Shown: piece after piece, positions 1 to 64,000 of the stretch
How positions within the stretch are numbered: position 1 is the stretch's first letter
Layout: every line of letters starts with the position of its first letter
Assembly (NCBI GenBank): GCA_964035545.1
Contig: OZ037767.1
Span: 15,901,092 to 15,965,091 of the forward strand
From: Bugula neritina
Lineage: Eukaryota; Animalia; Bryozoa
Direction: 5' to 3'
Length of the DNA stretch: 64,000 bases
Notes under the pieces: model-generated
What the model was told of the DNA's origin: nothing
Databases searched by the model: none
Seen by the model: the letters and a program-made list of their open reading frames with translations, nothing else
Made by a program: the position numbers and the translations under genes

Positions 1-1714
1 GCTATTAGTAGGTATAGTTTCCATATACAGATTCATTTTGGATTTCCATTTTTTACAAACATTTTATGCTACTGTGTGAAAACGTCGAGTGGTCTATTTA
101 TAATATAACTGAGTTCAACTTTAAAACCAATCTGAATCTGAAAACGATTTAGGCATGTTATCTAATAAAAACCTAACTAGTAGCTTCATGCTAGTGGTTA
201 GAAACATATTGCATTCAAATTGGTTTCAACTCTGTAGATGATCAAATCAGAGGGTGGGTGCACTAATGAAAATGCGCGGTTTATAGATGAGATTGGGGGT
301 GTCAGCAGCATCACTAACCAAAGTTTATAAAAATCATCAAAGAACTTAAGCCAGATTTTGACCAAATTAATGGTTCAAAAGTAAATATTTTATAGTTCAT
401 AACATCTGATTAGTGAAAACATAAAATAGTTGAGTCCCAAATGTAAAGTTTTTATCTTGCCTTTCCATTTTAAGTTTCTATTGTTGAGCAGTAATCATTA
501 ATATACTATTAGAATGCATATTTTGTTCTAGAGTGCAATCTATAACCTGTAAATAAGCTGTATAGCAGCTGGCACTAGTGACACTAATACAATAAAAGGA
601 AAACAATGGCGGAGTAAGATTTAAATCTATTGTCAAATCCAGGAAATTACTTTATCAATTTTAAATTAACAGGAACTTGCCTTAGTAATATTTTTTTCAG
701 CATAATGTTTATTTAGAAGAAATAACGTCATGGTACACATACGGGCATTAAAAGTTTTTAAAACACAATCTCCAATGGAATGGCGACTACCTGCATAGGA
801 AGTTAGAATTAGCACCATTCACATGTGTTACACCAAAAGTCGAGTGAAATCCCCCGACCCACACACGAGCATAGGTATTAAGGTATTACAGAAGCCATTT
901 TTAATAAATCAAAGAAATTTTTTGAAAAAAATTGACTGAAAAATGAATGAAAATTAGAGCAGATCTGAAAAGTAACAGTGACAATGGACAAAACTGAGCA
1001 AATATTTGTACTTTAAAGAATACTGTGTACTAACAAATTTTAAATAAACCTAAATCATACTGTTTGAGTCTATCTTTAAAAATGCCCAACGGCAAAAAAA
1101 AAATAATAAAGGAAAATAACTTGAAACAACTTTTTAAAATTTGATCTTCAAAATATTCTTACAACAAAGTTCAATTATTTCACATAAACTCACATGACTC
1201 TGATAAAATACTTGTTATTAATAAAAAAATACAATCAACTAGCCACGAGGTTTATTTATAGAATTTAAATTTAATTACAGAATTGCATTTTTATGCTATT
1301 GATTATTTTAAATTTATAGCCAAACTTACAATTTGTAAATAGTTTCACCCTAAAAGTAAACACAGTCACTTATTAAAGTTAAGATAAGAATCAAAGGAGA
1401 AAACTATAAGGTTATGATTAGAGTAACTGACCTTTATACTGCATAGAAAGTGATTAGGTAAGATAAGGTATGTTTGACTCTATGGTAACGTTGATAGAGG
1501 TAGGCTAAATGAGCACGGCATCTTTAAACAACCACCCACACATTAGGACAGCAAGTCTTTGTTGTATTTAATAAGTTGTATAACTGGAATGTGGCTATAC
1601 CCATACACCTCGCTTTAATGGATAAAGTACTTTGTCTAAGCACCAAAGAATACCTTAGGATTAATATAATATTTCTGCGTAGATTGAGCATATGTCATGG
1701 ATTTCCTTTTGCAC

Positions 1715-4068
1715 TCAGTTGATTTCTTTCAAGAAATTTCTACAAGAAATACACAAGATGAGTTGAACAAGAATCCTGCAAAGTGTTGCCATTGTCTGCT
1801 GTCAACAAGAGAATAAAAATGAAAAAAACACATCAATTTAAATGAAGCAAAATATCATTTAAAAACCTACAATATACATAGTCTATGGTCTTCCCCAAGC
1901 AGTATTTACTTAAGCAATTGAAGAGTTAGAGATTCAAGAAATATATCTCAAAGGTAAGTATATTCCATGACCCTAAAGGTCAACTGTGTGAGTTTAAATG
2001 GCACACATTTGGTAAATTTTAGACATTTTGTCTTTCCATGTTGTAAAATGGACTATTACAACATGGAACCTCAGCATTTTTAAATCAACTTTCATTATGC
2101 TGCTTTGAAAAATTCGCCTTTTAAATTAGCAAGTCTAAAATAATTTATGGACCACATTATTATATAAAATAGAATGAGTAAGTTTTCAGCTGTCTTGGTT
2201 ATGTAATTGAGTAGCTGTGGGTCTCAGAAACTACGTAATATCCCGGAGTGAGAGTTTACAACTGATGGAGTACTCCAAGCTAATTATCAACACTCTCAAT
2301 AGGATTATGTGAGATAGGAATTTCAAGAGATAAGCTGATAGCCTTAGCTCACTTTGAATGATTACGGGGGGGGGGGGGGGTGGGTGGTGTGACCTACCCG
2401 AGTATGTCAGGTAACTCCTGAGCTGAACAGATGTATTTGTGTTGAAAGCCTCTCTCTTTGCCAAACTTGTGAAATCTAACAGGGGGGAACGACTTCGGTC
2501 GATTTTTACTGGCGTCATATAACTAAAACGATTTACTTTAAAATAATGATGGATATTTTAAATAGAAAATGCAGCATCATAAAACACATTTAACAATGAA
2601 TTCTTATTATATGGATATAATATAACTAAATAGACACTGTCATTTAATTAAAATGTGTTTTTCATACACTCAACAACAAACTTCATAGAAGGCACGTTGT
2701 AGAACAAACTGCATTATATAAAACATATCTTAGTGCAGCATTTCAGTAAGATTCTTGTTATTTACACACTACACAGCTAGTTATAACACAACGCTATAAT
2801 AATAATAATCAGGGGAACTCAGCGTAGAAATTAGCTTTTCCAAGTCATGAGACAAATTAGACTGTGGGAGTTGCCCTTTCAATGAGGGTAATTATACCAA
2901 TAGCTCAATGTATAGTCTACCTGCTACCTTCACATATTTAGTATAAAGTAAAATACAACCTAAAGCAAAAACTCGATAGTTTATTAACTTCCCTGATGCA
3001 TATATAAACTATTTTCTAAAATGTTTAGCATTATGCTTCAGTCACAGCTCATTGGTAGTCACACTAAAGGTGAAATTATGATACTATATTATGAGGAATA
3101 TTTCAGACTAAATAATGTGTATTCACCTTCAGCCCAAGTTCTATAGGTATCACATGATCATCCTCGGCGTGCATTATAAGCACCGGAAGCTCTATGTGAA
3201 GAATACTACAAACATAAAAATCACGTGGAGACAACCCCTGTACGAATATCAAGCATTTATAGTTACATTACAGAGGAAATCAAAGTTGTTCATCCTTTAG
3301 TCTACATAACTGCATGAATGCCAATACAACATTGATATTTTACTAGTCAATAAAAGGGCACTTGCTAAGACCTGTCAGCAAAGGTGACATCACATGACTT
3401 AGTGACAACCAAGTACAGGTGTACCAGAAGTAACTGAAGTATTTCTGCAAATCAACACAGCTAATCAAAAATTAGGGAACAGCAAAAAGAAATAATTTTA
3501 AAGTTTTTACATCTTTTAACTTTTTAAAAATTTATTGAAACACCGAACATAGCAGTATGTGTGTGGGCCATAAAAGATATTCCATGATGTAGGAATGATA
3601 TTTTTATGCTACAATGTTTGATGTACCTATAAACTATGATATCTTTTAGCCCTACACTATAGGAAACATTTCTGCAGTATACACAGCCCTATGTTAGTTT
3701 AAATAATTGAATTTCAACTTCTCCAAACATACAACAAAATCCTCAAAACTCATCTATTTCTGTAGAAATGTTTTCGTCTGCAACAGAACTGTAACACAAA
3801 ATATATCCAGACTTACTGCACATCATTTTGAAGATAGATGCCGTAGGTGTGCATAGCGTCTAAGAAGAGATCGTCAAACCACCAGAGGAGGCCGAACACC
3901 TTGGAGAATGGATGCAGCATGGCAGCGTCAAATATATTGTTGAAGGGAGACTCGAGGAAGAGCGCCTTGGGGTACTCTTTCCTTTGCTCCGTAAGGAAAC
4001 GGACGGCCTTCGTCGCAATTCTTCAACAGCAGATATGATACGTATTTGTATTAGTTCTACTGCTGCTG

Positions 4069-4100
<32 letters not shown>

Positions 4101-7100
4101 GCTACTACTACTACTGCTACTACTACTGTTGCTAGTACTACTACTACTACTACTGCTACTACTACTACTACTACTACTACTGCTACTACTGCTACTACTA
4201 CTACTACTACTGCTGCTACTACTACTACTACTACTGCTACTACTACTGCTACTACTACTGTTGCTACTACTACTACTACTACTACTACTGCTACGGGACT
4301 AATGGTGTAAAAATGCTTATCTGAATAGATTCACATATTTGTTCTCGGACTCTTACTTCACTAAATCATTAAATAATAGTTATCGTAAAGCAGTGTAGTT
4401 TTATTAGAGATGAAAAGAAATAAAAGTAAAAGTACACATTAAATTAAACTATTTGGTGAACGAAAGTTCCAACTCTTGACATGTGCTACAAATAATTTGC
4501 TGCATCTAGGAATGAAATGGCAACTCCAATAAACAGTGTACTAACCCAGTGCCTAATGAGTGACCCCACACATATATTGGAACATCTGACCCAGCTTTCT
4601 CTCTCAGCCATAAATATAAAGTAACGACATCGGTAACCACTCCGTTCTCAGATGTGGGGGACCCAGTAGAGTCCCCATAACCTACGAGAAACACCAGAGA
4701 ATCAAGTTAGAATCCAGGGCTAATATTAACACATATTTGAAGTAAAATCAAATGAAAATGAAATTTTAAAAGAGCACACAACTTCAGCCCTAATAATCAA
4801 CTAATAACAGCTCTTAGAATATCTTAAAAGCTTACCTTATCCCACCTGACTCATATCACCCCACCTTATCTCAGCTGACTCATATCAGCTCACTTTATCC
4901 CACCTAATTCATATTAGCCCACCTTATCTCATCTGACATATTAGCCCACCTTATCTCATCTGACATATTAGCCCACCTTATCTCAGCTGACATATATTGA
5001 CTCACCTCTGTAATCTAAAGCCACGACATGGTAATCCAGAGCTGCTAGCACTTTATACATCTCCACCCTGTGGTCTGTACCTCTGTAACATACAGTGAGA
5101 GTCAGTTTAACAAACTCAGCTAAACACAGAACTTCACAGCTTCTGTTACACAAATGTACACAAATGTTACAAACTTAATAAACATGGGAAATAAAAAGTG
5201 GAAAATGATTTGCAGAAAACAATTAATTAATGTGATACATGTCTTCTTTTCTCGTATTTTTTTTCCTGTTGCCTATGAGTCTTTCAACATATAATCCCAT
5301 ATTCTAATAGCTCAGGTTCCTATTTATTTTCATTAATGATGCAAGGCCTCTCAGCTTAAAGGCACACACAGATTTTCAAACATAAGTTTTAACTAAACCT
5401 TTTATTAAAATAATAAAATTACCACAACTGGACTCTAGAAAATAGGAATAGATTGAATCATGGAAATTAAAATTCACATGGAAACCGGGAAAAAGAATGA
5501 CTCACCTAGTACCTGTGTTACCATGGCAATAGAGTATCACAGGATGTTTAGAGTGGAGTAGTGTCTCAAAGTCTCTGTCTGTTAGTCCGTCTCTCTCCAG
5601 AGATTTCGGTAAAATATGCCTAGACCAGAAAGAAAGTGTAATATAGTATACTGTAGTTATAGTATATACTGTAGTTATAGTGATACTGCACTTATAGTAT
5701 ATACTGTAGTAATAGTGATATACTGTACTTATAGTGATATACTGTAGTTATAGTGATATACCGTAGGTATAGTGATACTGTAGTTATAGTGATACTGTAG
5801 TTATAGTGATCTACTGTAGTAATAGTGATACTGTAGTTATAGTGATCTACTGTAGTAATAGTGATACTGTAGTTATAGTGATATACTGTACTTATAGTGA
5901 TATACCGTAGGTATAGTGATACTGTAGTTATAGTGATACTGTAGTTATAGTGATACTGCAGTTATAGTAATAGTATATACTGCAGATACTAAACTAAAGT
6001 CCTAACAACAAGAAGGCAGCACTCACCAAACTCCCACTGTGATGTTGTCCTCAATATGTTTATAAAAATGGCGAGCATAGTTCAGTTCCACCGACCTCGG
6101 ATCAGAGAGGTTAACGTTATACGGAATTTTGACTAAAAACCACAAAAAGCTCTGGTGATACTACGGAATCGCTAGAAGCAGCACAATGTTTGAGGCCATT
6201 GAATGCAGTGGCTGCGTGAGAAGTTCAGAGTTCAGACAAAAATGATTGTGTAAACACTGCATTCAATGACCATCAACTTTGTGCTGCTTCTAGCAATTCT
6301 GGTGATATATTTCTGAACATAATATCTGAAACTAAAATTATAGCACAATCAACAAAATATATACTATAATAAAAATAATGTAAATAAGAATATAATAATT
6401 AATATTTGCACAGTACTTTTAAATACTCTTATGCCTTTTGACCATTAGAGAAAAACAACATTTGCCTAATTTAAACTTATAACATTTTACAATGTGTGAA
6501 GATTATATATTACACTAATATAAATCAAGCACTAACACGAAAATGGCATATTAGTTAAGTTTGAGTTATCATCTCAATATTACAAATATTTAGAAAACAT
6601 AACTCCCAAACTCCCAAATCGTCATGAAAAAAAATTCAATTCTTTATGATTGAATTAGTATGACTGAAAGATAAAACAAGACACAAATATTATACAGCAA
6701 GAGATCAGGCAATAAACTTACAAGCATTTAGATAGACTATATGTTTGGGGATTTGTGGGAAGACTATGATAACCAGGGGAGCTACTACTAGAAGAAGTAT
6801 CATCACAAGGGAGATGATGCAGAAAGCTAACCATAAGGTGCATCTGAAACAGAAAGTCTTGAGTCAATATACAGGGCAGACAGTAAACTGAATGTATGAA
6901 AATATAATGCAAAGTTATTTCTAGTAGAACACTTGTTTTGGTGCATATCTTTTAATAGTAAGAAAGTTTTAAAACTTAAATTATACAGCTAAAAAAAGTG
7001 AGAATTGTGAAAATCGCCAGGAAGCAAACATAAAATGTGCATCTGAAGTCACACTTATAGTTATAGAGACCCTTCAGAAAAGGATAATGATTTAAATTCA

Positions 7101-8042
7101 AAATTCTGGCAATTTTCAATGTTGTTAGGAAAAACTTTGCCAAGAATCTTTTGAGTAACACTTCAACAGTAATTGACAAAGAAACAATTTCCTAAACAAA
7201 ATGGAATAACTCCACTATAATAATGCTATCATAAGAAGAAAACCACTCCATAATTATAATAAGATAACTCTATTTTAATGGAAAGATAACTCCCCAATAA
7301 TAATATTGCAACAAATCTACTACAATAATAATAAGAAGCAACTCTACAATATCAACTGATATCACAATCAGCTATAAAAGCAGTCAACTGTGATTAGATG
7401 TGCAGACAAAATGAAATCCGCCATCTTGGTCAATGATATCAATTACTTTACAGTGTATTAAGAAAAATACTATTTCAACTCAATAATGTGAAAAATGTTA
7501 AAAAAATTTATTTTAAACATAATAAAACGTTTATCCCACCTAAAAGTTTTCCAGGCACAAGCTGAGCACGTTAGTTTATCTCGTGTCGCATCCCCTTGAC
7601 CTTTCTCCGCCTCTCTGGGTGGGGAAGGGGCGTCGACATAGTCACCCTCCAGAGAGAAGAGATCAATAGTATCGTCATCCTCTTCAATGACCTCTCCATC
7701 TCCATTGCCTAGCAATGACGGGGTAAACTCTTCATTGGCACTGTTGTTACCATTTCCTAAATACAAGAAAAAACATTAAAAAAATATGCAAAGCAAATGC
7801 AATTATTTCACGAAAAAAACTAGTACTACGCCCATGTTGAGGAAACTTGGTCAATTATAAGTTTTATCGAAAAAAATCAATCACCAGTGATCAATAATTG
7901 AATAGTTTATAATCTGACTTGGTAAACACTCATCAAACTCTACATATATTCTACACTCAGCACAGAAATATGAGTTACCGAGACTGTCTGAATCATCACT
8001 TCCTTTCTGTTTCTTTGCTTTGCTCCTCGACCTTGTTGCCAT
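1715..8042 (-). CDS. ABHD12: Lysophosphatidylserine/monoacylglycerol lipase ABHD12-like alpha/beta hydrolase, 11 coding exons, ~422 aa
   Basis: Exons (minus): 8042-7979, 7756-7540, 6843-6722, 6132-6027, 5619-5506, 5082-5006, 4681-4546, 4020-3817, 3205-3127, 2522-2398, 1739-1715. All introns are GT-AG and the total is 1269 nt in frame. N-terminal TM helix ([26 protein letters not shown]), then [28 protein letters not shown], nucleophile [20 protein letters not shown] and FQHKYI, which follow the ABHD12 motif order. Confidence 0.93.
4058..4293. repeat. (ACT/GCT)n trinucleotide microsatellite in ABHD12 intron 7
   Basis: Direct reading; it explains the poly-Thr ORF 3912..4310. Confidence 0.95.
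4830..5006 (-). repeat. 27-29-bp minisatellite starting at the ABHD12 exon-6 donor
   Basis: Minus-strand units GTGGGCTAATATGTCAGATGAGATAAG, about 6 copies. Confidence 0.85.
5640..5990. repeat. 17-19-bp minisatellite (ACTGTAGTTATAGTGAT[AT]) in ABHD12 intron 4
   Basis: Direct reading. Confidence 0.9.
6166..6299. mobile_element. Fold-back MITE (family copy 1)
   Basis: Arm GAATCGCTAGAAGCAGCACAA...CATTGAATGCAGTG pairs with CACTGCATTCAATG...TTGTGCTGCTTCTAGCAATTC; a related copy lies at ~43805-43948. Confidence 0.7.
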
Positions 8043-10131
8043 GGTTACCAAGTCAGCGTAAACTACGCACAAACTAAAATCACACAGCAGACATTTTAGC
8101 AATCCTGCTATTGAAACAAAAACAATAATTCGACAATTATTAAAACAGTCTGTAGGAAGAGCAGTAGGTTGTGCTACAGTCTCTAAAAAGTTTATTTATA
8201 TTATATGGTTATATTATTACATTATACCATACTATTTTTTCATTGTACTGTCCTAATTCAAGTAATTTACAATGAAACCAGCAAAGTTTTTATATCTTCA
8301 ATGACTAACAATTCTGTGAATATTACCATTCATAATATTGTACCCTTTCAAACTCGTAAGTGTGGAATGCATGTTGATTGGCGTATTGCATCCACTGAGC
8401 AATATACTACAGCTACTACACTTTGTAAAATTATTATTATTAGCAATAATATAATTATTGCAATTTATAGTCAAACTTGAAGACTTAAGAAACTGTTAGT
8501 TTTTATTGTTAGGTTACACTTACTAACTCTACCAACTAATGAATAGGTTAATAATTACTAACACTATATACCTACAGTATATAATATTCAGCAATAAAAA
8601 TATCAAATTATTTTACACATTACCGGACTAATACTGACTAGCCACTAGTCACTTTCAAAGTCTAATCAGTATGACAATGAATATGATTAATAACAATACT
8701 ACGTCCAATGGTAACTATAACTGTAAGTCACTAAATGTTAACCAAAGTAGGTAATAGTAATACTAATAAACTATAACTATTGGTAGTAGCATTACTCTAT
8801 TACTACCAGCACAATTACATTAGTACTAACATTACTACTACTAGTACCATAAGCTTAAATCCTAGTAAAATAGTTGCTAGCAGTAGAAGTTTAGTAAAAT
8901 CAAAATGTGGGCAGAGTCATACTGATACTCTTATTCATAGTGCTAATGCTACTAGTACTTACACTTGATAAGTTAAAATTATCTATTACAATTATAGCAA
9001 ATGTAATACTTAAAGTTAATAACTACTATGCTAATTGAGTAATATAAAAGTAATACTAATGGCAATAGTATTGCATTTACAATTACTGTAAGTGTAATAA
9101 TAATGCCAACCGCCCAATGGTACCACAGTAACAGTAACACTAAAATTAAAACAAAAAGACAAAAGTTTGAAGCAAATTTTAATTTACTCATTTAGTACCT
9201 AAAGTTACTAACAATAACACTAATAGTAATACTCAGTAATAGTAATAGTCAATAGTTAATAATAATACTAAGTTTAATACTAATAGTAATACTGATAGTG
9301 ATAGTAATAGTATAGGTATATTCATTATGATTATCATTATGATTATCATATTCATATTGATATCAATCAAAGTCAAAGTGATAGTGAGAGTTGGATTAAC
9401 AAACTAGCAACCCGTTCAACGCCGTGTCTTAGTCTACTGCCTAATATTTTTATAGCACATGATTTTGATAAACATCAATGATAGTAGAAGTAATACCGAG
9501 GCAATGCAAACGTTATAATATGATAACATTATTTGCAATTGGACTTTGTACTTTTTATTTTGTAACTAGCAACCCGATAGCGTTTGGAAAGGTAGTTTCT
9601 CTTTTTGCGAGATGATTTTTGTCGATTCGCCAATCATGATCTCGCTCGTATTGTTTAACTTAGTAAGCGACGTATATATTAGTCATTTCATCGAAATAGT
9701 ATTAATAAAATCTACAGCTGTAAAAGGATTAATTCTAACCTAAGCCTGCGTTCCCAGTATGTAACAGAGCATTTCTCCCGCGTAAAAGGTCAAGAACAAA
9801 ATAGTACTAATATTTAGAAAAATAATTATTGTTTCAAATTTTCATACTTATTTGATTTAACACTAAACTCTAAAGCAGCTTCTGAGTTTGAGTTTTATGT
9901 GAGTGTAAATAATTCATAAATAACGATTAATACTTATATTTCAGCATTTTCATTTTGTTATTCTGTTTCTTTAAATTCTAACCTGAAGTAAAGCTTAACA
10001 TTAACCTAGTCCTATGGCTATGGTAGTGATACTCATACTGATAGTGATACCCATACTCATACTGATACTGATAGTCATACTCATAGTCATAGTGATAGTC
10101 ATAGTGTTACTGTCTAGTGATTGTGATACTG

Positions 10132-10500
10132 ATAGTCATAGTGATAGTGAGACTGATAATGATAGTCATGCTGATACTCATACTCATATTGACATTGATA
10201 GTCATAGTGATAGTGGCATAGTACTTAGTAGTAGTATAGTAGTAGTATAACTATAACTATAAGTATAAGTATAACTAGTTTAAGTTATAACTATAAGTAG
10301 AAGTTATTTAAGTATAACTATAAGTAGTATAAGTATAACTTATAGTTATACTTAAATAACTTCTACTTATACATTAACTTATAGTTAATGTTATACTAGT
10401 TATACTACTACAATGCCACTATTACTATGAGTATGATTATCAATATGAGTATGAGTATCAGCATGACTATCATTATCAGTCTCACTATCACTATGACTAT
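10132..10500. repeat. Large inverted repeat (fold-back) in low-complexity DNA between ABHD12 and SUZ12
   Basis: About 60 bp from 10132 are the exact reverse complement of 10441-10500; an inner 33-bp pair 10292-10324 / 10339-10371 is also perfect. Confidence 0.9.
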
Positions 10501-10842
10501 ACTTATAGTATAAGTATAACATTAACTATAACTTATTAATAATAACTATAAATAATAAGTATAAGTATTACATTTAATTTTAGTATTACTATTACTATTA
10601 GTATTAGTATTACTATAGACATGCTCATAGTGATAGTATTAGTATAACTAGTAGTAAAGACAGTTTAGTAAAGTATTACTGTTACTATTGTCTATTAGTA
10701 TTACTATTAGTAATACTCATAGTCTAACTCTAAGTTATGCTTATACTGATAGTCATTATCATATTAAATTTTATACTCTTAGTGGTAGTGAGAATAAAAG
10801 AACTTATAACATTAACTGCTATAGTTATATTTATAGTTATAA

Positions 10843-11150
10843 GGGTCATTTTACCTAATTTAGTACACACTATAGATTTCTAGTTTTTAGCTATTTTTCA
10901 CAGTTTTAGTTTAGCCGCTAATGTATATAATTTCTTGCATTAACTGATAAAATATTAGCAAATACAGCTGAATAAGCAAGGTTGTTTTTTAATTTCGCAT
11001 AATTTCCTATGTTTTCTCTTAATTTTTAAGTAATTTGGGTGTGCGGCAGGATGCTTTTTCATCATGCCCCCACTCCAGATTTACTCGAAAATTAGAATAA
11101 AACATCGAAAATCAAGCAAAATAAGAAAACAACCTTGATTATGTACTAAT
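10843..11150. mobile_element. Degenerate non-autonomous TIR element (GGGTCATTTTAC..ATTTAGTACAC family)
   Basis: The first ~200 bp are clearly similar to 42148-42340. Confidence 0.65.
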
Positions 11151-11347
11151 GCTCCTTCGGGTAGAGCCATTGGCTTATTGAGTAGTACAACTTATAGTGG
11201 TTACTTATTAAATTTCTAAAAGGGCAGACTAAAGTTAGAAGGTGGAAATTGCAAAAACCCGAAGCTGTGGTTTTGAATTCGAAGGAGTTTCATCAACTTT
11301 AATCTAAAGAGCTTTGTCAACTCTGAGCTGAACCAAACTTTTAAAAC

Positions 11348-14300
11348 ATGAGCCAGGAATCAACAAAGGTATTTTGTTATTCCTACACATCATCGTTATG
11401 TTTCCTGAAACATTTTTTAAAAATTGATTTCATACTTCCAATTTTATTGATATTTTTATGCTCTAAGTCAAGATTAACTTAATAGCTACTTGCAATAGCA
11501 TTACGCTCTTTGATTCCCACATCATATATGCTTAGAATGTGCAGTGAAAATTGGAGTTTTAACTTCAAAAGTGCAACATTTCTAAATAAAAATGTATGAT
11601 GAAGAACTAAAAGTATTTGAAAATCTATTTTCCTGACTTTCTCTACAGCAAATTTTAAATATTTCTGTCATCATTGCCTTTGCCTATGTCAGCAGATAGT
11701 ATGCCAGTTCTACCAGTGTTTTTGTCAGCGAGTATGCTCTGTTTTAGTCTCCCCATCGTCTTAGATCAGCAACCAATTCTCCTGTATGGGTATCTCTCTT
11801 ATCTAAATTATGTTGGCCATTTTTAGTTCTGTTTTGTTACTTTTTGTTCTATCTACAAATTCAGTTACGAAAGTTGTATGACTGTTGTGATAGCCCTAAG
11901 TTCTTGAGATTATTCTATCCTAACTTGAAGATCATAGGCAAGCCCAGGCCGAAGCGACGAAAAGAGTTCATGAGTTACGAGTATGCGATGGATATAGATT
12001 GTGACGACGCTGACAAACTTTCCCAAATGTCTTCCGTCAGCAGCAGAGATCAAGCTCCCGTCTCCAAATCTGTGAGGAGTGGACGTGGGGGATCCGAGAG
12101 GGCAACTCCAGCTGAGAAACAGCCTAGCATCGAAGGTATGTCTGTGTGTCTTTATGTCTGTCTATGTGTCTATTTGCATGTATGTCTCTCTATGCCTGTA
12201 TGTTCTCTAGTTATTTAGTATTCCGCAACATAGCCTGCAATAGCCACAGCTACTTGGGGAAACCAGTCATGCTTCCTGTATTCAGCAGATCATGTCTGGT
12301 TTTATCGAGAGCATATAGCGTAATGCTCAACGTTTCCCAATTCCAAGGCATCAGGTTCAATCACTCAATGCTTGGTTTAATACAGCTGCCTTGTTTTTGT
12401 AGATGCTGTGTATCTGTACAGAGACATCACAAACAGTACTCGCCCGGTTAGTGTACCCAGTTTATCTGCTCCACCTTAAATCTTGAATTTACCCTAAACA
12501 CTGTCTATATATTTGGTGTTTCTTATTATAAACTTTTACGGTTTACTTCCTCTATGTGTAAACCTAGCAATAAACTTGTCAGAAGCACAAACCATCAATA
12601 GAACCAGCTGAATACGTTTTTCAGTTACAAAAAGCTTTGTCTGTGTGCTTATTTGTAATTTATCCTTTGACCGTCTGATCACCAACTCTGTTTCTTTTAG
12701 CCCATTTTCCTACAGAGAAATCTCGTTTATCTGCCTCAGTGCCGTAAACGTCCCAACAACAGCTTTTCATCGTAAGCATCAATTATATTCTTTCTGCAGC
12801 TTTTTGGCAGTGTGATGTGATACACACTTGTATTTTTATAGATCTGGTGGTAGTGCTTGTAATCGCATTGAGAAAATATGCAGATATATGCAAACTGAGT
12901 TATTTATGCATATTTATATATGTGTCCGTGCGTATGTGTTTATTTATGCATGTTTTTAGCTAATACAATACATGTAAAATATTCTAAAAATAGATTTTAC
13001 TGTATGACATGGGAGTTGGAATCATTTTTCTAACCTGTAACTTTTTCCTGATCCAATTTTGTGGTGACTAAATAATATCTGGATTAAGAAACTATGTATC
13101 TTATAGTTTTTTTGGCCCATTGGCTCTCAAATCTGAAAATGAAATCTGTTTGAAGCACCAACTTTGATCTAGGGTATACTGTAAGTATAATTTTACTAAT
13201 TTTGTGTGGAAAAGTCACGATACGCAATATATTTGAGTCAATACCTTTATCTCGACAGTCACGAGGCGTTTGAAAAGTTGCTGGAGAAGTTGTCAAACTT
13301 TGCAACCGTCTCGTCCCAAGTACAGCTCACTCTCACCAATATTCTGAACATCAAACTCAGCCCACTGGACAAGAAGGAAATCACTCTAGACTTTTATTTA
13401 CTCAAAAACTGCTACAAGCGCAGAAAGGTGGGCAACTCCTAATCCTTTGATATTTTGAAGTTGTAGGCTCAACGTGTGTGCATATATAAACAATGGTGTC
13501 TTTTACCGTGTAATCTACTTTTATTATTTCCTGTCACATGACCTATAGATAGTATCAATTAATGATTCTTTATTTTTGCTATAGTGTGGTTCATTTTATT
13601 TTATTTAGTATACATCAGCAAGTTGGGACTTCATGATTAAAACATGGTATAGTTTGTATCTCATTTAAACGATTCAAAGCTGCACGGTTTATAGGATCGC
13701 AAAATAAAATTCCTAAAACCATATAGAATAAAGTATTTTTGATTTTTAATTTATTCAGTTCACCAACAATTATGCAATAATCATCACTGAAACCTGTGCT
13801 TCGACAAGTAGGTTAAAAAACATAGGAAATGTTGCAAAATTTGTGATGATTTGAATTTATTTAACAATTCATTATTTTAAGGCAAAAATTGTATATATTG
13901 GCAACTAGATTTTTGTAAAATAGGCAAAAAGTGATTAAATTCAGTACATGCTACATAATGTAAAATGACCCGTATTCTGTTGTATTGTATTATGTCACTT
14001 AATGACATCATATCCTGTTCTCCAGACTGACGTCACGTCAATAGAAAAATTTGTCAAATCGATTATATTAACCACTCCCCTGAACATGGACACTCTCTCC
14101 ACCAACTCTATAACTCTCGACTCAAATGAAATCTCATCCGAAGTTGGCGCCTATCACATATCCGCCTGTTACCTCAAGGCCAAGGTCGTCATTGCCACTG
14201 CGAAGAAAATCTCTGTTGCCTGTAAGTTGGACGGCACTGTTTGCTTGAGTTTTGGTTTTTCATACAATTGTTGTCATCCTTTTGAAATAATGTCTTGCGA

Positions 14301-17300
14301 CAATGTTTTTCGTATCTGTACTTAGTTACTTGTTTGGGTTAAGGGCAATACTATTCACACTTGCGAGTTTTCTGATGTGCGGTTTTTGTAAAGGTGGAAG
14401 ATAATTTTACTATATATTAATTGTGTTTAATATGTAGCTGTCATACTTCTCACTTAGCTTTCTTTATATGACTCAATTATTTATCTGTTCAGTGTAAGAG
14501 TGCTGAGAGTTTAACTGAATCACTGATGATATATCTAAGAGTATAACTGAGATTACAACTCATAGTGTAACTGAGACTCTTACTGACAGTGTAACTGATG
14601 ATATAAATGATAGTATAACTGACTAGTGTAACTGAGAATATAACTCAGAGTATAACTGACAGTATAACTGAGAGTATAACGTATCAGACAAGAAGCCGAA
14701 GAAGAAGTACTATCCGGAAGCACCCGAACCGAAGTACCAGGTGAAGGAGTACGTCTCCACTCTGCTGCTCTACTCCGGAGGGAAGTCCTACCTGCCTAGC
14801 GGGAAGAAGACTCTCTTCCTTCAGCAGGTGATTTCAGGACAGAGTCATGCCTCTCCTCAGTACATGGTGAGTGTTACGGGACGGGTGTTCACCCTCCCCG
14901 CTTTCTCACTCAGTCTGTTTCAAGAATATTGCTAAGGCATAAAGCTACTTTCACCAACCGCTTTTTATAGTCCAAATACGTGTTTTAATACAAATATCGG
15001 CTAACATTTTTATGCATATTGTTTTCTGTTGGAATAAATATATACTACGTATTCAAAAGAAAATTAATGGAGCAGCCGTGGTCTAGGGATTAGAGCGTTT
15101 GCCTAGTAAGCACGAAGTCATGGGTTTGAACCCCTACAAAGGCTATTGGTGATGTTAAGAAGAGCATCAAGTCATAATTGTTCCTGTGCTACATATGAAT
15201 AAGTCCTTAGCCCAATTTAAAAGAACACTTTTCATCAGTGGTTCTCAGTGGCTGACTATAAACTTGCATGAGTTTTTAAAGAGATTTATTGCGTACTGAT
15301 TTTGTGTCTGTGTGTAGGATTGGAATGACCTAAGCTCCGCCCCACAACTAGTCCTTGACCTAGTTCAGTTCAGTCACAGAAGGTCGGCTCGGTCCTCCGT
15401 GTCGCCCGTGAAATACTCACATCTGACCAATCACAGGCTAGATGGCCCGATCACTACGCTCTCTCCGATAGCCGAGGACGTGGGCTCCGCCCATCAGATG
15501 AACGGAGTGGAGCAACTCGACACACCCCCTTCTTACTCCAAATGTATGTCAGTCTAACAGGAAATACTTGTCTAAATACTAGTCTATTTCCATTGGCACC
15601 ATTTATCAACTTTAGTGTTGTGTTATGACTCATGCAATCTGCACTTAGTTGTACGTCACAGCCATATCCGTGTAATCTTATACAGTTTTTTGTTACGTAA
15701 GCCATTTTCTTATTTGCGAGTGTTCGTTTTGGTGCCACATTTAAGTTTTTATAGTCCGTAATCATATGATGCAGTAAAAGTTGAAAAACAAAGACTTAAG
15801 TCGTGTAATCATGTCCAAAGTCTTGCGTGTTACCCAATTTTTGTTTCATTTTCTTACGTTTTATTTCTTTTTGTTTACTTCTGTCAGTTTAATGCCAGAG
15901 CTTAATCTTAGCCTTAGGACCTAGCAGCCTCTTCTTTTATTAACTTGGCGTGTATATCATCCCCCGTACTTTCTATTGCAGCCACAGATAAGTTATATTT
16001 TGTAATGCAATGTAAAGGCTCCTCACAGACGACCTTTCAAGAAGGGTTCACCTGCCCGTTCTGTCTGAAGAAGACCGTCCCCTCTAATATTCTGTACTTG
16101 CTGAAGCACCTTAGGCTATGTCACAACCGTCTGCTGTTTCTCTATAAGGTGAGTATTCAAACTGAGTCGTAGAGCTCAAGGTAATGGTGTCATTTGGTTT
16201 CTCTCTTTTACGGCAAATTGCAGGTTTCAGTAGCCTCTTTGCTATTGGCTGGTCTGGGTGAACTTCACACCTAGATTATCTGCTAAATCATCTAATGCAG
16301 TGTAATCTAGTGTATTATATTCTATGTGTTTGCCTTGACTGTGTTCCACTGACAAAAATATGTGTAGAGGTCGGGAGGCTTGACTACCTCCCCTTGAAAA
16401 GTAGAAATATAAAATAGGATCAGCTGAAAACATGCTCGTATTTATTGCGTGACTATTCTTTCAACACTATCTGTGTTTTTTTGTCTGTAACGGTGCGTTA
16501 TTAAATACTATTTTATTGTTGCAATAATAATAAAGCAAGCTTCAAAAACTATAAAGTGGGCAACTCCTAAGTTTAGAATTTCTTCCTAAACAGATTTACT
16601 GCTAGAAATAAAAATAGAGTAAATGTTTTGATTATTCTGCTAGGAAGCTGATGGCGACCCCGCAATCATCGTCACGGTGAACTTGTACTACGACGGGTCG
16701 CGCTGCGGTAACCCTTTCAGCATCGCACCGACCCAGAAGCACTTGCAGACTCCCATATCTGACTCGTTCAAGAGGGCGGAGCCTATAAGACGAACTCCAT
16801 ACACGGAAGTGCTGAACGTCAGGTGGGACAACTCTACACTACCCTACCCTACACTACACTACCCTACACTACACTACACTACACTACACTACACTACACT
16901 ATACTACACTACACTACACTACACTATACTACACTATACTACACTATACTACACTATACTACACTATACTACCTCTACACTATACTACACTATACTATAC
17001 TACACTATACTACCTCTACACTACCTCTACACTACCTCTACACTACACTACACTATACTACACTATACTACACTACACTACACTACACTACACTACACTA
17101 CACTATACTATACTACACTATACTACACTACACTATATACTATACTATACTATACTACACTACACTATACTACACTACACTATACTATACTACACTATAC
17201 TACCTCTACACTACACTATACTACACTACACTACCTCTACACTAAAATTTAGTCATATCATCAAATCTCCTAATTCCAATAAGAAGTTTGTTTAAGCTTT

Positions 17301-18716
17301 TCAAAATCTACTTTCTCTTAAATATTTGTACGGTTGTAGGATTCTGCGTTGATTTTTGTATCTTTTCCTCTCCAAATATTTTGAATTCAGGGCGAATAGG
17401 AAAAAGATGACATTAGAAGAGTTTTCGCGGCCTGAGCCCCTTCCACTGATAAGTAACTACAGCTCCTTGCTGGGCCACAACAGGTAGGAGTTGGCTATTT
17501 CCTGTTTTGTGGTTGTTTACTGAGTCTACGTGTGTGGCATGTGTCATCACTTGACATGACACATGCTTGCAGGTGTCTGCTGGAATTAATCGTGTCTTTT
17601 CTTATAATACTGTAATACAATGTACTGTTTTTTGTTTCAATGTGAACTTTTCCATATTTCAATAAATTAAATTTGGATAAGTTCTTAAAAGAAAGTATTA
17701 CTTTAGTTACTATTGACATTATTTTTAAGTCTAGAAATTAACGGAATTGCCAGCTCACTGTTCAAGTATATCTTGTGTTATCAGGCGATATTATCACTGC
17801 ATAACCAATCAGCCCATCCTGTCGAATGACTTTGATGTCGACAGCGACGGGGAGGATGCCGAGTGGATGAGGACCGCTTCCAGTCGACTCATTGATGAGT
17901 TTATCGACGTGAACAAAGGGGAGAAGGAGTTGATGAAAATGTGGAATAATTTCATTAGCAAAAACACTCAGTAAGTTACAGTACTACCCAGTGAGTTACA
18001 GTACTACTCAGTGAGTTATAGTAGTACTCAGTGAGTTACAGTACTACTCAGTGAGTTATAGTACTACTCAGTGAGTTATAGTACTACTCAGTGAGTTATA
18101 GTACTACTCAGTGAGTTATAGTAGTACTCAGTGAGTCAAAGTTGTATTCAGTAATGCAATCGCAAGACTATGTTTTATGCTAATATGTCATAACATACCT
18201 CATTATACCATAACAAAGCATATTATAGTTTATGTTATTGTGTATTGTCTTATTGTATTATATTATTGAGTATACTATTTCATATATTACTGTAATTATA
18301 TGCATATATAATATATAGAGTAATATATGCATATAACCATATATTTTTATGATAATGTCAGTGTATGACAGTACTTCATATATTGCTATATTACTGTAAT
18401 ATTATATTACAACAATACTTCATATATTACTATATCACTGTACTATTATATTACACATCAGTATACGACGTGCTGTTACAGATACATATCGGACACCCAG
18501 ATGGAGGCAGCCTGTCTCAAGTTCGTCTCTGAACATAGTGAAATCTTGTCCTTCAAGTTACGAAACAACTTTCTCTGCCACTTGGCTACAATGTACGACT
18601 GCGGCGTGTTGCAAGCCCGCAGCATCAGGAACATTATTGACTCTATGCCGAAGAAACCCACCGGAGTTAAATCCAAGCCTCCGCCAAACGGCGGTGTCCT
18701 CACATGCAACATCTGA
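11348..18716 (+). CDS. SUZ12: Polycomb repressive complex 2 subunit SUZ12 (divergent), 13 exons, ~678 aa
   Basis: Exons: 11348-11368 (tentative first exon), 11865-12135, 12403-12446, 12701-12771, 13259-13427, 14026-14221, 14688-14866, 15318-15543, 15982-16148, 16644-16822, 17391-17483, 17785-17970, 18482-18716; total 2037 nt in frame. Motifs: PIFLQRNLVYL, LLKNCYKRRK, C2H2 finger CPFC..LLKHLRLCHNRL, YDGS..GNP, PIRRTP, and VEFS box GHNRRYYH..DVDSDGED.EW..IDEFIDVNKGEKELMKMWN..LRNNFLCHLATMYD. Confidence 0.92.
14493..14680. repeat. ~12-bp minisatellite (GTATAACTGAGA/CA) running up to the SUZ12 exon-7 acceptor
   Basis: Direct reading. Confidence 0.85.
15071..15263 (+). mobile_element. tRNA-derived SINE family A
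   Basis: Pol III A box (GTGGTCTAGGGATTAG) and B box (GGTTTGAACCC), then a conserved body ATTGGTGATGTTARGAAGARCAT..GTCATAATTG..TAAGTCCTTAGCCCA shared with 38898-39103, 19543-19830 and 59358-59558. Confidence 0.8.
16830..17243. repeat. (ACACT/ATACT)n pentanucleotide microsatellite in SUZ12 intron 10
   Basis: Direct reading; source of the YTTLH-repeat ORFs. Confidence 0.95.
17966..18136 (+). repeat. 20-bp minisatellite (ACTCAGTGAGTTATAGTACT) beginning at the last SUZ12 donor site
   Basis: GTRAGT recurs at 17971+20n, n=0-8. Confidence 0.92.
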
Positions 18717-19571
18717 ACCGGTGATGGTTTATTGGAGTTGCCCGATCTTCTATTTAGGAAATAATGAAGCCAAAGACTTGGTTAGTCGTAGGAAGCTGCC
18801 GGTGACCTTCTTTGGCTGGCTGCAAGGTCAAATTTGAATACAATCACGTTTAAAGACTGTTGAAGACACAGATACGGTCAGCTTTGTGATTCACCACGAG
18901 AACTCAACCTTATTTTAATTTAATTATATACAAGAAGTTATCTTCTCGGTTAGAAATCATTGCGCACCAAATTCATTTAAGTAAGTTTTACTATTGTGAA
19001 GCAGTCATATTTTCTCATACGTGTATATAATCACAAATCATAAATTGGTCAATTTTATTTTGCGTTACTTGTATTTCCATCTAAACAGTTTAATTAGTGA
19101 GATTAATCTAGTGAATTTTTTTGCACGCTATATATCCTGGCAATTCCCATGACTTATTTCTGTTCTCTGTTGTCTATTATGTAAGTGATTTTATGGTTGC
19201 CATGGTTACTATCTTTTTTATTTTCCCGTCTCATAGTTTTTGAGCTTATACCTTCATTTTTCTTGCAGGAAGCATAAGAAATATCTTTAATTCAAGCAAC
19301 CGTTATTTTTAAAACAATGTCTATTTTGGCCTTTGATGTTGGAAAATGTTTCATATAAACCAAGTGTCAACAAGTTTTACTATGAAAAGTAATGTACCAA
19401 ATCACTGTCTATAAAATATATTATGCCCATTAAATTATCTTGTAGAAATTGTCTGCTCTTTGTAAATGCCACATTTTCCTGTACTAGCACATTAATTGTA
19501 ATAACAAATAATATTTAGTTATATTTTAGTGATCACAACAGTCATGTTCCAGTAGTTGAAGCACTGGCTTA

Positions 19572-19738
19572 TACACTGCGTTTCCATTACCGCATTATGC
19601 GAATGGATTTTTTCATTCGGCTAATGGAAACAGTTACATCGAATGAAACCGCAACTATAAGTTAATGCAAACCACAAACCACAAATAATCAGTACGAAGC
19701 ATTCATTCGCATTATGCGCAGTCATGGAAACGCAGTGA
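19572..19738. mobile_element. MITE nested in a SINE family A copy (19543-19830)
   Basis: TIRs CACTGCGTTTCCAT / ATGGAAACGCAGTG. Removing the insert and one TA restores GCTTAGTAAA as in the SINE at 38928, so the TSD is TA. Confidence 0.75.
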
Positions 19739-20373
19739 TAGTAAAAACAAATTCTGTAGTTTGAATGCCAGTAAAGGCCATTGGTGATGTTAGGAAGAGC
19801 ATTCAGTCATAATATTTCCTTAGCCACAATAGGAAACTAATCTACCTTGCTTTCACTCCAGACTACCACAGGGAATAATGAATCTCTTTAAAAATACAAA
19901 AATTATCAAGACATTTGTTAGCAGTTGTGCTCTCTACATAACTTCGTCCCCTCAAAACTTGCTAATAAAGTTAGTTATACAGGTAATTATTTCAAAAAGT
20001 AAATATCCTGTCTTGTGTACATTCAGGTATGCAATATTATAGTGTAATATGCTGTAAAGACTTCATCAGTATGCATATACACATACCACATCTGTATATA
20101 TTATACATAGATGTAGTGTCCAATTCTTAAAATATTCTACAGATACTCTGCTGAATTCTAGCAATAGTTTGGGGGTTGACAATCTCCTTCCTATAATTTA
20201 TGTTTAATTATTAAACTTAGCTATGAACTTTTTACCACCCAAATTCAACTATTTTCAAAAAATAATTATTATAAAATGATTCAATAGGTATACAAGATGC
20301 GTCACATGCATGTTTTCATGCTTTTGAAAATTATACAAGGACATTATCATATACTCGCGCACTTACTCAAACA

Positions 20374-20471
20374 ACTTTATAGTCGCTATCTCTGCGAGAA
20401 AACCCCTGATAGAAAGGATTTTTGTTAAAACGGGCTAGGGACTTATTCAGATGAGGTACAAAGACATTATC
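20374..20471 (-). mobile_element. 5'-truncated SINE family A 3' end (similar fragment at ~52768-52850)
   Basis: The reverse complement matches the 3' part of 15071-15263 and 38898-39103. Confidence 0.6.
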
Positions 20472-21675
20472 ATACGTTACGTATAAATATGTGTACACCT
20501 TGTAAAGCCTTCTTATTTCAGGTGGTAATTCAATACAATTCAAATTTATTGGCAGTTGAAAAAACTTACTTATCATAGTTTTATATACTTATGCTGTGGT
20601 TTCCTGTGTAGAATTTCACAGCACATTAAGAAACAGAGTTCAGTTTCGGTGTCAATTATATCAGGAATAGTTTATATGTAAGAGTGTCTAATGTTTCATG
20701 AAGTCATAATAATTCAATCGACTCTTTGGAATACTTTTGGCTGCTTACAGTTTTCAATTTTACGTATATTAGAATTCTTCCAATTTTTACAAAATTTTGC
20801 TTCAGGCTGTAAACTTGTAGGTAAACAAAATTAGCTTCAACTCTGAAGCATAATGACTATTTTAAAGTAAATATGTTCATTTAATACTTACTTGCCAGTT
20901 TTAAAGATAAAATATGAATTGGCTTAGAACTATTTTTGAAAATTAGTTCTTGCATATGCATACTATTTTAACCCCTCTCATTATGTCAGTTCTACTTTTG
21001 AAGTCCCTGCAGCATGTGAGTGCTGCACTGTATACATTATACTAGTTTGTGTGACATCTTCTCAGCTGATGAGTTTTGCCTGCCTTTCGTATTGACTTTG
21101 CCCTGTTTACATGAATGTTATGAAATGTATACTGACTGTAATCACCTTCATGACAGCCTGATCTAGTTGTAATCCCTGACTAGTAACTTACCTGTACACT
21201 CTATATTTATAGTCTATTACCTGCTTTCTATAGGTTAATGGCAATACAATGAACAATTTACAAATAGAAGTCTACATTTATTAGTTTTAGTAAACTTTGT
21301 AAGCACTGACATATTTACATCATAGTCATTAATATACTTTCTCTCAGTTGTTTTCTCCTGTTTACACTTGTGCCAGGTTTACACGAAAATCATATATATG
21401 ATTATTGAATATGTTCAATAGTCTAGTATGTTCAACAGTGTAAAATGCTTTCTATATAACTTTATAGTGAGCAGTACTTTGAATGGCTCTGTACAATGTT
21501 TTCTACTCAGTATTTTATTGCCTATGTTTTACACTTTATAAATTTTTAAACCTTCAACACTGACTTGCTTAGTTATCTATCATTTGTATTCTAGACTCTA
21601 AAGTCTATACTATATATAGTAAATACTCTGTATGTTATACTCTATAAACTATGTACTATAGTCTACACTCTATAC

Positions 21676-22007
21676 CAGGGGTGAGCAACTGGAGCCCTAA
21701 GGGGCACTTGTGACCCTTTGCCCAATTTTCAGGGGCCCTGTTAATGCTTAAGATAAGTAAACACTGTCATTGTTATTCTGATTAGCACATCAGCATAGGT
21801 GTCAGCATAGGTGTCGGCATAGGTGTCAGCATAGGTGTCAGCATAGGTGTCAGCATAGGTGTCAGCATAGGTGTCAGCATAGGTGTCAGCATAGGTTTGG
21901 TGACAGATTACTTTATAATAAAAGTTATTATGTGTACAATCTTGTGGCCCTTCGTTTTGGCTGACTTCTGAGTTTGGCCCTCGAAGCAAAAAAGTTGCCC
22001 CCCTCTG
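21676..22007. mobile_element. hAT-type MITE containing a 12-bp tandem array (GTCAGCATAGGT x ~9, ~21789-21896)
   Basis: Ends CAGGGGTGAGCAACT...AGTTGCCCCCCTCTG, with an 8-bp TSD CTCTATAC/ATCTATAC (7/8 match). Confidence 0.8.
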
Positions 22008-22808
22008 ATCTATACTCTGCCATATAGGTATAATTATAGTCTATTTTCTGTACTTAATATTCTATAGCATGTAGTTTATATTCTATGTTCTATTGTCCAC
22101 ATTATTCAACCTATAATCTATAAACTATACGTACTATAATTTACAATCTATATTCTGTAGTCCATAATTTGCAGCTTATACTCTGTTATTTGTTGTACTC
22201 TATGCTTTGCGGCTGTTCCCGCAAATCATAGGTCAAACAAAACTTGGTAAAATCTTCCCTTGTAGGTTTTGGCACTGTTGATGCCTCTTGATGGCTCACC
22301 TTTGACCTGTGATAGTTTATCTCGCTAATTATAGGGTTACTCATGTAGCCTACAATTACAAGCTAATTAGTTTATACGAGGTTGGGCTTTACCACAGGTT
22401 TACATACTACAAGTAAGTTGTTCTTGTGATGAATTACAGGCTAGTATTTAAACAACCTCGTGGAGTATTTGATGTGTTTTTGAATACTTGAAATTCTGTT
22501 TCATCAAAGTAGAGTTTGATAGCTTGTAACAGCACATAACTCAAGTGTTGTGGCAGCAGTTGGCAGCTGTTAGAAAGTCAGCAGTGACTAATTACTAGGC
22601 AGCAGCCAGTGGAATTGTTAGTTGCTTTCAGGCAGAAAAGGGTTTCTTTATCTCATTGCAATCTTCAGCCATTTCCACCAGATATAAGCGGAAAATCTAC
22701 TCATACTCAAACCCGTCTTATTTTATCACAAAGTTTACTTTCTTCTTTCGTCAATAGGATATGACACGGGATTTTACCTCTTCTCCAGTCTTCTGATTCC
22801 AAGTAAAG

Positions 22809-25800
22809 ATGCCGACTTTTAATCTACTCGCTATTTTTCTACAATTATCTCTTATTGCAGCAGCTAATGGTGCCAGTCAAGCCAAAGGTAAGGACGTGGA
22901 AATTACAAAATCCAATAACCTAGTTACTTTCAAATTTCTTAATAGATTTGGGTTTGAGTTAAACTTATGGCTGAAATATTTTCAGTAAGAAGATATTTTT
23001 CCTTCAACTACTAAAATATATATTTTTCCTAATTTCTCTACAACCATACTCACCTCAAAGTTTTGAGATCAATGTATGTATTTACTACTTGAAAGAATAT
23101 ACTGATTTTTAGCTCAGGTTTATAGTTGTTTGTTTAAAGCCAGTGTTTAGTTCAGAATTCCATTTTTCTTATGATTCCTTAGTTAATAATAATGAGTTGT
23201 TATAAAATGATGTGCACTAAAAGCTTCATAAATTCATCCTTTGTTTAGATTTTATGGGATTGTGAAAACAGCAACGAAAGGTTAAATTTTAGTCACCTTT
23301 GAAAATGCCAATTATTCAAACGTTGCGCATCATTTGGTGCAAAATTTATCTTACATGTTAGCATCCAAATGCCACACAACCAACCTGAATGTCAATATGG
23401 GCCTAAGGAGTGCTGTTAATATATTACTGAAGTAACACTAATACAATTTATAAATAAATTAATCAATTAATTAACTAATACATTGTTTAGCCTAATACTT
23501 CTAATACTGTTTGTGTTTTGAATTGTTCCTTCCACAACCTTTGCAGAAATTACAAATATGCATGTCTGTTTATTAATTTTGACAGTAATTAATATGATAG
23601 AAGTCTGTTCCAATTGCCATTGTAGTAGCTCATGTAGCTAAAGCTAGTAGACATCAGCTGTGTATTTACTGTAAACACAGCAATTTCCTCAAATACCACA
23701 CAAGTACAATTAGATGATAATGATACCAACTGAGTTTTTCTTTTTAGGTATTGTGTCCAAAGTAGTTTTGAAACTATAAGTAGAGTGTCCTAAATAACTT
23801 GGTGGTACAAAAGCATTAATATTTTTGCTTAGCTCAAGTTTTTAATTCTTGATTAGATTTTGGGGCAGGGACACATGGACTTCAAACTTTGAGCAACCGG
23901 TTTCTCAGCGTGCTAGAATTAATTCCTGAAAACTAAGTTCTGTTCAAAGAGACATATGCAAGTCCATGTCCTCAATGGACAATATCTGACATATTGCAAT
24001 TACTGGAAGCATATTGCTCTAATACTAATTAACCAGCCCCCATATTTAATGAATGTAGAATGTGCAGGACAAAAAATACCATATAACTAAGTTTGTTTAA
24101 TAAAGTTATAAATTTACAATAAATAGGTTTAGTTCTGTATTAAGCCTCTTTTATACTGTTGATGGTACCATCTCCTTTCTGTTCACAGCAATGGTGTATA
24201 GCTGCAGCAGCAATGATCTGGTAGCCTACACTCAGTTTGGAGTATTCAAGAAGGTGCTAGCCAGTTCTAACTGCTCCCTACTCTTACCTAACAGCCTTTC
24301 CCGGAGTGCAAATGATAAGGTCAGCGTTTTTATAGGACACATCAGTACTCCACCTGGCAGCACCTGTGAGACAGAATACCTGGAAATCTCAGGTAGAAAG
24401 TAAGTTCACCTCTGATTTACTTCTCTGGTTCTGTTCACTTTGACTAGTAAATTTCTACTTATATAAGTTAGTTTGTAAATAAGATGTTTTGAAGGTAGGT
24501 GCATGCAGTAATGAAGAAGTGGGAAAAGCCTGTGTTCTAGATTAGAAATGCAGCCAAAGAAGTTATGCTTTTTGCTAGAATTTTAACCAAAATTTATTAA
24601 GAAATTTAAAGAACTTAGGCTATCTCAATTTCTCTACTACTCCACCTAAAGATATTTTACTACTCCTATGCATAAACTGCTGGACAGTTTACCATTGACT
24701 GCTGTAGCTATATATAAATTACTTTGAATGAAGCTATTACAGAGCATCAAATCAAATTTCACCTCTTTCAAGAACTTCAAGCATAAACTCTGTACAGTTT
24801 ACTATACTGGCCACTGTATATATGATTACTATGTATGAATTTATCATAGCATTTTGCTTTTTTTAGAACTTATAGAGTAGATAATTATTTTAATTGTGAC
24901 ACTTTTGATACCTGTGGAGCTATGATATGAGCTCAAAGCTGCAAATATTTCTCTCCCAGTTTACACACCCTCATTCGAGACAGGTACGAAATCTGACTAA
25001 TCCAATTTCAACCAATGAAGTCACTCAACTTCTGCTGTTGTAGGTTTTGCGGTGGTACTTTTCGAGGTGCTGTGACCTTGACCTTATCAGAAGACGTTCT
25101 CATCTCCTTCCAGACAACATCTCCAGACTCACGCATCACCTTCAACCTACGCTACACCGTATACACAGACGTATGTGGCACACCTTCCACCATCAGCCAG
25201 TGGCCTGTCATACTGCAGACGAACATCTCTCAACCCACCACCTGTTCCACCCAGTTAAACGTTACTCGCTATGACAAACTTGAAATACTAATGAAAGATT
25301 TGATTGGCAGATCTACCTGTAAATTTAATGGTATCTCTGTAAGAACTAGTGATGACTCAGTTTTGTGCCAAGGCATCAACTGTTTGAACTCGGCAGGATA
25401 TGATGTCACTAACTATACAACCTTGACTGTCGTGCGGACATCTTGCGTGTTCTCTTGGTATATTCAAGGCAAGTTAATAGAGCATCGTGTTTATGCTCTC
25501 AAGTGGTACCAATACACTCATATGGCTTAATGTTCATAATGTTCAAATAGATAATTACTACTTCTATTTGTTGCAGAGCTGATTATTTAAAATTGTCCTG
25601 GATTTTCTGTTTTATGTTGGTGCATCGCTACTTAATTGTTAGTTGCTGTCTTGAAGTTTGCTTATGATTTAGACTTTAGAGGCTTTATAGTACTATATGG
25701 GCTAAGATTTCTAATGGTCATTCTAGCTAACATTTCTAAATCATTCTATATTCTATAAGCAGCTTTGAGTTGGGGGTGAGTAAGTGCAATAGTCTAGGAT

Positions 25801-28800
25801 TCTCAAGTTTGAAGTTGGGGGTCTCAAATTCCAACTTCAACCCCCAACTCTGAAATTGAGAACCCCACATTACTGCACTTACTCACCCCTAACTTAGAAC
25901 TACTTATAGAACTATTCAACATTTGTATTATTTTAGCATTCTCTGAGAGCTTAGTCCAAGATATCTGTTCTCTATCGGAGAGTTCCTTGACCCTCCCGCA
26001 AGGAAAAATTTCCAGTCCAGGCTACAGGCAAGGATATACTGGAACGCTGGATTGCTCAGTATACATAAAAGGGTGAGATAATTTGTGACAAATACCCTTA
26101 CCATTTTATACACTACATAATATGTTAGCTTTATTCAGTTTGAAGTTTGTTTAAGTTTACTTTTTAATGGTAACTTCTGGAAACTGATTCAAATTCCATC
26201 CTTAAAATACTTGCTACAGCTCAAACCTTCCTGCAACATGTTTATCACTTCCCTTATACATTCTTATCTTTTAAAGGTCTAACTCTGTGCCTTGTCTTCA
26301 GCACTATAATTAAAACATAACTAACTTATCTTCAATTATCAATACTATATATTTTTATTGTCACATGATGTAACTGCACAAAGGCACAATATTGTATTAA
26401 ATGCAATAAGCTTGTCATGCACTGTTTAAAAGTCTATATTAATTTGTCTCTCTAAAGTCTAATATAATTGTATATCTCTAAATAAGAGGAAATGCAGGTT
26501 TCATGGTCTGACAAAAATTCCCGTTTTCACCTTTGGTAAAAAGTAAAATTTGCCCATATGTGGTATGGCAGTTATACTTGTCTTGTTGCTTACTGACTCT
26601 GCTCTGAGTCATGTTTCTAAAGCTACTGATCACCAGATAGCCATTTCTATCACCATCTGCTGATGTCAGTAGCTTCTAGATTATTCTATGTGAATACTAC
26701 ATCCTTATACTTATCGGTACCCATTCACATTTAGGTTTTGAGACTCTACAACTAATTAAGGGCAATTTCCATGGTTATCTAGACTATTGACTCATCCACC
26801 GTATCAGCCATCAAATCACCCTCCCTCTGCTCTACATACTCCATCAGTGATTCATGCAGAAGTCAGTATTTCCTGTCCCACTAGTCAGCTACTGTCTCAC
26901 TATTATTCCTTGCTGCTGTATCAACATACATTCACCTCTCCTTGTTTATCTTGGACACTCACTAACCTAAATATTTGCACTCAGGTTCCAAATTCCTCAA
27001 CTCCCCAATACTGATAGATTCTGACAAATGGTTGACTTGTTTATATGAAGCTAATTTAGATATCAAAATGATATCTATTTATATGCACATAGTTGTTGTC
27101 TTCTTATAGTTAATACGGTCTCATGACTTCAACATTGCCAGGTAGGCTCAGTAATAGAGATATTGAGAGGAGCCTGTGTTCTCAAAAGAGTTTCAACCCG
27201 TACCCCAAACCAAAATCTAATAAATTAATTAATGAGCTTAGGCTATCTCAATTTCTCCACTACTGCTCCTAAATGCAATGTGCCAGTTTTCATTGCTTGC
27301 TTTCTTCAGTTTTCTCAATTGGCACAGTCCAGTTTATTTAGTACAAACTGAATTTGAGTTTGTCAGTTTATATATTGCTTGTTTTTACATGTTTGTGATT
27401 GACTATACAGACTCAAAATGATTTTAATTAATGTAAAACTATCTCAAAATTAATAAACTTTTCATATTTGGCTGGGAACAACAGTACAATATTGTATAAA
27501 CTCATTAAAAAGTTCGTTTTTTTAGCTAATTTCCTATATAAGACAGTTCAAAATGAGTGGTTTTGACATCTTTCAGGATTTATAAGTTTTACAATTCTAA
27601 ATCAAGTTATATTTTATTTACATATAACGAAAGAAAAATATTTTATCTTCACAATGATGTTTTATTTGCAGGGGTCTCGTACAGATTTAGTTCAGAAATG
27701 ATGTTTTAAGTAACACAAGCGTCAAATTTCTTACCTAATCGAACTGCATCGTACTTACTCACGCCATTACTGATTACATGCTTGCGGAGTTGTCCGTCTA
27801 TAACTAAATTTATTTTCGAAATGCTTTCCTATTTTCAAAGAAATATCTCAAATAAAATGGCCGATGTTGATTTGTTTTTTAATTTTAATAATATTTCAAA
27901 GAAATATTTTGAAAAATACTTGTCTTATTATAAAAAAATAAAACTTATTCAATTTTATCAATTGAATTTGCTCTTTTATTTTTTTTCGGAATTAGTTTTG
28001 TCATTAGCCCGCGAAATATTAATTCTAACTTGATGAAATATCGTTTCGTTCTGCTGCTTAAATTTCTTAATAAGAAAGTTTTGGTATATAAGTTTACTTC
28101 TTTTCAACCAATATTGTGTTTGCTGTTGGATAACTTTTGATCATTGTTGGTAAGTAGCAAATTATTACACTATTGGGCTTATTACAAAATTTAGAGTCAT
28201 TGTGAATATGAAATTAATGGGAAGATATAGCTGCAAGCACGAGCACTGGTAGTAGTTGTAGTAGTATTTATACTCATTATAACTAGAAGTATAACTATTA
28301 TTATGGGAGTTTTGATATGTTATAATAATTGATATAACTGATAATCAATAATAACTAATGATTTTATCAGTACGAGTTAGAGTATTGCTGGTACTTGTTG
28401 TAATTTCAAGTTTATTTACTTTCATTTTGTCAACAATATGAATATTATTCTAAATATTATAATTACATACAAATTCAATAAAATTATATATCATCATAGA
28501 ATAAATGTTTTATAGGTAATTCTTTTGAATTTAGTATATTTTGCAGTTTTTAGTTAATATATAGTATATTTTGCAAGTTTTATTTAATTGAGTCGTACTT
28601 TAAATAGCAATATGAATTTGATTAGAAATAATCAATGTAAATTGTTAGCCACCTTCTTTTAGTTTTTAATCCTACAACAATAATAATATTAATATAACAG
28701 TTTCAAGTAATTCGCTTGAATTTAGTATATTATTTTTTTCAGTTTTTGTTTAATTGAGCTGTACTTCAAATATCAATACGAATGTGATTAGAATTAGTCA

Positions 28801-31800
28801 ATGATAATTGTTAGCCACATTATTTTAGTTTTTAACCCCGAAAACGTGCAATGACACTTACTTTCAGCTTTGTATTTGTATTGGTATAATTATTTAATAT
28901 ACTTGAAGACTGTCAATATTAAGCTCAAACTAATAACTATAAATTATATTAACTATCTTATTGAATAATTACGATTTTAAATTTGACTTTGTTATTAATG
29001 ATTATTTTACTATATCACTCACTTGATATTTTTCTAATGAAGCTTGAAACAACACGGTTTTGTATTTTCATGTGTTCGAAATTTGATCTGTCATGAGTAT
29101 TGTGCTGAAACTAATACTTTATTTTATTTTTTTTCTAACTCAGTTTGGTTATACTTCAAATGTGATTGTGAAAAAATAAAGGCTTGCTCATAGTTATTTG
29201 TCAAATTAAAATTGTAATATGATGTATTAGGATGCAAATATAAAAAAATATCATTTCGATTAGAATTTGAATATAATCTCAATTACTGACAACTATCAGC
29301 AACCAACTATAAAACTTAGAATATTTTATTATAGTATTATAAAATCTTGGTAGATTTTAATTGAAATTTAAATTTAAAATATCCATGAGTAATATGTTAA
29401 ACTACTAACTAAGGTAGTGCGCCATCACTTTGCTAGAATTTCTTTGTAGTATAACATAGTTCATCAGTGACTGTATACTTTATACTATAATTTCAGCCTT
29501 TAAAATGGGTCCTAAAACTAGATCTGCTGTTATTTCAAAAGCGCAATACCTGAGAGAATATCGAGCCAATTTATCTCCAAGTGTGAAGAAAGAGCGAAGT
29601 AGAAAACGAGTGGAAAAAGCTCGTCTTCGACGACAAGCTCTTCGGGAGAAAGCTAGACAAGATAACTTGAATCTTAAAAAAGCTCGACGTGCTGAAACTA
29701 ACAGGCGGTATAGGGCCAAACAAGACAGTCTTAAAAAGCAACAAGCCCTATCCACACCATCGACGAAAGCAAAACACATTGCTCAGCTTATAGACAGTGC
29801 TTCACCATCAACAAGTGCTTGTTTAAAAAGCTGCCACTTGAAAAAATCTCGAGAAAGAACTGCTGAGTATAACATTGTGCAAGCTGCGTCCAGCACATGT
29901 AAGAAAGTTCCAGAAAGTACCCCTAGGGTGGTGCGGAAATGGTACTTTTGCGAAAATTCCAGTTGTCCTTATACCAACAGCAAAATATGACAAGATGCTC
30001 GCATGCTTTTAATCAAAGCATGAAATTAAACATTATAAAATCACAGTCTTATATGAGGTCATTCAAGTTTCATGAAGCTCTTCTTTATCTTGCGACAGCG
30101 ACGTTGCGTCATGCATATGAAAGACCCCCATGGTAAATAACCCTACATATTAGGGTACAGCAAATCCAAACACCTTAACAGGATGTAATTCTGTGCATTT
30201 CCATACCTAAATACAAGAATATATGACATAAAAAAAACCTAAATATTTAATTAATTACGTTACGTCACGCATATGACTGACCCCCATTCAATTGAAATTT
30301 AGTAGTATATTTGAATTCAACATAAAAAATAACCCCTATCAAGCTGAAAAATAAACTTCCCGACAGAAGGTATAAAATATAAGGCATCAACAACAATATT
30401 GTGTCTTTTCATTACGTTGCGTCATAGTCATGCTTGACCCCCTCTAATCAAAATTTAACTTGCATATTCAGATTCAGCAGGTAAAAATACCCCATGTAGG
30501 CTGTTTAAAAAAAATATAGACTCAAATATAATTTTCACTATTTTTTTTTGTGTTTGTACTAAATAAAGTGGACTGAGCCAAATTTTAGTTCAACTTATTT
30601 TTAAACTAAGCAAAAGAAATAATAAAAGGCAAGTTTTTCTGCTTTTTACAGAACTTTGGTTTGATGCTGAGGCTGAAATTATTTTAAATTTGCTTTAAAT
30701 ACAAGAGTTTGCTATTGAAATACAGGCTTTTTAAAATTCTGATGTTTTCATACTGAGTATCCTGCAGCATTTGAGTGGCTTTCAATGAACTGCCATCCAC
30801 TCAAAGTGTTTTTTCTGGTAACATCATGGAAGTAGCAACAGCCATGGACCAAAGTCTAATGTATCATCATACATCTCTCTGTTCAGAATAAAACTATAAT
30901 ACTAGTTTTACATTACTAGCTGTTGACATATTGTACCTTTAAAATTGTAAAAATAGACACATGATATATGGTCTTACTTAATATTTTTTATTGTGAGAAA
31001 CGCAACTACTGTAAGGTCTCCAGTCATTTAGTATTTATTATACTGTTAGAAAGGTGGGACGTACTGGATATTCCCAGAGTAAAGATAAGCTCTATGGTAT
31101 GCGAAGATGTCCCATAAAAGTAATATTTAAGGTAGAGTGACAGTGATGCAGGTGCTGCGTAGTGGACAGATGTAAATTTTTAGTGACCTGAGTTTATAGC
31201 TTTTGGTTTAGCATTTGAGCTATGAGCATGATGGCTCTATTTCATAGTCAAGCAGTGTTTTATGCTACAGAGATTTTGTTTCTACCTCTACATGCATCTA
31301 CCTGCCTCCAAATGCTTCTATCTATCTAAAAATACTTTTATCTACCTCCATCTTTCTTCTATATTTATCTTTCTATGTACCAGATGCCCTTTATTATTTC
31401 TATAGCTTACCATTTCCTGTTAACATTTTCTGTAGGTTTGAAGCTGTTAGCATAACCATAATGCACTACAATTTGAGGAAAAATCTATGCAGTGATGAGA
31501 ACATTTGTAACTGTGAAGACAGATTAGTTATAAATGGGACGGCTAAATGTGGCAGCTATACCAAACCTGCTAATCGAACTTACATCGGGGCAGACATTCC
31601 TGTCACAGTTAGTCTGGTAACCAACAGTTTGAAGCTCAGTTCCGGGGCCGGATTTTATCTCACCTATCAAGGTATGTTCTTTCAGTTTCAACCTAGAGTT
31701 TATAATCATTCAGCTCATGTTTGATTTTGAGTCTCCATTCCTGTGAAAACCTGTGATAATAAGAATTTTCAAGTATATATGTGTTGTGACATACGGATCA

Positions 31801-32148
31801 AGTGCTTTCTCTCTGGCATAGCTATCAATGCTTGGTGCATACTAGGCACTAGACTACAGCTTCTCTATTTTATAATGGCATAAGATCTATGAAAAATATT
31901 ATTTTTGATTGATTTCATTATTATTTATGATATTGATACATATTATATACTGATGATACCTTATATGATTTATAATTATTTATTCACCCAATAAAATAAC
32001 TTCATTAGGAAAAGTAAATTCTTGTTTTGGTTAATAGCAGAACCTAATTTTGTAATATGTATAATGTAATATAATGTATATAAGACAATATATATAATAT
32101 AACATTGGTAATGTAATATATACAACATGACATATATGTATCATAGTA

Positions 32149-32194
<46 letters not shown>

Positions 32195-32611
32195 TATGTA
32201 GTATGATATATAACTTTATTATTCATTATCACAATTGACTTCACATCAACTTTAAAAAGTTGTCTCCCTTCATCATTATATCTTGAACGAGCTAAAACTG
32301 TTAAGATTCTGTGATTATATAAATGTTGCTATAAACAAATCAGTGACATCATTTCCTGTTCCACAGGCTACTCGGGTGCTGTAGACATATGCAGTCTTCT
32401 CAACAATCAGGAGTTGTCAGTACCTGTCCTTATCAAATCTTCAAACTTTCCCAATCACTATGCTAACAACATGAACTGTCAGGTAAAATTGGCTTTTACA
32501 TGCTCTCTGTTGCTTGTACAGTTTATACTCACTCACTCACTCACTCACTCACTCACTCACTCACTCACTCACACACACACACACTCACACACACACTTAC
32601 ACACTCACACA

Positions 32612-32665
<54 letters not shown>

Positions 32666-32687
32666 CACACTCACACACTCTCACACA

Positions 32688-32734
<47 letters not shown>

Positions 32735-35503
32735 ACATACACACATACACACATACACACATACACACATACACACATACATACGCACGTTTTTAAAGCC
32801 ACCTATGAATCAACTTTACTCATGTGATGTCCAACATCTCTAACATTCAATAACGTTCATTCACAGGCAAAAATAAACTTCTCTAAGGCAGTTTCTGTTC
32901 GGATACAGATAATAACCATGTCAATGGAGGATTACGGATTCAATCAGCAATGCATCTATGATTACCTGGCTATTGGAGATGTCCGGTAGGGAAAGCAACT
33001 CCCGTTGCATAATAATAGGGAAATTATGTGGTATTGGGTTTAGTGAAGTTGTTTCTCCGTGATTTGCATATTATGTTTCTATTACAACTCATTCAGTTTA
33101 ACCACTAATTTAATTATCGTAATAAGACTTCGTACTACATAAGTGTGAGTTATTGAAATTGGCAGCTATTATATTTTAGTGTGAAGCTACAATTTGCATT
33201 GTTATTTTGTAAATATATTATCATAAATTCTTTGCCGGTTTTTTCCCCTAAACAGTATATGCATCCATTGTAATATATATATATAATAGCAATCTTTTCA
33301 ACCTGAGTTCACTAAAACCCTGCTAATCTATAACAATTGTTCCTGTCATGTGTAAAAAACATTTTCTAAACTTCTGCTATTCATTCTACCCCCCCCCCCC
33401 CTTCGTCTTCATGATTATACGTGTTTTAGTTACTGCGGGAGGAAAGACGGATACATAATCCAACAGGAAGTTAAAACGATACTCCTAAGTTTTAAGTCGG
33501 ACGGCAACAAGACTAGTAGCGGATTTTACCTGCTCATTGAGCACGTGCAGCCCCCGCAACAGCCAAACATTGACAGGATATTGACGAATATAACGGAAGT
33601 CGTAGCTTTAACTGGTTCAACTACAATACCAACTGTCCTGTACACTACTACACTTACAGGTACACTATGGTTCATGCATGCATAGCAGGGCTTATATACA
33701 ATTCCAAAATTTGTGTTCTAGCTATAAATTGCTTTGTATACTGTGGTATACTGCATTAAATTCCATTGTATTATTGTATGTTAGCAATTGTGATATTAAG
33801 ATAAGTTTCGTACTATTTTACATTATTTATATTACTTGATATAATAATAAATTTAATTTTATGAGTTATTGATTTTTATTATGGTATGCTTTATTATATA
33901 TCATGCTAGAATATTATATTGAAGTCATTTTTTATAAACATTATAAAAAGAACATGGTTATTACATAATTATTTGTTTAAATAATATAAGTTATAAACAA
34001 TATATTGCTTCAAGGAAATTTTTGCATAGCTTCTGTTTATGGTCATTCTACATGTAAATCAAGGAATTTGTAAGTGAAAGACTTTTAATTTCCTTACATG
34101 TATGTTGCAGTCCCAGAACCTCATATCTCCAGCGTTACCAAGGCACATCCTAAATTAATTGACTCAGAGGTTTCTCAGGAGAAGGAGGAAGAAATTGTCG
34201 ACTACAAGAAAAATTCTGATCTCATAGGTAATGGCAAAATATTTATGATACAGTTTGGTTATTTTATTGTGTGTGTGCGTGTGTGAGTTATAAACACGTC
34301 ATCTGTATTGAGCATCATTACATGAGTTTTACTTTTTAAAACAGAGTTTTGAATAAGAATTGAAAACTCCAAAATATGACTCATAAATGACTATTTCATT
34401 GCAGTGACCGTCAACAAAAGTATACACCAAACAGAAACTCTAAGCAACTACTCTCTCCATGACAATGGTAAGAGATTGGCAATATACAAAACACAATACA
34501 ATTAAACTATTATATATTGATCTATTGTTATCTTATATTTGCAGTGTATTGTGTACCCCTTATTGTTACAGCTAGCTCCACCACTGCCAACCAGTGCCCT
34601 GTACCCTGGTACTTCTGGATATGCTCTCTGATAGTTGTTCTAGTGGCTGTGACTATCACCATCACTGTCTTCCTCATTAAACTCAAAAAGTATGTTACAT
34701 CTATTATACTTATAGCTACTAAGTATATCTATTTACAATGTATAGACACTTGATATTATATATAAATTGAATTTAGCTCTTTTTGTGTTACTGTTGTATA
34801 TTTGTATTTTTTTGTCCTTTTGTTTTTTTTTTTTTGATGAAAATAAAGAAAACAAACAAACTGTAGTGTATTGGCTAACCTTCATCTTTACAACACGCCT
34901 TGTTCTAATTTCATACTTGCCAATAGTACGCTATAAGAAGTTCTGTAAAATCACATTTTGTATATTGTATTGTAAAACTTTTAGTTTTTCATCGAATCAT
35001 GGAAAATAAATCTCATTGATAAAATAAACCTTAGCATAATTGAATAAAATTGGTTAAATTTAGATTATCAAACTACAAAATTTAATTTAAAAATGTTGTA
35101 GAGGATCTATTTCATTTTCTAAATTATTCACCCAGAATGGTAAAAATACATTATAAATCTACGAGCTACTTTCTTAAACAAATTCAACTCAAGTTTAAAC
35201 TTGTGTTTTTGTAACTTCAGGTTAAAAGTTGCCATATCCAGTCAGTCGTATTCTGATACAGAGAGCTCCAGAGACGGACTCACCAACCCTGTATACTACA
35301 GCCACTCCCACCACAATCACCGTAACGGCACAGTGCCCCGTAACGGCACAATGCCCCCTCATGGTACAATGCCTCCTCATGGTACAATGCCCCCTCATGG
35401 TACAATGCCTCTTCAGGGTGAAAGTATATATTACACTAGCAACGAATTTCCTCCCTGGGGGTCCAGGATAGTGAATAAAAACTCTGCTCAGACAACTGTA
35501 TAG
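22809..35503 (+). CDS. Type I transmembrane protein with four CUB-like domains, a Thr/Ser stalk, TM helix, cytoplasmic NPxY and PDZ-binding end; 12 exons, ~710 aa
   Basis: Exons: 22809-22887 (signal MPTFNLLAIFLQLSLIAAANG), 24189-24399, 25044-25468 (GC donor), 25937-26072, 31436-31671, 32367-32482, 32867-32985, 33430-33659, 34111-34227, 34405-34467, 34572-34689 (TM WYFWICSLIVVLVAVTITITVFLI), 35221-35503; total 2133 nt in frame. CUB motifs: GKISSPGY..LDC, SSNFPNHYANNMNC, CIYDYLAI..YCG, FKSDGNKTSSGFYL. Confidence 0.82.
24497..24648. mobile_element. MITE family with AGG..GAGAAATTGAGATAGCCT-type TIRs (other copies ~27141-27271 and ~60430-60593)
   Basis: The three copies share AGCCTGTGTTCT...CTTARGCTATCTCAATTTC and self-complementary ends. 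Confidence 0.65.
25751..25910. mobile_element. Palindromic MITE-like element
   Basis: TTCTATAAG..GGGGTGAGTAAGTGCA..TTCTCAA..GTTGGGGGT mirrors ACCCCCAAC..TTGAGAA..TGCACTTACTCACCCC..CTTATAGAA. Confidence 0.7.
27319..30581 (+). mobile_element. 3.26-kb TIR DNA transposon (probable deletion derivative) in intron 4 of the CUB receptor gene
   Basis: 30-bp TIRs: TTGGCACAGTCCAGTTTATTTAGTACAAAC against the reverse complement of the right end TTGGCTCAGTCCACTTTATTTAGTACAAAC (2 mismatches). Also an internal basic ORF and three ~155-bp-spaced subterminal repeats. Confidence 0.8.
29505..29990 (+). pseudogene. 161-aa Lys/Arg-rich ORF, probable truncated N-terminus of the element's transposase or accessory protein
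   Basis: ATG-initiated ORF of normal complexity inside the TIR element, with basic helical segments (YLREYRA..RRAETNRRYRAK). No DDE core is visible. Confidence 0.5.
32526..32785. repeat. (ACTC)n/(AC)n/(ACACATAC)n compound microsatellite
   Basis: Direct reading. Confidence 0.95.
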
Positions 35504-36104
35504 CTATATAAATATCCTAACTTTTATAGATTATATTTTATTCCAGGGCATATTGTCATTGTCCCTCATATATGTACATAACTATATTTTAAAAACTCTG
35601 TCTATTTCAATTTTTTATTAATAAACTATTACCAAAAGTACACGTGATAAGTATTGTGTTGTTGACTAAATAACTTGTGATGGAACAATTTTTGCTATGA
35701 TCAGCCTGCCATTGAGCCCCCTAAAATTTTAAAGTAACAAAATTATCTTTTTATGATAGCAATTTTAAAACTTTCATGCATAAGATTTAAGAAGAGCTTT
35801 AAGAAGATACGTTTTATTAAACTCGAAGAGCTTACATGATGTCTAATAAATAAAACCAATTAATTTTATTGAAGAGCTTCAACACAGATTGTAACAAAAT
35901 CTTGATTTCTGATTTTGGTATAACAATATCATATATCAATAATTGTGGTTTTAATAGTTTTTAAAGCTTGTAAATTATATAACTCATTTTAAAATATCTT
36001 AAACACGTTCAACTTCTCATATAAATTAATTGTCTGTACAAATTAGTAGAACTACTTTATATATGAATAAATATATTGAGGTCTTACACTCTTCCCCACT
36101 AGCT

Positions 36105-36282
36105 CTACAGTTTCTATATTTAACAGTTCCTATTCAACAGTTCCTGTTTAATATTCCTATTCAACAGTTACTCTTCAACAGTTCTTGTTCAACAGTTACT
36201 GTTCAACAGTTACTATTCAACAGTTATTATTCAACAGTTTCTGTTCAAAAGCTACTATTCAACAGTTTTATTTCTACAGTTC
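36105..36282. repeat. Degenerate tandem repeat of TTCAACAGTT-containing units
   Basis: Direct reading. Confidence 0.75.
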
Positions 36283-37129
36283 ATTTCCGCACTTGGTAAA
36301 TTGACTTAAGATGCATTGTCAACAACAAAGAAGCTCCCATATTATCAACTATGATATATTTTACTCAGTATGAGCATAGTTGGTAGTGGAAATATATAAA
36401 CTTATTTTTTGTAAATAAAAAATTTAAAATATTATCCAATTGCATTGAATTTCTTGTTTTTGACATTACGAATACCTTTTCTTAGTATATATAATATATC
36501 AATATACTTCTTTACACACTACAGCATATCATAGAATATGCTACATATGTTATAATACACTTGCACTAATTTTTACAAATATTCCAAACAGCTGCGACGC
36601 TTTAATGGCAAGTTTTAAGTTTCATGTTCAAGGTTCAAGTATAGTAATAAAACACTTGTGTTTGAGAAACGGACACCTGCATTGCTGTTATCACATCGCC
36701 TTAATATATGGCTAGGCAAATAATAGATATTGCAAACTTAGATGTATGATTTCAATCTTAATATAGATATTTTGTAAAACTTACAAATTTTGTAATTTAT
36801 TTGCTAATTAAATTTTAAACTTTTTAATATAATATCAAACTTGGCAGTTGTAAGTACAGCTGCATATTACGTACACAACTGTAGTACGTACATCTGTGGT
36901 GAGTAGAGTAGATGTTTTTCAGTCACATACTCGTGAATATATCTTTTATTAGTTTAAGTGTCCTAGCAGATTTTTAGTTCCCACTTCTGACTTTACATCT
37001 GTTGAGATCTTTACAGATGCAGTCCTCCACTTGAGAACCTGAGGCTATTTGTCCACTAAATAAGAGGAGGTCAAGCTACCCCCGTCCAATACTGAGAATC
37101 CCATGCACTAGCATGATATTTTGAGCATC

Positions 37130-37137
37130 TATAAAAA
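37130..37137 (+). promoter_or_regulatory. Candidate TATA box of the CUB serine protease gene
   Basis: CTATAAAAAGG 58 nt upstream of the ATG at 37188. Confidence 0.5.
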
Positions 37138-37187
37138 GGACATGGATTATGTCATTTACATTATCTCGCATTGGCTACAGAATAAGA

Positions 37188-45654
<8,467 letters not shown>

Positions 45655-46341
45655 TTCTGCTTTTGAAGATGTTAAATGCATTATTTGTCGATTATTTCAA
45701 CTATTGAAAACCTGCTACCAGTTTTATTTTTTAAATAAAGCTACTTGTATGCAATAAAATGAATGAACTCAAAAAGTATTGTTATTTAGTGTAATAAACT
45801 GGCTGGATAACCATTTAATACATGGAATAAACTTGTGGTTGAGCCACCTGTTTGTAACCACCATGTTGGCAGCCATTTTGATTGTTATGGTCTGATCAGT
45901 TCTAACAAATGCTATAACCCCTAATAATGCATTTTATAAGATAAACATAGCAAAATCCATATCTTTACATAATACTAACAACACCTAATATAATTCTATG
46001 TGCTACCAAAACTGTAATGTTCATTATAGTATAGTATAATGCTGTTTTAATGAGTGAAAGCATCTTTTAGGTAAAGAGCTTAACTTAAAATCAAAGCATC
46101 ATCACTTGTAATAAAAGTAAAGTTGACAAGTTAGCATTGATTAACCAATTTATAAAAAAAAATAATACATCTTCACTTAATGCAGTATGCAACAATATTT
46201 AATTTTATTCTTGCACTGATTAATTTGTATCTCTTAGACTTTCACTAAATCTGATGAATCAAAACCTCTTGTATCTACAAACCCAAACTTTGCAGCTCCA
46301 GAAGTTATATATTGCATAAGCTTTATAATATTTGTAAAATA

Positions 46342-46418
46342 ATTGCCCCCACCGGGATTCGAACCACAGATCTCCGGCTTGCAAGCATGCACGCTAACCA
46401 ATTACGCCACAAGGGCTT
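46342..46418 (-). repeat. tRNA-like family B unit (best cloverleaf mimic; probably not a functional tRNA)
   Basis: GCCCTTGTGGCGTAATTGGTTAGCGTGCATGCTTGCAAGCCGGAGATCTGTGGTTCGAATCCCGGTGGGGGCA: acceptor and D stems can pair, the anticodon stem does not. Confidence 0.6.
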
Positions 46419-46865
46419 CGGAATTCTAAACAACAATATTAAAATTGAATCTTTGCAAAAGCATGCTCGTATCTCAGGTATAAGCAAACAATAATTGAAG
46501 AAACTTCAGAATAAAAGAGCAAAAGCAAATTGGATTAAAGTACTCTACTGCTCTACATTTATGTTGGATACATTATATAATGAATAATTCTAGAAATTTA
46601 GGAACATCTAAATGATAAATAGAACAAATTTTCAAGCTATTTTAATAAAGTACAATTGAAAATATTTTTTCCAATAAGGTGTATCATATATTTTACTGTC
46701 TGAGCAATGTGTACACAGAAAAATTAAATAACCTGCAGAAGCTTTTTTTGAAATATAAATAAACTCGTGATCCAAGAGTTTATCAGATCTATGCATGCAT
46801 TCCATGGCGCACATTTGCACATTTGTATGTTACTGTTATAGGATCTTTATTTTCTGTTAAAGTAT

Positions 46866-47215
46866 TGTAGTGAGTCATGCAATGTACTAATATGAGAATC
46901 GTCCTCTCTCCGTTCTGGGAATACTAAGGCCCCTATGTAGTAACCAATCAGCAGCACCGGAAGATATGCTTCCGACTCACGTGACAGTTCCCGGGCAATT
47001 GACAATGATCACGTTGTTGTAAGCGAGGGCTTGAAGCGGAAACATGTGTTAGTAGTTGACTGATGTATAGGATAATTTGATGTAATGTTTGCTTTGTATT
47101 GTATTGTGGATAATAAACATAATTACTCGACAGCTACCCTAGTAATTGCTAGTAGAATAGCCAACTAAATACGCAAGTAGATAACTCACGCACAGTAATT
47201 GCACGAATTACTACA
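46866..47215 (+). repeat. 5' LTR
   Basis: Direct repeat of 51755-52104; AATAAA at ~47112. Confidence 0.95.
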
Positions 47216-47216
47216 G

Positions 47217-47234
47217 TGGTGGCAGCGGTGGGAT
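47217..47234 (+). other. Primer binding site complementary to the tRNA-Leu 3' end
   Basis: TGGTGGCAGCGGTGGGAT is the reverse complement of ATCCCACCGCTGCCACCA, the 3' end of animal tRNA-Leu(AAG/TAG) as recalled. Confidence 0.85.
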
Positions 47235-47250
47235 CTTGCGTATAGCAGTC

Positions 47251-48198
47251 ATGGCAGAAGACGGCACGGAGCTACCCATTCCACTGAATGAAGGTGAGGA
47301 AGATAATGTTGATATACCTGTGGAACCAGTAGTGTTAGAAGAAGTGAGAATTCCTAGAGAGCCCGGTGAGGATAGATACCGGCTGAAGGCGCCCACCTTC
47401 ACAGGCGAGGAAGCCAGGGAGCAATTTATCTAGGAATTCCAAGATGTGATGGAAGTTGCACGGTGGCCACCAAGGGTGGCGTTGCTCAAACTCAGGATGG
47501 CGCTGACGGACAAGGCCAAGCCATACAGAGCAGAACCTGACATAGACGGGATTTTTGCTTCTCTGCGGGCCCGTTTTGGTATCTCCACCATAGACGCGCG
47601 GGCCCGCCTACAAAGGCTGCGGCGTGATCCTCACACGCCGCTACAGGAGCACGCTACCACAGTGTATACGCTGGCGCAGATCGCGTTCCGCGATCTGCCT
47701 CAAGAGCACCGTGAGAGGTATACTTATGATGCCTTCGTGCAGTCCATCAACGACTTGGGACTCCACCATCAGTTCCAAGCGAGGGGAGTCACCACGGTCG
47801 AGGATGCACTTGCGGTGGGAGAAGCCTACCTCTTGGCGACTCATATGCACCGCAACCGCGTGGCCTCCCGCCAGGTGGCCACGGAGCACACTACTGCTCA
47901 TACTGAACCAAATGCGGAACCCTCCGCGGCGGCTAATGTGAACCAGATGTCACTAGCATCGAAAGTCGCACGGATGACTGACATGCTAGCTAAACTGGTC
48001 GCCGCATTAGTTCTCCCAAGCCAGGTAGATACCGCCCGTGAGCCTAGCGGGCCGCAGGTACATTCACCAGGCACGGGGCATAACTTCTGCTGGGGATGCG
48101 GAAGGTCAGGACATTTCCAGAAGAACTGCCCTCAACTCCAACAAGGGTTAAACTACCACGGCCCGCAGATGTTCCCACCTCCTGCGGGCCGCCGGTAA
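47251..48198 (+). pseudogene. gag: Gypsy gag (capsid plus CCHC knuckle) with one in-frame TAG at 47431-47433
   Basis: ORFs 47236..47433 and 47446..48198 are in the same frame. KAPTFTG..EQFI*EF..W motif and CWGCGRSGHFQKNC zinc knuckle. Confidence 0.88.
48147..48191 (+). promoter_or_regulatory. -1 programmed ribosomal frameshift signal (gag to pro)
   Basis: Heptamer G TTA AAC in gag phase, 5-nt spacer, then a perfect 10-bp stem CGGCCCGCAG/CTGCGGGCCG; the pro ORF is in the -1 frame. Confidence 0.75.
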
Positions 48199-50093
48199 AT
48201 CACCCAGGGAGGACCGCGCGTCTGCCGCCCCGCTGGGCGCCGCGCGGAGATGCTGTGAAGTGGCGACCCCCACGGCAAGAAGGATGCTCAAGCCACTCGC
48301 CACCTGGGTCCTCTATGCAACTCCAACACGGATCCGACAGACGGTTGATCTTAGAGCCTGCGAGGGAAACGGTACAGGCGCCGCAAGGCGTACCGCCCCA
48401 ACCTCGGCGGCTGGTCAATAGTCGTCGCCAACCGTGGACCCCTCGACCCACAGCGAGGGAGGTGCAACCACGACACATACAGCTGCAGCCACACGGAAGT
48501 AGCTACTTCCTGTCAGGAAAGCTAGCTGGCAAGCCTGCCAACTTCCTTCTGGACTCGGGCTGCACCACTAACCTCCTTAGCCGTCAATTCTTTGACACCC
48601 TCAGCGCTAAGGTCAAGGACGGGTTGGCACCGTATGAGGGGGATCGTGGCACCCTGGCAGACGGGTCGTGCATTCCCTTCTACAGCATTATTGAGCTGAC
48701 TGGTTACATCCGTAACCAGGCCATCCAAGAGACGTTTATTGTCGGACAGCTCAACGAGGATGCTATCCTCGGGATGCCATTCTTACAACGACACAAATGT
48801 CGCATCGATTTCAGTAAATCTGCGATGATCATGGGCAACAGGGAGCTCGCTTGTGTCGATAAGTTTGGTCGTCCTCTAGCGGGAAGAGTGCAGGTAGTAC
48901 GGAGCTGTACGATACCAGGCCACTCCCGGGCTACCGTCCGCTGTAAAGTAGACGGTGGCCAAACCTCTAAGTTGGGAGTTGTCGAAAGTACGCACTCAAG
49001 AATCCAACTTGCCCATAGCTTTAGCCGGCTTACGAGACAAGGAGAGATCTCAGTGCAGTGCGTCAACCCCTCCTCAGAGACGGAAAACCTACCACCCAGG
49101 TCCATGCTGGGCCGCTTCCATCCTGTCCAGGAGGAAGCCATTGGGCCGTCGTTGGGAGCTACAACGGAAGGTCTTCAGCAGAGCCCGTCTCAAGGGCGGA
49201 GGATCGTCCCAACCCACGCCTCCCATCTTCCAGGGACGCGTGGCTACACAGGCAACAGAAAGCGCCAGGCTATGGCTATGTTGCCACACAGGTACAGTGG
49301 GGCGCCCCGCCACACAGACCACGACGCCTGCCTAAATAGAGCAGGCCGTCGTGAGGTACCACGGGCAGCGGAGACCGCCCCTACTCAGCAGCCCACGAGG
49401 AGGTTGGGCTCGAAGGAGAAGAGCAGGGTTCTCCCACGGAACTCAGGCTAACTCCAACAGAGGGCTGACACGCCCCCGGAGGCCGTCCAGAGCCTCCGCG
49501 CCAAACCTGTATGGGCTGGTAACGTTATGGAGCTGCCGAAACTCCAGGAAAGCTTACCTGGGGTGGTAGCCTACGTGTACCGAGCGAAACAGGAAGGGCG
49601 ACGACCCAGTGGTAGACAACGGCGACAGGGATGCGCCGAGTTACGGCTGTACTGTCAACGTTGAAACTCCCTACGGGTCGGGCCAGATGGTCTGCTGACC
49701 ATGACTTTGGCCGCCAACAGCAGACAACCAGCCAGGAAGAGGATCGTCTGCCCAGCTGCCATCCGCCGGGAGTTGATATGGGACACCCACGAGCAGACTC
49801 ACGGAGGAGTCCAGGGGGTGGTCACCAAGCTACAACTCCGGTGGTACTGGCCCAACATGGAGCGGGACATCCGGCGCAGAGTGAGATGGTGCGAAGTCTG
49901 CCAGACCAACAAGCATAGCCGTCTCCCTGGTGAAGCCCACCGCCCCCAACGTCAAGCCTGCCATCACCACCACTTCCGGAACCGGAAACGGGCCCGGAAG
50001 TGCAAAAACCCCCCGTGGGAGGGGCTTGTACGGAGATACCAACGTAGGAACAACCGTCACAAACAGGCTGGAAAAACCACTCTTGAGACATAA
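48150..50093 (+). pseudogene. pol: Internally deleted pol: aspartic protease, vestigial pre-RT linker and integrase HHCC zinc-binding domain
   Basis: FLLDSGCTTNLL..AILGMPFL protease, and IVCP..RRELIWDTHEQTHGG..WYWPNMERDIRRRVRWCEVCQ integrase Zn domain in the same frame, separated only by stops at 49449 and 49662. No YxDD, RNase H or DDE motif is present. Confidence 0.85.
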
Positions 50094-50744
50094 CAATCCA
50101 CGGGTGAGCACACCGCCTCCCACAGTGACGACGCCTCTAGGACCACACACTAGGCAACCCCCAGCGTGTCTCGGAGACTTCGTACGTGACCGCGTTGCAA
50201 GCGGCAGTTATGAAAGTCTAGCGAGGTCTTGCAGGGGAAAACAGGCAAATAGACGTGGGAGTTGTGAACACCATGAAAATCTCAACTTTTGCCTCGGCGG
50301 AATCACACACGAGATTCATCCGCTGGAAGTAAAAAGCCCTAGTCACGCTTCACAACCACGCTGTCCGGTCTTTTCCTACATTGATGCAGTCAAGAGTAGA
50401 CGTGCCACTAAACAGTAATCATTTACCGCTCTCATTCCAAAATTTCTTACTATTCTGGATCGAAGGGTGAGTTAATTATGTTTTTGGTACGAGAACTAGA
50501 GATTCGATAATGAAACACAGTGGTGGGAACACACGTCGACTTTGATTTTAAATAATCTGCCATAGCGAGTGTGTTCTCGATCAACTATTCATTAGCCTGA
50601 ATCTCACGAGTGTAGCTGAACAGAGTACCTGTCAGGCTGTACACGCTGGCGGTACCTCAGTGTATAATCTTTAACACTGCTACTTTTTCAGATCACATCC
50701 GAGTGACCACCTCCCGGTCACGGGACCAGCCAACCCCTCTACCT

Positions 50745-51458
50745 ATGGAAGAAGAACCTGTGATGGAGAATGGCTTACCTGTGGTGCTTCGTCAACGACA
50801 CCGCTGGGTGTCACCCACGACGGAAAGGAGAATTGAGGAAGCCTGGGGATCAAGTGGACCCCACCGGACCTGCCAGGTCTGTTTCCAGGAGTGCCCGTCA
50901 CACCGCTCCCTGTGTCTGCATGTAGACGCACACTTCCTACTACATTTCTGCCCATGCGGGTTCCACGATGTATACCCGTACCCTGTGATTGTCCATAAAT
51001 TGAGCTGCTTTGCCGGAGAGGGCCACATCGTAGATGAGGACAGCTTCCCCCAGTACCTAGACACCATCAAGCCGGTCATCAAGAAGGCTATCACCCTGAC
51101 CGCACTAGCGTCAGGATTCGAAGTACTGCTGTTATCCGCCCGCCATAAGTCTCCTATGGTTCAGGGCCCATCCACTACTCCCGTCAACCCTAGCAACACC
51201 TCCGAATCCAAAGGAATGACGATACCCCCAATATCAGAGACTGCTACAACCCCATCAAGGCCTAGCCGGTTGGCTAGTGTAGAAGAGCGGCTTGTAAAGC
51301 TACAAGCCGAGTTTACGCAACTTGCCCCTGACCTGCTGGATACGACGACAGGCCTATACCAGCTGAAGGATTTAGTGGGGCGACTGAAGCGGAGGCTACG
51401 TGTCCAACAGGCTCGACACAGGTCACGCTCGCTACAAGAGTCAGAGCCCACCCAATGA
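50745..51458 (+). CDS. LTR-element accessory ORF3: tandem C2H2/C2HC zinc fingers plus C-terminal coiled coil (237 aa from ATG)
   Basis: Intact ORF between the pol remnant and the PPT. CQVC-x12-HVDAH, then CPC-x12-HKLSC, then heptads LASVEERLVKLQAEFTQL..LYQLKDLVGRLKRRL. Upstream candidate intron 50467-50691. Confidence 0.7.
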   Translation: MEEEPVMENGLPVVLRQRHRWVSPTTERRIEEAWGSSGPHRTCQVCFQECPSHRSLCLHVDAHFLLHFCPCGFHDVYPYPVIVHKLSCFAGEGHIVDEDSFPQYLDTIKPVIKKAITLTALASGFEVLLLSARHKSPMVQGPSTTPVNPSNTSESKGMTIPPISETATTPSRPSRLASVEERLVKLQAEFTQLAPDLLDTTTGLYQLKDLVGRLKRRLRVQQARHRSRSLQESEPTQ

Positions 51459-51744
51459 GTATGCCTGGGGTAGGCACCTTTCGGTGGAATGTATCCTCGT
51501 CTGGAAAGTGACGAGTGCACCGACATTGGCCCGCGTGCTGGTAAGCACCCTCTCTCTCTATAGCTGACTAGCTGTGTGTGTTCGACCACCCTGTTTACTT
51601 CTATAAATGTTTGTGTACTCAACTATTTCTCTTCTTTCTTTTTTGTGGGTTTACTTATGTATTCTTTTTTTTGGATTATTGTATTGTTTTTTCTTATATG
51701 TGTTTTTTTGTGTGTTGTGTTAACAGAAAGTAGGGCTTTCTGCT

Positions 51745-51754
51745 GGGGGGGCGG
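51745..51754 (+). other. Polypurine tract
   Basis: GGGGGGGCGG immediately before the 3' LTR. Confidence 0.75.
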
Positions 51755-52104
51755 TGTAGTGAGTCATGCAATGTACTAATATGAGAATCGTCCTCTCTCC
51801 GTTCTTGAAATACTAAGGCCCCTATGTAGTAACCAATCGGCAGCACCGGAATATATGCTTCCGACTCACGTGAGAGTTCCCAGGCAATTGACAATGATCA
51901 CGTTGTTGTAAGCGAGGGCTTGAAGCGGAAACATGTGTTAGTAGTTGACTGATGTATAGGATAATTTGATGTAATGTTTGCTTTGTATTGTATTGAAGAT
52001 AATAAATATAATTACTCGACAGCTACCCTAGTAATTGCTAGTAGAATAGCCAACTAAATACGCAAGTAGATAACTCACGCACAGTAATTGCACAATTTAC
52101 TACA
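51755..52104 (+). repeat. 3' LTR
   Basis: Direct repeat of 46866-47215, followed by TSD GTAT. Confidence 0.95.
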
Positions 52105-52950
52105 GTATTACGTAGCCGCTAAAATTTTTTTAGTAAAGAACTTTTTAGAGGCACTATAAATATTGTAAAAAAAAATAATCAAATTTTAAAAAACAAATTA
52201 CTGTGACCAGAGTTGAAAATGAAATAATCTATTGAGGTAATAGTAAGCCATGTTAGAACTTTATGTCTTACTTCTTACATGGTTTGGCTTTTGGTTTGAA
52301 ATTGAAGCAATTATACAATTATCTTGATGAAGTTAATGTTAAGAACGTCTACTAGGCAGCTCATATAACACAACATATTTAGAAATATATTAATAAGTCA
52401 CCAGTGTAATATTATAGCACAAAGAATAATTTTCCTCTTAATATAAATACATATTACTAGGTTTAGAAACACTAAATACTTAGAAGTTACTGAATATTGT
52501 GGTCAGCTGCATAAACTCTTACAATCTTTTTTTATTTTTTTCTCTAACATGTTGCATTTTTACCTGCTAAACACAAGTTATACAACATTTTCGGGTTGAA
52601 ATTAACATTTAGCTTCAATTTACAACCAACAACAGCTCTGCAATATTAATAAGTTTAATAATCTATTATAATAAGTGATATAGCCTGTTCAAAAATGCTG
52701 AATAGAAAGTTGAATAATAGCGCTGAGTAGTATACTAACTAATGTAAAAACTCACAAAAGTTTATATATATAAGTCACTATCCCTTTGAGAATCCCTGAT
52801 AGAAAGAATCTTTTAAAGCAAGCTAGTGACTTATTCATATGTGACCTAAGAAAGCACTTAAAATCTAGAGTGCTCAATAATTCAATACTGGCCAGCTATG
52901 ATATTATTTTATACATTCGATTAGAATAATAACAAACAATAGCAGTAATA

Positions 52951-53333
52951 GCCTGGCCACACACTCGTGAGAATCACATAAAAATCGTGTGAAGATTTTT
53001 GTGAGTTATCTTCTCATTATTGACCAGCCACATTTTGCACGTCGGTTAGACACAACACATAATAGATAGCCCGTGAATGGGTCTTGTATGAGATAAAAAC
53101 AGCAAAAGATTACCAGACATACAAGAAACTGAAATGAAATAATCATTGTTGTTAAAATTATATTGACTAATCAAATGGTGCTTATCGTCAATTGCGCTCT
53201 TTTGTCTATTGTCTTCGGTGGGCGCACCAAGCAAACACAATTTTATATGAAGTGTCTCAAATTTGATCTTACGTCTTATGTTTTTGTGTAAAATAAACAA
53301 TTTCACGTAATTTTCACAAGTGTGTGGCCAGGC
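52951..53333. mobile_element. MITE, PIF/Harbinger-like
   Basis: TIRs GCCTGGCCACACACTCGTGAGAAT / ATTTTCACAAGTGTGTGGCCAGGC. Confidence 0.7.
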
Positions 53334-53717
53334 CATAATACATGTAAATATGTAAATTCAGTTTACGTGAAAATTTCGTTTTGTCAAAAGCAATAAAACA
53401 TAAGAGTTTGATCCTTCCATACATGAGTGTGTTTTCGAAAAGTGGTTTTTAAGTGCCAATCTATGTAATCAGCTGTAAGGAGATGGCATCCATCTAACAG
53501 CTGGGACACTCCCATATTGTATTGGCAGAAAAGAGCACCTGTGCAAACACTGCACCTGTCAATAAGATGTGAGATATTCATGTAACAAAAAAATTATTTT
53601 ATTATTCATTCAGGGAAATTACATCGAGTTCTAATATAGTATTTGCAAGTTTTAAAACATTATTTAAATACGATTTCAATTTAATACGAAATTTGTTTCT
53701 TATTTTGCAACTGCAGC

Positions 53718-61797
<8,080 letters not shown>

Positions 61798-62149
61798 CTG
61801 CACTGATATATTCATCCTTTGCTGTTCAAGCTACAACAACGTACACTGTGAACAATTAAATTAAATGTTAATTCTTTATGGACACCAGGCTATAACAAAT
61901 TGTAATGCAACACATAAAAGTACACCATGACCTTTCATGTTAGTTATTGTCAAAAACAAACAAAGAAAATATAAAAATATTTTAACCTCTTGTTAGACAA
62001 TGTTTTATAAAAATTTAATAAAAAACGGGTATCATTTGCAACACTTTTGCACACTCTGAATAGTGTGTTGACCAAATGAAAACATGCACTAGGCTTTCAT
62101 GTCACAATGTTTCACTATTTGCATCAAGTTAAAAGCTGCCAGTCAATAA

Positions 62150-62358
62150 TACGCTACAATACACTTTAATATAAAATGTAATACAAGGTTATACAATGTA
62201 ATACACTGTAATACACTGTAATACACTGTAATATACACTGTAATTTACTGTAATACACCGTAATACATTGTCCGACACCTTAACATACTGTGATATAGTG
62301 TAATAAAATGCAACGAAATGTAATACAATGTAATAAACTGTAGGATACTGTAATACAC
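62150..62358. repeat. (ACTGTAATAC)n degenerate minisatellite
   Basis: Direct reading. Confidence 0.8.
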
Positions 62359-62765
62359 AAATCAATAATTATAGCTGATGATTTTTTGACTTCTTATCCT
62401 AAACTCTCTATTTATACTGAACTAACTGAACACAACAGTAAATTGACTAGCTGTGTTGGAGGCATTGACACATTACAACAGTTGATTTTTTGAAAATGAA
62501 TGTTTATAACCCATATTTTTAAATTTCTTAAGCTGAAATTACTCAACACATAACAGAATATAGCTTGAGAACCTAACATGTGGCAGAAAAACCTGACCGC
62601 CCTTAAGAGAGCTTTTTATGAGTACTTGAGTACTATATCAGTATCTTCTAGAGATATTTGGAGTTGTAAAATAAACCAAAAGTTGTATAATCTTTATTTA
62701 TAATTTAAAGTATGTTTCTAATACTAAAAACCGAAGCGCTTTACAGGACAAATAGATAAATGCAG

Positions 62766-62902
<137 letters not shown>

Positions 62903-63000
62903 CTATTATAGGGCTGTAATAACATTATAAATACTGCAAAATGGTATTAAAGTGTCATTAAACTATAGCAGCAATAGTTTGGTAAATAAAAATGTAGTGG

Positions 63001-63283
63001 TGAGTTTACTCAGTGGTTCCCGTGGTGTAATGGTTAGCACACTTGCTTGCTTAAACCGGAGGTCTAGGGTTCGATTCCCAGTGAGGTGGAAATGATTTTT
63101 CAAGCTATTTCGGCCTTTAGTGATGTGTGGTGGTAGTACTCCGAGGGAGTTGAGAGGCCAGGAGAGCTTAATGATGACTGAAGGAGTAGTAGATAGGCCA
63201 GTAGAATTCAGAGAACTGGGTAATGGTTAGCACACTTGCTTGCTTAAACCGGAGGTCTTGGGTTCGATTCCCAGATAGAGCAA
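63001..63283 (+). repeat. Two tandem tRNA-like family B units
   Basis: GTAATGGTTAGCACACTTGCTTGCTTAAACCGGAGGTCT.GGGTTCGATTCCCAG occurs twice (~63027 and ~63220). Confidence 0.7.
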
Positions 63284-63500
63284 AATTTTTTTTCAAAAAA
63301 CATAGCATTTCTAAGATAAAATATTTTTTATTTGAATATGTTAAAAGTTTATTTTCCTCTCTCTTTATTGCTCTCAATAAAATACATCAATTTTTGGAAA
63401 GTAATAGTATTCTTTAAGCCTTAACAATTTCAATAATGATTAGCATTGATAAATATAAACAAATTTAGAATAAAATCTGAACTACAATGCCTAATCGTAA

Positions 63501-64000
63501 TCACAACTCAACAGGTGGAGTTGGATCATAACCAAATACTTCAAAGTCATGCTTGTACAAGTTTTGTAGCTGAGTCAGCTCGTCTAGAGAGAGCTGGTTG
63601 TACCAGAAACTGAGAGGATGTGTTTTGGGTGTTCTGTTATGGTGGGAGAGGGTAGAGTTGATATTAAAGAATTTAATGATTTCAGCCATATCTTCAGTAA
63701 AGTGTCGGAATTCCCCGATTATTGTGTAGTTAGTAGAACATGGTAAAGCGAGATGAACTTGAGGTGCCCAATGTTGGTCCAAAAGTATACTAGCATTTCT
63801 GGAAGACAAATTGGAGTAACTAGATTTAGCCCTGTCTATGATGCAACCCACAAACTCTTTAAACGTTAGTATTGTGTTATTATATTGTGACTGGGTGTTC
63901 AGCCAGCTACATGGTCTGCTGAAAATCTTCACGTATTGTCCGTTGTTTTCAACTGCTTTGTTTTTGTATGCCGACACAAGTCTGTCGTAAGGGTTTCTAA
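63501..64000 (-). CDS. Carbohydrate sulfotransferase (CHST8-14 / Sulfotransfer_2 family), 3' part; 5' end lies outside the window
   Basis: The frame is open from 63998: RNPYDRLVSAYKNK (3'-PAPS-binding motif), LTFKEFV, HWAPQ..PC..NY..IG, LYKHDFEVFGY. Confidence 0.88.
   Translation of the reverse strand, partial: RNPYDRLVSAYKNKAVENNGQYVKIFSRPCSWLNTQSQYNNTILTFKEFVGCIIDRAKSSYSNLSSRNASILLDQHWAPQVHLALPCSTNYTIIGEFRHFTEDMAEIIKFFNINSTLSHHNRTPKTHPLSFWYNQLSLDELTQLQNLYKHDFEVFGYDPTPPVEL

Follow-up and report, generated by a model that had tools for sequence, protein, structure and literature searches.

A gene that is almost certainly a real, spliced accessory gene, here called ORF3, lies in the env slot of a young Ty3/Gypsy LTR retrotransposon of Bugula neritina. 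The element occupies positions 46866-52104 of the window, the whole stretch of 64,000 nt that was analysed, and ORF3 is located between the integrase and the polypurine tract (PPT) and encodes a product other than env. The protein combines a compact two-finger domain with a C-terminal coiled coil, and it is probably a regulator of the element's own expression. More tentatively, at a probability of about 0.38, it may by analogy be a Rev/CERV-like regulator of the balance between RNA export and splicing. The function of most env-slot ORFs of LTR retrotransposons is not known, and CERV is one tested case. With ORF3 there is a second protein family that follows the expression logic of CERV; it is apparently unrelated and widely distributed.

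The element and its third reading frame

The structural marks of a Ty3/Gypsy element, namely paired TG...CA LTRs, a target-site duplication, a primer-binding site (PBS) and a PPT, were all present. The features of the element, of ORF3 and of the surroundings were as follows.

37475-45651 and 54454-61794: CUB-CUB-trypsin protease genes flanking the insertion
46862..46865 and 52105-52108: left and right copies of the 4-bp target-site duplication
46866..47215, plus strand: 5' LTR, 350 nt, TG...CA, 11 mismatches to the 3' LTR
47217..47234, plus strand: PBS
47251..48198, plus strand: gag, one CCHC knuckle, stop at 47431
47251..47293, plus strand: coding part of exon 1, 14 Gag codons and one base, phase 1
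47294, plus strand: donor D1, inside gag, the top-scoring GT of the element
48084..49451, plus strand: pol remnant with aspartyl protease, ending where RT and RNase H are missing
49476..49928, plus strand: pre-integrase linker and integrase H2C2 domain, stop at 49662, 35% to P0236 139-284
50442..50466, plus strand: short upstream coding exon of a second isoform, ending at donor D2, without a start codon in this copy
50467..50691, plus strand: GT-AG intron of 225 nt, seen as a joint in a run X1 contig
50692..51458, plus strand: main exon of ORF3, phase 1, 254 full codons and stop, internal Met at 50745
50790..51101, plus strand: compact two-finger domain (Trp-helix, two fingers, strand and helix)
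50871-50933, plus strand: C2H2 finger 1, C43-x2-C46-x12-H59-x3-H63
50949-51008, plus strand: CxC-H-C finger 2, C69-x-C71-x12-H84-x3-C88
51270..51443, plus strand: coiled coil with an Arg-rich end
51735..51754, plus strand: PPT region
51755..52104, plus strand: 3' LTR
63504-63998, minus strand: sulfotransferase

The divergence of the two LTRs (11 mismatches over 350 nt) gave an age of about 1.6% change per site. The PBS, which we take to be of the tRNA-Leu type, recurred as an identical 19-mer after the LTR of a distant locus, L008. The copy has lost RT, RNase H and the integrase core, the last of these after about position 49935, where contigs of sequencing run X1 had loose ends at 49935/49936. 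The protease precedes the integrase, as far as the order PR-RT-RH-IN can be followed in a copy from which RT and RH are deleted, and in the relative P0236 the RH lies before IN. A further deletion joint in run X1, 50049-50139, had a depth of 640, which suggests an amplified sub-lineage of internally deleted copies. The insertion sits between two tandem CUB-CUB-trypsin genes, and the window also holds exons of a SUZ12-like Polycomb gene at 15918-18713 (Zn_SUZ12, VEFS box).

The first-pass annotation had described a stop-free ORF of 237 aa that was not env, without a signal peptide or transmembrane helix, and both descriptions agreed with our results as far as hydropathy and Pfam show. The frame contained no stops from 50616 to the stop codon at 51456-51458, and translation from Met 50745 gives 237 aa. 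This Met was kept in 34 of the 40 homologs scored. Codon 50442 is not a start codon in this copy, and the equivalent position is the initiator Met in the relatives P0108 and P0235. No env family was matched in Pfam, and the maximum hydropathy over 19 residues was 1.42, located in an amphipathic helix.

ORF3 had also been contrasted, as an intact gene, with a gag and pol that carry stops. An open frame of 254 codons arose by chance in 3 of 5000 base shuffles. The stops at 47431 and 49662 were present, but the contrast was not significant, because there were only 2 stops in about 1020 codons of the gag and pol remnants and because a neutral frame of 254 codons would have remained stop-free with P=0.60 at the LTR-derived age. 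For the same reason the intactness of ORF3 in a single copy is no evidence of selection, and the window protein itself deviated at 7 columns that are conserved at 85% or more. The suggestion that ORF3 was retained after the loss of RT and IN was thus not supported; intactness is expected from the age of the copy, and the conservation described below reflects selection in active lineages.

Two donors and one acceptor

Splice sites were ranked by a rough matrix scan of the whole element. Among 306 GT sites, D1 at 47294 ranked first and D2 at 50467 (AGG|GTGAGT) second, and the acceptor ending at 50691 was joint first of 375 AG sites. The gag ATG is at 47251 and D1 follows 43 nt downstream, so that D1 is in phase 1, matching the phase of the acceptor. 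D2 is also in phase 1, so that both donors fit the single acceptor. Splicing from D1 would give a Gag-leader fusion of 14 + 1 + 254 = 269 aa, and this form is open in the window copy because the gag stop at 47431 sits inside the intron.

The donor at 50467 and the acceptor at 50691 had been predicted beforehand from the sequence, and a contig of run X1 skipped exactly these 225 nt with GT..AG ends (joint 50465>50691, cut +1). With a depth of 843, the joint was the deepest, the other joints listed being at 79-294 apart from the one deletion joint at 640, and it was the only GT..AG joint among the best 15 of 19 and the best 15 of 39 joints. Its depth was about nine times that of the flanking single-copy contigs (92-93). 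The flanks were covered without differences at that depth, and the run is therefore probably genomic DNA, possibly from the window's own sample. The joint came from one contig with 28 letters on its short side, against a caution line of 30, and we give it weight because it matches the earlier prediction to the base.

Homologous proteins, which were called without splicing and from samples other than that of the window, recorded the same junctions. The N-termini of P0108 and P0235, which form one 90% cluster, matched the frame at 50445-50468 and were joined to ORF3 at the right spacing. P0012 begins with the first 14 residues of Gag, 12 of them identical to those of the window, joined at the same acceptor; it is the one protein that supports the junction from the gag donor, which was not among the joints listed for run X1. 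Thirty-eight stored proteins contained the motif at the acceptor position, and these comprised 28 that read through the intron, 2 with the D2 exon (one cluster), 1 with the gag exon and 7 chance matches. DNA copies that lack the introns are most readily explained as products of reverse transcription of spliced RNAs; if P0012 or P0108 came from a transcriptome, this would be an equally good sign of splicing. The first-pass annotation had proposed that ORF3 is expressed from its own spliced transcript. That it is spliced, and the exact intron, held up, and what had been overlooked was the stronger donor at 47294 with its Gag-leader fusion.

Two further AG sites, 50389 and 50415, lie upstream of D2, and use of 50415 would give a cassette exon of 51 nt with phase 1 at both ends, placed between the gag donor and ORF3, of which there was no sign. 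The third-ranked donor, 51541, lies in the 3' UTR, and a U-rich tract upstream of the PPT terminates in AG (51541-51726). This stretch is possibly a 3' UTR intron or a U-rich element.

A two-finger domain in elements and host genes

Both finger patterns, the Pro/Ser/Thr linker and the coiled coil of Leu heptads with a basic end were found as had been claimed. Finger 1 follows the classical C-x2-C-x12-H-x3-H pattern with a beta-beta-alpha fold. The two-finger domain of 104 residues was modelled with a pLDDT of 91.7 and a pTM of 0.78. Residues 142-167, the Pro/Ser/Thr linker, were disordered in the model and were followed by a long helix, 175-233, in which 12 of 17 a/d positions of the Leu heptad were hydrophobic compared to 2-7 in other registers.

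No Pfam family was found at the cut-off for the window protein, Foldseek gave no match at E 0.001 against the PDB and viral models, and a comparison with the Atlas returned generic C2H2 or unnamed clusters only. The profile and structure-model check that had been proposed for ORF3 did yield tandem C2H2 matches. All 60 PDB sequences listed for the family profile were C2H2 zinc-finger proteins, the best being HIC2 with an E value of 7.6e-8. The top 17 structural neighbours of the domain were zinc-finger/DNA complexes, the best with Z 4.5 and an rmsd of 3.2 over 58 residues; there were none at Z>=5, and the matches covered the fingers only. Compared to Kruppel-type C2H2 proteins (HIC2, Kaiso, SALL4, ZBTB7A), ORF3 has the same two beta-beta-alpha fingers in a similar relative orientation, but it differs in its short linker, its CxC second knuckle and the C/H last ligand, and in the flanking Trp-helix and strand-helix, which make it one compact domain.

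Classical DNA-binding C2H2 proteins have a seven-residue linker between fingers and a polar base-contact residue at helix position 6. In ORF3 the linker has five residues and the second knuckle is shortened to CxC. Among 56 fingers from very different elements, the helix of finger 1 was basic at positions 2, 3 and 5 (93, 71 and 79%, respectively) and hydrophobic at position 6 in 82%, a pattern that differs from the base-reading C2H2 code.

When 540 candidate proteins were compared with ORF3, 123 scored E<=0.001. The 120 close homologs listed were all unnamed and without Pfam domains. With the family profile, 118 cluster representatives were reached, of which about 70 are distant, and a profile of the two-finger domain found 53 proteins, all of which had been found before. 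Over the 120 close homologs, conservation was 0.80-0.84 in the fingers, 0.86 in the coiled coil and 0.88 in the basic tail, compared to 0.52 in the linker, and the eight zinc ligands were conserved at 85-99%. In 31 diverse rows seven zinc ligands were invariant, four of the seven by the rule used to select the rows. At the sequence level, this modular conservation is the pattern of purifying selection.

Subfamilies with 55-84% identity have open frames, and distant elements with about 25-30% identity carry the domain in the same slot. In P0236, an RNase H-integrase-SH3 order is followed by the two-finger domain and a coiled coil in one frame of 1460 aa. At locus L008 the domain lies in an open frame of 726 codons whose stop falls just before the PPT, and an LTR-like stretch and the same PBS follow. 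The locus also has a protease and a gag that is 34% identical to that of the window over 270 aa. Because of the contexts of P0236 and L008, ORF3 appears as an env-slot gene across a deep clade that includes a member with an intact integrase. The claim of an element-borne zinc-finger/coiled-coil gene that is not env was thus borne out both within the family and in distant elements, in one of them (P0236) after an intact integrase. At L008:1-4530 the order ORF3-PPT-LTR-PBS-gag-protease indicates a head-to-tail arrangement with one shared LTR, and a slippery heptamer was seen by eye before the gag stop.

Coiled coils and basic clusters recurred in distant members despite little sequence likeness. 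A C-terminal coiled coil was found in 23 of 42 distant tails, some of them redundant, compared to 61 of 2100 shuffles, and basic clusters in 24 of 43 compared to 9.7 expected. The idea of an RS domain was rejected for the set analysed, which had 71 RS/SR dipeptides against 90 expected. The distant subfamily of P0148, P0160, P0164, P0197 and P0225 has an acidic Leu-rich N-terminal motif, which by eye fits the consensus of an export signal and an acidic activation domain alike, and several of its members have PxVxL after the fingers. In a search for related loci, none of 267 pattern matches in metagenome contigs was confirmed as a relative, and viral contigs gave no relatives. A DNA pattern matched 14 times in metagenomes, with 1 true locus, and 7 times in viral contigs, with none. 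In a search of mainly open-access literature, no description of the family was found. That Gypsy elements carry spliced accessory genes in the env slot is already known; the ORF3 family is a case that has no Pfam entry.

The domain also occurs in host genes, namely XP_067940963/4 and XP_067944745 of Watersipora subatra and KAF6040922/3 of Bugula neritina, all uncharacterised. They share the two-finger domain with ORF3, once or twice, and in some the C-terminal coiled coil, but they are cellular genes with an N-terminal domain of their own that is 27% identical over 291 aa between Watersipora and Bugula. The first-pass annotation was supported as regards an element-borne accessory gene and had missed the host genes that share its domain. 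In a tree of 64 domains (108 columns) the host genes fell at three places, with weak deep nodes. In the protein set, the bryozoan host genes that carry the domain once or twice, all uncharacterised, are P0130/P0231, P0189, P0237 and P0251. The locus tags of the two Bugula genes are consecutive, and both genes have the N-terminal domain in common with one Watersipora gene.

Candidate functions of ORF3

Expression of retroviral and errantiviral env uses a subgenomic splice whose donor is close to the start of gag. ORF3 resembles env in its position and in a splice that connects the 5' end of gag with an acceptor downstream of pol, but it has no transmembrane segment or env family match by hydropathy and Pfam, and its product looks nuclear. 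That env is a spliced product is also stated in PMC10309623, where CERV of Cer1, a Ty3/Gypsy element of C. elegans, is reported to be required for nuclear export of gRNA. According to that paper, CERV is encoded by five exons and has 517 aa, a C4-type loop and domains of the H, M and G-protein-like types, and it is without homology outside nematodes (PMC10309623). Both CERV and ORF3 are non-env ORFs that lie behind pol and ahead of the 3' LTR, with a leucine zipper, a zinc-binding motif and a candidate NLS. Both have a spliced mRNA with an N-terminus shared with Gag, for ORF3 on the basis of the phase match and one protein, P0012, and both are predicted to be oligomers. In contrast to CERV, ORF3 is encoded by two exons, measures about 270 aa and combines tandem C2H2/C2HC fingers with a C-terminal coiled coil; it also has a second donor, to which a short exon of its own belongs. 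When the architectures were compared by description, ORF3 had neither the H, M and G domains and C4-type loop nor the length of about 517 aa. ORF3 would thus work like CERV while being apparently unrelated to it. The family offers a confidently modelled domain, splice junctions preserved in copies that lack the introns, and hosts whose genes include the domain. With it, the frequency of Rev- or Tas-type regulators in retrotransposons can be tested directly, as can the movement of genes of this type between elements and their hosts.

The Rev/CERV-like role is preferred because ORF3 shares logic and parts with CERV and because the finger surface is constant and basic and does not vary with the LTR. 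The Arg-rich tail on the coiled coil, a candidate counterpart of the RNA-binding motif and oligomerisation segment of Rev-like exporters, was conserved over the 120 close homologs. By this model the ORF3 product is likely nuclear, probably oligomeric, and may bind RNA. Transcripts from the LTR would be spliced by default from the strong gag donor, giving the 269-aa Gag-leader form. The protein would oligomerise through the coiled coil, enter the nucleus through the basic clusters and use the Arg-rich tail together with finger 1, on its basic face, to bind intron-containing RNA of the element. As D1 is the highest-ranking of the GT sites, the genomic RNA must evade a strong splice, and bound unspliced RNA would escape splicing or leave the nucleus, as with Rev and CERV. 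Output would shift toward Gag/Pol mRNA and a packageable genome. Spliced RNAs keep the PBS and the PPT, and therefore some would be reverse-transcribed to intron-less copies.

Doubt about an export role arises because the profile and fold neighbours are C2H2 DNA binders, because no clear NES was found and because no RNA element was distinctive. The search for a conserved NES returned a single class-1a match in a helix of the domain and other matches that fit any amphipathic helix. Simple retroelements, moreover, are not known to depend on a Rev. A close rival, possible although we hold it to be less probable, is a dimeric DNA-binding trans-regulator of the LTR that, like foamy-virus Tas, activates or damps the promoter, with two fingers per chain and four per dimer. 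This would suit the tandem C2H2 neighbours, on which both fingers superpose at 2.4-3.2 Å over 50-58 residues, although the PDB is rich in zinc-finger/DNA complexes. The basic recognition helix, the NLS-like clusters and the bryozoan host genes with the same domain, which look like nuclear regulators, also point to it. Against it stand the five-residue linker and shortened CxC knuckle, the hydrophobic position 6 of a finger-1 helix that hardly varies between elements whose LTRs are unrelated, and a scan of the LTR that found no repeated binding site. A precedent is the 3' ORF of the snakehead retrovirus, which was presumed to be Tat-like and is reported in PMC12193657 to be dispensable for transcription.

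The constant Arg-rich helix would suit a conserved host ligand, and ORF3 could be a chromatin adaptor with nucleosomes or HP1-type proteins as its ligands, acting against silencing or in the targeting of integration. We consider this unlikely. PxVxL followed the domain in 7 of 43 distant tails compared to 2.5 expected, but the tails are related, so that the counts are not independent, and the motif was absent from the window subfamily. The domain of P0236 is in frame with integrase, but that frame may merely be missing a pol stop, and a weak search of 6736 long candidates found no other fusion to Pol. A captured fragment of a host zinc-finger gene carried as neutral cargo would agree with the host genes in Watersipora subatra and Bugula neritina and with the intactness expected from the age of the window copy. 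It is very improbable in view of the many subfamilies with open frames, the modular conservation, the conserved acceptor and the distant elements that carry the domain in the same slot.

A broader and rather doubtful proposal is that a widespread Gypsy clade of marine invertebrates consists of "complex" retroelements with a Rev-type feedback switch. The switch would have originated separately from CERV, on the basis of a Kruppel-derived two-finger domain expressed from two alternative donors, with repeated exchange between elements and hosts that involved at least three gene lineages of bryozoans.

A response element was not found in the 225-nt intron, which had a z score of -2.84 and no Rfam match; the intron folds well, but it ranked 4th of 23 equal windows, and its structure was not distinctive. 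Positions 50500-50605 of the intron form a long three-tier hairpin (z -2.84), a weak candidate response element, and the read-through peptides of homologs suggest DNA-level conservation of its 3' part. Outside this intron, 47542-48216 and 48667-48891, within the coding sequences of gag and protease, folded far better than shuffles (z -3.2 to -4.6). These folds are possible packaging or export signals inside the intron of the gag donor.
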